The notes beneath the pieces are model-generated. The model saw only the letters and a program-made list of their open reading frames with translations, did not search any database and was not told the DNA's origin. A DNA stretch of 64,000 nt. Source: Bdellovibrionaceae bacterium UBA6502 (GTDB taxonomy: Bacteria; Bdellovibrionota; Bdellovibrionia; Bdellovibrionales; UBA840). How positions within the stretch are numbered: the first letter of the stretch is position 1; each line of letters begins with the position of its first letter. Shown piece by piece: positions 1-64,000 of this stretch. A program made the position numbers and the translations under genes. Location: assembly GCA_002436415.1 (NCBI GenBank), contig DJMA01000012.1, forward strand, positions 90,345 to 154,344, in the 5' to 3' direction.

Positions 1-425
1 ATAAGCTCCTGCTTTAATTTGTAATCTTCAATTAAAGAAATTGCTGGCTTGATATCGTAATAAGCATCTGCTGAGTCCGTTGGTTGGCGTTCGTAGTTAT
101 CATAAGTCATGGCTAAATATTTTACTTCTTCTGCGAACAATTCTGCGTCCACTTCTTTGTCAGCATAACCATCAGAATCCGTGTCTAATAAAAGTTTAAA
201 GTCAGTTCCTAAATACACAACTTCCTCAGTTAGCTTCAACTCTGGATCTACTAAGTTGACCTTAGCATCACCTTCTACTTCATAGCTTGAAGATGAAGAA
301 AAGCCTTCAACTGACTCACTTTGAGACAAAGCACTCCACTCACTGCTAATTCCGGCACAATTAGTGAAACCAATCATCGTGAAACTCATTACAAATAGAC
401 TGAGAATTAATTTAATTTTATTCAC
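1..425 (-). CDS. putative lipoprotein, N-terminal part only (gene continues past the left window edge; absent from the supplied ORF track)
   Basis: Hand translation of the minus strand from GTG (425-423) stays open to position 1: VNKIKLILSLFVMSFTMIGFTNCAGISSEWSALSQ... It has a hydrophobic signal sequence ending in a lipobox-like FTNC. A GGGGGA ribosome-binding site lies 6 nt upstream (plus-strand tccccc 432-437). Confidence 0.55.
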   Translation of the reverse strand, partial: MNKIKLILSLFVMSFTMIGFTNCAGISSEWSALSQSESVEGFSSSSSYEVEGDAKVNLVDPELKLTEEVVYLGTDFKLLLDTDSDGYADKEVDAELFAEEVKYLAMTYDNYERQPTDSADAYYDIKPAISLIEDYKLKQEL

Positions 426-458
426 CGCATTTCCCCCAAGATATTCAGCTCTAGTACT

Positions 459-474
459 TGCAAGACCGGTTCCA
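459..474 (-). promoter_or_regulatory. sigma-54 (-24/-12) type promoter, variant TGGAAC-N5-TTGCA
   Basis: The reverse complement of 459-474 reads TGGAAC CGGTC TTGCA, with GG and GC at canonical spacing. It lies about 35 nt upstream of the GTG at 425, the same promoter-to-start spacing as the perfect sites in this window. Confidence 0.5.
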
Positions 475-721
475 AGCTCATCTCAAAGTTAAGCTAAGAA
501 GAACCCAAATTATAGCCACCTGAATCTAGTTAGATTGACCACTTGTATATTTTTTTTTCGATATCTCAATATGAATTTTTTGCGGAGAAGGAATTGAAGA
601 CACTACTTCAAATTTTAAACTGAGTTTAATGACAATTAAAAAGAAACCTAACTCATTGAGTTTGAAAAAATCTTCTTCCAAGTAGAGCTCAGAATCGATT
701 TTTAAAAATAAAAAAACTGCT

Positions 722-2113
722 TTAGGACTTAAAATCCTCTTTAAATATCTGGTGCTTTTTCATCAAATTATTCAACTGTCTTTCACTAATTCCTGCACGC
801 TGGGCCGTTAGATTGATTTTCCCTTCTGTCTCACTTAGGAGCTCTACAAGGTACTGCTTTTCAAAGACTTCTGAGTTTCTTGCCCTAGCACTTGCTAAAC
901 TCAATTCTGTATCAATGGCAAGAATCGATTGTTTATCAACAGCTTCAAAAATCTCCATTGGAAAACTACCAGAGCTTAATTGATGGGACCTTTCTAAAAT
1001 AAAGGCTCGCTCTACTAAGTTTTCTAATTCACGAATGTTTCCCGGCCAGTTGTATGATTTTAGCGCCAACAAACTACTTTCTTCAATGCCATTAATTTTT
1101 TTAGAATGCTCTGAGGAAAGCTTCTCGAGAAGAGTTAAAATTAAGGATTCAATGTCTTCAGCTCTATCTCGTAATGCTGGTACATCCACTGGAAAAACAT
1201 TTAGGCGATAGTATAAATCTTTTCGAAATTTATTTTGCTCCACCAAGTCCTTTAAATTTTCATTGGTGGCGGCGATTACTCTAACATTTACTTTAATGTC
1301 AGACTCCCCTCCAACCCTTTGAAAGATAGAATCTTGCAATACCTGCAAAAGCTTAACTTGAGCTGCGGCACTTAAAGTAGAAATCTCATCTAAAAAAATG
1401 GTTCCTTGATTGGCTAGTTCAAATTTTCCTAGCTTTCTTTTGATAGCACTGGTAAAAGCACCCTTTTCATGACCAAAAAGTTCACTCTCGATCAAACTCT
1501 CAGAAATAGCTCCACAATGTACATGGATAAATTGTCGGTCTTTTCTCTCACTATGACGATGGATTAACTTAGCCATCACCCCTTTACCAACGCCAGTTTC
1601 CCCATTTAACAAAACGATAGAGTTGGTTGGCGCAACCTCTTTGATCATATCGTATATTCGCTTCATTTTAGGATTCTTAGTAGAAACCAGATCATAATCA
1701 TCTGATCGCCAGAACAAGTCTCGCAAAGAGTCTAATTCTGCCTGCCTTCTTTCTTGAACGATATTACGCTCCGTTAAAAGCTTCCACTCTGCCATATCGA
1801 CGGGATGAGTTAAATAATCCACGGCACCTAATTTTATTAGTTCAATTACGTCTCGAATATTATCATTGTCAGCCAAGACAACCAATTGAACTCCAGGACG
1901 CTTTGATTTGATGTTCTTATATTGCTCCGCAGCTGCATCTACAGAACTGCCAAGAAACTTAAACTCCCAAAAAACTAGATCAAAACTCTCTTCGTCAAAT
2001 TTCTTAAAAGCCGTAGGCGGATTGGCTGCTAAAACCACTTCAATAGTTTCCGAAAAAACCTGGTCGGTTTTACTTAAAGCATCTTGTTTATCCGTAGCAA
2101 TTAAGACCTTCAT
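722..2113 (-). CDS. sigma-54-dependent transcriptional activator (NtrC-family bacterial enhancer-binding protein) with an atypical receiver domain
   Basis: AAA+ sigma-54 interaction domain with Walker A GETGVGKG and ESELFGHEKGAFTSA (GAFTGA-loop variant). C-terminal Fis-type HTH (LTAQRAGISERQLNNLMKK). N-terminal CheY-like fold. AAGGAG RBS upstream of the ATG. Confidence 0.9.
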   Translation of the reverse strand: MKVLIATDKQDALSKTDQVFSETIEVVLAANPPTAFKKFDEESFDLVFWEFKFLGSSVDAAAEQYKNIKSKRPGVQLVVLADNDNIRDVIELIKLGAVDYLTHPVDMAEWKLLTERNIVQERRQAELDSLRDLFWRSDDYDLVSTKNPKMKRIYDMIKEVAPTNSIVLLNGETGVGKGVMAKLIHRHSERKDRQFIHVHCGAISESLIESELFGHEKGAFTSAIKRKLGKFELANQGTIFLDEISTLSAAAQVKLLQVLQDSIFQRVGGESDIKVNVRVIAATNENLKDLVEQNKFRKDLYYRLNVFPVDVPALRDRAEDIESLILTLLEKLSSEHSKKINGIEESSLLALKSYNWPGNIRELENLVERAFILERSHQLSSGSFPMEIFEAVDKQSILAIDTELSLASARARNSEVFEKQYLVELLSETEGKINLTAQRAGISERQLNNLMKKHQIFKEDFKS

Positions 2114-2255
2114 CGAGACTCCTTAGACATAGTCTACGCCTGCTTTCTACAGACAGGCAATCTTTGTTTTCGGAAGTCTGATTTCTGCTTTTTCTTTAGG
2201 ATTTCCGATTTGCTCCCTTTCTCGAGGCCTATCTCAAAATAAAAGGCTTTTCAGC

Positions 2256-2271
2256 TGGCACCTAGCTTGCT
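2256..2271 (+). promoter_or_regulatory. sigma-54 promoter TGGCAC-CTAGC-TTGCT
   Basis: Exact -24/-12 consensus. It lies 36 nt upstream of the ATG at 2307 and is divergent from the activator gene at 722-2113. Confidence 0.8.
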
Positions 2272-2306
2272 CATAGAAAGATCGACTGACAAGGGAGAGC
2301 AGTCTC

Positions 2307-2558
2307 ATGAAAGAGAATGGGAAACAGAAATTGGTAGGAATAGTGACCCCATCAAAATGGGATCACAACTTTAAGGCTACCGAGTTTTATCTAGCCCAAC
2401 CTGGTGAGATTAACATACCCCTTCTTTCGAATGAAAAGCTTGATCAAGTCAGTCACTGGAAAACTTGCGTCGTCGAGCTATCTGGCCAAATGATTGGCGA
2501 TAGCTTTTATATAGAGAATTTTATTATTCTCAATTCTTTCGAAGGAGAACAAAAATGA
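2307..2558 (+). CDS. hypothetical 83-aa cytoplasmic protein, first gene of a sigma-54-driven bicistron
   Basis: ORF track entry. GGGAGAG RBS 8-14 nt upstream. The stop overlaps the next start (ATGA). I recognise no family. Confidence 0.5.
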   Translation: MKENGKQKLVGIVTPSKWDHNFKATEFYLAQPGEINIPLLSNEKLDQVSHWKTCVVELSGQMIGDSFYIENFIILNSFEGEQK

Positions 2559-2734
2559 CGAAAAAACTTTTATTGCTATTGTTTGTTGGATTGGCAATGT
2601 TGAACTCACCATCTTTTGCTTTTGCAAATGAAGACGATGACTCTGAAATCATCACTGAAGAGCAAACAGAAGATACTGGAACTTGGAACGGTGGCGAAGA
2701 AGAATCTGAAGGTTCTGACGAAGAAACTGAATAA
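2555..2734 (+). CDS. small secreted hyper-acidic peptide (59 aa, below the ORF-track cutoff)
   Basis: Hand translation: MTKKLLLLLFVGLAMLNSPSFAFA/NEDDDSEIITEEQTEDTGTWNGGEEESEGSDEETE*. AAGGAG RBS 7-8 nt upstream and an ATGA overlap with the upstream stop. It has a classic signal peptide with an AFA cleavage motif. A rho-independent terminator follows. Confidence 0.6.
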   Translation: MTKKLLLLLFVGLAMLNSPSFAFANEDDDSEIITEEQTEDTGTWNGGEEESEGSDEETE

Positions 2735-2826
2735 TAGTCAGTTTCTTTGAGCGGGCCCGTTCAGAAAGACCGACTTCTAAATTTTTAGATTCATTTCCAA
2801 AAATATAGAATTAATTAAAACAAAAA

Positions 2827-2866
2827 GACCTGAAAATGCATTCACCTGCTTTTCAGGTTTTTTTTA
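2827..2866 (+). terminator. rho-independent terminator
   Basis: Stem GACCTGAAAA / TTTTCAGGT with a 13-nt loop, followed by a T-run (2858-2865). Confidence 0.7.
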
Positions 2867-2868
2867 TT

Positions 2869-2884
2869 TGGCATAAAACTTGTT
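2869..2884 (+). promoter_or_regulatory. weak sigma-54-like site TGGCAT-AAAAC-TTGT
   Basis: GG is at the correct position, but the -12 element is GT instead of GC. It lies 34 nt upstream of the ATG at 2917. Confidence 0.25.
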
Positions 2885-2916
2885 ATTTCATTGCCTGACG
2901 ATTTGGAGGTCAGAAA

Positions 2917-3594
2917 ATGAAGTACCTTTTTCTATTTTTAGTGAGCCCCTATTTACTGTGGGCATCTTGTTATAACACCCCAATTAATAGGACTTGTGAA
3001 TACTACCAATGCCTTGAAGATGACTACCAGTGTGGCGCCGATGGCTACCCCTTAGGTTATGGACACAAATACTGCAAACGCTTTAATAGTTTAAACACAA
3101 CTAATGCCTACCAAGGCCTGAGCCTTAGCGAAAAAGGCGTTCACTGGAGAAACCAAACCCTTCGATGCCTGCAAAAAGAATTAGTGATTTATAGTAGCGA
3201 CATCACTCCAGGAGAAAACTATGCCTGTGAAAGTATAAAGAACATTGGCTTTAAGAGTCACGCAAACTGCTATACGCAAATTGACTCATCACTTTGTGAT
3301 CTACCCGTTGGAGACATAACAAGCATCATCCAGGTGGTAGATATTAAAGAATACCGAGACATAAATAGCTGGGCACAAATGAAAGAGGTATTTGGAATAT
3401 GTGTAGATCAGTGGACTAAAGCCTATGAAGAAACGGAAAACAGATTAATGCAATACTCCTTTGTAAACTACGACGAGAGTGCAAATTTCAAAAATCAAAT
3501 TCAACAAGGAAAACTTTTAGAGCTTTCTGAAAAAATCAAATTAGGCTATGAAGTAATCAATAAATCGGAGTATACAAATGACAGAGAGATTTAA
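2917..3594 (+). CDS. secreted cysteine-rich hypothetical protein
   Basis: ORF track entry. GGAGG RBS, an N-terminal signal sequence and many Cys residues (SCYNTPINRTCEYYQCLEDDYQCG...). Confidence 0.6.
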   Translation: MKYLFLFLVSPYLLWASCYNTPINRTCEYYQCLEDDYQCGADGYPLGYGHKYCKRFNSLNTTNAYQGLSLSEKGVHWRNQTLRCLQKELVIYSSDITPGENYACESIKNIGFKSHANCYTQIDSSLCDLPVGDITSIIQVVDIKEYRDINSWAQMKEVFGICVDQWTKAYEETENRLMQYSFVNYDESANFKNQIQQGKLLELSEKIKLGYEVINKSEYTNDREI

Positions 3595-3994
3595 AAATGC
3601 TTTTAAATTTGCAGGCCTCGCAGCAGCTGGTGTATTGATTTTTTATGCAATCACCCGTCTATTGCCTAGCAATAATTTTAATCAAAACTTTTTAGGCAAC
3701 AACCTACTTATAATCAGCCTACCTATAGCAGCCTTTCTATCCGCTGTTTTAGGTGCAAGTTTCCCCAAAATTAACGCCTGGATTTTTAGCTTTCTTCTGA
3801 TCATTGGTACAGCTCACCTTAGCCTTTTTACAATGTTTCAATTAGAGTCGAGTAATCTTGACTCTGGTTTTGAGCTATTTTTAAAAACAGGAATCATCAG
3901 CGGAGCTGCCATACTGCATCTCTACCTACCAGTTAGTCTCGTTTTCTTTTTGTTGTCCATCGCGCTTGTGTTCTTGAGAAAGTATAAGTTTTAA
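3578..3994 (+). CDS. integral membrane hypothetical protein (about 4 TM segments)
   Basis: ORF track entry. Overlaps the upstream gene by 17 nt. Strongly hydrophobic segments. Confidence 0.6.
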   Translation: MTERFKNAFKFAGLAAAGVLIFYAITRLLPSNNFNQNFLGNNLLIISLPIAAFLSAVLGASFPKINAWIFSFLLIIGTAHLSLFTMFQLESSNLDSGFELFLKTGIISGAAILHLYLPVSLVFFLLSIALVFLRKYKF

Positions 3995-4002
3995 ACGAAA
4001 GC

Positions 4003-4036
4003 CTTCCTCGGTCATTCTCTAGGACTGAGGAAGTTT
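4003..4036 (+). terminator. possible terminator hairpin
   Basis: CTTCCTCGGTC ... GACTGAGGAAG stem followed by only TTT. Confidence 0.35.
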
Positions 4037-4185
4037 AAGGCTGAAAAGCAAAAGCAAAGAGAATAAAGTACCAAGGCCTTGCTCTTAAATTAATCAGTCA
4101 CAATACATAAGTCTTTAGGTTTAAAAAAAGGACCTTCAGCTTCTAGTTCCTATATGATAAGATTTTAAATCATACCGAGGAATGC

Positions 4186-5151
4186 ATGAAAACCCTATTT
4201 AGAGAATTAGAGAAAGTATATCGTTTAGTTGATAAGGTAAACGGACATGGCCGCGTCGAATTACTTGGCACTGTTGATGTGAAAGCACATCGTTTACCTA
4301 TTTATGGATTTCAATTTGGCTCAAAAGATCCAACGGCTCCAACCTTTGGACTCTTTGGTGGTTTACATGGCCTTGAAAAAATTGGTACAGAACTAGCGGT
4401 TTATTTTTTGTATAACCTAGTTGAGCGTCTTGAATGGAATAAGCAATTACAAGAACTACTCGAAAAAATTCGCGTTGTTTCCATCCCTCTTTTAAATCCA
4501 GGTGGAATGTATCTTGGAACTAGGTCCAATCCCAATGGTGTGGATCTAAACAGAAACTCTCCTTCCACCAGTGATGGAAAAAAACTATTTCTCGCTTCAG
4601 GTCATCGCCTAAGCCCTAACCTTCCATGGTATGGCGGTGTCAAAGACAAGTTAGAGTTTGAGAATGAAATCCTAGTAGAGTTTGTTAAAAAAAATATGCT
4701 CAACGCAAAGTTCTCATTGGCTTTAGATTTACACTCTGGTTTTGGCGTTAAAGATCGCCTCTGGTTTCCATACTCAAAAACCTCCGAGCCCTTCCCTTAC
4801 TACGACATTGCAAGCCGTATAAAAAATTTAGTCGACTCCAATATGAAGCACCATATTTACCAAATTGAACCTCAGGCTGATAGCTATATCATTGAAGGAG
4901 ATATTTGGGATCATTTGTTTGATATCCACTACAACACCAAAAATCATAAAGAGGATATCTTCGTTCCTTGGACTTTAGAAATGGGTTCGTGGATTTGGGT
5001 TAAGAAAAACCCTCTTCAGTTAATGAACATTGATGGAATGTTTAACCCTTACCGAGAGCATCGTTTTAAACGTGTAATGCGAAGGCATTGGCGCTTACTT
5101 GACCTTTATATGAATCTCTGTGCCAATCACGAGGGATGGTTGTATGAATAA
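4186..5151 (+). CDS. M14-family zinc carboxypeptidase-like protein (DUF2817-like)
   Basis: GGLHGLE (HxxE zinc motif) and NPNGVDLNRN, both typical of M14 peptidases. Confidence 0.7.
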   Translation: MKTLFRELEKVYRLVDKVNGHGRVELLGTVDVKAHRLPIYGFQFGSKDPTAPTFGLFGGLHGLEKIGTELAVYFLYNLVERLEWNKQLQELLEKIRVVSIPLLNPGGMYLGTRSNPNGVDLNRNSPSTSDGKKLFLASGHRLSPNLPWYGGVKDKLEFENEILVEFVKKNMLNAKFSLALDLHSGFGVKDRLWFPYSKTSEPFPYYDIASRIKNLVDSNMKHHIYQIEPQADSYIIEGDIWDHLFDIHYNTKNHKEDIFVPWTLEMGSWIWVKKNPLQLMNIDGMFNPYREHRFKRVMRRHWRLLDLYMNLCANHEGWLYE

Positions 5152-5881
5152 AATATTGTTACTTCGCGGCTTAGGAAGAGAAAAGCTGCACTGGAATGAT
5201 GAGTTTCTAAATTCTTTAAAAAGAAAAGGCCTCGAGCCAATTTGCATCGATCACCCAGGCGCTGGTGACTATCGACAAATTCTAAGCCCTATAGAGATCG
5301 AAGACTATGTCGCTTTTTTACAAACCCAATTTGAAGAACTGGGTTTAAGCTCAGAAAAAATATACCTCTTAGGCCACAGTCTAGGTGGAATGGTTGCTTT
5401 ACGTTGGGCCTACGAATATCCGGAACAATTCCATAAAGTATTTTTACTCAACACCAGTGATGGTGCTAGCTTAGCTTTTCCACTAAGACTTAAACCTTTT
5501 GGACTAAGACAGATTTTTAAAATTCTAAGTTCAAATGAAATTAGCAAGAAAGAAACTGAGGTACTAAATATGATTAGCAATTCACCGAGCGAACGGGACA
5601 AATACCGTACTCGTTGGATTGAGCTGGCCGCTAGACGCCCCATAAAAAGTATCAGTCTAGTAAACCAGGTGATTGCCGCCTCTCGTTTTCAAGCACCGAA
5701 AAGCCTTGAAATCCCCGCTGTATACTTATGCAGTACCGCTGACAAAATGGTTTCCCACAAATGCAGTGAAAAACTAGCCAAACTGCACAAAGCAAAAATT
5801 TATAAGCACGATAAAGGTGGGCATGATTTAGCACTAGATGCACCAGAATGGCTTTCGGATCAAATCAGTAACAACATCTAG
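5120..5881 (+). CDS. alpha/beta hydrolase
   Basis: Nucleophile elbow GHSLGG. The likely true start is the ATG at 5144 (MNKILLLRGLG), which overlaps the upstream stop by 8 nt. Confidence 0.75.
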   Translation: MPITRDGCMNKILLLRGLGREKLHWNDEFLNSLKRKGLEPICIDHPGAGDYRQILSPIEIEDYVAFLQTQFEELGLSSEKIYLLGHSLGGMVALRWAYEYPEQFHKVFLLNTSDGASLAFPLRLKPFGLRQIFKILSSNEISKKETEVLNMISNSPSERDKYRTRWIELAARRPIKSISLVNQVIAASRFQAPKSLEIPAVYLCSTADKMVSHKCSEKLAKLHKAKIYKHDKGGHDLALDAPEWLSDQISNNI

Positions 5882-5915
5882 ACACTGATAGACTCTCTTT
5901 TTGAGAGTCTATCCC

Positions 5916-7253
5916 TTATTGCCCTAGGTATTCTCTGAAAAACTTTATTTTCTCGCTAGTAGGAATTTTTGATTCCGGGGACATTATTTGAATGTAAGCA
6001 TTCACTTCCTCTTGCGATCTTTTGGTATTTATAAAATCATCTCGAGACTCCAACCAAGAACGCCAGTCCCCCGAATAAAATTTTGGCATGATACTTAAAT
6101 ACATACCAAATTCAAACACACTCAAATCTGTTTTTTTCTCCAACACATCCAAGACTTCAAAAAATTCAGGCTTTTTAGTATTCCTCAATACATCCACCTC
6201 TGCGTTTGCAAAACCAAGTAAAAGGGATTGGTACTGAGGCAGTCGTTTCTTTAATGCTTTGGTATTGTGAAGATAAAAGACTTCTGTTAACTCAAGCAAC
6301 TGATCCACATCAGGGTTCACTTTATAGCTCGCAAGTAATTTAAATAGATTGCTAATACTAGCTTCATTACCATGAGTTGGCTGTAACATTTTTGATAGCT
6401 GGAAAGCAATTTCTGAGGACGAAAGGCCGCGTGGGTTTTTCAAATGAGGAATTTGTAAAACATCTTCGATCACAACTTCCATCAATTCTTTTGGATCAAT
6501 CTCTGTTAACCAAAGATCAGCTCTTTCAACTTCGTTTTCTAGTTTTTCTTGTTCATACTTCTTTAAAAAATTTAAAAAGGACTCTTGGTCTAAATTAAGC
6601 TTTCGTTCTTGGTCGAAACTGCGAAATCGAATCCAAGCATCTAGATGAGAATAAGCGTAATTAGGCATAGACATAATGATATCGGTTAAATCAAGGTAAG
6701 ATATTTGCAAATCCATGATTGAATTCAATACATCTCGAAACTGTTTTATGTAACTAAGACCTCTTCCTTTTGACAACAGGGCATTAGAAATCAGAGGAAA
6801 AAAAGCATTTATATAATAACTTTCTTTAGAACGGCGACCTTCTTCTAAAAAACGCAAGGCCTTAAAATTTCTTTTCAAAGCGGGTACAAGGTACAAATTG
6901 GCTTTTGCCAAAAGCTCTAAGCTCTTCTCTGCACCAAAACCAAGTCGGTGAAATTGGCCAATTTGCGCTAAAAGAACATAGTCTGAAATCTCTGATGATG
7001 TGCGAGAAAGGACTTGCTTTAAATCTAAAGTCTCGCCTCTAAAAACAAAAGCCTTTAAACCAGTATCCAGGCTTTCAATCTGGTATAGAGATCGATTGTA
7101 TTCTTTGGATAGGTTTTCGTATTTTTGCTTTTGCAAGTCTTGCAAAGAAACAGAAGAACTCTTACATTGTGTAATCTTTGGTTTACTCGTAGGGCCACTA
7201 ATTCCAAGCAGTGGAAAAACAAGGACTGAAACTAAACAAAGAAATGCCTTCAT
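5916..7253 (-). CDS. secreted hypothetical protein
   Basis: Long ORF with an N-terminal signal peptide (MKAFLCLVSVLVFPLLG). I recognise no family. Confidence 0.65.
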   Translation of the reverse strand: MKAFLCLVSVLVFPLLGISGPTSKPKITQCKSSSVSLQDLQKQKYENLSKEYNRSLYQIESLDTGLKAFVFRGETLDLKQVLSRTSSEISDYVLLAQIGQFHRLGFGAEKSLELLAKANLYLVPALKRNFKALRFLEEGRRSKESYYINAFFPLISNALLSKGRGLSYIKQFRDVLNSIMDLQISYLDLTDIIMSMPNYAYSHLDAWIRFRSFDQERKLNLDQESFLNFLKKYEQEKLENEVERADLWLTEIDPKELMEVVIEDVLQIPHLKNPRGLSSSEIAFQLSKMLQPTHGNEASISNLFKLLASYKVNPDVDQLLELTEVFYLHNTKALKKRLPQYQSLLLGFANAEVDVLRNTKKPEFFEVLDVLEKKTDLSVFEFGMYLSIMPKFYSGDWRSWLESRDDFINTKRSQEEVNAYIQIMSPESKIPTSEKIKFFREYLGQ

Positions 7254-7428
7254 AAAATAGATCTCCTAACGAGAAGATTCTAACATAAATCTCTGGTATT
7301 TTTTGCTAGCTGAAACAACAATGAAATCTCTCCCTAGCCTGTTAAACCTCTTTACAGGCCTAAGAATACCTAAGTCACGCCCAAGTCCAAGAAGTTGAAA
7401 TCATTGCTTTTTTAGAATATTTTTTCTA

Positions 7429-8211
7429 TTAAAGTGCCGGCTGAAATTCGTTTGTTAAAATTTCTTGGGTTTTAATCGCCAAATCTCGACTGTGGTAGCT
7501 CTGTGGTTCATTTAATGGAGCTAAAAACTTTAGTTTAGCAACAAGCTTTTTGGCACGACACAGCTCCCATAAATGTGGGAGAAAATCCATATCTCCATAC
7601 CAACAGACTTTATCACGGTTTTTTATACTAAAACTTTCACCATCAATTTCTAGGTAGTTTAATGAAACAGGTAGGATGTTCTTGTGGGCATACCTTGCTG
7701 CATTGAAAAGGGGTTTTCTAAAACGAAGTAACTCTTCCCCATTGTGACTAGTAGCTTCTGGAAAAAAACAAACATTTAAACCTTTGGTTAAAGCCTGGGT
7801 GATTTCTCCAATTTCTTTTCCCAAATTCTTCTTCGTTTTACGATCCACATAAACACAAGCACCTAGGTCACACAACTGCCCTAAAACCGGTGTATGCTTC
7901 ATCTCTAAGGAAGTGACATAGCAACTAGGATAAACAGAAGATAAAACAAGAATGTCTAGATAGGACATATGATTACAAACCAAAAGAGCATTGTCTTTTA
8001 ATAAATAATTGTGGGCATCTTCCACCTGTACTTCAACATTCAAAACCTTTAATGCTTTTCTGGCATATTTCTGAATGAGTTTAATTCTCTTACGCCTTCT
8101 TATCCATGGGTCTTCCACAGTTCTTCCAAGCATCACTGACTCCCCCACATAACGAAGAATCTCTTTCGATAGAAGACTAAACTTTTTCGCCTGCTCCAGT
8201 CTTGATTTCAT
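7429..8211 (-). CDS. plsC: lysophospholipid (1-acyl-sn-glycerol-3-phosphate) acyltransferase
   Basis: HX4D motif (NHMSYLD) and an FPEATSHNG block. GGGGGATGGG RBS. Confidence 0.75.
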   Translation of the reverse strand: MKSRLEQAKKFSLLSKEILRYVGESVMLGRTVEDPWIRRRKRIKLIQKYARKALKVLNVEVQVEDAHNYLLKDNALLVCNHMSYLDILVLSSVYPSCYVTSLEMKHTPVLGQLCDLGACVYVDRKTKKNLGKEIGEITQALTKGLNVCFFPEATSHNGEELLRFRKPLFNAARYAHKNILPVSLNYLEIDGESFSIKNRDKVCWYGDMDFLPHLWELCRAKKLVAKLKFLAPLNEPQSYHSRDLAIKTQEILTNEFQPAL

Positions 8212-8220
8212 CCCATCCCC

Positions 8221-9459
8221 CTACTCTGAAAAATTCTGTCTCTTTGGCGCAAGAAGAATAAAAGGTATCCTGGCCGTAAATAAACCAAAAACAATACTGC
8301 TAGCAATAATCATAACTCTCATTCCAATACTGCTTTGCTCTTCGCCAAAGCCAGAAAATTGAAAAAAGCTACTCAATGCCAACATTCCTGGTACCAATGA
8401 CAAAATTCCAGGAACACTGAAAACCTGTGATGGTACTTTAAAAATTCTGCTAAAGGCCATACTAAAAAAACCAACACTCAATGCAGGCAGGAAAGAACCT
8501 AATACATAAAAGCCAAGTCCCTGAACCGATTGCAGTAATGTCCAACTTGCCACAGCAGTGATTACTGAGAATGGAATCAATCTTGCCGGTACATTAAATA
8601 AAATGCCTACCGCCGAAGCCGACCCAATCATACCGATAACTTTCAAAACAAAGCTACCTTCAAATAGATCTTTCACAGGACTTACTAAGTTTACATCTCC
8701 AACCAAACCAGCCACATCTCTTGCAAATAAAAATGCCGTCCCCATTGCCAATAGGGTTAAAATTCCACGCATCATTTTTGAAGTACCTGAAATAAAATTA
8801 TGATTTGCTAACTCGGAAATGGCATTGGTAATGGTTAAACCTGGGACCATCAAAATCAATGCACCTTCGGCAAATGCTCTTGCTGGAACATGAAATTCAA
8901 CCGCACAAAAACCAGCCACCAAGAAAATAAAACAACAACCTAAAAACTCAGTAAATACACCGGTCAAACCGAGCTTTTTTGCAAAAGCTCCTGACATCCA
9001 AAAAACCAACATCACTAGTAAACCAGAACCAATAGCAGCTCCCCAAGATCCATAACTTGGTAAACTAGTGGCTACCCCAAATAAAAACAAGGCCGTAAAA
9101 AAAACCAAACGACTATAGGTAAAACTTTTTACCTCCAAAATTTTATGCCTTGTTTTTTCCATCGCCTTTCTAGAAGCCCGCATTTCTTCTAATAGATTTT
9201 CTAGACGAATCAATTCAGCCATATCATTTTCACCATGGTAAATGCGTCCCATGCGAGTGATCTTATTGGCCTTTCCATTTTCACTACAAGTAACAAAGAT
9301 TCCACTGGATGTGGCAAAAACTTCGGTCTCAATGTCCATTTTTTGCCCGAAGTCCCAAAGACTTTCTTCAAGACGAGAGGTGGAGCCACCACTCGCCAAA
9401 TAACTCTTTCCATACCTCATGATGAGGTCTAAATAATTTTCTAAGTATTGATCAGTCAA
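8221..9459 (-). CDS. threonine/serine exporter (ThrE) family membrane protein
   Basis: N-terminal DUF1212-type region (YLASGGSTSRLEESL) followed by about 10 hydrophobic segments. Confidence 0.7.
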   Translation of the reverse strand: MTDQYLENYLDLIMRYGKSYLASGGSTSRLEESLWDFGQKMDIETEVFATSSGIFVTCSENGKANKITRMGRIYHGENDMAELIRLENLLEEMRASRKAMEKTRHKILEVKSFTYSRLVFFTALFLFGVATSLPSYGSWGAAIGSGLLVMLVFWMSGAFAKKLGLTGVFTEFLGCCFIFLVAGFCAVEFHVPARAFAEGALILMVPGLTITNAISELANHNFISGTSKMMRGILTLLAMGTAFLFARDVAGLVGDVNLVSPVKDLFEGSFVLKVIGMIGSASAVGILFNVPARLIPFSVITAVASWTLLQSVQGLGFYVLGSFLPALSVGFFSMAFSRIFKVPSQVFSVPGILSLVPGMLALSSFFQFSGFGEEQSSIGMRVMIIASSIVFGLFTARIPFILLAPKRQNFSE

Positions 9460-10834
9460 CTTTATCTGCCTCTGGTGCTTTTATTTCTCTCGTGTTTAAA
9501 TCCACTTCATTCAAATTGGGAACATCACTTAACTCACTTAAACCCAATTCTTTCATTCTTCTAGCGGATGGTAAAACCCTTCTCTCTAAAGACCCAACTG
9601 CTTCGTTGTACACCTTGGTTGTAGATTGAAGCTTTGTTCCAACATCACTTAACTTCTTCACCCACTGAACCACTCTCTCGTACAACTCTTTGGATGATTC
9701 AATGATTTGCATAGCGTTTGCGGCCACACTCTCTTGCTGCCAACCATAAGCAACTGCTTTTAAAAGAGCTACCAATGTTGTCGGCGTTGCAACAATGATT
9801 TTTTCCTTCAAAGCGTCTTCCAAAATATTTTTGTCCACCTCAACCGCTGCTTGTAGAAGAGCTTCATTTGGTACAAATAAAACAACAAAATCTGGAGCGG
9901 ACTCAAATTGCTCCCAATAAGATTTTCTAGAAAGCTCGCGAACTCGAGATCGAAGATTCTTCGCATGACGCTCTAAAGCGACTTTTCGATCTTCCGGGTT
10001 TTCCGCTTCTGCTGCATCTAAGTAAGCGTCTAAAACCGCTTTGGAATCAATTACGATGCTTCTTGAATTTGGAAGCTTCACTAACATATCTGGTTTCTGT
10101 AATTGGTCGTCTTTACGAACGCTAACCTGTTCTTCAAAGTCACAGTACTGACTCATACCTGCCAACTCAACCACTCGACGAAGCTGCAATTCTCCCCAGC
10201 TTCCTCTTACCTCTGGGCGTCTCAAGGCTGTAGTTAAACTACTGGCCTCTTTGCGTAAGGCCTCTGAAGCCACACCCACAGACTTTAACTGCTCATTGAT
10301 TGCAGTAAACTGCTCAATTCGCTGTTTTTCTACTTTGCTAAAGTCATTCTCTAACTTGCTCATTAAGTCTTTTATAGGGCTTACTAGTTTTTGAAACTCT
10401 TCGGTCTTTTCACTCAAGCTATGCTTATGCTCTACACTTTTTCGGTCCAAACGTTCTGTGGCTAGTTTTAAAAACTGATCCACATTGGACTCAAGAGCCT
10501 TGTTCGCTAAGGAGCCAAAGCTTTTTTCTAATTCTTCTTTTTGCTCTTGAAAACTACGCTTTTCTCGCTGAAAACTCTCTTCACGTTCTTTAAGAGTGGT
10601 TTCCAGTTGCGTATTTCTAGCCTCCAGTTCCCGAATTTCTAAATCAAAACTCTCGGCTTTATTTTTATAAGTTTCTAAACTTTCTTTTAAATCTCCAGTT
10701 TGAGATTCAAGAATACTAAATTGTATAGATCGTTGGGAATAATACCGATAAAGGTAAACACAAAAGCCTGCGAGAAAAACCACCGCTAAAATCAAACCAA
10801 TCTCTAAGCCAGTCACTAAATCTCCTACCATCAT
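9452..10834 (-). CDS. rmuC: DNA recombination protein RmuC
   Basis: N-terminal TM segment plus coiled coil. Conserved RPEVRGSWGELQLRRVVELAGM and the FVVLFVPNEA nuclease-fold region. Confidence 0.9.
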   Translation of the reverse strand: MMVGDLVTGLEIGLILAVVFLAGFCVYLYRYYSQRSIQFSILESQTGDLKESLETYKNKAESFDLEIRELEARNTQLETTLKEREESFQREKRSFQEQKEELEKSFGSLANKALESNVDQFLKLATERLDRKSVEHKHSLSEKTEEFQKLVSPIKDLMSKLENDFSKVEKQRIEQFTAINEQLKSVGVASEALRKEASSLTTALRRPEVRGSWGELQLRRVVELAGMSQYCDFEEQVSVRKDDQLQKPDMLVKLPNSRSIVIDSKAVLDAYLDAAEAENPEDRKVALERHAKNLRSRVRELSRKSYWEQFESAPDFVVLFVPNEALLQAAVEVDKNILEDALKEKIIVATPTTLVALLKAVAYGWQQESVAANAMQIIESSKELYERVVQWVKKLSDVGTKLQSTTKVYNEAVGSLERRVLPSARRMKELGLSELSDVPNLNEVDLNTREIKAPEADKVD

Positions 10835-11041
10835 GGATTAAAGTTCTACATTCCCCTAATGCTTTAAAAACAGGGCAAAAATCCCAAGAATGCTCCCAAA
10901 GATTAACACCAAAAACCAAGGAAAGTTAAGCACATCTATATAAATAGAGATTAAATTTTACCTCCTCCTTTTTAGCCGAAAACTAAAACCAGAATATGCT
11001 TTTACAAGAGGCATTTAAATGTACTAGGCACTATTTGCTAA

Positions 11042-11210
11042 CAAATTAAAACTGGCCCCTTTAATTGCGGATAGACTTTAATAAGTATTGAAAAAGCTTT
11101 GTTTAAATTAATTTGTCCGAATTTTGACTTTCGTTGCAATGAATATAGTAAAGAAATTCAAGGCTTTAATGCTGTTTCATCCGCAATTAAAGGGGCCAGT
11201 TTTAAATTTG
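11042..11210 (+). repeat. TIR hairpin element, copy 1 (MITE-like)
   Basis: Arms at 11048-11072 and 11179-11203 are perfect reverse complements (AAAACTGGCCCCTTTAATTGCGGAT). The interior is 106 nt. Homologous copies occur at about 21355 and 57302. Confidence 0.85.
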
Positions 11211-11710
11211 CCGAAGTTCCAAGCCACGAGGAGCTCTATTCCACATTATAGCACGCAAATACCCAAAAAATTTAGGCAGCATTGATCTAAAACTAAGACT
11301 CGATAAATTTCCTATAAAATAAGAGCTGCTAATATAAGGGCCAAAAAGTAAAAGAATATTTTGATTCATTTTTACTATATTTATTTAAGAATTAAATAGG
11401 ATTTGAAATTCATTACGCTGAGTAGACAACTTGATCGTTACTTATCACCTCAGCTTATCAAAGCAATGGATCTGTTGACATCCTTTCTAAAACTGCTTAA
11501 TTATTAAACTTTTCCGTATTAGAAAGATTAGGCACTTTGAATTTTTTACCTATATAGTGCGCGAAAGCGCAGCTAAAATATATTATTTTAATTTACTTTT
11601 ACTGTAATGATTTCAGCGGCGGTGCGCCTCTCTTGTAATTACCCCCTCCCATCCCTCAAAATACGAACTATGAGATATGGTTATGTGTTGACGGAATTCA
11701 TGGGGGATAT

Positions 11711-13306
11711 TTGAAGGGGTTCATTCATTACATTTTGATTTTCACGGTGGGCTTCAGTCATTGGAGTTTCGCGGCTTCTAATAATTCCGCTTTAGGAAAA
11801 GATAGTCGGCGAAGCAATCAGGCTCAAGAGATCATCGAGAACAGCATAGCTCAAAATGAGTCTAAGGATGCTGACGTCCTTATTAATAGAAGTGTCATTC
11901 AAATGCCCGGTGAACCAGATCGTATGATCGAAGTCTTAACAACAGATGGGCCGGATGCATTAATTTTTGAAGAGGCACAAAAAGAGATTATCCAAGAACA
12001 AAAAATTCCTGAAAGCGACTTTATCAAAAGCATCGTTCAGTATCAAAACGGCCAACAATTTAGCGCCTTTAAAATGGACACTGAGAAGTGGCCAGAATTT
12101 AATGCCTTAGTACTTGCTCGTGTTAAACAGAAAAAAGAAGAAGCTTTACAGAAAGAAAGAGAAGAGTCTATTGCCAGAGCCGCAGATGCCTCAATGAAGA
12201 AAAAATCTGAGGTTTATCAAACTTGGCTAACTTTTAGTATTCGCTGGGGTCTTTCGGTTTATTTTTTCCAAACGATTGTTGATCCATCCAACTTTGAACT
12301 AGCAGTGATTAGTGGTGTTTCTTTTATAAACACGATGGTTTTAAATAACTTTATGCGAGGTTTTGAAAAAAGCTTCCAAACCATTGGACGTGTGGGTCTT
12401 GAAATTCCTCATCAACTGATGAGAGGCGGAGCTTATATTGGAGACCAGTTTCTTAATGACAAAGCTAGAGAGTTTTTAGCTTGGTTCCCTAGAAAATATA
12501 AAGAGAACATTTTAAACAATCACTTCGCGAAACAAACCGCAAATTTGGCTGGCTCCTTTGTTTTACAATCCACTTTTGTGGCAGCTTATTTAATCGCTAT
12601 GAATCTCGGTAGTCTTGGTTTTGAATCTGCAATCATGGAAAGTGGTGGCGGATCTTTGGCTGGGGTAGATGTATCACAACTTCCTCACGATTTTAGTTTC
12701 GATCGCTTTAAAGAAGCTCTATTTTCTGGTTACGCACAATTTAGTTGGGCAAAGGCTTGGGACTTTATTTGGATGCCTGAAAATTACCTTTTAGAAAAAA
12801 CTCTGGCTTTTACTATTTTCTCAAGATCTTGGGATGTGTATCGATTGAGATATCGTGAACAAGTGAGTAACCAAACCAAAGCAAATACTTTTGGTCGTTT
12901 AATGGGAGTTTTCTTCGCATTGATGACACCAGTAATTTACATTGGAGAAGAAGTGGTACGCGGATCTAGCACTAGCCCACTAGGCTACCTAGGAGTAATT
13001 TCCGTTGGTACTGTGGGAATCATGGGACTTGCCTTTGTCTACGGAGATGCTCCTAAATACCAAGAATACTTAAACGCACAAAAACAAAAAGTAAGTGATG
13101 CCCTTACTTCCTTTAGAAATTACTTAGGAAGACACGCTCGCGCAGTTGCTTTTGGGACTAAGCTAGGAATGGTAAATTTAGCTCACATGGCCGACGATTT
13201 ATACACGCGTACTAGTCGTAAAAACTGGGCGAATGTACCTGAAATGGCTTTTCATAGAATGATTGAAAATCCGCAAGGCTCTCGCTGTTCTTTAAGTAGC
13301 CTTTAA
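11711..13306 (+). CDS. hypothetical membrane protein (TTG start)
   Basis: Long ORF with a signal-like N-terminus (ILIFTVGFSHWSFA) and several hydrophobic segments in the C-terminal half. Confidence 0.6.
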   Translation: MKGFIHYILIFTVGFSHWSFAASNNSALGKDSRRSNQAQEIIENSIAQNESKDADVLINRSVIQMPGEPDRMIEVLTTDGPDALIFEEAQKEIIQEQKIPESDFIKSIVQYQNGQQFSAFKMDTEKWPEFNALVLARVKQKKEEALQKEREESIARAADASMKKKSEVYQTWLTFSIRWGLSVYFFQTIVDPSNFELAVISGVSFINTMVLNNFMRGFEKSFQTIGRVGLEIPHQLMRGGAYIGDQFLNDKAREFLAWFPRKYKENILNNHFAKQTANLAGSFVLQSTFVAAYLIAMNLGSLGFESAIMESGGGSLAGVDVSQLPHDFSFDRFKEALFSGYAQFSWAKAWDFIWMPENYLLEKTLAFTIFSRSWDVYRLRYREQVSNQTKANTFGRLMGVFFALMTPVIYIGEEVVRGSSTSPLGYLGVISVGTVGIMGLAFVYGDAPKYQEYLNAQKQKVSDALTSFRNYLGRHARAVAFGTKLGMVNLAHMADDLYTRTSRKNWANVPEMAFHRMIENPQGSRCSLSSL

Positions 13307-13346
13307 TCTACAGTTTCTGAAACTAAGCTAAATGCAAAAAAAGCAT

Positions 13347-14120
13347 CTAAGAAATCTTTTTTTCTTTGTTCGCTTTTTCTAGATAATAAACCTTAGCAAA
13401 TTTTAGAAATATTGAGTACGCAGCTCCAACTGAAATGACAAAGCCAGCAACACCATCAAGAAAACCAAGCTTAAAAATATAGGTTTCTAAAAACTTAGAT
13501 ATGGGCTTTGTTAAAAACAAAAACCACGAGAAGGACTTTCCATCCTTTATAAACTTCTCAGCCCCTAAGCTTGAATAACGATTGTTTGCAGAAACTTGTT
13601 CGGTCAAATCTTTGAAGACCCAATGATAAATTTGCACATCGGCTCTTTTGACTTTTTTAGCTTCCACCTTCTCGTGCAAAGCACCACCCTGCCATTGTGA
13701 GTGTTTTTTATTGTAAAGACGTCTTTGGTAGTCAGGGTACCATCCACCATGCGCTATCCACTTTCCTAAGTGATAAGTCTTTCGTGGAAACTCATAGGCA
13801 CAGCTATCATCTCGCTCCTCGGCTAAAAGTTCTTGGATCTTTTCAGCCAAGTCAGGAGCACATGCCTCATCTGCATCTAGATTAAAAATCCAATCATTTT
13901 CACAAAGCTCAGACAAACGATTTTTTTGGTCACAAAAACCTCGCCATTTCTCTGAAAAACATTTAGCGCCTAAAGACTTAGCAATTTCGAGAGTTCGATC
14001 GCTGGAACCAGAGTCCAAAACCACAACTTCATCAGCCCAAGACAGAGACTCGATGCATCGAGCTATGTTATTTTCTTCGTTCATACAGATTATAGCCGCA
14101 CTAATTTTTACTTTACTCAT
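13347..14120 (-). CDS. family 2 glycosyltransferase
   Basis: SAAIICMNEE...VVVLDSGSSDRT and an NLDADE (DXD) motif. Confidence 0.85.
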   Translation of the reverse strand: MSKVKISAAIICMNEENNIARCIESLSWADEVVVLDSGSSDRTLEIAKSLGAKCFSEKWRGFCDQKNRLSELCENDWIFNLDADEACAPDLAEKIQELLAEERDDSCAYEFPRKTYHLGKWIAHGGWYPDYQRRLYNKKHSQWQGGALHEKVEAKKVKRADVQIYHWVFKDLTEQVSANNRYSSLGAEKFIKDGKSFSWFLFLTKPISKFLETYIFKLGFLDGVAGFVISVGAAYSIFLKFAKVYYLEKANKEKKIS

Positions 14121-14166
14121 AGTAGTACTTTAGAAAAGTTCTTCCTAAGTGACAAAGTAATTTCCA

Positions 14167-14814
14167 TTGGATATAAGTATCCCCATGAAATTAATGCGTT
14201 ATTTGCCTATTTTGTTTTCGTTAATTTGTGTTCAACCTTGTTTGGCTTATTTTAGCTTAATGGATTCGGGGGATATTTTAGCCGAAGGCCAATACACCCT
14301 TACTTCAGAAGCTCAAATGGTAACCTCTGGTGATGATGGTCTTAACTTTAGAGCCCATCTAGATCAAGGCTTCGATCCCTCATCCCAGTTTCGCTTTACT
14401 TTAGGAACTGGCACCAATGCTTATCAAGCAGGATTCCTTTATAAATGGGTTCCAATTCCTGATTATGAGAACCAACCGGCTGTTGGCTTCATCGCTGGTG
14501 TGACTATGGCTGAAAACAGTAGTGATACAGTTTTAGCATTACAACTTAAAGCTCTAACTAGTAAAAACTTTGTAACTCCCTACGGTTATGTATCACCCTA
14601 TGGTGGTTTAAGCCTCGCCATTGAAGTTACCAATGCACTCAATGGAAACCCAGCGCAATTGATCCTGGGTAGTCGATACCAAGCAGAACATTGGTCTAGG
14701 AGCTTTGTTATGGCTGAATTCGGCTTTGAAATTGCGGATGCTTTTTCTTATTTGTCTGTTGGATTCCAATATGATTTCAATGAAAATGCTTTGCCCAAAA
14801 TAAAAAAGCGCTAA
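14167..14814 (+). CDS. secreted beta-rich hypothetical protein (possible outer-membrane protein)
   Basis: Signal peptide (the probable start is MKLMRYL at 14185) and an alternating hydrophobic pattern. Confidence 0.5.
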   Translation: MDISIPMKLMRYLPILFSLICVQPCLAYFSLMDSGDILAEGQYTLTSEAQMVTSGDDGLNFRAHLDQGFDPSSQFRFTLGTGTNAYQAGFLYKWVPIPDYENQPAVGFIAGVTMAENSSDTVLALQLKALTSKNFVTPYGYVSPYGGLSLAIEVTNALNGNPAQLILGSRYQAEHWSRSFVMAEFGFEIADAFSYLSVGFQYDFNENALPKIKKR

Positions 14815-15554
14815 TTCACTGGACCTTCAGCAAGATTCAAAGTGATACTTTAAGTTCTACCTTGTCGTTAAGTCCAGAGCCACCTATCCTTAAGTCATCC
14901 TATAAAAAATCCCAGAATATCAGGATGACACTCTGGGTGTAGGAAGCGTAACTTTATTAAGGAGCTCTTTTTCAGGAAGAAACTGGGCTTCTTATGCAAA
15001 TCCGCGAAGTTCGTATATTTAGTTTCTCTCATTTTTCGAAAAGCTGTAGTTTAAGTTTATTCTTTCTTTAGATTCTAGACAAAACACCCCAAATCTTCCA
15101 TCTAGTTTACAATTCTTTTGTCCAACTCCTATAAGTACTTAGTCTGTGAAGACTTTTACTTTATGAATGCCTTTTAAGTAGTAACTCCCCTCTTACAAGA
15201 ACATTTTTTTTAAAGCTTTCATTTTTTTAGGCAAAATGTCTTTATAAAAATTTTGATCCGGTAAGTTTTTTTAAAACTACATGCCGAAACAAAAAGTAAT
15301 AACCAATGCAGCTTTTATATTTCAGTTTTTCCTATTGAGAAATAAAAAACCAGCAGTTCAAGAATGGCGCACTAAATAGAAGAAATATTATGAGTAAAAA
15401 ATTAGGACTAGAAGAAGGATTTCGCTAGCCTTTTTTGAAAACTAAATCACACTAAAGAAACGATGCTAGCTCATCCAAAGTCTTAAAAAAACTTAAATGG
15501 GTTTTTCCTTAAGTCTAGCCATAGAAATAAAGGATTTTTTTTGTTAGCATTATA

Positions 15555-17774
15555 TTGATAACAAGCTGGGCTCTTATGATAAAAAACTTACTCCTGATTC
15601 CATTTATTTTCGCCATGTCACTTCGTTGTAGCCATACGGCAACGACAAGTTCAATGACGCCGCCTTACCAATCCAAGGTATATCATGATTTATCTACTAA
15701 AGATCCTGAGAGCGTTGAAAAGTATTTTTCCAAATACAAAACTCCTGAAACTCAGGCCGCAACTCGTTACTGGGTAAATTACAAACTGGGGCAAGTTTGG
15801 GAAAAGCACGATAAATCTAAATCTTGTGAATACTACAAAATCCTAAGCACAGAGACAGATTTTCCTCTTAGTGACCTAGCCTACTTAAAAACCATTGATA
15901 CATGCGACGGCAAAAGCATCGTGAGCGATCGTTTGTTCGCCATGAAAAAAGATGAAGACAAATCATGGCTAATGCCAGAAATCGAAAGACTACAATACGA
16001 GTATGCTAAAGCACAAAATATGTACCCACAAAACGCTGAAGCAGCGATCTCTTTATCAAAAGATTCTTTGATTCGCCCAGAGAAAATCGCTTATACGGAA
16101 GAAGCTTTGAAATGGGCAAAAGAGAAAAATGATGCCGATAGAATTAAAGCCTACGAGCAAAGAATACAGAAACTTTCTCCAAGCCGCAGTAATAGCTCTA
16201 AAAAATCCGATCCCTTTGATGTCGCATATGACTATCGACGAGATAGAAAATTTTCTGAGGCCATCAAAATTTATAAAAAGATCGCGAGAAAATCTTCGTC
16301 GAGCATTTACGAAAAACTAAAAGCTTGGAATGGAGTTGCTACCTCTCACAAGTTAATGCGTGACAAAGAAATGTACGTAAAAGCTCTATACAGCCACGCC
16401 AGTGTAGCTGATCGCTACTATCGAAAAAATAAAAAATCTAAAACGGCAGCAAAACTTCACCATGACTCACAGGTTCAGCTAGCCAGAGCCCTTTGGACAG
16501 AAGGAGAAGTAAGCAAAGCTCGAAAGATTTTAGTTCTTCTGGGAAAATGGTTAAAAGGCAAATACCCAACCGATCAAGTCAATTGGCTAATCGCTAGAAT
16601 GGCTGAAGAAAAATCTGATTTTGAAAAGGCGATTTACTATGCAAAAGAATCTATGGATGAATCGAAATCACCTGAGTCTACTTATTATGAAAAAAGCGCA
16701 TGGATATATGCCTGGAATTTAAAGAAGATCAATCAACCCATGAAAGCTGCGGAAAGTTTTAAAGAGCTTTACCAGAAAACAGACAACGAATACGATGCTG
16801 CAAAATACAAGTTTTGGTACGCCCATAGTTTAGCAGAGGCAGGTCAAGAACTAGATGCCTATCAGGTCTACAAGGAGCTAGCGGATGAAGACCCTCTCGG
16901 CTACTACGGCTTGCTCTCTTACAGACAAAGAGGAGAAAAGCTTCCTAACCTTTTGCATACGCAAAGCATTTTTGCCAGCGACCAATCTTTAGATCTAAAA
17001 AGAGACCTACTTAGTCAAATCGAGTGGTTAATCGCCTTAGACGAGAACAAATTAGCTCAAGACTATTTAAAGTCTTTAAAAATCCAAGCTAAAACTGATG
17101 AGCAGAGACAAGAGCTTTACAGTCTATATGGAAAAGCTGGCTACTACGCAGGAATTTTTAGAGACCTTGCTTCTTTAGATCCAGAGAGAAAAAGAGCTTT
17201 GGTTGAAAAGAATCCTGAGTATCTTTTCCCTAGACCTTACTTGGCAAAAGTAAATGAAATCTCCCAAAAGTATGGCGTAGAGGCATCTTTGGTTTACTCC
17301 ATCATTCGCCAGGAAAGCTCCTTTATTCCGCACGCTAGAAGCTTTGCTGATGCTTTTGGATTAATGCAGTTGATCCCAAAGCAGGCTAAGAGATTGGCAA
17401 AAATCCACAATGTAAATTACAAAGAGGCCGAGGATCTTTATGAGCCTGTAACAAATTTATCATTAGGAATTCCATTTTTGAGAGAGCTTTGGGACCGCAA
17501 GCAAGGTCAATTTATAATGACCGTTGCAAGCTACAATGCCTCAGAAAGAGCTGTTCTAGGCTGGATTAACACCCGCTATAAAGGCGATCCCATCACTTTT
17601 ATTGAAGATATCCCCTACTCTGAAACCAAAGCTTATATTAAATTGGTTCTGAGAAACTTTATTTGGTACAAACGCTTGTCGGCCAAAAGCAAAGAAACTC
17701 CTTATCCTGAGTGGGCGCTGCAAGGCCTAGAGGAATTTCAGACTAAGCCTAGAAACATCAGTTCAGAAAAATAA
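15555..17774 (+). CDS. slt: soluble lytic murein transglycosylase (Slt70-like)
   Basis: C-terminal SLT domain with ESSF...GLMQLIP...ASYNAS and a long helical N-terminal domain. The likely start is the ATG at 15576. Confidence 0.85.
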   Translation: MITSWALMIKNLLLIPFIFAMSLRCSHTATTSSMTPPYQSKVYHDLSTKDPESVEKYFSKYKTPETQAATRYWVNYKLGQVWEKHDKSKSCEYYKILSTETDFPLSDLAYLKTIDTCDGKSIVSDRLFAMKKDEDKSWLMPEIERLQYEYAKAQNMYPQNAEAAISLSKDSLIRPEKIAYTEEALKWAKEKNDADRIKAYEQRIQKLSPSRSNSSKKSDPFDVAYDYRRDRKFSEAIKIYKKIARKSSSSIYEKLKAWNGVATSHKLMRDKEMYVKALYSHASVADRYYRKNKKSKTAAKLHHDSQVQLARALWTEGEVSKARKILVLLGKWLKGKYPTDQVNWLIARMAEEKSDFEKAIYYAKESMDESKSPESTYYEKSAWIYAWNLKKINQPMKAAESFKELYQKTDNEYDAAKYKFWYAHSLAEAGQELDAYQVYKELADEDPLGYYGLLSYRQRGEKLPNLLHTQSIFASDQSLDLKRDLLSQIEWLIALDENKLAQDYLKSLKIQAKTDEQRQELYSLYGKAGYYAGIFRDLASLDPERKRALVEKNPEYLFPRPYLAKVNEISQKYGVEASLVYSIIRQESSFIPHARSFADAFGLMQLIPKQAKRLAKIHNVNYKEAEDLYEPVTNLSLGIPFLRELWDRKQGQFIMTVASYNASERAVLGWINTRYKGDPITFIEDIPYSETKAYIKLVLRNFIWYKRLSAKSKETPYPEWALQGLEEFQTKPRNISSEK

Positions 17775-17776
17775 TT

Positions 17777-17801
17777 TAGGGCCTCATGGCCCTATTTTTT
17801 T
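17777..17801 (+). terminator. rho-independent terminator
   Basis: TAGGGCC-TCAT-GGCCCTA followed by T7. Confidence 0.8.
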
Positions 17802-17846
17802 AGAGAATTCCTTGCCTTAACGATCGAAGCTTTGTAATCAGAAGCT

Positions 17847-18302
17847 ATGAACTACAACAGCTTAAATGATCAATTGAACGCCCTATTAAACACCGATGAC
17901 TTTTTGGTAAACTCTGCACAGTTTTGCGCATTTGTTTTTGATGAAATCAAAGAACTAAATTGGGCCGGATTTTATTTTTACAGAGACGAGCTCTTACAAC
18001 TTGGAAGCTTTCAAGGAAAACCTGCATGTAATCCCATTGCAATGGGTAAAGGAGTTTGTGGGACTGCTGCCGAGAGCCGAAAGAGCATCTTAGTCGAAGA
18101 CGTTCATCAGTTTCCAGGCCATATTGCCTGTGATGCTGCTTCGAATTCTGAATTGGTGATTCCCCTAATCAAACAAGGAAAACTCATTGGGATCTTTGAT
18201 ATGGACTCCCCTAAGCTATCGAGATTCACCACTGAGGACAAAGAGGGCATGGAAAAGATTTGCCAAAGCTATTTAGACAAAACAAAATTTTTGTACTTTT
18301 AA
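17847..18302 (+). CDS. GAF-domain protein, free methionine-(R)-sulfoxide reductase-like
   Basis: WAGFYFY...GKPACNPIAMGKGVCGTAA...HIACDAASNSELVIPL, as in YebR/fRMsr. Confidence 0.75.
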   Translation: MNYNSLNDQLNALLNTDDFLVNSAQFCAFVFDEIKELNWAGFYFYRDELLQLGSFQGKPACNPIAMGKGVCGTAAESRKSILVEDVHQFPGHIACDAASNSELVIPLIKQGKLIGIFDMDSPKLSRFTTEDKEGMEKICQSYLDKTKFLYF

Positions 18303-18406
18303 AGACATTCGATTTTTGAAATTTCATGAGCTTTTAAACCTAGAGTTTAATGTCGATACCGCACTTTTCCGTTTAACAAACCAAGCAGGCTCGTAAACGC
18401 TAAGGA

Positions 18407-19123
18407 TTAATCCATCTTCTCCAAGGCATATTCAAAGTTACGCAAATACCTTCCGTTACGGTCTTTCACCACCCACTTTTGGTAAATAGGACTTAACTCA
18501 CAATTTTTAAACACATTGGGAAGCTCAGTGCTTAAAATCCACTGCCAATTTACCTTTAGGATGGCATCCAATCGGCCGTCTTTAAACTCCATCACCACAT
18601 TGTCTTCTTTAAAAGAAAAGCGAAAGGCAGAAACGGACTTTCCATCCTCAAGGTAATAGCGTCCCTTTTCTATCTTTACGGGAAACTGATCAAAGTATTG
18701 TGTGGATAAATAATTACCACCCTCATCGTATTTTAAGCTCTTCAACACTCTATCCCCACGAAACCAATTGTACGGACTGAGCATCATTCGATGAAAATTT
18801 CTACTTTGAAGATCATTGTTATCCTGTGAGAAACTTAGCTTGTCATTAATTGCCAAAGCAGAAGTTTCACTCGAAAACTGAATGCTTAAATCCGGAAAAA
18901 TTTTTAAGCTCAAAACGTCAGTAATTCTACCAAGAGATCTAACTTTAATTTTTAATTCTTGTTTTTTTGAGCTTTGAAAATTCGAAGGTTTTTTACAGTC
19001 GACCTGCTTCAAAAAGTCTTGAGCAGAAAAAAGCCCTTCGCTTTTTTCTGCTCTAAAGTTTGCCATGGCAAAACTTTGAATCAGTAATAAAGAAACGGTC
19101 AATAAGACCTGTCTATTCGTCAC
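18407..19123 (-). CDS. secreted hypothetical protein
   Basis: Signal peptide. Its start overlaps the upstream stop by 4 nt. Confidence 0.6.
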   Translation of the reverse strand: MTNRQVLLTVSLLLIQSFAMANFRAEKSEGLFSAQDFLKQVDCKKPSNFQSSKKQELKIKVRSLGRITDVLSLKIFPDLSIQFSSETSALAINDKLSFSQDNNDLQSRNFHRMMLSPYNWFRGDRVLKSLKYDEGGNYLSTQYFDQFPVKIEKGRYYLEDGKSVSAFRFSFKEDNVVMEFKDGRLDAILKVNWQWILSTELPNVFKNCELSPIYQKWVVKDRNGRYLRNFEYALEKMD

Positions 19124-20436
19124 TGATTGTCCCCCATCTTCTCTAACTCCTTGGCATACTCATACACCCCACCAACTTCTTTTTTCTCAACCACCGAACC
19201 ATTCTGCGCGCTTTCTAGCTTTTGACGAATCTTCACATAGTCAAAGCGACCATCCAATCCCAGAGCCTGATCAATTTTCGAAAAAACACTATATTTTAAT
19301 TGCTCACTAAACTGTTCAAATCCTCCAGATTGAGTCATTTGCAAGCTTTTCAAAGAAATCAAATCATCAATACTAAGGTCTTTACTATCTAAAATTCTAC
19401 TCATTACCAATTGGTTTAAAAGCGTTGAAAAAGAACCCAACTTTTGAATCTCTTCATTATCATCAAGTAGAGCCGAATTAGAAGCGAAGCTGCTCAAGGT
19501 TAAAAGCTCTTTATACTTTAAACGACAGCTAACGATAGATTCGGCTGTGTACTCTCTCCATCGGCCAATCACTGTTTCTACTCTTTTTACTGATTTTGGA
19601 TTTAATACTTTTACGATTTCTCCTGCCAATAAATCACAGCGTTTTCTTCCATTAACAATAGCACCATACATCGCTGCGCGCTTTGTCTCTTGATCCTCAA
19701 CATCCACATATTCTACTGGAGACAATGTAATTACGGCTTTCATATAAGAAAACATCCCATACTTAGAACTAAGAGTACTCCAGCCTGGCATATCACCGAG
19801 ATCTACATAGGAAGCGTATCCGTGACCAATCAAAGGCAAGACCACAGTTTGCTCAAAAATATTCGATCCACCATCAACGATATTTTTCTTTCCAACTAAG
19901 TTCAACTGGTGGAAAAAAGCTAAGGCAATTTGATTGGCCTCAGACTCGTTAAAATTAATATGATGGGAATGTTCATGCATTAAACTCTTTGCTATTTCGT
20001 TTATGATAATTTTATCAAATTTATGAAAATAGATCTTTGAACGAAAATAAACTTTAGCATCAGACTCTTTGTAAGTCTTAGCCCATACCAAACTACCAGC
20101 TTGCTCATCTCCAATACAATAAGGCGTTTGATCAGTATTCTCCGCCACAAAAGAACAGTTCGCACTATGATCGAACTCATAGGAGTTTTCCTGAAGAGAC
20201 CGCATTAGTTTCTTTTTATTTTTAGTGTATTTAGAAGCTAAGCTCTTACTCATTTTATCCATGGCCAACTGATCATTAGATAATGAGTCTACTAAAATTG
20301 ATTTTGCTTTATAAACGGCAGACTCAAAATCATCTTCTGCATTTCCACCCTCAGTTGAGGCCGGTGCATTTAAACCAATCAATAACAAGGCCAATACCGT
20401 CTCGATTATTTTTACTCTTTTTTTACTCATTATCAT
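19120..20436 (-). CDS. secreted hypothetical protein with an HEXXH motif
   Basis: Signal peptide. LMHEHSHH contains H-E-x-x-H. I recognise no family otherwise. Confidence 0.6.
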   Translation of the reverse strand: MIMSKKRVKIIETVLALLLIGLNAPASTEGGNAEDDFESAVYKAKSILVDSLSNDQLAMDKMSKSLASKYTKNKKKLMRSLQENSYEFDHSANCSFVAENTDQTPYCIGDEQAGSLVWAKTYKESDAKVYFRSKIYFHKFDKIIINEIAKSLMHEHSHHINFNESEANQIALAFFHQLNLVGKKNIVDGGSNIFEQTVVLPLIGHGYASYVDLGDMPGWSTLSSKYGMFSYMKAVITLSPVEYVDVEDQETKRAAMYGAIVNGRKRCDLLAGEIVKVLNPKSVKRVETVIGRWREYTAESIVSCRLKYKELLTLSSFASNSALLDDNEEIQKLGSFSTLLNQLVMSRILDSKDLSIDDLISLKSLQMTQSGGFEQFSEQLKYSVFSKIDQALGLDGRFDYVKIRQKLESAQNGSVVEKKEVGGVYEYAKELEKMGDNQ

Positions 20437-21262
20437 TTCTCCGACTTAAAGGGATTAATTGCACATTTAAATTATAAACAGCGTTTTTCTCGCCACTTTC
20501 TAAAAACTCAGCCAGTTCTCTACGAAATTTTGTGATCATCTCTTTGGCTTGAGGAAGTTTCTTTTTATCGATCCCCATAGAGATAAAAGTAATATCTCTT
20601 TCATCAATTGGATCTTTTTGTAAGGAATTTGCTGCTAGTTTCATTCGTTGTAAATGGGAGTTTCTTAACGCATTGGAAGCAACATCGTGAGTGGTAGTAA
20701 TGTTTTTTCTTTCTTTTAAAGAGAATTTACCAAACTCCTCATTCACTAAACCCACTCGTAAAAGCCTTTCAATACCCTCAGTAATGATGCCTCGATCTAA
20801 TCCCAACTCTTCGCTTATAAACTCTTTGGTTCCGTCAAAGGCGTCGAGAGTCATCACATTTAAAATTGCAAAGTGGTACCAATCTGCAATCAAACGAAAA
20901 CTATCCTCTGACAAGCTTGTAAAACTAGCTGCCTGCCTTTGCCTTTCACCGATTTTTTTCTGCGCTTCTAGTTTTTTCTTCTCCGAACGATGAAACTTCG
21001 CATTCACTAAGGACACAAACACTTCTTCTTCTTTTGCATTTAAGCCCAAACCGGAAGAAATTTTGCGAGCCATCTTTTCAGATATCCCCTGTTTACCATT
21101 CAAAATACTACTCAAACCAGAGGCTGCGACTCCAAGGTCTTTGGCGAAAGCTCTAAGTGAATAAGCAGGGTTCATTTGCCTTCTACTTTTCCACTCATTA
21201 TTTAAAATGTCTAAATAGCTCAAATTCTGTTGCACAAAGGAAACATACAACAATCTCGCCAA
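20423..21262 (-). CDS. HTH-domain regulator-like protein (resembles the TIGR02147/DUF4423 family)
   Basis: N-terminal XRE-like HTH (YSLRAFAKDLGVAASGLSSILNGKQGIS). TTG start. Overlaps the next gene by 14 nt. Confidence 0.55.
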   Translation of the reverse strand: MARLLYVSFVQQNLSYLDILNNEWKSRRQMNPAYSLRAFAKDLGVAASGLSSILNGKQGISEKMARKISSGLGLNAKEEEVFVSLVNAKFHRSEKKKLEAQKKIGERQRQAASFTSLSEDSFRLIADWYHFAILNVMTLDAFDGTKEFISEELGLDRGIITEGIERLLRVGLVNEEFGKFSLKERKNITTTHDVASNALRNSHLQRMKLAANSLQKDPIDERDITFISMGIDKKKLPQAKEMITKFRRELAEFLESGEKNAVYNLNVQLIPLSRRNDNE

Positions 21263-21354
21263 AGCCCATAACTTTAATGATCAAAGTGTTCAGTAAAACT
21301 GCCTTCATGCGTAAAATGCGTATTATTTACATAAATTCAGTCCTAGCTCTTTTA

Positions 21355-21505
21355 AAGTGGTCCCTTTAATTGCGGATAAAAGCTAAGAACTATGAGATAC
21401 CATTCCTAAAATTTAAAATGTCCCCATTTGATTTCGCTGTGAAATGAATACTGAAAAGGATTCCAAGAGTTTAAACAAACTCATCCGCAATTAAAGGGGC
21501 CAGGT
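21355..21505 (+). repeat. TIR hairpin element, copy 2 (left arm partly decayed)
   Basis: Left arm TGGTCCCTTTAATTGCGGAT (21358-21377). Right arm ATCCGCAATTAAAGGGGCCAG (21483-21503). The interior is 105 nt and is collinear with copy 1. Confidence 0.8.
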
Positions 21506-21666
21506 AACAGCTCTCACAAAAAAACTAGAGCTTTCTCATATTGAGACACTGCTCTGCAAAGCCCTGCCTCAGTCATCCCCTGTAAAACTATTAAACGTTA
21601 TTTAAGTTTCTAGGCAGCGTTTCAGCCAGATATCACGTTATTTCAAGTACTTAGATCACAAATCCT

Positions 21667-21682
21667 TGGCACTTCTCTTGCT
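21667..21682 (+). promoter_or_regulatory. sigma-54 promoter TGGCAC-TTCTC-TTGCT
   Basis: Exact consensus, 40 nt upstream of the ATG at 21722. Confidence 0.8.
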
Positions 21683-21721
21683 CTATAAAGGGCATAGCTT
21701 GAAAAATTCTGGGGAGAAATT

Positions 21722-23053
21722 ATGAAAGCATTAAACAACAAAAAATTCATTACACTAGCAGCAGCACTTAGCCTAATGAGCTTTGGCGCCTACCACAAAC
21801 AAGAAGCTCCAACACAAGAACAAACTAGCGCACAAAGAACTCCACAAATGGAACTACTTGGAAAAATCATTCCAGGCACTGCACCTAAAAAAGAAAAAGA
21901 CGTTTTAATGACCGACCCTGCAATGAAATTTAAATGGGGTATGAACGGTTCTACTGCTGCCGATATCAGTACCAACCTTGCTTGGAGCATTAGTCGCGGT
22001 AGCAAAGATATCATTGTTGCAGTAATTGATACTGGCATCGATGTAAATCACCCTGACATCAAAAACAACTTATGGAAAAACCCAGGAGAAACTGGTTTAG
22101 ATAAAAATGGTAAAGACAAAGCGACCAATGGAATCGACGATGATGGAAATGGATTTGTTGATGATGTTCATGGTTGGAACTTTGTAGCAAACAATCATAA
22201 TCTTGAAGACAATCACGGTCACGGAACTCATATTGCTGGGATCGTAGGTGCAGAAGGAGATAATGGAATTGGTATCTCTGGCGTTGCTCCTAAAGTAAGT
22301 ATCATGGTTTTAAAATACTATGATCCAAAAGCAAAATTCAATGACAACCTTGGTAACACCATTAAGTCCATCGAATATGCAAATAAGATGGGTGCTAAAA
22401 TCATTAACTACTCTGGTGGTGGTTTAGAGTTTAGTCGACGTGAATATAACGCCATTAAAGAGTCTCGTGAAAAAGGCATTCTTTTTGTTGCAGCAGCTGG
22501 TAACGAAAGAAGTAACTCTGACATTCACAATTATTTTCCAGCAGATTATAACTTGGATAATATAATTTCTGTTACCGCCATTAACCAACAAGCGAAAGTT
22601 TTAAAATCATCTAACTACGGAAAAGAATCTGTTCACATTGCAGCTCCAGGCGAAGACATTTTTAGCCTTCTACCTGGTGGACGCTATGGACAAATGACAG
22701 GAACATCACAAGCAACTGCTTTTGTAAGTGGAGTAGCTGCTTTGGTTTTTGCAAACAACAATAGCTTTGATTACAAACAAGTAAGAAAACAAATCTTAAT
22801 CACTTCAGATGAAATTGAAGGACTACGTCAAAAAACAAAATACTCAGGGAAGTTAAATTCTTATGCAGCTCTTGCGATTCAAGATGCCATTCCAGCAAAT
22901 GGTTTGATGGCTGCAGAAAATTTAGACTTTAAATCCCCTGCCAATGAAGATCCTGCTGCTCAAAGCAATACAGGATCAGAAAATATCAGAAGCCTTTCTA
23001 GCATCGTAACTGCGATCAATGAAAGTGTGAAAGAGGTTGAGAATAAGAACTAA
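21722..23053 (+). CDS. secreted S8 subtilisin-like serine protease
   Basis: Catalytic triad blocks VAVIDTGID, HGHGTHIAG and GTSQATAFVSG. Signal peptide. Confidence 0.9.
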   Translation: MKALNNKKFITLAAALSLMSFGAYHKQEAPTQEQTSAQRTPQMELLGKIIPGTAPKKEKDVLMTDPAMKFKWGMNGSTAADISTNLAWSISRGSKDIIVAVIDTGIDVNHPDIKNNLWKNPGETGLDKNGKDKATNGIDDDGNGFVDDVHGWNFVANNHNLEDNHGHGTHIAGIVGAEGDNGIGISGVAPKVSIMVLKYYDPKAKFNDNLGNTIKSIEYANKMGAKIINYSGGGLEFSRREYNAIKESREKGILFVAAAGNERSNSDIHNYFPADYNLDNIISVTAINQQAKVLKSSNYGKESVHIAAPGEDIFSLLPGGRYGQMTGTSQATAFVSGVAALVFANNNSFDYKQVRKQILITSDEIEGLRQKTKYSGKLNSYAALAIQDAIPANGLMAAENLDFKSPANEDPAAQSNTGSENIRSLSSIVTAINESVKEVENKN

Positions 23054-23110
23054 TTTTTTAAAGGATTAAGAATTTTTAAAGCAGCTATCTCTCCCCATTT
23101 TTTAGCTGTA

Positions 23111-23137
23111 GCGCCACAGGAAGTGGTGCTTTTTTTG
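23111..23137 (+). terminator. rho-independent terminator
   Basis: GCGCCAC-AGGAA-GTGGTGC (one G-U pair) followed by T7. Confidence 0.7.
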
Positions 23138-23185
23138 TTTTTTGCTCTTACTCCTCGGTTTAGGTCTTCGAATGAGTCGGCCTTC

Positions 23186-23305
23186 TGAGAAATGTATTTT
23201 TTCAGAGGCGCTATTCCGGTCGCAGCCTTCGCTGCTCCCTGCCATCCTTGGGGCTTGTTGAATCCCATCCATGGGATTCAAAACTCTGAAAAAATACATT
23301 TCTCA
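23186..23305. repeat. GC-rich structured element closed by a perfect 22-bp inverted repeat
   Basis: 23186-23207 is the exact reverse complement of 23284-23305. Inner hairpins are GCAGC-CTTC-GCTGC (23222-23235) and TTGAATCCCAT-CC-ATGGGATTCAA (23258-23281). Confidence 0.75.
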
Positions 23306-23460
23306 TACGGCCTCTTTCTCACTTCTTTAATTCTAAATCTCGTCGTCTATTTTTTAATTTTGCTGGTGCGGGGGTATGGGGCGGCTTTGCCGCCGGTGGC
23401 TGTTTGATTCGCTTTGCTCTCAAAAGTGCTTTTGTTTTTGGCGTTTATTTTGAGGGGGAT

Positions 23461-23970
23461 TTATCGTTTTAGGCGGATGCCGAATACTACGGCTAGGCTT
23501 ATTAGGCCGCCTATAGCTAATGGTGGTTTTCCAGCGAATGTACCAAAGAATAGAGCGGCGCTTGATGCTAGTATAGCGAAAGTGGTCCACTTTGGTGGCT
23601 TCTCAAATTTTCTTTCCGATCTTTGGCTTAACATTTGAAAACTTGCCAGTTGAATGATTTTATCCTGCATCTTTTTAGAGGTTTCATCTAATGGATTTAC
23701 TTCCATCATTTTACGATACTGCTGAGAAGCGAAACTTAGCTTGTTATATTGGAGACTGCTTTGAATAAACTGCTCATGAAGAGCTTCGTTTTGGTAATCT
23801 TGAACAATTTTTTTCCACAGCTCTAGCAAAACACTATTTCCCATAACTTGTCTGTCGGGAGAACTTTCCTTATCACTAATTTTGCTTAAAATAATCCCAC
23901 ATGAAGGACATTCATTCATATCCTTCGTAAGATTATAAGAACATTTTGGACAAGTGAGTGGCTGCATCAA
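23461..23970 (-). CDS. zinc-ribbon protein with a C-terminal membrane anchor
   Basis: CPKCSYNL...CPSCG at the N-terminus and two hydrophobic segments at the C-terminus. Confidence 0.6.
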   Translation of the reverse strand: MMQPLTCPKCSYNLTKDMNECPSCGIILSKISDKESSPDRQVMGNSVLLELWKKIVQDYQNEALHEQFIQSSLQYNKLSFASQQYRKMMEVNPLDETSKKMQDKIIQLASFQMLSQRSERKFEKPPKWTTFAILASSAALFFGTFAGKPPLAIGGLISLAVVFGIRLKR

Positions 23971-24054
23971 ATAATCCTTTGCTTGAGAAGTTTTGCTTCG
24001 TTAAAATATTGTAGTTAGAATTAAACAAGAAAACAAGTCCAAGGAGCTGCTTTC

Positions 24055-25605
24055 ATGGAAACTCGTCGTCTGAGCCTACTAGCGCTAATTTCTGGAATCT
24101 GCATTGGTTTTTCCTACATTCCTTTTTACGCAATCCTTGGACTCTTCTCCTTGGTCCCTCTGTTTCTAGCACTAGATGAAGCTAAAAATTTAAAACAAGT
24201 TTTTAAATACTCCTGGATTTCACAATTTATCTTAAGCTTGATCGGATTTCACTGGGTAGCAACGACTGCTCATGATTTTGGTTATATGCCATGGTGGCTA
24301 AGCATAATCGTCTTATTGGTGTTTTGTTCTGTGATGCACATTCATTTTTGCATCGCCTTTATGATTTGGTTTAAACTAAAAAATAAATTTCAACTCAAGC
24401 AAATGCAAAGTGATATTTTAAAAGTATTATGTCTTTTTGCCTTAGAAACTTATTGGCCAATGCTATTTCCCTGGAACTTTGGCTACACATGGATGACCAG
24501 TGCCTTTCCCATCGCACAAACTGCCGAAATTTGGGGATTCACAGGACTAAGTTTTCTCAGTATCTTGGCCAATGCTTATATCAAACAAATCTACCACGCT
24601 AGACAAAATAACAATGCAGCTTACGCACAAAAAATTATCATTGGAGTTCTCGCAAGTATTTTTTGCTTGAGCCTATTAGGATATTCACTGAAAGAAAGTG
24701 TGCCTAGCTACGATAAGAAATGGAAAATTGGTGTGGTCCAAGCCAATATTGGAAATTTTGATAAAGTCCAAGCAGAGCATGGATATGACTTTCAAAGAGC
24801 TATCGTTGATAAATACTTAGATTTAACAAAACAACTCCTAGAAAAAGAATCAAACTTAGACTTAGTAATTTGGCCAGAAACAGCAATTCCCGTTTCTTAC
24901 ACCGAAAGCAGTAAAAACTCTCAGCTTTTTCAAAAAATTCAATTATTAATAAATCAAAGTAAAACTCCTCTTCTCGCCGGAAGTTTTTTTAAAGACCATT
25001 CCCTCTATAACGGTGCTGGGCTATGGCTACCAAAGATTGGCTTGAGCACAAAATACCTAAAAACAATGTTATTAGCATTTGGCGAAACCGTTCCTTTCAC
25101 AGAAAATTTTCCTGAAGTGCAAAGATTTATAAAAAAAACCGTTCCTGCCATAAGTTTTTTCGGCAAAGGTAGTGGCTCTGTTCCCATGGATTTTCAACAA
25201 ACAAAAATAGGCGTAAATATCTGTTACGAAGGAATTCATCCCAATTTTGTAATTGATTTAAAAAACAAAGGCTCCCAAATATTTATAAACCTAACCAATG
25301 ATTCCTGGTTTGGAAAAACTTTTGAACCATACCAGCATCTATACATGACCCTTGCAAGAAGCATCGAACATCGCATTCCAAGTATACGCTCTACCAATAC
25401 CGGCATTAGCACAGCCATCAGTGCACAAGGTGAAATTATGGAGCGCTCTCCCCTACATCAAGAATGGACCGGAGCTTATGAATTAGAAGGGCATATAAAT
25501 CCACCAAAAACTCTTTATCAAATTATTGGTAAATACATCCTTGCCTTCGCCATTCTTATTAGCCTCGGTTTAATGTTTTTATTTAGAGAAAAATCAAATC
25601 AATAA
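24055..25605 (+). CDS. lnt: apolipoprotein N-acyltransferase
   Basis: N-terminal polytopic region plus a CN-hydrolase domain (WPETAIP, NICYEGIHP, NLTNDSWFG). Confidence 0.9.
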   Translation: METRRLSLLALISGICIGFSYIPFYAILGLFSLVPLFLALDEAKNLKQVFKYSWISQFILSLIGFHWVATTAHDFGYMPWWLSIIVLLVFCSVMHIHFCIAFMIWFKLKNKFQLKQMQSDILKVLCLFALETYWPMLFPWNFGYTWMTSAFPIAQTAEIWGFTGLSFLSILANAYIKQIYHARQNNNAAYAQKIIIGVLASIFCLSLLGYSLKESVPSYDKKWKIGVVQANIGNFDKVQAEHGYDFQRAIVDKYLDLTKQLLEKESNLDLVIWPETAIPVSYTESSKNSQLFQKIQLLINQSKTPLLAGSFFKDHSLYNGAGLWLPKIGLSTKYLKTMLLAFGETVPFTENFPEVQRFIKKTVPAISFFGKGSGSVPMDFQQTKIGVNICYEGIHPNFVIDLKNKGSQIFINLTNDSWFGKTFEPYQHLYMTLARSIEHRIPSIRSTNTGISTAISAQGEIMERSPLHQEWTGAYELEGHINPPKTLYQIIGKYILAFAILISLGLMFLFREKSNQ

Positions 25606-25670
25606 GTGCTGTTTTATTACAATTAAACTATAAAACAGCCAGTTTCTACTGCCGATTTCAACAGCAAGAT

Positions 25671-28076
25671 TTGTTGCGTTTTTCTTCTGAATTTGGATTT
25701 AGTTTCTCTCCCCCTATTTCGTTGTCAGTAGAAGCTTTCAGTGCTAATAAGATAATCATGGCATCCTTTTTAAATCACATCGATTGGCAAGAAATCATAG
25801 GTTTTTTACGCTCTAACACCAATTCAGAGCTTGGAAAAGATCTTCAGAGTAATCTCAAAGAGCTTCCTGATAGAGAAGCTGCGCAAAAAAGTTTTGATGA
25901 AATTTTTGAAGCTTCGCAATTCATTCGCTTCCATGCAGCGCGACCACGCCTCGAAGGAATTGATGATTACTATTTGATTAAATCTAGAATCGAAAAAAAT
26001 GCCAAACTAGATATACCGGAAATTGTGAAACTGAGAAATTTCTTATTTGATCTCTCTAGCCTTCTTCGCCAATTCGCAGACATGGATGGCGTTTGGGTGA
26101 ACGAAAAACTAGAGCAGTTAATGGACCCGAGACCCTCACTGGCTTATATCGAGCAATTGATTAGCCCTGATGGAGAGTTTAGAGTCGATGCCAGTGAACT
26201 TCTCTATAAAGCCTATCATGAGAAAAAATCGCTAAAAGCGAGCATTCATAATTTGTTAGAAAAATTAGTAAAGCAAAATGAACTGGATGGTGTTTTGCAA
26301 GATCGCTTTGTCACCACCCGTGATGGTCGCTGGGTAATCCCTGTAAAGAGTGGTATGCAATCTCGTTTTGAGGGAATCATTCACGATACTAGCGCTTCCA
26401 AGCAAACCGTTTATATGGAACCACAGGAAGTAGTAAAGAATAACAATCGAATTAAAGAATTGGACATTGAAATTCAAAAAGAGATAGACCGTTTACTGCG
26501 ACAGCTATCTGATTACTTTTATGCCGCAAGAGAAGAGCTGCAAGAAAGCTTTGATGAGCTATTAAATTTAGACGTTTTGTTTTCCAAAGCATTCATGGCA
26601 TTAAAAATGAACGCAAAACCAATACAGTTCTCAGAATCAGAAATTGATCTAAGAGACCTAAGCAACCCAGTTCTCGAAATACAAAAAGACTCTGACTTCA
26701 AAGTTGTGAAGAACGATTTAAAAATTAAAAGCGACCGAAAATGCTTAATACTTTCTGGCCCCAATGCCGGTGGTAAAACCATTATGTTAAAATCATTGGG
26801 TCTTAGCGCACAAATGGTACGCTGTGGACTACCGCCTGCTGCCAGAGAAGATTCAAAAATTCCTTTCTTTAAAGACATTTTAATCTCTGTGGGCGATGCT
26901 CAAAATATTACTGAAGGCCTAAGTACCTTTGCCGGACATATGAAAGAACTTACTGAAGCAGCAGAAAAAGCCTCCTCAGAAGTTTTAATTTTAGTGGATG
27001 AAATATGTGGCTCCACAGACCCAGAAGAAGGCTCTGCACTAGCTAAAGCATTTATCAATAACTTTAGCAACAAAGGAGCATTTGCTTTAATCACCTCTCA
27101 CCTTGGTGCTTTGAAACAGAACTGGCAAAAAGAGCAAAAATTAGAATTTGCTTCAATGGAGTTTGATGATGCAAGTGGAAGACCCATTTACAAACTTCTT
27201 ATGGGAATCAGTGGCTCGTCCTATGCCTTGAAAACTGCCGCTAGAGTCGGTGTTCCTCAAAATATTTTAGACAATGCTCTGGAAGAATTGAGCCCTGAAA
27301 CCAAAGAACGTCAAAAGAAATTGGATGAACTGGAACTTTTAAAACAACAACTTACCAAAGCCAATAAGGAACTTGATTTTGAAAGAAAACAGGCCAATGA
27401 ACAAAAACAAAAATACAAAAACTTGATCGATCAATTTCATAGAGAAAGAGATAAAAAACTAGAAAAAAGTATCAAGGATGCTCACAAGAGGATCGATAAA
27501 GAAATCGAAGATCTACGTAACAGTAAAAAGAACGTATTTGATGTAAAAGCAGATCTGCCACAAATTATAAAAAGCAAAAAAGAGACAAGCATCGAAAGCC
27601 CTGAGGAGTTTAATGCTAAGTTTCCACCTGGCAGCGAAATTTACGCGACGAACATTCAAAAAAATGCCATCGTTCAATCTCCAGCAAATGCCAAAGGCGA
27701 CGTGGAAATTTTGGCCAACTCCATGCGCCTTACCATTAACTTTCGTTTTATTAGTAAGAGAGATACTTCCGGTTTTTCAAAGAAGAAACGAAAATCAAAC
27801 TTCGAGCTCCCCACTACAAACACCCATTCACAAGCAAGTAGCACCATTGATCTAAGAGGAAAAATGGTTGAGGAAGCCTTAGAGGCATTGAACGATTATT
27901 GCGACTCTGCTTTATTGAATGGAACGGGAAAAGTAAAAGTGATTCACGGACACGGAACCCAAGCTCTGAAAAAGGCAATTCGATCTCATCTAGCTAGGGC
28001 TCATTATGCTGAAAGTTGGAATGCCGGTGGCGAGTTCGACGGCGGCGACGGCGTTACCTGGATTCACTTTAAGTAG
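25671..28076 (+). CDS. mutS2: endonuclease MutS2
   Basis: Walker A GPNAGGKT, DEICGSTDPEEG and a C-terminal Smr domain (IDLRG...VIHGHGTQALKKAIRSHL). The likely true start is the ATG at 25758 (MASFLNHIDW). Confidence 0.9.
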   Translation: MLRFSSEFGFSFSPPISLSVEAFSANKIIMASFLNHIDWQEIIGFLRSNTNSELGKDLQSNLKELPDREAAQKSFDEIFEASQFIRFHAARPRLEGIDDYYLIKSRIEKNAKLDIPEIVKLRNFLFDLSSLLRQFADMDGVWVNEKLEQLMDPRPSLAYIEQLISPDGEFRVDASELLYKAYHEKKSLKASIHNLLEKLVKQNELDGVLQDRFVTTRDGRWVIPVKSGMQSRFEGIIHDTSASKQTVYMEPQEVVKNNNRIKELDIEIQKEIDRLLRQLSDYFYAAREELQESFDELLNLDVLFSKAFMALKMNAKPIQFSESEIDLRDLSNPVLEIQKDSDFKVVKNDLKIKSDRKCLILSGPNAGGKTIMLKSLGLSAQMVRCGLPPAAREDSKIPFFKDILISVGDAQNITEGLSTFAGHMKELTEAAEKASSEVLILVDEICGSTDPEEGSALAKAFINNFSNKGAFALITSHLGALKQNWQKEQKLEFASMEFDDASGRPIYKLLMGISGSSYALKTAARVGVPQNILDNALEELSPETKERQKKLDELELLKQQLTKANKELDFERKQANEQKQKYKNLIDQFHRERDKKLEKSIKDAHKRIDKEIEDLRNSKKNVFDVKADLPQIIKSKKETSIESPEEFNAKFPPGSEIYATNIQKNAIVQSPANAKGDVEILANSMRLTINFRFISKRDTSGFSKKKRKSNFELPTTNTHSQASSTIDLRGKMVEEALEALNDYCDSALLNGTGKVKVIHGHGTQALKKAIRSHLARAHYAESWNAGGEFDGGDGVTWIHFK

Positions 28077-28085
28077 ACTCTGTTT

Positions 28086-28982
28086 TTAAAATGGACTCTT
28101 CACATACAGAGAGTCCTCTGTATTAGGAACGCAATCTAAATCAAAGTCTTTCGCTACTGCGATATGAAAGGGCGATACTATTTTAGATTCTATGCATGAA
28201 TACACGATCAGCTCTGTGTTTTTACTTCCTAAACTTTCACCGGTTCTAATTTCTTGCCAAAGTACGCGGCTATCACTAGTGCTCACCAGCATTCGACCAA
28301 CGAATTCACTCTCATACTGAGTGTCGCCATAATCACCATTCATAAGGACACGACCGCTTAACTCGATCTCTGCACAAGTTTTCAATCCACACTCAAGAAC
28401 TTTCTTTAAAATGCTTGTCAGCTCTAAACGCAGTGGCACACCACTTTCCGAAAGATTGTACTCCTCTTCGTTTACCCAAGTTTCACCAATAGCCACTTCC
28501 CCCTCAGGAGCAAAGAAAAACGGGATACTATACTCTGAATCATTAGGATGAACTCCTGCAGACAAGACTTTGCCCCTTCCGTCGACCGTATAAAGTATCT
28601 TCTCCCCTAACTCTGGAAAGGCCAAAGATTTCAAATCCACAAAGCCATCTTTTTGCAAAGTACTCAGCTCGTATTGATAAATTTTATTATTAGGATTCAC
28701 AGCCTTAGCTTTTGACCTAAGTAGAAACTCAACGATCTCGGTTTTTTCATTACTAATTTGTGAGTTGATATAAGTTTTCTTCAAAGTGTAGGAACGATAT
28801 TTAATTCTGTCCTCAGCATCTTCTTCCATGGAAAACTGAAAACTAACCTTGTCTTTTGAGGAGTTCTTTATTTTCAAATTGGATTGCTTTGTCTTTGAAA
28901 AGCTAGAGCAAGAAGTTTGTAAAAAACAGAAACATAAAAAGAAAAGGAAATAACTAGATTTCATAAGGTAGCCTCTTAACAA
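28086..28982 (-). CDS. hypothetical lipoprotein
   Basis: Lipobox LQTSC. The likely start is the ATG at 28964 (MKSSYFLFF) with a GAGG RBS. Confidence 0.6.
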   Translation of the reverse strand: MLRGYLMKSSYFLFFLCFCFLQTSCSSFSKTKQSNLKIKNSSKDKVSFQFSMEEDAEDRIKYRSYTLKKTYINSQISNEKTEIVEFLLRSKAKAVNPNNKIYQYELSTLQKDGFVDLKSLAFPELGEKILYTVDGRGKVLSAGVHPNDSEYSIPFFFAPEGEVAIGETWVNEEEYNLSESGVPLRLELTSILKKVLECGLKTCAEIELSGRVLMNGDYGDTQYESEFVGRMLVSTSDSRVLWQEIRTGESLGSKNTELIVYSCIESKIVSPFHIAVAKDFDLDCVPNTEDSLYVKSPF

Positions 28983-29106
28983 GTGTATATAAGATTAACA
29001 GCCATTAAATTTTATAGTTATATCAATTACTTAGCTAGGAAAACTCACATTTTTTTAAAATACGTCTAGATTTCTCCCCCTAGCCTTTACATAGTTTCAT
29101 ACTGAA

Positions 29107-29121
29107 ACAAAGAATGTGCCA
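29107..29121 (-). promoter_or_regulatory. weak sigma-54-like site TGGCAC-ATTCT-TTGT
   Basis: The reverse complement of 29107-29121 has a perfect -24 box, but the -12 element is GT rather than GC. It lies about 140 nt upstream of the ATG at 28964. Confidence 0.25.
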
Positions 29122-29169
29122 CATAAACTATTGATATTACACGATTATTTCAATTTTAAAATCTTCAGC

Positions 29170-29185
29170 TGGCACCCTATTTGCT
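29170..29185 (+). promoter_or_regulatory. sigma-54 promoter TGGCAC-CCTAT-TTGCT
   Basis: Exact consensus. It implies that the real start codon is the ATG at 29210, not 29192. Confidence 0.8.
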
Positions 29186-29191
29186 ACTATA

Positions 29192-29902
29192 ATGGTTAGG
29201 GAGAGAAAAATGAGAAACTTTATCACTTTATTTGGATTAAGCCTATTTTTAGGCGCTTGCGGAGCCTCTACTAGTGGAAACTCAAACACAAGTTTTTCAA
29301 CGGATGCAAAGACAACAATTTGTTCCGTAGCTAAAACTGTACAAGGCACTCAGACTGCTAGGTTGAGAACGGTTGGAAGTTCGCAGTTAGCAAACTATTA
29401 TAGTACGGTTCAACTTCGCCTAGAAAATATGCCGAGTGATTTTATTAACAACGATGGTTATGTTCGTTTTTATGAAATGACTTTTACAAGCAGTGGAATT
29501 CAAGCTCTAGGGAATAGCCCTTTGACTTTCGAAATCGTTAACCCAAGCTATCCTAGCTTTCCTATCGCTTACAACTTAACAGAAATCACCTACGATGAGT
29601 TGTACTCTTATGGGATCAATAATACGGTGATTGTTGTTACTTTAAGTGGCTACTCCTCACACCTCTTAGACATTAACTACTTCACTGAGTCTGGAGCTGA
29701 GGTTTCTCGAAGCTATGGATTAATTCCACCTTACTACGTAGACCCAAATCAATACGAAGCTTCAAAAGCCAATCTCGGGTCTTCCGTAGTTAAAGATGTA
29801 GTACAGTTTCATCCCTTTGATGATTCTAGAAACTTAGAAGAAGAAGACTATCTTGATTTGATGGACAGTCTTTGTCTAAGCGGTGGTCTGCAAAGTATGT
29901 AA
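29192..29902 (+). CDS. hypothetical lipoprotein (probable start 29210)
   Basis: MRNFITLFGLSLFLGACGAS has a canonical lipobox. AGGGAGAG RBS before 29210. Confidence 0.65.
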   Translation: MVRERKMRNFITLFGLSLFLGACGASTSGNSNTSFSTDAKTTICSVAKTVQGTQTARLRTVGSSQLANYYSTVQLRLENMPSDFINNDGYVRFYEMTFTSSGIQALGNSPLTFEIVNPSYPSFPIAYNLTEITYDELYSYGINNTVIVVTLSGYSSHLLDINYFTESGAEVSRSYGLIPPYYVDPNQYEASKANLGSSVVKDVVQFHPFDDSRNLEEEDYLDLMDSLCLSGGLQSM

Positions 29903-29945
29903 AAAAAAAGCGGTAAATCTCTCTACCGCTTTTTTCATCTGATTG

Positions 29946-30941
29946 TTAGTGAGAATCGTCGTCGTCGATACCCGACTCTTCTGCCTGAAGGTTTTCTCCA
30001 TGGCGATAACGATCCACCAAACTACTGTCCCTGGTAGGAAACGAGAATAATAAATAGTGGCTATCGGATTGAGCATCTTCAACGGCAACAGAAATGTAAT
30101 ACAAAATAGCCTCAGCCTCAGAGTAATCTTTAATAAAGTTTACTAAGACATTTCCACTGTAATCCGTAGTACGCCAAATTTCATCTGCCTCTTCAATGGC
30201 CTCACTTCTGTAATCCATATAATCTTGGAATTCATGCGTAGGAATATCATTGTCAGATCTAAGAGTTTGCATAGCCTTAAAAAGCCCAACCGCTAACTCA
30301 TCTCCTTCAGTCAATGCATCAACTTCTTCAATCTCAAGCTCGCCTTTTTCTTTGTCGTAAAAAAGTTGGCCCTTGGTGTAATTGTTTAAAAGCTGAGGAT
30401 CTCTAGTTGGAAAATGTAGAAACACAAAAGTCGGTGTATCTACTGCCAAATAAACTAAAGCAACGTAATGGTAAACTCCCAGCTCAGGGTGCTCAAACTC
30501 CTTCACATATTGCTTAACGGGTACTCCTGGCAAACGATACTCGTCTTCATAAATTTGATCAGGCTCCTGTAATAGCTCCAGAAGCTGCTCTTCATATTCT
30601 TCGTAATCTTTTTGATTGAAGTCTTTGTTGGGACGATAAAACTTTTCGTACTCCACTTCTAATTGGTCAATCTGAGGCCTAAAAAAGTTATAAAGCTCGT
30701 CTTCTGAACCGAAAACTAAGCCTCTTTCTTCATCAATTACTATATCACTATCAAACATATCTTCCTCAAGACCTGGTGTTTTTTTCTTAACTGCTTTTTT
30801 AATTTTGCTTTGTTCCTGGTCAGAAAGCTTTTTCTTCACCTTCTTTTTTACATTTTTTTTACGACTTAAGCTCTCAGCCGCTTTACTTTTAGGCTTAGAC
30901 TTGGATTTAGATGCTTTTTTCTTCGTTTTAGATTTTGCCAA
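29946..30941 (-). CDS. hypothetical protein with a lysine-rich N-terminal tail and a duplicated acidic domain
   Basis: The first ~57 aa are KS/KK-rich. Two homologous modules each end in FPTRD(P/S)xL. Confidence 0.65.
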   Translation of the reverse strand: MAKSKTKKKASKSKSKPKSKAAESLSRKKNVKKKVKKKLSDQEQSKIKKAVKKKTPGLEEDMFDSDIVIDEERGLVFGSEDELYNFFRPQIDQLEVEYEKFYRPNKDFNQKDYEEYEEQLLELLQEPDQIYEDEYRLPGVPVKQYVKEFEHPELGVYHYVALVYLAVDTPTFVFLHFPTRDPQLLNNYTKGQLFYDKEKGELEIEEVDALTEGDELAVGLFKAMQTLRSDNDIPTHEFQDYMDYRSEAIEEADEIWRTTDYSGNVLVNFIKDYSEAEAILYYISVAVEDAQSDSHYLLFSFPTRDSSLVDRYRHGENLQAEESGIDDDDSH

Positions 30942-31031
30942 CCGGAACTCCTCGCAGGAATCCTGATTGTACTTTCTAAAGCATATTCATGGCACGTCTC
31001 AACGCTGTAAGTCACTCGACTATTTCTGTAC

Positions 31032-31472
31032 TTGAAACAAAGCTTTTTTTACAGACACAATAGATATATGAGCAAAATTGCAGGACGCAATTTCAGCTCT
31101 CTAAAACTGAATATACCTAAAGCAAGGAGGCCCCTAATGAACAGGTTAGAAGACATGCAACTTGATGAAAATCGCCTTCTCCAAATGGAGTACCTAGTGG
31201 ATCAATCAAGAATGGGACACCATCTCTTATTCGACAATGCTACTGTCAGTCGAGTCTTTACTGAAGAAAATGAGAATGATGAGGCTATGTTTAAGGTAGA
31301 AAACCTTGCTCGTATCCAAGATCTTCTTGCTGAATTCATGGACAAATCCACCCTTAAAGAAAAACGTCGTTTTCTCGACACCCTTGAGGATGAAGACCAC
31401 GACTTACTGGTTCGTACCTACTTTAACATCATCGAAAACTCAATTCATTCGGTGACACCATTTAAACATTAG
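31032..31472 (+). CDS. hypothetical protein (probable start 31137)
   Basis: A strong AAGGAGG RBS lies 7 nt before the ATG at 31137 (MNRLEDMQ...). Confidence 0.55.
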   Translation: MKQSFFYRHNRYMSKIAGRNFSSLKLNIPKARRPLMNRLEDMQLDENRLLQMEYLVDQSRMGHHLLFDNATVSRVFTEENENDEAMFKVENLARIQDLLAEFMDKSTLKEKRRFLDTLEDEDHDLLVRTYFNIIENSIHSVTPFKH

Positions 31473-31480
31473 AAAATAAC

Positions 31481-31509
31481 AAGGCCTTAGAAATAAGGCC
31501 TTTTTTTTG
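31481..31509 (+). terminator. rho-independent terminator
   Basis: AAGGCCTTA-GAAA-TAAGGCCTT followed by T8. Confidence 0.8.
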
Positions 31510-31576
31510 TTCTCTTCTGAAAACTCCCCGCCCTTGGTCGAGTAAAGGATTCTTTTTCCTAGCCGATAAAGAAAGT

Positions 31577-31873
31577 ATGAAAATCATACTCTCAAGTCTT
31601 TTGTTTTTATTTGCCAGCAATGCATTTGCAGAATATCGAGTCTTTCAACTTCGTTTGTCTCGAGGAGCAGGAGAAGTTCGTGAAGTGCTTTCCACACTTG
31701 ACCCCTACCAATACACGACCTACTACCCGGTAGACCCCGACGTAAGTGTTGAATATATGGATTCTTGGTTATGCCTTGGCGACACTTCAGGTTTTCGTGA
31801 ATATTGCAAAAAACCAAATCGTCAGCCTGCCGCTTTGAATGATAGCCCTGAAACCGCTACACAAGCTCAATAA
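31577..31873 (+). CDS. small secreted hypothetical protein
   Basis: Signal peptide MKIILSSLLFLFASNAFA. Confidence 0.55.
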   Translation: MKIILSSLLFLFASNAFAEYRVFQLRLSRGAGEVREVLSTLDPYQYTTYYPVDPDVSVEYMDSWLCLGDTSGFREYCKKPNRQPAALNDSPETATQAQ

Positions 31874-31961
31874 GCTGTAAAATCTAGCCTTTCTTAGACT
31901 TTCCGTTTCCTCAGTTTTTTCATAAAATAAAGGAAGTGGTTTAAGCTACCAGGAAGGTTAT

Positions 31962-33461
31962 ATGGCTACAGACATCACACCAGGTCGCGCGAAGGAGTTG
32001 CGAGACTTAGGATCAAGTTACGAAAATAGAAAACGCGAGATTGTCGAGCGTGGTGAGCGTACCTTAAAAGATACGCAAGAATATTATCGTAAAAGAGAAA
32101 AAGACCTTCGTAAACATGGCAGCGCTGCCATTAACCACATCAAAAAACAAAACGATGAAAGCATCTCTGAAATAAGAGAACAAGGCAAGGAGCAGGTTCG
32201 CAATCAACATGAACGAGTCGACAAGCTCTATGATCAGCTTTCGAAAGACCAAGAGATACACCAAAAGAAAGTGGCTGAACAATATCGAAGAAACCAAAGC
32301 TCCCTAGAAGAGCAAAGAAAAACCGGTTCACTAAAACTGGAAGAATTGCAAGATCAGTACAAAGACAAAATGCAATCCAACCAAAAGCAATACAATGAGC
32401 AACTCACAAAACTGCAAACCGAAGGCTCCAAACAAGTTGCTGATGAACAAAGAGACCATCGTCAAAAACTAAATCAATTGCAAAACTACAATGAAAATCA
32501 ACTAGAACAAGCCGCCAACCGCCATAACGACTATTTTTTGAAAGTAAAAGATAGTCATAATCAACGCGTAAACAAGATTCATAAAGAGCATGAAAAACAA
32601 GTCGCTGAATTTAACGACGAAAAACTGCGAAACATGAATCAAATGCAACGTAAGTATCGTAAAGAACAACTTCGCCAGAAAGAAGCTAGTGACGCTAAAC
32701 TAGAGAAAATCCGCAAAGACAACAAACATGACGTCGCCAAGGAGATTGAACTTCAAACCAATCGCCAAGAGTCTTTACGTCAAGACTACGACAAAGAAAT
32801 TCGTCGAGTTCACAGAGAAGGCGAAGATAAACTAAGCGACAATGAAAAGAAATACCAAAGCCTTAACACCAAACAAGACAAATACTACCAAGGCGAGCTA
32901 ACTCGCAAAGAAAAGACTCACCATGAGAAAATGAAAGAGTTAGACAAAAACTTCAACTCTCGCAAGGAGTTCGTGAGCAATGAACAAAATCGTGTGATCG
33001 GTGAACTTAGAAAAGAGCACAAAATTAGATATAAAAACGAAAAAGAACTAAACACCCAAGAGCTAAGAACTCTCAATGATGAATATAGAAAAGCAATCAT
33101 TCGTACAAAAATAGAAATGATGGACGAAGTTACAAAATATGATAACAAGGAAAGTGACCCATTCTACAAAACTAAGTTTTTTGAGAATAATCTCACCGAA
33201 ACCCCTAGTCATTATTTATTTCAAGTAGAAATCCCTGAGCACGAAAAAGACAATATCGACGTCAGAGTACAAAATAAAATGATTACTCTTAGCGGGCTAA
33301 GACAACACAAGGAAAGCTTTGAGGCAGAAGGACAAAGATTTCGTTCAAATAGCAATGAAACTTTTTATCAAGAAATCCCTTTAGAAAACACCGTTAAAAC
33401 TAAAGACATAAAAACTTGGTACGAAGATGGGGTTTTCAAAGTCATTGCGCCAAAGGTTTAG
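31962..33461 (+). CDS. Hsp20/alpha-crystallin-domain protein with a ~400-aa charged coiled-coil N-terminal extension
   Basis: The C-terminal ~95 aa (HYLFQVEIPEHEKDNIDVRVQNKMITLSG...FYQEIPLENTVKTKDIKTWYEDGVFKVIAPK) match the ACD pattern. The remainder is K/E/R/Q-rich. Confidence 0.75.
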   Translation: MATDITPGRAKELRDLGSSYENRKREIVERGERTLKDTQEYYRKREKDLRKHGSAAINHIKKQNDESISEIREQGKEQVRNQHERVDKLYDQLSKDQEIHQKKVAEQYRRNQSSLEEQRKTGSLKLEELQDQYKDKMQSNQKQYNEQLTKLQTEGSKQVADEQRDHRQKLNQLQNYNENQLEQAANRHNDYFLKVKDSHNQRVNKIHKEHEKQVAEFNDEKLRNMNQMQRKYRKEQLRQKEASDAKLEKIRKDNKHDVAKEIELQTNRQESLRQDYDKEIRRVHREGEDKLSDNEKKYQSLNTKQDKYYQGELTRKEKTHHEKMKELDKNFNSRKEFVSNEQNRVIGELRKEHKIRYKNEKELNTQELRTLNDEYRKAIIRTKIEMMDEVTKYDNKESDPFYKTKFFENNLTETPSHYLFQVEIPEHEKDNIDVRVQNKMITLSGLRQHKESFEAEGQRFRSNSNETFYQEIPLENTVKTKDIKTWYEDGVFKVIAPKV

Positions 33462-33779
33462 TAAAAAACTTTTTCACTCCCCCCTATTTCATTAAACCTA
33501 AAAAATAGTAAAACCATTGCTCTGTAAAAAATTACGACAAAAACAAAAACATTAATGAAAAAGTAATTTTATTCATTGCGACCAAAATAAATCTCTGAGT
33601 ATTTAGTTTGCCCAAAAATATTTTCTCTCTAAGTTGCCTGTATTCTTTCTCAAAAAGATTTGCATGAAATTCTCAAATTGATTCTCAATTGTTACGTCAA
33701 TGTAATACAAATTTTTGTTCCATCTCCGAAAGTTTAAGTAGTAATTTAAGTTAGCGTTTTACACAAAGGAATTTAGAAT

Positions 33780-35864
33780 ATGCGTTCATTATTTCTAATT
33801 CTACTTTTGCAGGCTTTTATAGTCTCATGTGCCGGACCATCAAATGATGACTCCACCAACGAGAATCCAAATACGGAAAATCCCGTAGATAATTCCCCTG
33901 GAAACTCTGAACCACAACCAATCATTGCACCGGAAATAATATCACCTATTAGTGATTTAGGACCCGCTAGTACACACAATTTGTCTTTTCAATGTAGCAG
34001 TAGCTGTGAGTATCGTTTTTCATACCAAAGCACAGCCAATATCGATTTGTCTGCTTTAAACTATGCTGCAACAAACTCTTACGAACTTAGTCCAGCAACT
34101 GGTACCTATTATTTTGCCATTCAAGCAAGAGATACGAACAATCAACTGGAATCTAGTATCATAGAAATCCAAATTGAAATTGATAAAGACGCGCCCTCAA
34201 GTGTTTCGAACCTTAGTATTGACTCTGAACAAACAGAAACAAGAAGTCCTTCCGCTAGCTGGGATTTAGCTACAGACAACACAAGCATCTCTCATTATGA
34301 ATTATCTGTCGGTACAAGCCCTGGCGGTGCAGAGATTCAAAGCTATACAAACATAGGTAATTCAAACACTGGTTTTCTCAGTCAGTTACAACTCGAAGAC
34401 GCCATTGATTACTATTTAAATGTCAGAGCAGTAGATATTGCTGGTAACCAAGGACCCGTTATCTCTAGCTCTGCTTGGAATATTCCCGGAGCTCCCTACC
34501 CTGTAGACTCCTTAGCCCTAAGAAAAATATCTCAAACAGAAATAGAAATTGGTTGGTCGGCCCCTAATAATAACGGCATTGCGATTACGGATTACTACAT
34601 TGACTATCGTTTGGCAGAACCTGCAGGCAACAACTGGACAAGTCTCAATGATGCCGTCAGCACGGATACTACAGCTAAAATTAGTGGCTTGAGCCCATCT
34701 ACTAAATACCAATTTCAAGTAAGAGCTTACAATGGAACAAGTAGTTTAGGCTCCAATGTTTTAGAGGCAGAAACAGCACCAGAAGACCCATTTTTTGAAC
34801 CGAATTATTTTAAAGCAATGAACTTAGGTGGTGCTAGCAAAAGCATCCTTGTTGCATGGGAAGATTCCACTGAAATATTTTTGAACGACGCCACTAGCAT
34901 TGTGTTAAATGCCGCTGAAACCTATGAATTCGACTCTAATCTTGGTGACGTTTTAAAGTCAGAAAAATTCTTCTTCGTATCAGGACGCTTAACAAACGGT
35001 AGCGCTGGAAACAATGATGTAAGCCGAAATGCAAATATCGTATGGAGCTCTCCTGACTGGGCAGGTAAGGACTTTCTTTTTACTGGTACAAGAAACGCAG
35101 ATCATAGAGTTAGCGTTTATTCCTTCGAGGATAGTAGCGTAGAATTATTCGATGGAGATAGTTTGATAGAACAAATCAACTTAAACGCAGGTGATTTCCA
35201 CCAATTTAGCATCTCCTATCATGGTGGCTTTCAAATCAAAAGTGATAAACTAATCCTCGCCTATATGTACTCTGGTGGCGATGAATATGCAATCGATCCA
35301 AAGCCCCTTCTTCCTGCTAGTTTTGATATATTAGGGATTCCATCTAGGAGTGTTAAAATCACAACTTCTAGTAACACTGCTACTGCTAATTTATATCACT
35401 CAGACTCTTTTACTAGTCAGCTACAATTGGCTGCTGGGTCTGAGAAGTCTGTAAATGGACGAGGAGTGATAGGTCTTTACAAAGAAAATGCCTTGCGAAT
35501 TCGATCCACAGAAGAACTAGTGGCAAACTCAAATGCTGACGCCAACGGCTATTGCTCAGCGCCTTTTGTTCCAACTTCTTTATTAAAGAAAAAATTTATC
35601 GTGAATGCTAAGATCGACTTCATTGCATTTGCTTCACTACAAGCGGGAGACATCACTGTCGAACTTCCAGATGGAAGTACATCATTAATTCCTTTAGAAC
35701 GAACGGGAGATGAAGCTTTTGCTCCCTTTAAGGCAAGAACTTCAGGAGTTCCAGCAGGTACGAAATTTTATTCTTCCACTCGCTTTCAAGCTTGGTATCA
35801 AGCGAATGGAAATACTGATTCTATTGCTGATGATGATGAAACAATATTATTTGGTTTTGACTAA
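33780..35864 (+). CDS. surface lipoprotein with fibronectin type III-like repeats
   Basis: Lipobox IVSC. FN3 signature (EIGWSAPNNNGIAITDYYIDYR...YQFQVRAYN). Confidence 0.75.
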   Translation: MRSLFLILLLQAFIVSCAGPSNDDSTNENPNTENPVDNSPGNSEPQPIIAPEIISPISDLGPASTHNLSFQCSSSCEYRFSYQSTANIDLSALNYAATNSYELSPATGTYYFAIQARDTNNQLESSIIEIQIEIDKDAPSSVSNLSIDSEQTETRSPSASWDLATDNTSISHYELSVGTSPGGAEIQSYTNIGNSNTGFLSQLQLEDAIDYYLNVRAVDIAGNQGPVISSSAWNIPGAPYPVDSLALRKISQTEIEIGWSAPNNNGIAITDYYIDYRLAEPAGNNWTSLNDAVSTDTTAKISGLSPSTKYQFQVRAYNGTSSLGSNVLEAETAPEDPFFEPNYFKAMNLGGASKSILVAWEDSTEIFLNDATSIVLNAAETYEFDSNLGDVLKSEKFFFVSGRLTNGSAGNNDVSRNANIVWSSPDWAGKDFLFTGTRNADHRVSVYSFEDSSVELFDGDSLIEQINLNAGDFHQFSISYHGGFQIKSDKLILAYMYSGGDEYAIDPKPLLPASFDILGIPSRSVKITTSSNTATANLYHSDSFTSQLQLAAGSEKSVNGRGVIGLYKENALRIRSTEELVANSNADANGYCSAPFVPTSLLKKKFIVNAKIDFIAFASLQAGDITVELPDGSTSLIPLERTGDEAFAPFKARTSGVPAGTKFYSSTRFQAWYQANGNTDSIADDDETILFGFD

Positions 35865-35872
35865 TAAGAGGC

Positions 35873-36211
35873 TTATTTTAATTTCGCTTTGGAAATTCTA
35901 TGAACATCATTCATATTCATTTCCATGCGAGACAAAGCCTTATCCGATCTGTCGATTTGATTACGCATGAAGCGCACTAAGTCATAGGAAGACAAATGCA
36001 TCGCTGGACTGATATTAAAAGAGCTTGCCGGTTCTTTTTCTGAATTGATTTTTAAACCGATCATCTTTTGAATATTTACGAATTCTTTGTTCTCTTTTTG
36101 CATCTCTTCCTCACTGGTCTTTTGGCTGGTAATAATGCTATCTCTAGCAGTACTCAAATAAAACTTAAATTTTCTTACATTTGTTATAATTTTCTTAAAC
36201 CTAATATTCAC
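35873..36211 (-). CDS. hypothetical protein
   Basis: ORF overlapping the stop of the upstream matrixin-like gene by 11 nt. I recognise no family. Confidence 0.45.
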   Translation of the reverse strand: MNIRFKKIITNVRKFKFYLSTARDSIITSQKTSEEEMQKENKEFVNIQKMIGLKINSEKEPASSFNISPAMHLSSYDLVRFMRNQIDRSDKALSRMEMNMNDVHRISKAKLK

Positions 36212-36842
36212 AACTTAAAGCAGCTAAATCTTGCTCCGTTGGTTCTCTTCTCTCATCGAAATTCGTGGCTAATTCCGGGTACATAACACTTTCTACCTCA
36301 TCCACATGAGCCAATCCTAGGGCATGTCCAATTTCATGAACAATCAAAGCAACCAAATCCACTCGTCCGTATCTGGCTTTATCTACAAAGAAATTGTGGT
36401 CATCTTCATTAATTCCGATGCTGGCCGTATAGATGTTATTTCCGCGCCATTTAATCAATGTTCTGGCTTGTTCTCTTGAGAGGCCTTCCTCCCAATCATA
36501 TATCCATAGAATCTTGATATCCATTTCACCGATTTGTGACTCAGGCAAGATTCCGTAGAAATCAAAAATTTCGTAGCCTAAAGCGTTTTCCCAATTGATC
36601 AAGGCCTGCTCAATGGCTCTAACATAGTCGGCATCGTAAATTCCTTCTCTCACTCCGACTTTCAACTTCTCTGTTGTTTTCCAAGAAACTCTCTGTTTTT
36701 GCGAGTTCATCACGAAATCACAACTTTCCTGAGGAGCTATGGTGTCAGTACAGGCTACAAGCCAAGTCATAACTAATAGTAGACTGATGCTGGTTTTAAT
36801 TTTGGTTTTCCAATTCGTAATCAAAATGCTTTTCCTCCGCAC
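36201..36842 (-). CDS. matrixin-like (M10/metzincin) zinc metalloprotease lipoprotein
   Basis: HEIGHALGLAH zinc motif plus an SVMYP Met-turn. Lipobox LVAC. Confidence 0.8.
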   Translation of the reverse strand: MRRKSILITNWKTKIKTSISLLLVMTWLVACTDTIAPQESCDFVMNSQKQRVSWKTTEKLKVGVREGIYDADYVRAIEQALINWENALGYEIFDFYGILPESQIGEMDIKILWIYDWEEGLSREQARTLIKWRGNNIYTASIGINEDDHNFFVDKARYGRVDLVALIVHEIGHALGLAHVDEVESVMYPELATNFDERREPTEQDLAALSCEY

Positions 36843-37428
36843 CCTCTTTTATTTCAAGAGCCGGGCCAAGACCTAAAAAACCAAAGACTCTAATCGTAAG
36901 CATCTGAAAATACTAAACTTTTTAAATACATCCGCAATTTTTCCAAGGAAAACGATTAAGGCTGGGGCTGTTAGTGAATTTTTACCAGAACAAGGTGAAA
37001 TCTATAACACACTGAAATCACTGATTTATTTCAATATGTTATTTTATAACAGGAAAGTTACAAAAAACGCCACCTAGAAAACGCCTTATAAATAAATATA
37101 CTTTTTAGTGCTGAGAAATAGAATAGCTCTAATTACCGGACCTCCTGTCCAATATTTTGGACAAGTCTCTCTGAGAAAGTTTAAATCTTTCTAGGCGCTT
37201 TGAAGCTTGTTTTTTTAGAATCAAAGCCTCTAAAATTAGAATAAATAACAAAACCTTATATAAGAGCTCATCAAAAGCTATTTACCCCACATACAAAGCC
37301 ATTCTATCCAGTTTAATTATGGCACCAGCCAAGACCTAGGTCGCACAACGCACCTCCTTCAACTGAAAAATAGCTCAATTTTAGTATATTCATGAAATAA
37401 ATTCGTGTCAGAGTGGCACTCATAAAGC

Positions 37429-37444
37429 TGGCACCAAGCTTGCT
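37429..37444 (+). promoter_or_regulatory. sigma-54 promoter TGGCAC-CAAGC-TTGCT with no downstream gene
   Basis: Exact consensus. A second TGGCAC box lies at 37414-37419. No credible ORF or RBS lies downstream. Confidence 0.75.
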
Positions 37445-37454
37445 CTATATAAGG

Positions 37455-37712
37455 CTATCACCGGCTCTTCGCCACGATCGTGGAGACCAACAGAGCCACC
37501 TATCCTACCTAACTTTACTTGTCATCCAGTGGGAGAAAACTCTCCCGCTAGGTCGTATCTTTAAAATGAAAAAATTACACACCCCTTTTTCACTCCCTGA
37601 TAAAGCTTCTCTAAGACTGTGTCTTCCTAGAAAGCCTGTCTGATCAATGGGCTCCAAAAAAAACTTCCCCAGCAAAAATCAAAAAAAAAGAGATCCCAGT
37701 GGATCTCTTTTG
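37455..37712 (+). ncRNA. candidate sigma-54-dependent small RNA (~260 nt)
   Basis: The interval runs from the predicted TSS to the terminator at 37689-37711. Internal hairpins are GGCTCT(37463)...CCACGATCGTGG(37472-37483)...AGAGCC(37492) and GGGAGA-AAAC-TCTCCC (37531-37546). Confidence 0.35.
37681..37712. terminator. bidirectional rho-independent terminator
   Basis: AGAGATCC-CAGT-GGATCTCT is flanked by A9 upstream and T4 downstream. It serves the minus-strand response regulator gene and the plus-strand orphan transcript. Confidence 0.8.
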
Positions 37713-37735
37713 ATAAATTTATTTAAAAAAATACT

Positions 37736-38443
37736 TTAGTGTTGGACTCCGCTTAAACCAGCAAAACGATAGCCAACACCACGAACGGTTTGAATATCAT
37801 CTCCTCTACCGCCTAATTTTTTACGAAGAGCAGCCATATGCACATCAATGGTTCTGTCTGTTATGCTTAAACGTCCAAGAACTTTTTCTCGCAATTGGTC
37901 ACGAGATAAAACTCTTCCAGCCTGCATTAATAACTCGCTAAGAAGCTTAAACTCAGTAAGAGTTAATTTCACTTCCTCTTCATCAACGAAAACTTTGTGA
38001 GCTGAAAAATCCACTACTAAATTGTGATTTACAAGTTGGTTTGGACGATTTGTAGCTACTAATGTACCTTTAGTCCTTCTAAGCACTGCACGAATTCTTG
38101 CAGCAAGCTCTTTAGACATAAAAGGCTTTGTCACATAATCATCCACACCAGAGTTGAAGGCTTCTAGTTTTTCGCCCTCTCCACCGAGACCGGTAACCAT
38201 AATCACTGGAATATCTGAAAAGTTTGAATCATTTCTTAGGTCTCTAAGAACATCGATTCCCATTTTTCCTGGCATCAATTGATCTAGCAAAATAATATCT
38301 GGATTGTATTTGGTAACTACATCCATAACCGAATCACCTCGGTCGCAGGTATAAACTAAAAATCCTTGATTGATTAACTTTTGTGATAGTAATTCACGAA
38401 TGTCTTGTTCGTCTTCAACCAAAAGTACTGAGATTTCTTCCAT
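37736..38443 (-). CDS. OmpR-family response regulator (canonical receiver)
   Basis: LLVEDE, DIILLDQLMPG, VIMVTG and DYVTKPF. Winged-helix C-terminus (TVRGVGYRF). Confidence 0.9.
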   Translation of the reverse strand: MEEISVLLVEDEQDIRELLSQKLINQGFLVYTCDRGDSVMDVVTKYNPDIILLDQLMPGKMGIDVLRDLRNDSNFSDIPVIMVTGLGGEGEKLEAFNSGVDDYVTKPFMSKELAARIRAVLRRTKGTLVATNRPNQLVNHNLVVDFSAHKVFVDEEEVKLTLTEFKLLSELLMQAGRVLSRDQLREKVLGRLSITDRTIDVHMAALRKKLGGRGDDIQTVRGVGYRFAGLSGVQH

Positions 38444-38709
38444 CTTTAAACGCCCCTAACAAAAAGCCAATAATACTCTAAAGCACATTCAATTAGTTTT
38501 CAATTATCTTCTAAAAAGAATAACTATTTATAAATAATTTTAGTACTACTTAGCAATACCTTGCAATATACCCAGCTTTCAGAATTTCGCAAGTGATGTA
38601 AACCAAATTGGTTATTTAACTGGGCTTTTGTTCGCTTTTCAGAGCCATTTGACCTTTCAAAGAGCAATTGTTTACAAGATGTTTAAAAATGCCACCTGGC
38701 GGTAATTTC

Positions 38710-39621
38710 TCAGTGCAGGGCGTTTTTCCTAACTTCCTCTAAAAGCTCAGTTAAGCGCGATTTATCTACCGAATACTGTTTACTACAAAACTCACAAGTT
38801 ACTTCTGCGCCATTTTCTCTAGCTAAAAGTTCCTGGATATCATTTTCTGATAAAAATAAAATCGAACGCTCTACCTTTTCTTGCGTACATGTACATGAAT
38901 AACTAAGTTCATGCTCATGTTCGATCTCCATCAACTCGATTCCTTTTAAAAACTCTTCTAGAATTTCTTGTTCGCCGCCGCCATCAACCAAAATTTTTGA
39001 TAGCTCTTTTGCGTTTTTAACATTTTCTTCGAGAGTTTTAATCTCTTGCTCAGTATGCCCAGGCATTAGCTCAATGATTAAACCACCCGCTGCTGTCAAA
39101 AGGCCATACTCGTTAATATGCTCTCCTAAAGCTACTACGGAAGGAATTTGATGAGACTGCTGTAAATACCAAGCAATGTCAGAACCTATTTCACCGGTTT
39201 TAATAATAACCGTTCCATTGAAAGGTTGTTTTTGGTAAGGCAAAGTTCGCACAACATTTAAAAGCCCAACTCCAATTGCTGAACTAACATCGATTTTTCC
39301 ATCTTTTAAAGCAAGATCAAACTGTGGATTAGCAATATAGCCACGCACACTTCCCTCAAAACTTGCTTCCACAAACAGCTCGCCAATGGGACCATTACCT
39401 TGAAAGTGTAAGCCTGTTTTTCCATTCTTTGCCTGTGAAGCCAAAAGGCAAGCAGATAAAGTTGCCCTTCCCATAGCAACACTAGCAACAGGACTCATAT
39501 TGGGGTGAACATTTTGTAACTCGGCGATCAGTTGCTGGGCAATTACACAAGATACCCTTACTGTGCCTGACTTCGATAAATATTTTTTAACAATGTCGTG
39601 GTTTGGTAGTGCCTGACTCAT
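38710..39621 (-). CDS. hslO: redox-regulated chaperone Hsp33
   Basis: Hsp33 N-domain pattern and the C-terminal zinc centre CTC...CEFC. Confidence 0.9.
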   Translation of the reverse strand: MSQALPNHDIVKKYLSKSGTVRVSCVIAQQLIAELQNVHPNMSPVASVAMGRATLSACLLASQAKNGKTGLHFQGNGPIGELFVEASFEGSVRGYIANPQFDLALKDGKIDVSSAIGVGLLNVVRTLPYQKQPFNGTVIIKTGEIGSDIAWYLQQSHQIPSVVALGEHINEYGLLTAAGGLIIELMPGHTEQEIKTLEENVKNAKELSKILVDGGGEQEILEEFLKGIELMEIEHEHELSYSCTCTQEKVERSILFLSENDIQELLARENGAEVTCEFCSKQYSVDKSRLTELLEEVRKNALH

Positions 39622-39774
39622 ATACTTTAGATTACCTTATTTTTTCCTATTAATGTAGTTGATCTTAATATTTTATTTCATACGGCAAATTAGGCTGACT
39701 AGGCTAGAAAGTTTTGTTTCAATGCAAAAATTATTGAGTCTATCTTATATTGAGACAATACAGAGGATAAAACT

Positions 39775-40356
39775 ATGATTCAAAATATTTGGTGCATTGG
39801 TCGATCTTACGCAGAACACGCAAAAGAATTAAACAACGAAATCCCTGACACTCCCTTGATATTTTTAAAATCTGGGGCTTGCGCCGAAATAAATTTGAAT
39901 GAAATAAAATTACCCAATATAAAAGATGAATTTCATTACGAACTAGAGCTAGCTCTACGCTTTGGAGCTAAGCTTGAATTTGACGCCTATACTGTAGCCA
40001 TTGATTTAACCAATCGCTCCGCCCAAGAAAAGCTTAAAGCAAAGGGAAAGCCTTGGACTTTGGCAAAAAGTTTTAAAGGCGCCTGTCCTTTAGGAAATTG
40101 GCATAGTCTTCACAAGCAGGATTTAAAAAATATTGAGCTTGAACTAATTATTAATGGAGAAACAAAACAAAAAGCCAATACAAAATTACTCTTGTTTCCT
40201 GTGGAAGAAATGCGTCAATACCTTTTAGAAAACTTTCCCGTCCAAGAAGGCGATGTCTACCTTTCAGGAACTCCTGCTGGCGTAGGACCTTTACGAAAAC
40301 AAGACGAGCTAATTGCCAGAGTGGCTGATGTAGAAAAAAGATGGACGGTCATTTAG
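39775..40356 (+). CDS. fumarylacetoacetate hydrolase (FAH) family protein
   Basis: CIGRSYAEHAKEL, YELELA and GTPAGVGPL blocks. Confidence 0.85.
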   Translation: MIQNIWCIGRSYAEHAKELNNEIPDTPLIFLKSGACAEINLNEIKLPNIKDEFHYELELALRFGAKLEFDAYTVAIDLTNRSAQEKLKAKGKPWTLAKSFKGACPLGNWHSLHKQDLKNIELELIINGETKQKANTKLLLFPVEEMRQYLLENFPVQEGDVYLSGTPAGVGPLRKQDELIARVADVEKRWTVI

Positions 40357-40438
40357 GAAGCAAAAGCCGAAAGATTTTGAGCGCAAAAAGCTGTCAAGTC
40401 GTGATCTAGCCAAAAAAGCTCTTAAATCCTAGTTTCTT

Positions 40439-43400
40439 ATGCGATTTTCCTTGATTTCCCCCTCTCCCCTATCCCATTATCCCAGATGGCTACTAAAATT
40501 AATCAGTTCTTCAATAGCCAACGGGGGTCTTATGGATAAACAACAAATTGAAAATCGAATTGAGAAGATTGGCACCGAAATTTTTCAAAAAACCGAGAAC
40601 GTAAACTCTGGAAATATCTTTAATAAAGACTGGTGGTATGGAAAAGTAATGGACTGGAGTATGAAAAACACCCAGTTCAAAATTAATATGTTTCGATTCG
40701 TCGATGTACTACCTTACTTAAACTCCGGCTCCGAAGTTCACCGCCACCTAAAAGAATACTTCACTGAAGGTGGAGAAAAACTTCCTAGCTTTTTTAATTT
40801 TGGAATGGGCGTAGGTGCACTTGCACCAGGACTACTAGCAAAAAGCCTTCGTAAAAACGTAACAGAAATGGCTCGTATGTTCATTGCTGGTGAGGACCCA
40901 AAAGATGCATTAAAGGTTTTAGAAAAACATCGCGCCAAAAAGGTAGCTTTTACAGCTGACTTGTTGGGAGAAGCTTGCCTCTCTGAAAAAGAGGCTCTCG
41001 AATATCAGAGCCGTTATATTGATATGATCCAATATTTAAGTAAGGCCTCTGAAACTTGGAAGCACGATCCTTTATTAGATGAAAACCACTTAGGTGAAAT
41101 TCCAAAAGTAAATGTGAGTGTAAAGCTGAGTAGCTTGTATTCACAAATAAAAATTGCAGCATGGCATGAGTCTAAAGAAATTTTAAAAGAACGCCTTCGA
41201 CCAGTATTACAGTACGCAAAAGAAAGAAATGTATTTTTAAACCTCGATCTTGAACAATACGAAATTAAAGACTTAACCATAGAAGTTTTTAAAGAACTTG
41301 CCATGGAGCCAGCCTTCGTAAACTACCCTCACTTTGGCTTAGTCGTACAAGCCTATTTGCGAGATAGCTTCAAAGAGTGTGAGTCATTAATAGAATATAG
41401 TAAAAAACGTGGAACCCCTGTTACCGTTCGTTTGGTTAAAGGTGCCTATTGGGATTACGAAACCATCGACTCAGAACAAAAGCGCTGGCACTTTCCTGTA
41501 TATACAAACAAAAAAGAAAGTGACGCCAATTACGAAAAATGTGCCAAACTTTTACTTGATAATTACCAGCACATTTGGCTGGCCATCGGTTCCCATAATG
41601 TGAGAAGTATCTCTGCCTGTATTGCCTACGCAGAAGAAAAAAGCATTCCTAAAAATGCTTTTGAAATTCAAATGCTCTACGGAATGGCTGATGATTTTAA
41701 GCAAGCTTTGATTGCTATGGATTTTCGAGTCAGAGAATACGCACCAATTGGTGAACTGATTCCAGGTATGGCTTACTTAGTGCGACGCCTCTTAGAAAAC
41801 ACCTCTAATGAATCCTTTTTAAAATCTAAGTTTGTCGATCATACTGAAATCAAAGAACTCATGAAAGACCCTGCTGAGAATCTAGAAGCATCCAATGATT
41901 TTCCAGCGACCAAGGAACGTTTTTACAATGAAGCAATGCTTGATTTTGTCATCCCAGAAAACAGAAACAAATTAAGCTTGGCCATCGAGAGCTCTAAAAA
42001 ACAACATATTGGACCGTACAAATTATTCATAGAAGGTAAGTCCGTTGAAACTAGTAGAAAACTAGATAGTTTAAACCCTTCCGACGAGTCCTTGGTGGGA
42101 AGCTTTTATTTAGCCACTGAGGTCGAGGCCGAAAAGGCAGTGAAGTCTGCCCTTAAGGCATTACCAGAATGGAGTAAAACCAGTGTCGAAAAGAGGGCGT
42201 CTTTATTAGAGGCATTGGCAGATAAAATTTTGGAGAGACGTTTTGAATTAATCGCTCTTGAAATTAGAGAAGTTGGAAAAACATGGTCCGAAGCAGACGC
42301 CGACATTACCGAGGCCGTGGATTTTTGCCGTTATTACGCTAGAGAAATGAGACGCTTAGACCAACCCCATAGAGTTGGTGCTGTTCTTGGTGAAGTCTCA
42401 ATGTACCACTACAGAGCAAGAGGAGTATCTTTAGTGATTGCTCCTTGGAACTTTCCACTAGCCATTTTAACCGGATTAGTTACCTCCTCTTTAGTTACAG
42501 GTAACACTGTCGTCATGAAACCGGCCGAGCAAAGTACGATAACCGCAGCTGTATTGATGGACATGATTATTGAAGTTGGTTTTCCATCTGAAGTGGTTCA
42601 ATTTCTACCTGGCATCGGAGAAGAGGTTGGTGAATACTTAGTGAATCATTCAGAGATTGCAACGATCGCCTTTACAGGCTCAAAAAACGTTGGCCTGGGA
42701 ATCGTTCAAAAAGCTGCGAAAACAAAATCAGGTCAAACACAAGTCAAAAAGTGTGTCATTGAGATGGGCGGAAAAAACGCTATTATTGTAGATAACGATG
42801 CTGATTTAGATGTGGCCATCGACGGAATTTTGTACAGCTGTTTTGCTTTTGCAGGACAAAAATGCTCCGCCTGTTCTAGAATCATTGTTGTCGGTGATAT
42901 CTATGAACGCTTCATGGAACGCTTTCTCGACTCAGCAAATTCATTACTACAAGACAAAGCTAGTAATCCGAAAGCCTATGCTGGCCCAGTGATTGACGAA
43001 GAAAGCAAGAACCGAGTGCTGGAATTTTTAGATAAAATTTCTGACAAAAACAAAATTGCATTCCAGGCTGAAGTTCCTGACCAAGGATTTTTTGTGCCTT
43101 TCACCATTGTTACTGAGGTTGAACCACAAGATGAAATTGCCAACACTGAGTTATTTGCTCCTGTTGTGGCAATCCTCAAAGCGGAAAACATTGATGAAGC
43201 ACTGAAGATTGCAAATGGAACCGAGTATGCATTAACAGGTGGTCTATTCTCAAGAAGCCCCGCAAACATTGATAAAGTTAGAGAAGAATTTGAAGTTGGA
43301 AACTTGTACATCAACCGCTCTTGCACAGGAGCCCTTGTGGATCGACATCCATTTGGTGGCTATAAAATGTCGGGAGTTGGTTCCAAAGCAGGTGGACCAG

Positions 43401-43489
43401 ATTACTTACTTCAGTTTATGAACCCAAGGGTTGTAACGGAAAATACTATGCGCCAAGGTTTTGCGCCACCGGAAAACGATTCCGAATAA
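40439..43489 (+). CDS. putA: bifunctional proline dehydrogenase / L-glutamate gamma-semialdehyde dehydrogenase
   Basis: PRODH barrel blocks plus ALDH blocks (FTGS, EMGGKNA, CSACSR) and the C-terminal NTMRQGFAP. The likely start is the ATG at 40532. Confidence 0.92.
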   Translation: MRFSLISPSPLSHYPRWLLKLISSSIANGGLMDKQQIENRIEKIGTEIFQKTENVNSGNIFNKDWWYGKVMDWSMKNTQFKINMFRFVDVLPYLNSGSEVHRHLKEYFTEGGEKLPSFFNFGMGVGALAPGLLAKSLRKNVTEMARMFIAGEDPKDALKVLEKHRAKKVAFTADLLGEACLSEKEALEYQSRYIDMIQYLSKASETWKHDPLLDENHLGEIPKVNVSVKLSSLYSQIKIAAWHESKEILKERLRPVLQYAKERNVFLNLDLEQYEIKDLTIEVFKELAMEPAFVNYPHFGLVVQAYLRDSFKECESLIEYSKKRGTPVTVRLVKGAYWDYETIDSEQKRWHFPVYTNKKESDANYEKCAKLLLDNYQHIWLAIGSHNVRSISACIAYAEEKSIPKNAFEIQMLYGMADDFKQALIAMDFRVREYAPIGELIPGMAYLVRRLLENTSNESFLKSKFVDHTEIKELMKDPAENLEASNDFPATKERFYNEAMLDFVIPENRNKLSLAIESSKKQHIGPYKLFIEGKSVETSRKLDSLNPSDESLVGSFYLATEVEAEKAVKSALKALPEWSKTSVEKRASLLEALADKILERRFELIALEIREVGKTWSEADADITEAVDFCRYYAREMRRLDQPHRVGAVLGEVSMYHYRARGVSLVIAPWNFPLAILTGLVTSSLVTGNTVVMKPAEQSTITAAVLMDMIIEVGFPSEVVQFLPGIGEEVGEYLVNHSEIATIAFTGSKNVGLGIVQKAAKTKSGQTQVKKCVIEMGGKNAIIVDNDADLDVAIDGILYSCFAFAGQKCSACSRIIVVGDIYERFMERFLDSANSLLQDKASNPKAYAGPVIDEESKNRVLEFLDKISDKNKIAFQAEVPDQGFFVPFTIVTEVEPQDEIANTELFAPVVAILKAENIDEALKIANGTEYALTGGLFSRSPANIDKVREEFEVGNLYINRSCTGALVDRHPFGGYKMSGVGSKAGGPDYLLQFMNPRVVTENTMRQGFAPPENDSE

Positions 43490-44374
43490 AACACCGACAG
43501 CCGCTCCCCCTAGGTGAGCGGCGTGGGCTACCCCACCCATATGGCTCAACTGAGAAAAATAACCAGTTAAATCCAAAAGCATCCAATACACAAAACCCAC
43601 CCATGCCGGCAAGTAAAGCATCAAATATTCCCATTTTACCAAAAACAACATTGTGATAAATCGAACTTTCTTCTGCCAGCGCACTACCGAGTAAAAAGCA
43701 AGTATTCCAGACACAGCTCCACTAGCCCCAACCAAGGGTATGGCCGAAGGAGCTGATAAAAAGAAATAGAAGAATGCAGCACTCACACCGCAAACCAGAT
43801 ACAGTAGCAAAAAGCCCATCCCGCCAAGAATGGCCTCAACCATGGCACCTACCACCAACAAGAACCACATATTACCAAGCAAGTGAGAAATTCCCGCATG
43901 GACAAACATATAGGAGCCCCAATTAAACCAGTTGTAATCGAGGGCTGAGATTCCATACTGAAAATTTGGATGAGTGTCTCTAAGCTTTAAAAACAAATTA
44001 TAATTTTTGCGCCAAAATTTAATAGCCACTTCATCGCCGTAAAATGGGTAGTATTGTGATAACCTCTTAAAATTGGCATCGGCCATTGCCAACTGACCTA
44101 GATTTCTAGCCATACTGCGGTTACCACTCTCGGTTTGTTGAGCTAAGACCTTTTGCACTTCACCATAGTGTTGTGGATATTCTCCAATAATCTGAGCGTA
44201 TAACTTTCCCTGAATTTCTAAAAACTCTGTTTTATAAAAATCAGCCAACTCCATATTATTCAACATTTGAAAATTATAAACAGCAATGGTCACAGCAACG
44301 TTCACTAAAATCAAGGCCCATGTAATTGGACTTTTCTTCAATTTAGGAACACCACCGTAATAAGGAAGAATCAT
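43406..44374 (-). CDS. rhomboid-family intramembrane serine protease
   Basis: HAGISHLLGNMWFL, GASGAVSG (catalytic Ser) and AHLGG (catalytic His). Confidence 0.85.
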   Translation of the reverse strand: MILPYYGGVPKLKKSPITWALILVNVAVTIAVYNFQMLNNMELADFYKTEFLEIQGKLYAQIIGEYPQHYGEVQKVLAQQTESGNRSMARNLGQLAMADANFKRLSQYYPFYGDEVAIKFWRKNYNLFLKLRDTHPNFQYGISALDYNWFNWGSYMFVHAGISHLLGNMWFLLVVGAMVEAILGGMGFLLLYLVCGVSAAFFYFFLSAPSAIPLVGASGAVSGILAFYSVVRWQKKVRFITMLFLVKWEYLMLYLPAWVGFVYWMLLDLTGYFSQLSHMGGVAHAAHLGGAAVGVLFGIVFRWRKTLAHSIFRYNPWVHKLK

Positions 44375-46296
44375 TTTTGAAGCCTTTGCATCACTTCTTT
44401 AAAGCGAACATTGCTTGATTCAATAAACGAAGAACTTTTATCCGCAGAGGCTGGTGCTCTCGACTGTTGCGAAAATGGCTCAATAAATTTTTTCAGCCAA
44501 TTGGACTGACTCTTCTCAAAAGCATTGATAGCTAGACTTCTATGAAAATACGGATTTTGATCAACCATCGCAAGAGCTGTTTCTGCCAATGACTCCGCTT
44601 GCTGGTTCATCCCTCGATCGTAGTAGGCATTGGTGAGTTTGATAATAGAAGATTCCCATTCTTGAGAATAGCGATTAGTGATCATCAAGTATTGGTGGAT
44701 TCTAAGTAAACTCGTCTCAGAGGGATTATTCGCAAGAAGGCGTTTTACTAACTCATGGCTTAGTTCCCCACTAATTTTTCCAGCTAAACTCATCTCCAAC
44801 AAATCATGCATTGCTGTGGTTCTATTTTGTTCAATGTAAGAAAAGAAAATCTTAGAGGCAGGAGAAACACGATGGGCAAGAGAATTCAGTAAATCCCCTT
44901 GCTTCATATCACCACTACATTCGTTTTTGTTAAACATCGCCAAAGCCTCTATATCAGTGAACTCTTCTTCGGTATTATAAACCCATTGATTCATGCCCTG
45001 ACAAACGGCCTTATCTGCTCGATCACAACTTACTTCCAAATTCTTCCAACAAAGCCAAGCCTGCTGTTGCCTTAGATCTCTTGGGTGAAGTTTCGATTGA
45101 GAAGCAACAAAAGCAATTTCAGCCTCTGATTCTCGACCAAGATTCCATAAAGCCTTGGATCGATACTTCGAAAGAAAATTGTTTAAATAAGGATTTATAG
45201 ACAATTTCTCTATCAACTCATAAGCGCTCTTAAATTGTTTGCGATTCATATAGTGTTGAATGGCATAAGCTTTCATAAACGAATAAGAGTTGTCCATGAG
45301 TACATCCACCACTCGATCTGCTTTTTTGTAATCGGAGTCAGCCCAATAGTTAATTAGCTTGGTAAAAAGACAAGCATCGGTTTGCGAGTCATGCTCACAG
45401 ACCTTTACCAAATAGTCATCCGACAACTCCACCACACCCTCCAATGCAAAGGCCTTGGCTAAATACGCGTAAGTGATTTCTTTTTTCCTCAAAAAAGCGG
45501 CGTCCGCTTCAGATAAAAGGCATTCTTTACTAACCTGCTCTGAGGCATAGAGACTTAGAGCGATCATCAATCGACTTGTTTTTTCATTGTTTTCCTGGGG
45601 CCAGTCCTTACTCAACTCAACCACTTCTTCACAATGTGGAATGGAGTTGTTTAAACGGGTTAGCCAATCGTCTTCTTCTAAAAGCATTTCAGCTCCAGTA
45701 CTCATAGCCGATGCTATTAGAGCAAAAACCCATAAATAGGCCGGCAATAACAAGCCTTTTACAAAACTTCTCTCTTGCTTTGATGGTGCGCCTGAGTAGC
45801 TCCTACCCTCACTAATCATTATCGTGTCAGTAAGCTTATCAAAAAACATTCTGCGATAGTTATCAGTAAACATGCCCGTTAAAGGTAAAAGCAAAGGGGT
45901 CCCAAAAAAGAATGCAATGTTTCGTAAAATGATTTTCCCAAAACTTGGGGTTTTTCCCGACCATATACTAATGCTTCGAATATTAAAAAACCTTTGTCCA
46001 AAAGTCTTTTTATAGCGGTAACTTAAAAAGGAGTTGAAAGCGACATAGAACGAAAAATGAATGGCAAATAGACTGATGGCATAAATAAGTACTCTGCCAT
46101 ACTCCCCTAAAACTTGGGCCTCTGTATATAACTTACTCACTGGCGAAGCTAAAAAAGAAGAAAAGCCGTAACTTATTAAAGCATCAATAAAAAAAGCACC
46201 AATTCGATCCGTAGGATTCGCAAGGCGCTTATTTTTAACCTTTTCTAGAACTGTTTTTTTAGGACTACCGAAGTCGTCAAAATTTGCCCAAACCAT
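44371..46296 (-). CDS. RDD-domain membrane protein with a large helical-repeat (TPR-like) C-terminal domain
   Basis: RIGAFFIDALISYGF (RDD family) followed by TM segments and ~400 aa of helical repeats. Its stop overlaps the rhomboid start (4 nt). Confidence 0.65.
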   Translation of the reverse strand: MVWANFDDFGSPKKTVLEKVKNKRLANPTDRIGAFFIDALISYGFSSFLASPVSKLYTEAQVLGEYGRVLIYAISLFAIHFSFYVAFNSFLSYRYKKTFGQRFFNIRSISIWSGKTPSFGKIILRNIAFFFGTPLLLPLTGMFTDNYRRMFFDKLTDTIMISEGRSYSGAPSKQERSFVKGLLLPAYLWVFALIASAMSTGAEMLLEEDDWLTRLNNSIPHCEEVVELSKDWPQENNEKTSRLMIALSLYASEQVSKECLLSEADAAFLRKKEITYAYLAKAFALEGVVELSDDYLVKVCEHDSQTDACLFTKLINYWADSDYKKADRVVDVLMDNSYSFMKAYAIQHYMNRKQFKSAYELIEKLSINPYLNNFLSKYRSKALWNLGRESEAEIAFVASQSKLHPRDLRQQQAWLCWKNLEVSCDRADKAVCQGMNQWVYNTEEEFTDIEALAMFNKNECSGDMKQGDLLNSLAHRVSPASKIFFSYIEQNRTTAMHDLLEMSLAGKISGELSHELVKRLLANNPSETSLLRIHQYLMITNRYSQEWESSIIKLTNAYYDRGMNQQAESLAETALAMVDQNPYFHRSLAINAFEKSQSNWLKKFIEPFSQQSRAPASADKSSSFIESSNVRFKEVMQRLQK

Positions 46297-46362
46297 ATTT
46301 TCTTATCGGTTTACAGGCATTTTTTCTAAATGAGACTAGCCGAAATGTAGACCTTTAATGGG

Positions 46363-46995
46363 CTAGTTATTTTCAACACGAAATGAAACCATTGCACCAG
46401 CTTCATTATGCTCAAAGAAGGCCTTCCCAACTTCCTCTCCACCCTGTTTTAAAGAGTAGGTTTCAAAAGTCCCACCATCTTGCTCTTTGGAGTCCAGCTT
46501 ATCGACACGATTATAGCTCACAGCCAAACGTCCAGACTGACTAAATAAAAAATCAAGAGAAGACTTTTTGTACTCGGCATTCACCTTTGATATTGCATTA
46601 GATAACTCGAGGGACTTTAACTTCCCTTTTCGCATTTTTACGCGATATTTACCACCCAATTCCCCATACTGAAATTGCTCCAGAGAGTCTGGGTTTCTAG
46701 CAAAGCGAACTTCGTTTGAATCCTGGAGAAGCTTTATCATTTCTTTTTCAAACTCAGCATCATAGGTTCTAGAGATTCCAGAACCAGTACTGGCAATACC
46801 ACGTCCTGTAACAGCTGAGTCATTTGAGTTCCAAACAATATGGTTGATAAAACCGAAAACTCCTAGAAAAACAATGGCTGAGCCAAAAATAGCATTACGT
46901 TTGGCAGCGATATGTTCTTTGTATAAGGCCTTCTTCATATTCTGAACCGGCATTTTTATCACATTGTCTTTGTTTTCTGTTTCATTTTGAGACAT
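46363..46995 (-). CDS. membrane-anchored hypothetical protein
   Basis: Single TM segment (AIFGSAIVFLGVFGFINHIVW). GGGGAGAACC RBS. Confidence 0.55.
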   Translation of the reverse strand: MSQNETENKDNVIKMPVQNMKKALYKEHIAAKRNAIFGSAIVFLGVFGFINHIVWNSNDSAVTGRGIASTGSGISRTYDAEFEKEMIKLLQDSNEVRFARNPDSLEQFQYGELGGKYRVKMRKGKLKSLELSNAISKVNAEYKKSSLDFLFSQSGRLAVSYNRVDKLDSKEQDGGTFETYSLKQGGEEVGKAFFEHNEAGAMVSFRVENN

Positions 46996-47299
46996 GGTTC
47001 TCCCCTGTTTTGTCCCTCTTTGCTACTGCACTCATTATACCAAGCCTATTCAATTTAAAACAAGTCTGGCTAATGAAAGCCTTTTCACCTGTCTTATCGG
47101 TTTACAGATCAATTTAATCCACTCGACCTTCAAAGAGAATTTAAAAACAGTATATTGGCCAAATCGTATAAGTTATTAACAGCCTGTCGTCCTATTTTGA
47201 GATTGTCGAAAAAAAAATTTTTTAAATTTTTACGATAAAAGACTAAATCTCGTATCAAAAAATTACGATAAGCCAGTGTATTGAAAAGAGAGGAACCTT

Positions 47300-50200
47300 A
47301 TGCCTAAGACATCACGTTCTATAAATTTTAGCTTCCTATTTGTTATACTTTCTTTAAGTATAGCTCCTTTATTTCAGAACTGTTCGAGCCAAATAGATTT
47401 TGGTCAGACAGATAATTTTGCCTTAGAGCAAGGTTATGCGGAATTGGTAGATTTTTATATCGATCCAAATTCTTGGGATGCAAAACCAAACATTAATGTA
47501 GTCGCAATCGTGGATAACTCCAATTCCATGAGTCCGATCCAAGAAAAAGTGGCTAGCGGTTTGGAGCAATCCCTTGATCCGTTAAACCAGTTTGCAGGTC
47601 GATTAGAGCTTTACACAACAACCCAAGGTTTAGATCCTGTTTTTACAAATAGAAACGAAGAAGATCTGAAACTTTCGGTAGTAAAAGAAATTCTTCCTTA
47701 TAAAGACAGTGATGATGCTGATGAGTTCATTGAGGCCTACCGCCTTCCAGCTTCTTTCACTAAAGACTCTTCTGGAACCAGAAGATCTCTTTACTACAAT
47801 CCAGACAACCTTGAGTCTGTAAAACAAAGTTTCGGACAAAGCATTCGTGAACTTGGTACTTTGGGATCTAGTGACGAACAAGGTATCTGTACTTTAATGA
47901 GAAGTATTGCGAGTCAAAGTGAAGAAGAGCAAACACAACATGCGTTTGTGCTAGTGAGTAATGAGGACGACGCTACTGATATTTCTTCTTGTTTAGACCA
48001 AATTGAAAACTACAAAGTCGTAAGTGATGGAAGTGGCTTTCAAGACTGTACCCAAGCTGACCTTGGGAGACAAGACCGTCCTAACTGTATCGCTCAAAAT
48101 AAATTGAATGTTACTACTACAGATTATAAGACAAAACTTTTTGCACGTTACGATACTACGCAAAACCACTATGCCGTGCAATCTGATAGTATTCGTAGAA
48201 ACAATGTTGCAATCAAACTAAATTTAAAACGATATGGTTATAAGCAAGACACTAGATCTTGTGATCTACAACTAAAGAAAAGCATTGCGAAAAAAGACTT
48301 AAAATTGAATTGGGCAAAGAAGAAATCAAAATGGAAAATGCAGTACCAACAAAACCGCGTTATTCTAACCGCCTCTCGAAAAGGTGTTTACAACTACGAG
48401 GGTAGAAACTTTGAAGAATATTTCGAAGAGAACTTAGGTACCTATGAAGCCAATAGCTGTAGTGATGTTCGCAGCACTTGTAACTCTTCAGACCTTGCCA
48501 AATACACTGGGAACTACCAAATCAATGCTGATGGCACCATGGTTCCCGCTGAGCTAACTAACACTTGTAATGTTCTTTGTACGGAGACTACAGCGGTTTG
48601 GAAAGACCAAACCAGCTACCAAAATGTATACGCTAGTTGTGAGCAAAATTTTGAAAACAACCAACTAAGAGCTGGTAACAACATAGGAAACGTACCTAAC
48701 TGTAGTTCTGCCAACTGTCGTTTTCAATGTTCTAACCTATCTAATGAATCCCAATCCCCTATCTTAATTGCGGATGATAAAAATGGAAGCTGTGACCAAG
48801 ATCATGGTATCAACCTGGCAGATGTGAGTTGTACTAACTCTATGAACTGCCAAGCTTTTTGTGCTCAGGACAATGTGGTTTGTAATTCGAACCTATCTTG
48901 TAGCGCCGACAACGATGAGAGCTTAATTACTAGTAGTGGTTATAGTGGTGACAACTGTGATAGTTCAATTAGCGATAGTTTGAAAAACTCAGCCTTCACC
49001 TCTTCGCAAAGAAGTGGTTGTGGATCGACTTATTCATGTACTTATAGTGTTATCAACTCAAGTGGTTCTGCTTCAAGATTCACTGCACTCACTAATTATG
49101 TACGAGGCAAATGTAGCGCCGAAGACGATGCTGCGGCACAAAGTAAGTTAGATTCCGAAGTACCAAACTGTCAAAACTGTACAGCCGTTTGTAGTAACGG
49201 AACTTCTTCAAACTACAGTGTTAACGGTGGATACTCACTAGACAATGTTTGCCTTCCAAGTACAAATGGAACAAAGTACAGCGGCTTTGAAAGCTATATG
49301 TCTAGTCTACAATCAGAGGATTTGAGAGACATAGAAATTGGTAACAATGACTTTGCTGCTAAATTGGGTGAGCTAAGTGCGGATGAATTAAAATATTTAA
49401 ATATCAACTGCTCTACGGCAAGCTATAAGAAAAAACTGAGTGGTAACAATATCGTGGATCTTGGCGATGCCTCGAACTATTCGGAAACAGCTTGTAGTGA
49501 CTCTCACTCTTCTCTAGTTTCCAACCTAAACTCTTGGTTTAACTCTAACACTGGCACAAGCAGAAGTACTTCTAATACTTCTAATATGAAATGTTATGTT
49601 TATGAAGAACCTACCCAGATTATTACAAAGAACAACGTAGTTGTTAAAGATGAATGGGACTTTGATTTGTCTAGTTCCAAGATGGTTTATAGCAATAACT
49701 GTTCTGCAGCCATACCTAGTGAGTACCGAGACCAATTGGGATTCCCTAATGGTGCCGTAAACACTTATTGTGAATTAAATCGAGCAGAAGATAATTTGAG
49801 TGCGCAGTGTTCTAAGAACGAAGCAATGCTTCGAGCCGGTGCCACACAAGAAGAACTTCGAAACGTTGCTGAAGCAATTTGTGATGCCAATTTAAATCTA
49901 GAGGACGCAGATCAAATTAGTTACAGTAACTTTTCTAGCGTAGTAAAAGGTCAGTATCCAGTAGATGTTCCAGGCGGAAGTGTGATCAATGTGAAAGACA
50001 AATACCCTCACCTTCAAGCTCTAGACGCTGCTAGTATTAAGAATGCCATTCAAGTTCAGCTAGGAACCTTAGAAGGAAGTAATTTTGCCTCCTTCGTGAC
50101 TCCTCCTGAAAACTCACAAGCTTTCGCTAAATGTGAGGAAGAAGCAGCCTCTTATAATCCAGAGGACCCGAACTACAATCCTTTTGCCGAAGGAGCTTTG

Positions 50201-50557
50201 TACTCAGAGTTGATGACTGCCTTAGGAAATGATAAGGCATCAACCTACTCTGTTTGTGAAGAAAATTACGTAGCGGCCTTCCAAGAGATTGTGGACCGTG
50301 TGGTTGCAGAGGCAGAGTTTTCTTATAAAATTAGCCTCGCTGAATACGAAAATGTATACAAGGTTTTCTTGGTTGACCAATCTGGATCGGAAACAGAGCT
50401 TATGCCTTATATGTATTTCGTAAAAGCTGGGTTGATAAATATCGAACCAGCCTACTACTACCTATTAACTGAGAAAGTTAGTAGTATCCGAGTTCAAATC
50501 TACAGAGACCTACAGGCCAAAGAGGAATTAGGAAGAGTTCCTGCCTCGGCAGAATAA
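47300..50557 (+). CDS. large secreted protein with an N-terminal VWA-like domain followed by a cysteine-rich region
   Basis: Signal peptide. MIDAS-type motif VAIVDNSNSM (DxSxS). Dozens of Cys residues between about aa 320-820. Confidence 0.7.
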   Translation: MPKTSRSINFSFLFVILSLSIAPLFQNCSSQIDFGQTDNFALEQGYAELVDFYIDPNSWDAKPNINVVAIVDNSNSMSPIQEKVASGLEQSLDPLNQFAGRLELYTTTQGLDPVFTNRNEEDLKLSVVKEILPYKDSDDADEFIEAYRLPASFTKDSSGTRRSLYYNPDNLESVKQSFGQSIRELGTLGSSDEQGICTLMRSIASQSEEEQTQHAFVLVSNEDDATDISSCLDQIENYKVVSDGSGFQDCTQADLGRQDRPNCIAQNKLNVTTTDYKTKLFARYDTTQNHYAVQSDSIRRNNVAIKLNLKRYGYKQDTRSCDLQLKKSIAKKDLKLNWAKKKSKWKMQYQQNRVILTASRKGVYNYEGRNFEEYFEENLGTYEANSCSDVRSTCNSSDLAKYTGNYQINADGTMVPAELTNTCNVLCTETTAVWKDQTSYQNVYASCEQNFENNQLRAGNNIGNVPNCSSANCRFQCSNLSNESQSPILIADDKNGSCDQDHGINLADVSCTNSMNCQAFCAQDNVVCNSNLSCSADNDESLITSSGYSGDNCDSSISDSLKNSAFTSSQRSGCGSTYSCTYSVINSSGSASRFTALTNYVRGKCSAEDDAAAQSKLDSEVPNCQNCTAVCSNGTSSNYSVNGGYSLDNVCLPSTNGTKYSGFESYMSSLQSEDLRDIEIGNNDFAAKLGELSADELKYLNINCSTASYKKKLSGNNIVDLGDASNYSETACSDSHSSLVSNLNSWFNSNTGTSRSTSNTSNMKCYVYEEPTQIITKNNVVVKDEWDFDLSSSKMVYSNNCSAAIPSEYRDQLGFPNGAVNTYCELNRAEDNLSAQCSKNEAMLRAGATQEELRNVAEAICDANLNLEDADQISYSNFSSVVKGQYPVDVPGGSVINVKDKYPHLQALDAASIKNAIQVQLGTLEGSNFASFVTPPENSQAFAKCEEEAASYNPEDPNYNPFAEGALYSELMTALGNDKASTYSVCEENYVAAFQEIVDRVVAEAEFSYKISLAEYENVYKVFLVDQSGSETELMPYMYFVKAGLINIEPAYYYLLTEKVSSIRVQIYRDLQAKEELGRVPASAE

Positions 50558-50567
50558 ATAAAAAAAC

Positions 50568-50600
50568 AAAGCCCCGATAGTTTTCTATCGGGGCTTTTTA
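50568..50600. terminator. bidirectional rho-independent terminator
   Basis: AAAGCCCCGATAG-TTTT-CTATCGGGGCTTT is flanked by A-runs and T-runs, between convergent genes. Confidence 0.85.
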
Positions 50601-50623
50601 CTTTTCAAAAACATCAAAATAAA

Positions 50624-50980
50624 TTAAATCAAAAAAGAAAAGAAACTTGGATATTCGTAAATTTCGTTTTTACTTTCTTTGATAGCAGCATAGATCGGTA
50701 ACAAAATAGAAATCACGTATACAACTCCGATAACTAGCAGGCCAATTCCTATAGTAGTAAGCAATAATCCAAACACATGAAGGACCAAAAGATTAAGGAG
50801 AAAGTTATTCACCTGTCTTCCCACTCGATCTAGATACACAGATTGGTCTTTCTTATTTAACCAAATCATCAAAGGCACAAACCATCCGATGACAGGCAAA
50901 ATGGTATTCCCTAGTAAGATACTCAAGTGCATCATCACGGACCAATTTCTTTGTTCTCTTCGAAAATCAATATCTTCCAT
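50624..50980 (-). CDS. DUF4870-like small membrane protein
   Basis: ERNWSVMMHLSILLG...LMIWLNKKDQS...NFLLNLLV pattern. Confidence 0.65.
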   Translation of the reverse strand: MEDIDFRREQRNWSVMMHLSILLGNTILPVIGWFVPLMIWLNKKDQSVYLDRVGRQVNNFLLNLLVLHVFGLLLTTIGIGLLVIGVVYVISILLPIYAAIKESKNEIYEYPSFFSFLI

Positions 50981-50990
50981 TTTTTAAACC

Positions 50991-51386
50991 CTATGATTTA
51001 ATTTTAGTCGAAGCACTTACTTCAACGGATTCTTCATCTGAGGACCTTTTTAAAACCTCAATCTCAGCGGAGATTCTAAACTTGTGCCCTTCTACAAAAC
51101 GAGAGGCTTCCTCAACGAAATCGATCTTTTTTATGATAGATACTAGTTCATCCCCTACTCGATCAACAATTTCTTCTTTAGATCGATTTGCGCCTTCTAG
51201 CACTTTTCCCAAAACATCTTTAGGAAGTTTTACCTCCCCTAAAATACTTCGCACGGTTTCTTCAGTTAAAAAGGCAGCTCCCACTCCCATTGCAATCAAA
51301 CGCTTAATGGGTTCTGGCACGAACTTTAAATTTTGCTTTTCTTCAGAACTTGCATCATCAGAATTATTTTCCATAAACTTCACCAA
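50991..51386 (-). CDS. hypothetical protein, weakly phasin-like (COG3937-type)
   Basis: IKRLIAMGVGAAFLTEETVRSILG followed by a helical charged region. Low-confidence family call. Confidence 0.45.
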   Translation of the reverse strand: MVKFMENNSDDASSEEKQNLKFVPEPIKRLIAMGVGAAFLTEETVRSILGEVKLPKDVLGKVLEGANRSKEEIVDRVGDELVSIIKKIDFVEEASRFVEGHKFRISAEIEVLKRSSDEESVEVSASTKIKS

Positions 51387-51795
51387 TGCGTTTATGAAAA
51401 GAACTGATCATATTGGGTAAATTAACATTCACCAATGCCTTTGTGATCGGACCAGGTACAAACAAACCAAACTTAGCTTCTACGTTATAAGTCGCACGGC
51501 ATTTACCAGCCTCATCTTCTAGTTTCCATGAACCATTATTTACTTTAAAAACATCGCCACTTGCAAATTCCCATTTAAGGCCTTTGTTTGGCTCTAACTC
51601 TACCCAAATGCTGTAGCTAAACTTTTTAATTACATTCACCGAGTACTCAACCAACTTACGATTGCCCTGGTCTTCCACCACTCGACACTCGCTTACTTCC
51701 GCTAAAAACTCAGGGTACTTTTCAAAATCAGAAACGATTTCATAAAATTCTTCTACCGTGCAATTAAAAACTTCTGTTGTACTTGCGCTTGCCAC
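51364..51795 (-). CDS. SRPBCC (START/polyketide cyclase-like) family protein
   Basis: Size and the FEKYPEFL...W.L pattern typical of COQ10/RatA-like SRPBCC proteins. Confidence 0.65.
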   Translation of the reverse strand: MASASTTEVFNCTVEEFYEIVSDFEKYPEFLAEVSECRVVEDQGNRKLVEYSVNVIKKFSYSIWVELEPNKGLKWEFASGDVFKVNNGSWKLEDEAGKCRATYNVEAKFGLFVPGPITKALVNVNLPNMISSFHKRIGEVYGK

Positions 51796-51864
51796 AAGGC
51801 CTCCTCTTTATCAAAACTTGCCTAGACCATTCTAATCGTTATACCATTGTGAATCTAGTAATCA

Positions 51865-52968
51865 GTGCCTCTGGCTAACGCCTCGCACCAACCAAGAGAG
51901 ACTCAAATGAAATTACTCTTTAGCCTTTTCGCCCTATGTATTATCAGTTCCATTTCTTATGCTCAAGATTTAGAAAAACTTTTCGTAGATAAAAAGCCAG
52001 CAGTAGCATTGATTAACTCCGGTGGCGGGGTTTGTTCAGGAAGTCTCATAGAAGCAGAGATCACACTTACTGCAGCTCATTGTGTAGACAGACTTTATAC
52101 CCCTTACGTTGTTTACGGAAAAACAGAATACAAGTCAGCCATCGTAGCGATGGATCGGGAGCTTGATTTAGCTCTTATTCGCCACCTTCCCGTCAAAGAC
52201 ATAAAACCGATTTCCATCAAAAAGGCTGCCGAGAAATTAAAACAAGGTCAAAAACTTGCAACCATTGGCCATCCCCTTACGCCAAAACCTTTTGCAAACC
52301 CTCCTTTCAGTACTGAGTTTTCTTACCTAATGTCTCAAGGAATTTTATCTGGAAAAAACTCTTACGACTTAATCACAGATATGTCCCTCAGCCCCGGTAA
52401 TTCGGGAGGGCCTATCTTTGATGAAAAAGGAGAGCAGGTAGGCGTAGTATCAAGAAAAAGAATTGATATGGGAGTTGGTAACATTGGAGTTGGTGCGCAT
52501 CACGAGTCCATCCATAGCTTCTTAAAAGACAGTAAGAAGGAGTTTGTTCTTCCATGGTTTTTTGCCAAGACTAGCGGCTTCGGAAACATTACCTACAATA
52601 CTTTAAGCGCAGAACTTGCTCCACAAGGAGTCGACAACTATGGCCTTTGGACTTTTGACATTGGCTTAAATCTTTTTCAACGCCTAGACACCTATTGGAA
52701 AATCCCCCTTCACAAACCTGATAATTTAGAGGATTTTTATGAGTTTCGACTGGCCTATCATTTACGCTTTGAAATGGCCAATCACACTTACCTTTTACTA
52801 AGTCCAATTTACGGCTGGGCAAGGCTCAACGAAGAACAAAGTAATTCCTTAGGTTTACAAATTTCTCATAGCGCTTTACCGCTAAGCCTAAGATACCTTA
52901 GCTACGACAAAACCGACTCCCTAGGAGATATTCATTCATTAGAACTCTCTCTAGGTAGTAGCTTTTAA
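51865..52968 (+). CDS. secreted trypsin-like (S1) serine protease with a C-terminal beta-barrel-like extension
   Basis: TLTAAHCV (His), LDLALI (Asp) and GNSGGPIF (Ser). The probable start is the ATG at 51907 (MKLLFSLFALC). The C-terminus ends ...SLELSLGSSF. Confidence 0.8.
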   Translation: MPLANASHQPRETQMKLLFSLFALCIISSISYAQDLEKLFVDKKPAVALINSGGGVCSGSLIEAEITLTAAHCVDRLYTPYVVYGKTEYKSAIVAMDRELDLALIRHLPVKDIKPISIKKAAEKLKQGQKLATIGHPLTPKPFANPPFSTEFSYLMSQGILSGKNSYDLITDMSLSPGNSGGPIFDEKGEQVGVVSRKRIDMGVGNIGVGAHHESIHSFLKDSKKEFVLPWFFAKTSGFGNITYNTLSAELAPQGVDNYGLWTFDIGLNLFQRLDTYWKIPLHKPDNLEDFYEFRLAYHLRFEMANHTYLLLSPIYGWARLNEEQSNSLGLQISHSALPLSLRYLSYDKTDSLGDIHSLELSLGSSF

Positions 52969-52970
52969 AT

Positions 52971-53000
52971 AAAAAAAGCTCATCCTTTTGGGGATGAGCT
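52971..53000 (-). terminator. rho-independent terminator for bioY
   Basis: AGCTCATCC-loop-GGATGAGCT. On the minus strand the stem is followed by T7. Confidence 0.7.
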
Positions 53001-53024
53001 TGATAAGATTGATTAAAATTTAAA

Positions 53025-53576
53025 TTAGGATTTAAAAAACTTAGTTACAATTGTCGCAGCAACTAGATTCTTCACTAGATCACCCGCTAAAAACGGAAAC
53101 AAACCCAGAACCAAAAGCTCTTTCGTCGGAACGAAAAAACTTAAACCCAATAAGCCAAAAGTAAAAACACAAGCACTACCGGCATAAGTTGCTGTTAAAG
53201 CTTTGGAAAAGCTTTGGTTAAATCCACGATCGGACAAACCGCCAACTACGAAACTAGCAAGCAACATACCTGCTAAGTAACCTACTGTAGGTCCCATTAA
53301 GCCCACTTGAAATCCTGCAAAAATTGGTAATCCAGCAAAACCCAAAGCAATGTAGGAAGCAACACTTCCCACGGCTAACTTTCGACCAAGAATTAAAGAC
53401 AATAAAGCCACTCCAAAGGTTTGTCCCGTCACAGGTACAGGTGATAGTGGAAGATAAAATTTAATTTGAGCCAAAGCGGCTAAGGCAAACACACCCAACA
53501 CTACTTTAGTGATCTGAGCGCTTATATCTTGAGAACTTGCTAGTGATTTAATACTCATTTTTTCTCCTTCATTCAT
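53025..53576 (-). CDS. bioY: biotin transporter BioY
   Basis: PVPVTGQTFGVALLSLILG, GLPIFAG and GPTVGYLAG blocks. Confidence 0.85.
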   Translation of the reverse strand: MNEGEKMSIKSLASSQDISAQITKVVLGVFALAALAQIKFYLPLSPVPVTGQTFGVALLSLILGRKLAVGSVASYIALGFAGLPIFAGFQVGLMGPTVGYLAGMLLASFVVGGLSDRGFNQSFSKALTATYAGSACVFTFGLLGLSFFVPTKELLVLGLFPFLAGDLVKNLVAATIVTKFFKS

Positions 53577-53711
53577 CTAAGGAACTACTACCAAAAAATA
53601 TTCCAGGATTAATACATTGTGGCATCCTAAAAAAAATCCCCGCTCTTGTCATCCTATGTTTTAGCGCTTTTGCTCAGCTTTTAGTCACTTCAGGCCTCTC
53701 CCCCCTATTCC

Positions 53712-55083
<1,372 letters not shown>

Positions 55084-55145
55084 TAAATGCCAAACTTTTA
55101 AAATAAAGACATTTTAAAAAAAATAATCCATGCCTTAAAATAAAA

Positions 55146-55682
55146 CTAAGCCTTCATTAAGGCCTGCATAGAAGACCAGGTTCTCTTTTTATCGTTGGGA
55201 TTTTTTAAAAGATGTTCTGCCGAAAAACTACAAACCATTTTTTGCTGAAAAAATACATTTAGATCATGAGAGACGAGATCTTTGGTGTTTTTTTCCAATA
55301 AGCCTTTGGCTTTTTCACCTAAACATAAAATCTTTTTGTAAGTTGATATTTCAGAACGAAAATCATGAGTACTTAAGTCTCCCGAAGGAACCAAGGTCAA
55401 ATTAAGAAGCTTCTCAGGAACACCAAGCGCACCAAGCATCTTTTCTAAAAGATCAATCTCAGCCCCAGAGACCTGAACACCTTCAATATCAGCCAGAACC
55501 AGCCAACTAGCATCGTTAAACCTTTTATAGGCAATCAACTCATGGGGCTTGTTTTCAAGGGCATCAGGAGCCTCTTGCAGCTCCTCTGCAAATACCGGCT
55601 CGCTCGCAAAATGCGCTCGATTCACTCCCAATACTTGGCTTAGATAATAGTGATGCTCTTTGGCCATTTCGATGTTTTTCAT
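55146..55682 (-). CDS. hypothetical protein (possibly a degenerate uracil-DNA-glycosylase-superfamily fold)
   Basis: GAEIDLLEKMLGALGV and the C-terminal SAEHLLKNPNDKKRTW recall UDG family 4 blocks, but GEAPG and HPS are absent. Confidence 0.4.
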   Translation of the reverse strand: MKNIEMAKEHHYYLSQVLGVNRAHFASEPVFAEELQEAPDALENKPHELIAYKRFNDASWLVLADIEGVQVSGAEIDLLEKMLGALGVPEKLLNLTLVPSGDLSTHDFRSEISTYKKILCLGEKAKGLLEKNTKDLVSHDLNVFFQQKMVCSFSAEHLLKNPNDKKRTWSSMQALMKA

Positions 55683-55861
55683 AGATTTTAAGTATCATAG
55701 GCCTAGACCTTTGACAAAGCTTAAGCCTGCAAAAAATTGACATAGCCAAATCGGAAAAATCTTCCCCGGTCATGGGGTGAGGAGAAGGCTAAAAACAGGC
55801 TTCTGGATCATAATTTTAGCAATTTCCAGTCAGAATAAATCTATACCACGGAGGGAATTGA

Positions 55862-56068
55862 ATGCAATTTGACTGGGACCTTGAAGATTTATTAAAAGAC
55901 ATGGACTACCGCGAAATGGAGCTAGACTCTATGAACAAATGCAGCTACTGCGGGTCAGATCTTCACCATAAACACAAAGTGAACGTAAAAAAGAACCAAG
56001 TTATGGAAGTGTCCTACTGCGCCGAATGTGGTGTTAGTGGTAAGAAAAAAGAATTCCATCTTCAATAA
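55862..56068 (+). CDS. small zinc-ribbon protein
   Basis: CSYCG ... CAECG. GGAGGGAA RBS. Confidence 0.5.
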   Translation: MQFDWDLEDLLKDMDYREMELDSMNKCSYCGSDLHHKHKVNVKKNQVMEVSYCAECGVSGKKKEFHLQ

Positions 56069-56085
56069 TCTATTTAGCTACGAAT

Positions 56086-56120
56086 AAAAAAACTCTAGTT
56101 TTGAAAAACTAGAGTTTTTT
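56086..56120. terminator. bidirectional rho-independent terminator
   Basis: AAAAAACTCTAGTTT-loop-AAACTAGAGTTTTTT between convergent genes. Confidence 0.85.
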
Positions 56121-56152
56121 ATTTCTTAAAGAATAGTCTAAAGCAAAAACTT

Positions 56153-56479
56153 TTACATTTGAGTCAGGAAATACAAAAGCCCTAGCCCACTTGCAAGGCT
56201 GACCAACATATTTCTCCAAAAAAAACACAAAACACTGGCAAACACCAATGCCACAAACCTCTCTTTTCCAGCTAGGAAAGCGACCTCTCCTTTATGAAAA
56301 AACACCATCGGAGTAATCATTGCCGGCAAAACGGCCGCTGGGATATAGCTTAAGATTTTTTTAAATTTATCGTTGAGGCTAATTTTCTTTGAAAAACCAA
56401 CGAAAGAAAATCGAATGCTGTAGGTTCCAATGGCTAATAAAATCACGCAGGTGTAAAAATACTGATCATTCATTTTCAA
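56153..56479 (-). CDS. azlD: branched-chain amino acid transport protein AzlD
   Basis: 108-aa hydrophobic protein immediately downstream of, and overlapping, azlC. Confidence 0.75.
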   Translation of the reverse strand: MKMNDQYFYTCVILLAIGTYSIRFSFVGFSKKISLNDKFKKILSYIPAAVLPAMITPMVFFHKGEVAFLAGKERFVALVFASVLCFFWRNMLVSLASGLGLLYFLTQM

Positions 56480-57152
56480 GCCCCTTCTTCATTACAAATA
56501 CCACCGCCAAAGCCAATGCGATAAAAGCACTAAAAAGTAAACCTAAGCTATAAGGTAAGCCATGAAGTAAAACAGAGAAAAAAGCACTACAAAGACCCAC
56601 TAGATAGTAAGACCTTGATTTCATACTAGGTAAAACCAAAGCCACAAAACTCAATGGTATGGCAAAGTCTAAGTTCAAACTCGCCGGAGCAAAATTTCCA
56701 AAAACATAACCTAGTACCACCACAATCTGCCAACAAGCGGCCATGGCAAAAGCAGCTCCGGCGTAGAATCCCAAGCTAACTTCCGTCGACTTTAATTTAG
56801 ATTCATTGGCCATCAATACGGCATAGGCCTGATCGGTTATGCCATAGGCCGCCAGCATTCTTTTGAAGAAACTAGCTTTTTTTAATAGAGGAGAAATTCC
56901 TGCGCTGTAAAGTAACATACGAAGGTTGATTACCACCCCACTTAAAACCACCACTACAATCGCTGCTTTTTGCGACATTAACTCCAGAGCCACAAATTGA
57001 GAGGCCCCAGCAAAAACTAATAGATTAAAGCTTAAAAGTTCTACTAGACTCAAATTTTGGGTAGAACAAGCGGCCCCCATTACTAAACCAAATGGAATCA
57101 CGCCTAACAAAATGGGACACATGGCAATCATGCCGCGTACAAATGGATGCAT
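56466..57152 (-). CDS. azlC: AzlC-family branched-chain amino acid permease subunit
   Basis: GVIPFGLVMGAA and FAGASQFVALEL blocks. Confidence 0.85.
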   Translation of the reverse strand: MHPFVRGMIAMCPILLGVIPFGLVMGAACSTQNLSLVELLSFNLLVFAGASQFVALELMSQKAAIVVVVLSGVVINLRMLLYSAGISPLLKKASFFKRMLAAYGITDQAYAVLMANESKLKSTEVSLGFYAGAAFAMAACWQIVVVLGYVFGNFAPASLNLDFAIPLSFVALVLPSMKSRSYYLVGLCSAFFSVLLHGLPYSLGLLFSAFIALALAVVFVMKKGLENE

Positions 57153-57301
57153 GAGAACAACTTGCGGGATTTTAGTCCTTTTGGGTACAAATATGTTGGT
57201 TTTTAAAATATTTGCCTGAATTCATTTGCAAATTGCTAGCGAAAAACTTTAGTCCGAAGATTCTATTTTTAAGGAAAAAGCTTTCTTCTTTTTGAAGCCT
57301 T

Positions 57302-57456
57302 AAAACTGGCCTACTTAATTGCGGATGGATTTATGCTAAGTTCGTAAAATCACTATTTGTATAGCTTGCACATTTAAACGTAATTCGGACGTTTTTAAAT
57401 AAACTAATTATTTCTTGGGATTATGTATTTCTATCCGCAATTAAGGGGGCCAGTTT
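57302..57456 (-). repeat. TIR hairpin element, copy 3 (inverted orientation)
   Basis: Arms AAAACTGGCCTACTTAATTGCGGAT (57302-57326) and ATCCGCAATTAAGGGGGCCAGTTT (57433-57456). The interior is 106 nt and aligns to copies 1 and 2 only as its reverse complement. Confidence 0.8.
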
Positions 57457-57719
57457 ATGAAACCTCTGATTAACTCAAAAATACCTAATCCAAATGCCCA
57501 AAAGGCTGAAACCCATCCATAAACATTAGATCAATACAAAAAAGACATTAACAAAGGAGAATAGCTTGGGTGCAAACTGATATGTTAAGTAACTACACAG
57601 TCTTAGCAATTTTATAGGCCTGCCAAAATTGTCCTACAACTAAAGCCAATTGTGTTAAAATCCGCATTGGCTTTGGGATCAATCCTAAGCTTTGGGACCT
57701 ATAAGGAGTACGGGAGAAT

Positions 57720-58133
57720 ATGAAAGCATCTAAAATAATTTTTCTTTTTTTCTTTATCGCATTTGGACAAACTTCTTTTGCCAGTGATCCTTGTGAAAAT
57801 CTAAACCGCTTTGTGACTTCTTTTAATGAAAACTCTGGCTTAAAATTAGAAATTCTTTGTGAAAACCAAGCCGAGTCTCATTTATTTGGGACCACTTGGG
57901 ATTTGGTAATTCACAAATCAAGTATCAATGGAATTGAGGCTTGTAACTCAGAAACTAAAGCCATCAAATTGAAAGAGTCGGTGATTAGCTTTTACCCTAA
58001 CTATGTTTTAAGACTTTTTCAGCACCTGAACAGCAAGCTTGAAGTACCCATTACAGGCACTATTAAGGACAGAGATAAAGTTGGCGCAAAGGCTTTTTAT
58101 AATTTTAAAATTCCAAAATGTTTCTTAGACTAG
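57720..58133 (+). CDS. small secreted hypothetical protein
   Basis: Signal peptide IIFLFFFIAFGQTSFA. AAGGAG RBS. Confidence 0.55.
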   Translation: MKASKIIFLFFFIAFGQTSFASDPCENLNRFVTSFNENSGLKLEILCENQAESHLFGTTWDLVIHKSSINGIEACNSETKAIKLKESVISFYPNYVLRLFQHLNSKLEVPITGTIKDRDKVGAKAFYNFKIPKCFLD

Positions 58134-58140
58134 AGAAGCT

Positions 58141-60018
58141 TTAGCATTGATAACGAATGATTTCGGCCAAAAATTCTTGGCCAAACTTTTCATACTTAGA
58201 CTCACCCACTCCATGAACTAATAGCATCGTAGATTTATCCTGCGGTAGTAAGTTACACATATCATGTAAGCTCTTATCGGCAAAAACCATATAGGGAGGA
58301 ATCCCTTTATCTTCGGCGATCTTTTTTCGAATCGAACGTAGGTTTTCGAAAAGTTCCTCGTTTCCATGTTCGGTGCTAATATCGGCCCCGGTTTTTGTTT
58401 TAGAAGACTTAGAAGTGATCGACTTATTTCTCATTTTACGAAGGTCTAAAGTCAGCTCCCCTCGAAAAACCTGTCTCGCCTCTTCAGTCAGAGCCAAGGT
58501 GCGATATTCATAGTTTTTTATAAAGAGAAAATTTTGGTTTAAAAGCTGACGTAAAATGCTATTCCATTCTTGCTTAGATTTATCGGCACCGATGCCGTAA
58601 ACGCTTAACTCATTTTGTTTCAGGCTCATAATTTTTGCGGACTTGGAACCTCTCAATACATCGATGATATGGCCAGAACCATACATCTGTCCCGTTCGAT
58701 AAACCGCTGACAATAATTTTTGAGCGTCTACCGTACCATCATAAGTTTCTACTGGATTAAGGCATGTGTCGCAATTTCCGCAGTCTTCCTCTAAGCTTTC
58801 TCCAAAATAAGAAAGCAAATACTTTCGACGACAAATGCTCGTTTCACAAAGAGCAAGCATGGAATCTAGCTTATTTCGAGTGATTTGTTTATAGCGCTCT
58901 TCTGCATCAGTAAGTTCCAGCATTTTATTGTGCTTAACTACATCTTGAAAACCATAAATCATCCAAGCATTGGCTTTCTCACCATCACGCCCGGCACGCC
59001 CCGTTTCCTGGTAATAACCTTCAATGCTTTTCGGTAAATCCAAATGCGCCACAAAGCGTACATCTGGTCGGTCAATCCCCATACCAAAAGCAATGGTTGC
59101 TACAACGATGATTCCGTCTTGGCTCTTAAATTTCTTTTGAACTTTAGAGCGCTGACTTGTCGTCATACCAGCATGGTAAGGATGTGCATTAAAACCTAGT
59201 GACTTTAATTTTTCAGCAACCCTCTCCACCTTGTTTCTCGAAAGACAATAGACAATGCCTGTATCATCTGGATGACTATTTTCGATAAACTTTTGCAGCT
59301 GAGAAATCTCATCAATTCTCTCTTCGATCATATATTTAATGTTTTCTCGATCAAAACCAGAAATAAATGTTTGTGGATCTTTCAACTCTAGTTGCTTGCA
59401 GATGTCTTTTCTCGTTTGCTCATCGGCAGTGGCCGTCAAAGCGAGAAAAGGTATTTCAGGAAAGTAAGTGCGAAGCTCATTTAAACGAGTGTAATCAAAA
59501 CGAAACTCATGCCCCCATTGGGATACACAGTGAGCTTCGTCAATGGCAATTAATCCTACATTTAACTTTCGTAAAAACACAAGAGTGTAGGCATTCAAAA
59601 TTCCCTCAGGAGCCATGAATAAAACTTTTATCTCACCAGACTTTAAACGCTCTTCCACATTTTTACGTTCTTCTTGATCGAGACTAGAGTTTATAAAGGC
59701 TGAGGTAATTCCTAAATTTTCGAGATTGGCAACCTGGTCTTCCATCAAAGAAATCAAAGGAGAAATCACAACCGCCAACTTACCCATGACCATCGCAGGA
59801 AGTTGATAACACAAGCTCTTTCCTCCGCCGGTAGGCATAACACCAAGAGTATCCTTGCCCGATAAAACAGAGTGAATAATGTTCTCTTGTTGAAGCCTAA
59901 GGCTTTCAAATCCAAAAGTTGACTTTAATGTGCTTAATATTTGATCAGAATAATTCATTGCCAATTTCAATGTCATACATCCCCAATCTTCAAGCAATGA
60001 AAAAGAGCTTTCTATCAA
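58141..60018 (-). CDS. recQ: ATP-dependent DNA helicase RecQ
   Basis: MPTGGGKS, DEAHCVSQWGHEFR, a zinc-binding CRRK...CGNCDTC and a C-terminal HRDC domain. The likely start is the ATG at 59958. Confidence 0.93.
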   Translation of the reverse strand: MIESSFSLLEDWGCMTLKLAMNYSDQILSTLKSTFGFESLRLQQENIIHSVLSGKDTLGVMPTGGGKSLCYQLPAMVMGKLAVVISPLISLMEDQVANLENLGITSAFINSSLDQEERKNVEERLKSGEIKVLFMAPEGILNAYTLVFLRKLNVGLIAIDEAHCVSQWGHEFRFDYTRLNELRTYFPEIPFLALTATADEQTRKDICKQLELKDPQTFISGFDRENIKYMIEERIDEISQLQKFIENSHPDDTGIVYCLSRNKVERVAEKLKSLGFNAHPYHAGMTTSQRSKVQKKFKSQDGIIVVATIAFGMGIDRPDVRFVAHLDLPKSIEGYYQETGRAGRDGEKANAWMIYGFQDVVKHNKMLELTDAEERYKQITRNKLDSMLALCETSICRRKYLLSYFGESLEEDCGNCDTCLNPVETYDGTVDAQKLLSAVYRTGQMYGSGHIIDVLRGSKSAKIMSLKQNELSVYGIGADKSKQEWNSILRQLLNQNFLFIKNYEYRTLALTEEARQVFRGELTLDLRKMRNKSITSKSSKTKTGADISTEHGNEELFENLRSIRKKIAEDKGIPPYMVFADKSLHDMCNLLPQDKSTMLLVHGVGESKYEKFGQEFLAEIIRYQC

Positions 60019-60053
60019 AGAAAGTTAAAAAAGAGTCCTAAGGCTTAGGCATT

Positions 60054-61931
60054 TTGATCTTTCTTCCGAATTTCGTGCGAGACTTTCGTAAATATGTTAA
60101 AAGCTCCTTCATGGGACTTCTAATTTCTACTAAAAATTTGCGTAAAAATGTCGGCGACCGAGACTTATTTGAAAACCTCAGCATTGGTATCGAAGATGGT
60201 CAAAAAATCGCTCTAATAGGTCCCAATGGCTCCGGAAAATCTAGTTTACTTCGACTACTCGCCTTACAGGATCAACCTGATGAAGGAGACGTAGTACATC
60301 AGAAGTCTCTACAGTTTGCCTTTGTGGAGCAACAAGAAAATTTCCCAGAAAACATGAGCCTCTTAAACTTTTTAGTTTCAGAACTAAAAAGAACTCACAA
60401 TTTCGATGAAATGAGAGCACAAATCAATGCCGCAACTCAATTGAGTATTTGCGGATTTGAAAAACCAGAACAAGAAATCAAAGAACTCAGTGGTGGCTGG
60501 AGAAAACGATTGGCAATCGCCTTGGCTCTTGCCAGTGAACCTGAACTTTTAATTTTAGATGAGCCAACCAACCACATGGATTGGGATGGCATATTGTGGC
60601 TGGAAGACCTATTGCTACAATTCAAAGGTGCCTTTATTCTCGTTAGTCATGATAGGAACGTTTTAGAAAAGTGTACGAATCGTATCATTGAAATCAATCC
60701 CGTCTATCAAAACGCTTATCTGGCTTTTGATTGTAAGTACGAGGAATTTGAAGACAAAAAAGAAGAATACATTCAGGGACAAATTTCTTTACAAGAAAGC
60801 TTATCCAACAAAGCCAGACGAGAACTGGATTGGCTTCGAGCTGGAGTTAAAGCAAGAACTACCAAAAGTAGAAGTAGAATCAATGAGGCCCATCAACTTT
60901 TTGATAAATTAAATCAAGTAAAGCAAAGAAACTTAAGTGGCCAAAAATCATCTCGCATAGAAATTGAAAGCACAGGTCGTAAAACCAAAAAAATGCTTTG
61001 GTGTGAAGACTTAGTGGTTGGCTATGAAGACAAAAAATTAATCGACGGCCTAAGCTTAGAGTTGGGCGCAAATACTTGCATGGCACTTGTTGGTAATAAC
61101 GGAAGCGGTAAAACTAGCTTTCTAAAATGCCTTTCTGGTCAAAGCCAAGCAATGGCTGGTGAAATCCATTGGGCCGAAAATTTACAGATTGTATATTTCG
61201 ACCAAAAAAGAGAGAGCATTGATCTTGAAAAAAACATTGTCGAGTTTTTAGGAGATGGATCTGATTACGTAGTTTTTAAAGATAAATCTATCCATGTTGC
61301 TTCTTATGCAAGTCGTTTCCTTTTTCCTAATGAAAAACTACATACAAAAATCAAAAAAATGTCAGGTGGAGAAAAGGCACGTCTTATTTTAGCAAAAATG
61401 CTCTTGCGACCGGCTGACATTTTAATTCTGGATGAGCCTACGAATGATTTAGACATCGATACCATCAGCCTTCTAGAAGATATCTTATTGGAGTTTCCGG
61501 GCCTTGTAATATTAGTATCGCATGACCGTAGTTTTTTAGATAAACTCTCACACCGAACTCTTGCTTTAAATGGAGATGGAAGTTTTGCCATCTACGCCGA
61601 TGTGGCTCAATGGTTGAAGGACCGTAAAAAAGCAGAGAAAAACAATGTCGAAGCAGTTTTTAAAGAGAAGAAAAACAAACCTAAAAATAAAAAAATCAAA
61701 CTTAGCTTTAAAGAAAAACATTTTTTAGAAGGTGTCGAAGAGCTGATCCTAGAAAAAGAATCTGTCTTAGAAGAATGTAAAGCAAAGTTAGAAGATCCAG
61801 AGATCACGAAGGATCACGAAAAGATCAATGCCGTGATGCTTGAAATGGCTGATTTGCAAAAAGACTTAGACGAAACTTATGCCTACTGGGATGAGATTGA
61901 GGCCAAAGTAAAACAGATGGAAGAATCTTAA
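60054..61931 (+). CDS. ABC-F family ATPase (Uup/EttA-like)
   Basis: Two ABC cassettes (GPNGSGKSS/LSGGWRKR and GNNGSGKTS/MSGGEKAR) and no TM domain. The likely start is the ATG at 60111. Confidence 0.9.
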   Translation: MIFLPNFVRDFRKYVKSSFMGLLISTKNLRKNVGDRDLFENLSIGIEDGQKIALIGPNGSGKSSLLRLLALQDQPDEGDVVHQKSLQFAFVEQQENFPENMSLLNFLVSELKRTHNFDEMRAQINAATQLSICGFEKPEQEIKELSGGWRKRLAIALALASEPELLILDEPTNHMDWDGILWLEDLLLQFKGAFILVSHDRNVLEKCTNRIIEINPVYQNAYLAFDCKYEEFEDKKEEYIQGQISLQESLSNKARRELDWLRAGVKARTTKSRSRINEAHQLFDKLNQVKQRNLSGQKSSRIEIESTGRKTKKMLWCEDLVVGYEDKKLIDGLSLELGANTCMALVGNNGSGKTSFLKCLSGQSQAMAGEIHWAENLQIVYFDQKRESIDLEKNIVEFLGDGSDYVVFKDKSIHVASYASRFLFPNEKLHTKIKKMSGGEKARLILAKMLLRPADILILDEPTNDLDIDTISLLEDILLEFPGLVILVSHDRSFLDKLSHRTLALNGDGSFAIYADVAQWLKDRKKAEKNNVEAVFKEKKNKPKNKKIKLSFKEKHFLEGVEELILEKESVLEECKAKLEDPEITKDHEKINAVMLEMADLQKDLDETYAYWDEIEAKVKQMEES

Positions 61932-61994
61932 GGCCACCCGCCTCATTAAATATGCCTTTTTCCAGTGACCCTTAGTGTTTGCTAAAAAATGCTC

Positions 61995-63266
61995 TTAATT
62001 TGCAAACGCCATAATAAGGTCATTTACATTGGACGGAAACCAAACATTTCCTAAGTGCCCACCTAATGGATATAGCTTTAAACGCTCTTCAGGCATTAAA
62101 TCTTTTAACAACTGAACACTAGCATTGCTAACGATGATGTCGTCTTCATTGTGGAAAATTTTGATCTTTTCCGTTTTTTTAAGATAGTCCAACTTACCGA
62201 TCAAACCCATCGTATCAATCAACTCTTCTCTAGATTTTTCCACACCAATTGGACCATTTACTAAATCAGGGAATAAAATCTCATCAAAATATCGGATGAA
62301 TGTAAAGTCTTTGGCAGCAGTTAAACTAGCTTGAGGGCTTAAAGTGTCGTAGTAAATTGGAATTACCCGCCAATCCCTTACCTGTTCTGAAACTAAAATC
62401 ATAGCAGCTAAAGTATCTAAAAAAGATCTACCAATTAGCGCCTTGTACTCATAATTTTCAAAAGGAAGGCTTTGGATTAGATCAATAATTTCCTCGTCGC
62501 TAGGAGCTTTTTTAGAAAACTTTTGGCCAAGATTCATAATCAATCTCCACACTTTTGATTCCATATAATGTCTTCGCTCTGGTGACATATTTTTATAGAG
62601 AGGAAACAACTGATCTAAATTGGAAGCTGACTCATAAAGATCAATCGGTGGGTTCACCGCAACTACTTTCTCAAAGTTAATGCCTTTTTGCTTTTCATCG
62701 TACTCGGAGATATAAACTGCCTGTAAGCCTCCCATGCTGTAACCAAGCAAATAGTTTTTACTACTCTTAAAACCAGAAAGATTTTTTCTATATCTGTAGA
62801 CACGTTTTAAAAAATGATAAAAATCTACTTGATCTCTTTCCATAAAACCTGGTGTCGCCGAATTCAAATGGGACATACTAAATTTCCATAGGTATGGACT
62901 CGGGATGGTCACACTGTTAAAACCAGCTTTATAAAGAGTCTTTTGATAAAATTTAGCAAGGCCCGTGACAGCACTGCCTCCTAGTCCCGCTAGAATAAAA
63001 ACAAGTGGTCTATCTTCATTTTCATGAAAGGCATATTCAATACTTGTGTAGTCTCTGTGCTCTAAATATTTTAAATTACTTCGGCCAGGAATTTGCGAGT
63101 GAAATTTCACAGAAACAATGTTCATACCTTCAGAAGAAAGCATCGCGTCTGCAGCGCTACTGATAAAAGTGGCTTTAAACGGGTCTAAAACCGGAAAATT
63201 ATATTCGACCGCTAGGCTAAAACTAGAATAAATGCTTATACAAAAAGTGAGCAAAAAGGCTCTCAT
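61995..63266 (-). CDS. secreted alpha/beta hydrolase
   Basis: Signal peptide. Nucleophile elbow GYSMGG. Confidence 0.7.
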   Translation of the reverse strand: MRAFLLTFCISIYSSFSLAVEYNFPVLDPFKATFISSAADAMLSSEGMNIVSVKFHSQIPGRSNLKYLEHRDYTSIEYAFHENEDRPLVFILAGLGGSAVTGLAKFYQKTLYKAGFNSVTIPSPYLWKFSMSHLNSATPGFMERDQVDFYHFLKRVYRYRKNLSGFKSSKNYLLGYSMGGLQAVYISEYDEKQKGINFEKVVAVNPPIDLYESASNLDQLFPLYKNMSPERRHYMESKVWRLIMNLGQKFSKKAPSDEEIIDLIQSLPFENYEYKALIGRSFLDTLAAMILVSEQVRDWRVIPIYYDTLSPQASLTAAKDFTFIRYFDEILFPDLVNGPIGVEKSREELIDTMGLIGKLDYLKKTEKIKIFHNEDDIIVSNASVQLLKDLMPEERLKLYPLGGHLGNVWFPSNVNDLIMAFAN

Positions 63267-63511
63267 CGCGCTCCCCCCAGAGTTTGATTAGAGCTGAAAG
63301 CTATCGTAAATTTGCGTGCAAATCAAAGATAAGCATTTAATTTCAATGCTTTGTTTAATTTAATTGCTCAATTAATTGGAAAACAAACAAAGTTTTCTTT
63401 CTTGTGCTTAAATCACCGACTAGCTTGTTGCATCATAACCTCTTTTAATTGCCTATGAATTTTTTTCAATACTATAGTGAAAACTCCAAATAAATAACTT
63501 TAGGGGGAAAT

Positions 63512-63973
63512 ATGAGAATTCTTACTTTTATTATCGCTCTCGTTTCATTGAATGTTTACGCAGCTGAATACGAGCGCAAAGAAGCCAACTTCACGATCCG
63601 CGATCGCGTTGGTTTTGATATTGTTTACTACAACTGTGATTCAGTAGAGTCTACGGTGGAAAACATCCTAGAAGAAATGGGCGCAAAAGAAATTCGTGTT
63701 CGTTGCACTGGCGGTTTAGACAGAAATGGTTTCATCCACCTACCTGCCAGAGTTAGTGCAGACTTTGAAGCTATCAATGCTGAGCTCGATGGAAAAATCA
63801 GTGTACAGGTTGATGAAATTCAATTTCGAAACCACAAAAACTGCCACCTATACAACAATATTGTTAAAGCAGTTCAAGACAAATTTGAAATTGCCCATAT
63901 CGATATGCGCAGATGCCACCGTATTGGTGGTGCTACTCGCATCAGTATGAGTGTTTTAAAAGAAGCAAATTAA
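63512..63973 (+). CDS. small secreted hypothetical protein
   Basis: Signal peptide LTFIIALVSLNVYA. GGGGGAAAT RBS. Confidence 0.55.
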   Translation: MRILTFIIALVSLNVYAAEYERKEANFTIRDRVGFDIVYYNCDSVESTVENILEEMGAKEIRVRCTGGLDRNGFIHLPARVSADFEAINAELDGKISVQVDEIQFRNHKNCHLYNNIVKAVQDKFEIAHIDMRRCHRIGGATRISMSVLKEAN

Positions 63974-64000
63974 GCTTTTAAAAAAACTACTTCTAGTAAA

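Follow-up and report, generated by a model that had tools for sequence, protein, structure and literature searches.

A gene-less repeat family of marine Bdellovibrionota that is very probably a MITE derived from an IS1-like insertion sequence

Three copies of a short repeat with inverted ends are present in the 64,000-nucleotide stretch of DNA of Bdellovibrionaceae bacterium UBA6502 that was analyzed here (hereafter, the window). With high confidence, we regard them as members of an IS1-like-derived MITE family, that is, as gene-less remnants of mobile DNA and not as a new RNA or regulatory device. This confidence extends, as part of the whole MITE reading, to the view that the short elements are deletion derivatives which retain only the cis-acting ends of an insertion sequence (IS).

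The three elements have a size of ~156 bp each, with terminal inverted repeats (arms) of 20–30 nt and interiors of 105–106 nt (Table 1). An earlier, sequence-only reading of this DNA had described three pairs of arms separated by 106, 105 and 106 nt. All coordinates and sequences of the arms were recovered by direct reading and with a repeat finder, and the same interior lengths were obtained, with that of copy 3 being 106 nt if measured between its GGAT/ATCC arm ends. Copy 3 was detected by nhmmer with an E-value of 2.3e-31, on the minus strand relative to the orientation of the model. In copy 1, the termini read (T)AAAACTGG...CCAGTTTT(A), the IRR-side arm adjoins the GTCCGAA core, and the IRL-to-IRR direction of the parent IS corresponds to the minus strand. 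The cores of the three copies are placed at a common offset, 42–43 nt inside one arm, an offset shared by most copies of the family; its constancy, already pointed out in the sequence-only reading, was found in copies 1 and 2 and in the reverse complement of copy 3.

Table 1. Positions, within the window, of the three elements and of their arms, cores and flanking repeats.
Feature	Position	Strand	Remarks
MITE copy 1, complete	11047-11204	-	nhmmer E=7.6e-35
MITE copy 2, complete, outer arm ends partly decayed	21353-21508	-	nhmmer E=3.7e-29
MITE copy 3, complete, flipped relative to copies 1 and 2	57301-57457	+	
Copy 1 arms (repeat finder)	11043-11072 / 11179-11208		30 nt, 97% complementary; 106 nt between
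Copy 2 arms (repeat finder)	21358-21377 / 21483-21502		20 nt, 95% complementary; 105 nt between
Copy 3 arms (repeat finder)	57303-57329 / 57430-57456		27 nt, 89% complementary
Copy 1 terminal inverted repeat, IRR side	11048-11072	+	exact reverse complement of 11179-11203
Copy 1 terminal inverted repeat, IRL side	11179-11203	+	TAAAG/CTAAG motif ~10 nt inside
Copy 1 subterminal core TGTCCGAAT	11114-11122	+	
Copy 2 subterminal core TGTCCCCAT, degenerate	21419-21427	+	
Copy 3 subterminal core	57383-57391	-	ATTCGGACG on plus strand, CGTCCGAAT on minus strand
Copy 3 target duplication, left copy TGAAGCCT	57293-57300	+	right copy TGAAACCT at 57458-57465
AAATT, left half of 5-nt direct repeat at copy 1	11043-11047	+	right half at 11204-11208

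When up to three mismatches were allowed, the 15-mer arm core gave 11 matches, compared with 3.0 expected from shuffled sequences, and 11 matches were reached in none of 100 shuffles. A profile HMM of the family, run on the 64 kb window, returned exactly three copies, with E-values ranging from 1e-29 to 1e-35. An additional arm-like match at 48763–48787, located inside a long ORF (E = 0.098), was treated as chance. Each of the three copies separates two divergent ORFs, one on the minus and one on the plus strand, whose 5' ends face the element. Conserved coding capacity is absent, in agreement with the sequence-only reading, since only short ORFs cross the elements and these are different in each copy.

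The window has a G+C content of 38% and includes genes for RmuC, ThrE, a DUF4423/HTH protein and an S8 peptidase, a set indicative of Bdellovibrionota. Contig DBHF01000024 in the Tara Oceans MAG GCA_002296085.1 carries the identical sequence. Also present in the window is another repeat of ~315 nt (23125–23440), located between the S8 peptidase gene and the ORF 23461–23970. This repeat is 87–88% identical to two tandem copies in XB_MAG598 (L004:1136–1754), has inverted arms of its own (23179–23207 / 23284–23312), and overlaps a sub-threshold match on the minus strand (23172–23319) to the Rfam TwoAYGGAY RNA (RF01731; 30.4 bits, below the gathering score of 43; E = 0.007). Either a further mobile element or a structured RNA may account for this repeat. 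Furthermore, the minus-strand ORF 29946–30941 matches the PBECR2 nuclease domain of the phage Barnase/EndoU/colicin-like toxin type (E = 1.6e-14), and may represent a toxin or defence-related gene unrelated to the MITEs.

A scan with a single 19-nt arm against one genome per species yielded 53 loci, nearly all of them from the Bdellovibrionota MAGs XB_MAG598, Co_bin.56 and HKST-UBA07, with many of them at contig ends, as is expected for a repeat. One of the XB_MAG598 loci (L050:3808–4820) harbors perfect arms 985 bp apart and a single enclosed ORF (3882–4754, minus strand, 290 aa), which together make up an element of ~1013 bp with arms of ~25 nt. These arms show no mismatches to the 15-nt arm core of the window (CCTTTAATTGCGGAT), and the outer arm AAAACTGGCC also matches. 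Two contigs of 1.1–1.2 kb from Tara and ACIN marine metagenomes (L061 and L062) similarly carry a full IS with the same arms and a transposase ORF 80–84% identical to that of L050, so that the size of the ORF across the three loci is 287–290 aa. In 11 further loci, tblastn revealed pieces of the transposase immediately inside the arms, at contig ends. Such ORF fragments next to arms where contigs end indicate that the IS is present in multiple copies and breaks assemblies; repeat contigs of ~1 kb are usually lost in MAG binning. The full-length IS is absent from the window, in which tblastn with the transposase ORF gave no matches. The search proposed in the sequence-only reading, for a transposase gene with these ends on either side, was therefore positive, and the finding of this gene lends strong support to the MITE interpretation put forward there. 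Judging by these sequence matches, the arms of the window elements are the ends of a ~1 kb insertion sequence of marine Bdellovibrionota.

With regard to the classification of the enclosed ORF, the L050 product matched the NCBIfam model for IS1 family transposases (NF033558) with an E-value of 2e-13 and 50.6 bits, half of the curated cut-off of 100, and did so exclusively within residues 7–149, that is, in its N-terminal half. It also matched an IS1/IS1595 zinc-domain model, while a Pfam scan of the parent transposase gave no match to a transposase model. The 20 homologues that were aligned all matched the IS1 model far below the cut-off (best E = 4e-17). Homologues with E < 1e-5 amounted to 3282, mostly on contigs of ~1 kb; a few of them bear the name 'IS1 family transposase' assigned by the NCBI pipeline, and the majority are named 'hypothetical'. 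Within the annotated plasmids, the sole annotated collection covered, tblastn with the transposase produced only weak N-terminal matches to IS1595-family genes.

The alignment of the 20 homologues showed the invariant positions CxxC..CxxC, D117, D197, N243-H244 and R250. In the AlphaFold model (pLDDT of 84), an RNase H-like core is predicted (beta1-3/alpha/beta4/alpha/beta5/alpha), in which the first strand bears D117, D197 follows strand four, and N243 occupies the helix that bears the glutamate in DDE enzymes; helices come after the CxxC..CxxC motif. The best PDB matches of this model were the ISCth4 transposase, retroviral integrases, TnsB, Mu, Hermes and Mos1. The parent IS resembles IS1 and IS1595 in its length of ~1.0 kb, its inverted repeats of ~25 nt, its predicted zinc finger plus HTH, its predicted RNase H-like core and a target duplication of 8–9 bp, the latter measured here on MITE copies. 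It differs from IS1 in that it has one ORF instead of insA and insB' joined by a frameshift, in a score below the curated threshold, and in the invariant N243, instead of E, at the third catalytic position. In combination with R at +7, this asparagine resembles the DDN(K) variants known from IS1595 rather than IS1. Based on the predicted fold and the conserved residues, we conclude that the parent ORF probably encodes a real DDE-type transposase which would be a distant relative of the IS1/IS1595 group without being a clean member of either family. As an observation of its own, the transposase family (L050:3882–4754, P0001–P0120) comprises more than 3000 homologues without a Pfam model, with D-D-N in place of the canonical DDE.

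The relationship between the short elements and the IS was assessed by placing each MITE half next to the corresponding IS end, and only in this way did the shared motifs become visible. On the 5' (IRL) side, IS and MITEs alike present the arm, followed by 8–10 nt, CTAAG, (T)TGAA and TTGCA, a stretch that in the IS runs into the ATG of the transposase gene; the first ~28 nt inside IRL are similar between both types of element. On the 3' (IRR) side, the arm is in both cases followed by the GTCCGRA core, located 42–43 nt inside the arm in the MITEs and just after the stop codon in the IS. In particular, GTCCGGA was found 37 nt inside IRR in all four 3' ends of full-length IS in XB_MAG598 (L050, L019, L033 and L051). 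In the MITEs of Co_bin.56, the GTCCGRA core was missing on the side that should correspond to IRR. Local alignment of the MITE interiors with the complete IS of L050 scored at noise level because the non-coding ends of the IS are themselves highly diverged outside the motifs, even where the transposases are 87–95% identical. Hence, the evidence for homology between MITEs and IS comes from the fixed positions of the motifs and from the ~28 nt of similarity inside IRL.

According to the mechanism that we propose, a MITE would keep the terminal inverted repeat of ~25 nt, (T)AAAACTGGCCCCTTTAATTGCGGAT, at both ends, as well as the non-coding stretches that lead from IRL to the transposase start and from the stop codon to IRR. 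The transposase produced by a full-length copy elsewhere in the genome would bind both arms in trans, synapse them and insert the element into AT-rich intergenic DNA, with duplication of 8–9 bp of the target. The copies in the window would then be older insertions, with the arms still perfect in copy 1, and with decay in both the arms and the target duplications of copies 2 and 3. We infer this trans-mobilization by the cognate transposase, as we do the functions of the subterminal motifs and whatever influence the elements may have on neighboring genes.

Signs of transposition were detected in the sequences that flank the elements. In a first set of 32 non-tandem elements, 8 were bordered by 8-mers at least 7/8 identical which directly abutted the termini (T)AAAACTGG...CCAGTTTA, compared with 1.1 expected (p < 1e-4, flanks permuted). 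An independent metagenome set gave a similar result (5 out of 26 elements with 8-mers at least 7/8 identical, 1.5 expected, p = 0.008), and included the perfect 9-mer duplications TAAGCTTTT, TAAGTTTTA and TTAGTTTTT. The check for target-site duplications that had been proposed from the sequence alone thus revealed enrichment in both sets. Overall, intact duplications of 8–9 bp are found in ~20–25% of the copies, with ~75–80% being devoid of them. Within the window, the repeats at copy 3 are identical at 7 of 8 positions and lie directly at the termini, and those flanking copy 2, AGCTCTTT (21345–21352) and AGCTCTCA (21509–21516), match at 6 of 8 positions, i.e., AGCTCT(TT/CA). The AAATT repeat at copy 1, where the best 8-mer matches at 5 of 8 positions, may be a decayed target-site duplication or a product of chance. 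No clear target duplication was observed in the complete IS copies with both flanks (L050 and L062).

Regarding copy number and dispersal, the window accounts for three copies, the three MAGs for more than 35 and Tara/JGI metagenomes for 30, the latter being the true family members among the 33 matches of the metagenome scan. A recent burst is indicated by the 11 copies of the Co_bin.56 MAG, which are 94% identical and inserted in either orientation. For each of the window subfamilies, XB_MAG598 and Tara contigs hold sister copies at loci unrelated to those of the window; for example, the Tara copy L071:4033–4162, which was assigned by eye in the alignment to the subfamily of copy 3, is found at another locus. 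XB_MAG598 and the window share a size of 135–139 bp between the 15-nt arm cores, the elements of Co_bin.56 measure 126 bp, and HKST-UBA07 has two sizes, 180 and 231 bp. None of 37 placements was inside an ORF, all of them being intergenic.

All four assemblies of the species carry copy 1 in one and the same orientation, and in the three besides that of the window it is 98–100% identical. In three contigs of the nearest relatives (L058–L060), whose RmuC is 69–71% identical to that of the window, the syntenic spacer that separates the RmuC gene from the ~540 aa gene does not contain copy 1. The search for a base-precise empty site for copy 1 in L058–L060 gave none, as synteny is kept in these loci but the spacers are too diverged and align poorly. 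Likewise, megablast and blastn of the window against all fetched loci revealed no locus with shared flanks that would point to orthologous copies across species. Separately from the element, L058–L060 share with the window a conserved block at ~11600–11662, upstream of the ORF 11711–13306 (minus-strand sequence TATTTTGRGGGATGGRAGGGGG ... CTGAAATCATTACAG), within an otherwise unalignable syntenic spacer; this block may be a 5' leader or a regulatory site of the ~540 aa gene.

Two further arrangements were noticed among the family members. Head-to-tail pairs of elements separated by ~10–30 nt are present at L005:1968–2290, L032:640–960, L044:5184–5440, L071:4033–4326 and L085:6176–6470; some of them are near-identical duplicates that include a few flanking bases and others mix two subfamilies, which suggests insertion beside existing copies or unequal recombination. 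In HKST-UBA07, larger relatives with interiors of 150 or 201 nt (L014:220–419, L041:3046–3245 and L035:1–250) possess an extra perfect internal hairpin, TTTCTCGAAAACTTTGTTTTCGAGAAA, and have retained the GTCCGA core. It seems that every genome has a variant of its own, with a fixed size.

A distinctive property of the family is that the length of the interior is fixed in spite of its divergent sequence. In the set formed by the window and XB_MAG598 copies, the arms share a pairwise identity of 89% and the interiors one of 43%, with shuffled controls at 28%; the 60–70% interior identity given in the sequence-only reading was therefore somewhat generous with respect to this family-wide mean. The interiors of this set measure 105–109 nt (106 nt in 11 out of 19), and those of the 30 metagenome members measure 106 nt in 27 cases, 105 nt in two and 104 nt in one, so that 104–109 nt holds for 49 of the 49 members examined; other fixed sizes of 96, 150 and 201 nt are encountered in other genomes. 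Conserved arms and a fixed length around interiors that are only ~43% identical exceed what simple neutral decay of dead copies would produce. Selection acting on transposition offers the simplest explanation: only those copies with intact arms and properly spaced subterminal sites would propagate, and the sampled copies would stem from numerous lineages that are old yet still active. This explanation is supported by the full-length IS, whose ends combine conserved spacing with free sequence in the same way. That the length lock at 106±2 nt goes beyond a by-product of transposase recognition, and reflects either a hard geometric rule of end synapsis (helical phasing, fixed subterminal sites) or an exaptation by the host, is in our view unlikely.

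Exaptation in its fuller form, in which the MITE was domesticated and the host maintains the arms and the 106-nt spacing after a transpositional origin, is considered improbable. The function of such an element might be that of a 25–30 bp RNA hairpin for RNase III, if co-transcribed, or that of a cruciform or looping site which modulates the neighbors; RNase III processing has been shown for the hairpins of Correia elements. The conservation of arms and length just described would fit domestication, as would the folding of the whole element (z = -8.95 compared with shuffles) and the location of all three window copies upstream of two divergent genes. However, the same conserved arms and spacing are also present at the non-coding ends of the full-length IS, which points to requirements of the transposase and not to a host function. 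Moreover, 32 classifiable placements were distributed as 15 tandem, 10 divergent and 7 convergent, approximately as expected from the shares of intergenic length (50%, 33% and 16%, respectively). Context therefore tracks intergenic length, with no preference for divergent promoters, and the divergent-gene location that the sequence-only reading had described, correct for the three window copies, is not a property of the family. Covariation was absent beyond the arms, an arm substitution (TTGCGGAT to TTACGGAT) is already present in a strain 98% identical, and scans of the three spacers for sigma-70 promoters and terminators found nothing conserved inside the elements.

The stability of the hairpin and its dispersal in intergenic regions might also be expected from a structured small RNA gene, or from a REPIN-type hairpin mobilized by a RAYT (HuH) transposase, both of which we hold to be very improbable. 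The interior alone folds at z = -0.37, so that all of the stability of the whole element comes from its arms. From 19 copies, RNAalifold predicted no helix in the interior and recovered just that of the arms (covariation term, -0.1), and the single 'compensatory' column (T:A vs C:G) corresponds to two arm variants of the IS. An Rfam scan of the whole window returned no matches at the gathering score and, when the element was scanned under permissive settings, nothing meaningful appeared (generic plant miRNA hairpin models with 20–31 bits compared with cut-offs of 70–195, and the snR47 snoRNA with 26.2 bits compared with a cut-off of 61). In addition, copies are found in both orientations relative to the neighboring genes. 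With structure in the interior at chance level, the proposal that a long-stem sRNA or a promoter cruciform would fit equally well as a MITE is not supported. As for REPINs, the arms do not look by eye like REP-type self-palindromes, and the associated gene is predicted to have an RNase H-like (DDE) fold instead of HuH. Inverted repeats around a short segment between divergent genes, the flipped interior of copy 3 and the many assemblies that break at the arms would also be compatible with an inverton, in which the arms serve as recombination sites of an invertase and the interior flips to switch the expression of the flanking genes. To this possibility we assign almost no credence, because the arms flank a DDE-type transposase gene in the full-length copies, and because none of nine pairwise comparisons between contigs that share flanks (4 loci, independent assemblies) was inverted. 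Target-site duplications as well as convergent and tandem contexts also speak against it, the scans of the three spacers showed no conserved promoter in the elements, and Pfam detected no recombinase in the 20 mid-sized window ORFs that were scanned.

The reading as an IS-derived MITE places the family next to previously described systems, of which the closest analogue in behavior is the MITEAba12/ISAba12 pair of Acinetobacter (PMC6382973). MITEAba12 has a length of 113 bp in 90% of its copies, shows target duplications in 40% of them, and carries outward promoters that were predicted and found to be transcribed (PMC6382973). Both families are gene-less, AT-rich, multi-copy and near-fixed in length, have arms that match a co-occurring IS, insert into AT-rich intergenic DNA and keep target duplications in a minority of copies, 40% there and ~20–25% here (PMC6382973). 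The present elements differ in the family of the parent IS, in arm sequence, in host phylum (Bdellovibrionota) and in size (~156 bp); furthermore, their interiors are far more diverged (~43% identical) with the length still fixed, and no outward promoter was identified in them.

The elements had also been likened to the Correia elements (CREE/NEMIS), and in kind this comparison is correct, given that both are ~100–160 bp long, have inverted repeats of ~26 nt, are intergenic and often near promoters, and can fold into long hairpins when transcribed. The Correia target duplication is the dinucleotide TA, and these elements are known only from Neisseria and are not known to have a cognate transposase. 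The comparison does not extend to the details: the duplications observed here are 8–9 bp long and varied in sequence, an IS1/IS1595-like parent IS that bears a cognate transposase was found, and the arms appear to differ in sequence from the Correia repeat. Full-text literature searches retrieved no described MITE in Bdellovibrio-like bacteria. We consider the family as previously undescribed and, in kind, as a standard IS-derived bacterial MITE.

The practical value of these results is modest, and one candidate for a novel RNA or regulatory hairpin is struck from the list. For the genomics of Bdellovibrionota, they describe a repeat family that fragments MAG assemblies, with many contigs ending exactly in its arms, and link it to a large transposase family whose members are mostly annotated as 'hypothetical'. 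The fixed length amid sequence drift poses a small, clean puzzle about the synapsis of very short elements. The family also offers natural comparative data on the cis-requirements of its transposase, namely, arms of 25 nt, CTAAG, GTCCGRA and a fixed spacing.

Follow-up and report, generated by a model that had tools for sequence, protein, structure and literature searches.

In the window, that is, the whole 64-kb stretch of DNA analysed, an M10 peptidase gene and an OmpR-type response regulator gene flank a gene-free spacer (Table 1). The source is the genome of an uncultured marine member of the Bdellovibrionales (Bdellovibrionota). The spacer carries a sigma-54 promoter sequence, and directly downstream lies a conserved core of ~110 nt, composed of a 5′ single strand, the nested stems P1 and P2, a linker, the hairpin P3 and a short spacer with a U-run.

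Table 1 Features of the spacer and its flanking genes (window positions)
Feature	Position	Strand	Remarks
M10 peptidase gene	36201–36842	−	
Gene-free spacer	36843–37735		893 bp, between the M10 peptidase and response regulator genes
Sigma-54-like box TGGCCC-GGCTC-TTGAA	36853–36868	−	before the divergent M10 peptidase gene; −12 GA, not GC
Palindrome TGTCCAATATTTTGGACA (TGTCC-N8-GGACA)	37146–37163		sole exact match in the window
Second upstream element TTATGGCACCAGCCAAGACC, dyad TGGC-N4-GCCA	37319–37340		~105–110 bp before the promoter
76-aa ORF	37413–37643		starts upstream of the promoter
Second TGGCAC	37414–37419	+	15 nt upstream of the main box
Sigma-54 promoter TGGCAC-N5-TTGCT	37429–37444	+	exact match to consensus, exact spacing
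−24 GG; −12 GC	37430–37431; 37442–37443	+	
Predicted transcription start	~37453–37456	+	
Conserved non-coding RNA core (predicted)	37453 to ~37565	+	~110 nt
P1, GGCUCU/AGAGCC	37463–37468 / 37492–37497	+	encloses P2; RNAalifold
P2, CCAC-GAUC-GUGG (CCACGATCGTGG)	37472–37483	+	perfect DNA palindrome inside P1
C/U-rich stretch	37497–37514	+	
Linker with motif CCUAUCCUACCUAA	37498–37525	+	unpaired in the minimum-free-energy and consensus folds
CCUACC	37504–37509	+	within the linker
P3, CCAGUGGGAG, loop, CUCCCGCUAGG	37526–37552	+	10-bp hairpin, one bulged A
Spacer UCGUAUC, then U-run UUU(AAAA)	37553–37565	+	after P3
Non-conserved tail	37566–37712	+	runs to the hairpin at 37686–37711
Terminator hairpin AGAGATCC/GGATCTCT	37686–37711	−	terminator of the response regulator gene
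OmpR-type response regulator gene	37736–38443	−	

Conservation and genomic setting of the element

Orthologous spacers were found by synteny (response regulator, spacer, M10 peptidase, small ORF). The synteny and covariation comparison suggested in a preliminary description of the locus located a homologous element in all 11 other genomes examined (denoted by L numbers), with covarying stems. The regulator and M10 peptidase genes adjoin the element in 12 of 12 genomes, and these two genes, the RNA and the small ORF remain together as a block despite rearranged surroundings in L006 and wholly different ones in L022. About 100 further response regulator orthologs fall at 52–57% identity, a divergence that the module reaches in L022. 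The core is 98–100% identical to that of L017, the nearest other species, compared with ~84% for the neighbouring genes and 46–80% for the rest of the spacer. A covariance model, R1, built on 8 homologs, scores 125 bits on the window core and finds exactly one match per related locus, always in the spacer between the regulator and M10 genes; the element is single copy in the 64 kb.

The transcript had been described as convergent with the OmpR-type regulator gene. This arrangement, present here, holds in 9 of the 12 genomes overall but is not universal: L011 and L014 carry the RNA gene in inverted orientation. In L005 the RNA and the regulator gene are separated by a 269-aa ORF. The gene downstream of the RNA lies on the opposite strand throughout, apart from L014, where it is the M10 gene with its own sigma-54 promoter after the U-run, and no conserved same-strand gene follows the RNA among the genomes compared. 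A cis-regulatory leader or riboswitch was rejected on these grounds: there is no regulated same-strand gene downstream, the arrangement is mostly convergent, and the M10 gene of L014 has its own promoter.

The whole 64-kb window gave no match to the Rfam 15 covariance models at the gathering score. Between 36800 and 37800, at E ≤ 10, matches were at chance level only, the best being the histone 3′ stem-loop with 20 bits against a cut-off of 34. Rfam 15 should cover the described sigma-54-dependent sRNAs, for example Qrr and GlmY/GlmZ. This check had also been recommended at the outset; since no family matched, it identified no known RNA. BLASTN against plasmids and phages returned no match, and a mobile-element origin was therefore rejected. 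Scanning 185,579 species genomes for the pattern CTACC..CCAGTGGGAG..CTCCCRCTAGG returned two MAGs only, one of them already known. A first scan of JGI metagenome contigs found no match, the collections evidently lacking the Tara contigs; the sole match of a second scan, L019, was rejected on reading as a high-GC chance match.

No conserved reading frame covers the core. The 76-aa ORF was dismissed, as its start precedes the promoter and it lacks conservation. Downstream there are one frame of 25 aa and one of 30 aa, both without a Shine-Dalgarno sequence, and no start codon lies at Shine-Dalgarno distance from GGGAG. Among the homologs no ORF over the core is shared on either strand, as frame, length and peptide all differ; the sense strand of L020 lacks one altogether, and the only one in L010 is 14 aa long. 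The absence of coding potential first noted at this locus is thus borne out.

Fold and ends of the conserved core

P1 and P2 both vary in a compensatory manner, P1 among C–G, U–A and U–G pairs and P2 from A–U to G–C (CCGCGAUCGCGG in L008 and L020). The nested GGCTCT/AGAGCC stem around a palindrome, part of the original observation, therefore stands as a covarying structure at 37463–37497. The arms of P3 are invariant in 8 close homologs, with a loop of 4 to 7 nt; one U–G to U–A change was seen, as well as compensatory changes in L011, L013 and L014. The GGGAGA-AAAC-TCTCCC hairpin noted earlier is present, but it is only the top of this longer stem. Between the two structured parts, the linker carries CUACC, which is invariant in the 8 close homologs and found also in L013 and L014, with CAACC in L011 and CCACC in L022. 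The linker is the candidate base-pairing seed.

The 121-nt core folds at −32.5 kcal/mol (z = −3.6 versus shuffles). The model-fitted alignment has 96% of cells paired and double changes in 13 of 21 pairs, a count reached by none of 500 shuffles, in a set of only 12 distinct sequences of which the distant ones were aligned by the covariance model itself. In an unfitted MAFFT alignment, 96.4% of cells are paired, compared with 37–51% when the partners are slid. Further pairings were considered and dropped. A third small helix after P3 (CGY..RCG) has 2–3 bp and is too weak and inconsistent. A long-range pairing between GGYU in the 5′ arm of P1 and GGYC after P3, which RNAalifold proposed on a poorly aligned 11-sequence MAFFT alignment, lacks true compensatory changes and conflicts with the better-supported P1. 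Dimerization of the RNA by way of the palindromic GAUC loop was likewise dismissed, this loop being non-palindromic in L010, L016 and L013.

The U-run after P3 is likely the 3′ end of the conserved RNA. It occurs in all homologs, following P3 after a gap of 5–7 nt in the sigma-54 clade and with no gap in L013 and L014. A simple terminator scan left P3 and its U-run unflagged and found no canonical terminator at the core end. The preliminary description had envisaged a transcript of ~260 nt; the conserved unit is ~110 nt, and positions 37551–37700 are only 54–72% identical to L017. This level holds for the tail, which is absent in L006, L008 and L005, and the stretch from P3 to the regulator gene ranges from ~10 nt to >600 nt among genomes. 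The hairpin at 37686–37711, previously assigned as the terminator of the RNA, scores as a terminator on the minus strand only, with 9 T there versus TTTT on the plus strand. It is instead the terminator of the convergent regulator gene, and could at most stop read-through from the RNA.

Sigma-54 promoter and upstream sites

The 64 kb contain four exact sigma-54 boxes, whereas shuffled sequence would give 0.09 ± 0.29, and none of 100 shuffles yielded as many. A strong ribosome-binding site and an ATG come within 45 nt after each of the other three; the box at 37429–37444 lacks both. Since each of these three drives a gene with a strong Shine-Dalgarno sequence, the box type appears to be in use in the host. 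The locus had been singled out for a perfect sigma-54 promoter with no gene of its own in a gene-free region, and the exact box within the 893-bp spacer confirms this.

The sequence TGGCA(C/T)-N5-TTGCT is found at matching distance from P1 in seven other genomes (L017, L005, L020, L006, L008, L010 and L016). The response regulators of the box-carrying relatives are 81–85% identical, with L017 closer; L022, whose response regulator is only 55% identical, has the variant box TGGTCT-N5-TTGCT. Promoter and downstream element are kept together in 8 genomes, and a promoter lies directly upstream of the element in 9 of the 12. The three distant homologs L011, L013 and L014 have no recognizable sigma-54 box, which suggests that sigma-54 dependence is a trait of part of the family and not of the RNA itself; sigma-70 scans of the distant homologs gave a well-placed sigma-70-like promoter candidate in L011 only. 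In the UBA6502 genome, the promoter match and its conservation make it quite probable that the RNA is sigma-54-dependent. The second TGGCAC reported upstream of the main box is present and, with AAGC at 37425–37428, has GG-N10-GC spacing that overlaps the main box. It is not conserved outside the nearest subclade, being kept as TGGCAC in L017 and TGGCTC in L016 and replaced by TGACTC (L006), CGACAC (L008) or TGACAC (L010).

Two dyads lie upstream of the promoter. The palindrome at 37146–37163, which lies ~275 bp before the RNA promoter and ~310 bp before the M10 gene, had been put forward as a possible enhancer, and is both present and conserved, as GTCC-N8-GGAC, in the orthologous spacers of L017, L005, L006, L020 and L022. 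This is a single match per locus except in L020, where the second match is a terminator hairpin; L016 has a one-mismatch form, and reading of the spacer sequence gave a degenerate form in L008. We regard it as a candidate regulator or enhancer site. The second dyad is positioned at the classical distance for an enhancer-binding-protein site and is likewise a candidate. Dyads at the same distance were recognized by eye only in L006 (GTGGCACTTTGCCAC), L005 (TGGTG..CACCA), L020 (TGGTGCGTTAATACACCA) and L010 (GTATCAATATGATAC).

No enhancer-binding-protein gene lies near the RNA locus in any relative compared. The only sigma-54 activator gene in the window (722–2113) is 35 kb away, beside another sigma-54 promoter. 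On the other strand of the spacer, the divergent M10 gene has a sigma-54-like box of its own, with counterparts in relatives: TGGCAC-N5-TTGC in L013 and L014, TGGAAC/TGGAAT-N5-TTGC in L010 and L011, and TTGT variants in L006, L008 and L017.

Interpretation and comparison with known RNAs

Every sequence feature listed in the preliminary description was recovered at its given position. The comparative evidence argues strongly for the initial proposal that an orphan sigma-54 promoter precedes a structured RNA gene without an ORF. The element is very probably a real, conserved structured RNA gene, and we interpret it as a previously undescribed small non-coding RNA gene of ~110 nt in a family-level clade of marine Bdellovibrionota. 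That no RNA is made, and that the palindromes instead act at the DNA level in a common regulatory spacer, for example as operators or in recombination, is scarcely credible. P2 (CCACGATCGTGG) is indeed a perfect DNA palindrome and the spacer has other conserved DNA sites, for example GTCC-N8-GGAC. However, the stems change yet stay complementary, also by strand-specific U–G to U–A changes, and the P2 palindrome is altered at its centre (AGTC, GACC, ACTC). The strand-specific CCUACC also flips along with the element in L011 and L014, and a promoter directly precedes the element in 9 of 12 genomes. We find it similarly hard to believe that the core is the remnant leader of a decayed protein gene, or a micro-protein gene. 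The other three sigma-54 promoters of the window all drive protein genes, and frames of 25 and 30 aa lie downstream, but these frames sit in the non-conserved tail, are absent in L006 and L008 and lack a Shine-Dalgarno sequence. Moreover, the core is better conserved than the neighbouring genes, the opposite of decay, and the homologs have no frame, length or peptide in common on either strand.

Two further alternatives concern what such an RNA would do. The functional product could be a read-through transcript of at least ~260 nt that acts in cis, by convergent transcription or antisense pairing, on the 3′ end of the regulator gene. Read-through is plausible because P3 is not a textbook terminator, and the two genes are convergent in 9 of 12 genomes. 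This explanation is nevertheless improbable given the inverted orientation in L011 and L014, the 269-aa ORF that intervenes in L005, a stretch from P3 to the regulator gene that is unconserved and varies from ~10 nt to >600 nt, and the strong bidirectional-type hairpin between both genes. Alternatively, the RNA may be a protein-binding decoy or scaffold whose invariant P3 and/or CCUACC linker is recognized by a protein, and would then be comparable to GlmY or CrcZ, sigma-54-dependent RNAs that sequester RapZ and Hfq/Crc, respectively. In 8 genomes neither arm of P3 varies although its loop does, a constraint beyond the needs of pairing, and the search for mRNA targets in the 64 kb and the neighbouring genes gave none. 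Even so, we consider protein binding unlikely: the RNA has one CCUACC and one P3 rather than a repeated motif as in CsrB/RsmZ or CrcZ, and P3 changes in sequence with pairing kept in L011, L013, L014 and L022.

Taken as a whole, the explanation that we favour, and hold to be reasonably probable, is a sigma-54-driven sRNA of ~110 nt, most likely trans-acting by base pairing. We infer that sigma-54 RNA polymerase would transcribe the RNA from the box at 37429–37444. Transcription by sigma-54 polymerase would make the RNA dependent on an ATP-dependent enhancer-binding activator, which may bind one of the two upstream dyads, GTCC-N8-GGAC (~−275) or TGGC-N4-GCCA (~−110), and would be encoded elsewhere in the genome. 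The transcript probably ends at the U-run after P3, and any read-through would stop at the terminator of the regulator gene, at 37712. The unpaired linker would serve as the seed for a trans-acting base-pairing sRNA. Action by base pairing through the linker is the more tentative part of this model and falls somewhat short of probable. The linker gave no consistent target signal against all ORF starts in the 64-kb window, nor complementarity above shuffled controls in the 5′ regions of the regulator, M10 and small-ORF genes of the 12 genomes. An anti-Shine-Dalgarno role, suggested earlier for the C/U-rich stretch, is not supported: CCUACC complements GGUAGG, not GGAGG, and no target was found. 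GGTAGG is also unenriched in the window, with 19 sites per 128 kb (both strands) versus ~31 expected for a random hexamer by simple arithmetic.

Because the same spacer has the sigma-54-like M10 box on the other strand, the RNA and M10 transcripts may be switched on together. A speculative extension, which we hold to be rather unlikely, is that the spacer is a compact control module found throughout this lineage of marine predatory Bdellovibrionota, in which one enhancer, GTCC-N8-GGAC, fires two divergent sigma-54 promoters. One promoter would express the M10 lipoprotein metalloprotease and its conserved 76-aa partner, and the other the sRNA, by which the same response, for example to prey contact or nutrients, would extend to the post-transcriptional level. 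Input from the orphan OmpR-type regulator might come by way of a separate box before the 76-aa partner gene. The RNA gene would have kept its place in this module while flipping orientation and swapping between sigma-54 and sigma-70 promoter classes.

To our knowledge, RNA regulators have hardly been described in Bdellovibrio-like predators, and not at all in the uncultured marine relatives of these predators. The locus offers a concrete, covariation-supported RNA family whose boundaries and promoter class are defined and for which there are candidate enhancer sites. Its abundance in Tara Oceans assemblies is sufficient for a check against metatranscriptomes that already exist. The locus also presents a natural case of one RNA gene with different promoter classes in sister clades.

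The myxobacterial lineage, formerly grouped with Bdellovibrio in the Deltaproteobacteria, has a comparable RNA. Pxr of Myxococcus xanthus and other myxobacteria is intergenic, ~108 nt long and predicted to form several stem-loops; its promoter appears to be of the sigma-54 type, its genomic neighbourhood is the same across genera, and it lies directly downstream of the presumed activator gene nla19 (PMC5568312). The RNA predicted here would likewise be a ~110-nt intergenic folded RNA with a sigma-54 box and a constant neighbourhood. It differs in that it has no adjoining enhancer-binding-protein gene, its neighbours being the OmpR-type regulator and M10 peptidase genes, in its architecture of nested P1/P2, linker and P3, and in matching no Rfam family even at E ≤ 10.

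Among other sigma-54-dependent RNAs, Qrr1–5 of Vibrio are ~100-nt trans-acting sRNAs with sigma-54 promoters, the enhancer-binding response regulator LuxO, a conserved unpaired seed and a 3′ hairpin. GlmY/GlmZ (GlrR/QseF) and CrcZ (CbrB) are non-coding RNAs with upstream activator sites, and their main mode of action is to sequester proteins by means of repeated or specific motifs. In some species the sigma-54 and sigma-70 promoters of GlmY overlap. The present RNA shares with Qrr its shortness, the sigma-54 promoter, a conserved unpaired linker and a 3′ hairpin, but has no Rfam Qrr match, is single copy in the 64 kb, carries another seed and has no LuxO-type gene adjacent (on Qrr, see also, in part, bioRxiv 10.1101/2021.07.01.450815). 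It is without the repeats of GlmY/GlmZ and CrcZ and without an Rfam match to them, while the dual promoter class of GlmY resembles the promoter difference between clades seen here. The RNA changes no concept, and is best viewed as a solid fresh example of a known regulator type rather than a new principle. It would extend the few known enhancer-dependent sRNAs (Qrr, GlmY, CrcZ, NrsZ and Pxr) to one more lineage.

Conserved core and predicted fold of a putative spacer RNA

Orthologous loci were retrieved using the response regulator protein as a handle. This protein turns up repeatedly in marine assemblies, those of Tara Oceans among them, and the closest relatives that carry a name are MAGs, labelled as Bdellovibrionales or Bdellovibrionota. 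Four loci (L001–L004) are from the same species, with DNA 98% identical. Ten further genomes encode regulators 85% to 55% identical, and L017, found by scanning species-representative genomes for a DNA pattern, gives a total of 11 other genomes. The order of regulator gene, spacer, M10 peptidase gene and ~76-aa small ORF is kept in 11 of these 11, surviving rearranged flanks in L006 and unrelated flanks in L022. Relative to the Hsp33/PutA side and the fn3-protein side, L006 (4001-6433, against window 35873-38443) carries the regulator gene, the RNA, the M10 gene and the 76-aa ORF in reverse orientation, turned round together as one block. The window is AT-rich, with 30–47% G+C across the profiled stretch 35000-40000, and every sequence element named in the preliminary description was found in its place there.

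Homology extends from the promoter to ~110 nt past the predicted start. Identity to L017, the nearest other species, is 98–100% in this core, ~84% in the flanking protein genes and 46–80% in the rest of the spacer. The transcript had been proposed to run for ~260 nt, which is not borne out: 37566-37712 lies outside the conserved unit, and identity to L017 drops to 54–72% there. The hairpin taken as its terminator (37686-37711) scores on the minus strand only, with 9 T after it, and is the regulator gene's own; read-through could still end there, which would give a minor ~260-nt species. The regulator gene's terminator lies ~10–15 nt after stem P3 in L006 and L008. In L005, a 269-aa ORF directly abuts P3, and because its stop abuts the U-run, the RNA is limited to ~115 nt. 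This ORF (L005 4715-5524, plus), inserted between the regulator and RNA genes in L005 only, has a single weak match, to solute-binding proteins (E = 0.0096).

Features of the spacer, its flanking genes and the predicted RNA (window positions)
Feature	Position	Strand	Description
Gene-free spacer	36843-37735		893 bp, between M10 peptidase gene and OmpR-type regulator gene
M10 (matrixin) peptidase gene	36201-36842	minus	
OmpR-type response regulator gene	37736-38443	minus	
Sigma-54 promoter of the RNA	37429-37444	plus	TGGCACCAAGCTTGCT, exact match to TGGCAC-N5-TTGCW
Sigma-54-like box, M10 gene	36853-36868	minus	TGGCCC-N5-TTGAA
P1	37463-37468 with 37492-37497		RNAalifold consensus
P2	37472-37483		inside P1, 4-nt loop; RNAalifold consensus
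Linker			unpaired, contains CCUAUCCUACCUAA; RNAalifold consensus
P3	37526-37552		10 bp, one bulged A; RNAalifold consensus
RNA 3' end	after P3		short spacer and U-run

In an unfitted MAFFT alignment of eight close homologs, the consensus pairs are formed in 96.4% of cells, compared with 37–51% when the partners are slid by 1–3 columns, and compensatory double changes occur in four pairs (for example CCACGAUCGUGG to CCGCGAUCGCGG). A covariance model built from the eight close homologs gives exactly one match per locus, and the window as a whole contains a single match. Diverged homologs were recovered by this model in L011 (38 bits), L013 (32 bits), L014 (19 bits) and L022 (15 bits), always within the regulator–M10 spacer. 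Double changes are seen in 13 of 21 pairs of an 11-sequence model-fitted alignment, which is biased towards the covariance model; none of 500 shuffles reaches the observed values. The pairing, covariance and identity data together provide evidence that the predicted RNA fold is under selection.

Promoters and upstream sites

Exact TGGCAC-N5-TTGCW boxes number four in the window, against 0.09 expected from shuffles. Those at 2256, 21667 and 29170 each have a GGGAGAG-type ribosome-binding site and ATG 25–45 nt downstream, which shows that the organism does use boxes of this type. The box at 37429 is the sole one without a gene behind it, as its earlier designation as an orphan promoter implied. 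The 2256-2271 promoter (plus) drives expression of a small gene that begins at 2308 and is divergent from an NtrC-type enhancer-binding response regulator gene (722-2113, minus) with REC, Sigma54_activat and HTH_8 domains and a GAFTSA loop variant. A possible second divergent pair, ~50 bp apart, consists of a one-mismatch box at 29106-29121 (minus, TGGCACATTCTTTGTT) and the exact box at 29170-29185 (plus, TGGCACCCTATTTGCT).

A canonical sigma-54 box is found upstream of the RNA in eight genomes, and clearly homologous sequence follows a box on the same strand and in the same place in L017, L005, L020, L006, L008, L010 and L016. L022 has TGGTCT-N5-TTGCT, then CTATAGG as in the canonical-box genomes, and L011 carries a well-placed sigma-70-like TTGTCA-17-TAGATT instead; a promoter scan found no recognisable promoter upstream of the RNA in L013 and L014. 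The second TGGCAC previously noted (37414-37419) is present with correct GG-N10-GC spacing, but its conservation stops at the nearest subclade (L017, L016).

The palindrome at 37146-37163, suggested earlier as an enhancer, is conserved as GTCC-N8-GGAC in the same spacer of L017, L005, L006, L020 and L022. Each of these loci contains it once, apart from L020, in which a terminator hairpin gives an additional match; the L016 version has one mismatch, and in L008 a degenerate version was recognised by eye. A second dyad, also seen by eye, lies ~105–110 bp upstream of the RNA promoter, a classical enhancer distance. In L011, a ~24-bp unit, GGGTGGCAGACACCAAATGAAAAT, occurs in four tandem copies between the RNA and M10 genes (4420-4515); each copy has a GGTG-N5-CACC dyad, and the array may be a reiterated activator site.

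Because a sigma-54-type box also precedes the M10 gene in most genomes, on the strand opposite to the RNA, the spacer looks like a divergent pair of enhancer-dependent promoters with common upstream sites. The M10 box of the window is off consensus in its -12 GA. The corresponding box of L010 and L011 is TGGAAC or TGGAAT-N5-TTGC; L006, L008 and L017 carry a variant with TTGT. Distant relatives (L013, L014) have the canonical TGGCAC-N5-TTGC at this position, pointing to an enhancer-dependent peptidase gene whose promoter forms a divergent pair with that of the RNA. The ~76-aa protein (35873-36103, minus) always follows the M10 gene, has orthologs in all loci and no Pfam match, and may be a peptidase partner or inhibitor. 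The gap from the M10 stop (36201) to the start of this ORF (36103) contains a motif, TGTAAGAAAATTTAAGTTTTATTT ... TAGCAT (~36135-36185, minus), that is kept in nearly all relatives and is 98–100% identical between the window and L017, compared with ~84% for its coding neighbours. Its two direct repeats, TGTAAG and TTTAAG, 11 bp apart, resemble an OmpR/PhoB-type response regulator box before a -10-like element, and the adjacent orphan regulator may bind there.

Proposed mode of action and known enhancer-dependent RNAs

Most likely, an activator encoded elsewhere, bound to one of the dyads, would open the closed complex of sigma-54 at 37429-37444, yielding an RNA of ~110 nt from ~37454 to the U-run at ~37563, whose unpaired CCUACC linker would base-pair with target mRNAs. 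A target search of the 64 kb and the conserved neighbouring genes gave nothing above shuffled controls. P3 varies in its loop but not in the sequence of its arms, which leaves room for the main alternative, recognition of the RNA by a protein.

Weaker explanations are that the RNA acts in cis as an antisense to the regulator gene, that the region is a decayed leader or encodes a micro-protein, or that it is purely a DNA element; each conflicts with a specific result of the analysis. The convergence of the RNA with the regulator gene, pointed out earlier, holds in the window, but L011 and L014 have the RNA gene in the opposite orientation, so that convergence is not essential. No conserved gene was found downstream on the same strand in the loci compared. 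The reported lack of coding potential agrees with the homologs, in which ORFs over the core have no common frame, length or sequence on either strand; L020 has no sense-strand ORF over the core, and the 25-aa and 30-aa frames fall in the non-conserved tail.

Rfam gave no match at gathering score across the whole window and chance-level matches only at E <= 10, plasmid and phage collections gave no match to the RNA, and literature searches found no description of it. In function, the predicted RNA groups with the enhancer-dependent sRNAs, namely Qrr, GlmY, CrcZ, NrsZ and Pxr. Myxobacterial Pxr comes closest: it is ~108 nt long with multiple stem-loops, a predicted sigma-54 promoter and a fixed neighbourhood (PMC5568312). 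The RNA falls in none of these five families, since it has no covariance-model match, a different architecture and no adjacent activator gene. It is a well-supported candidate for a new RNA family, in a lineage that has received little study.
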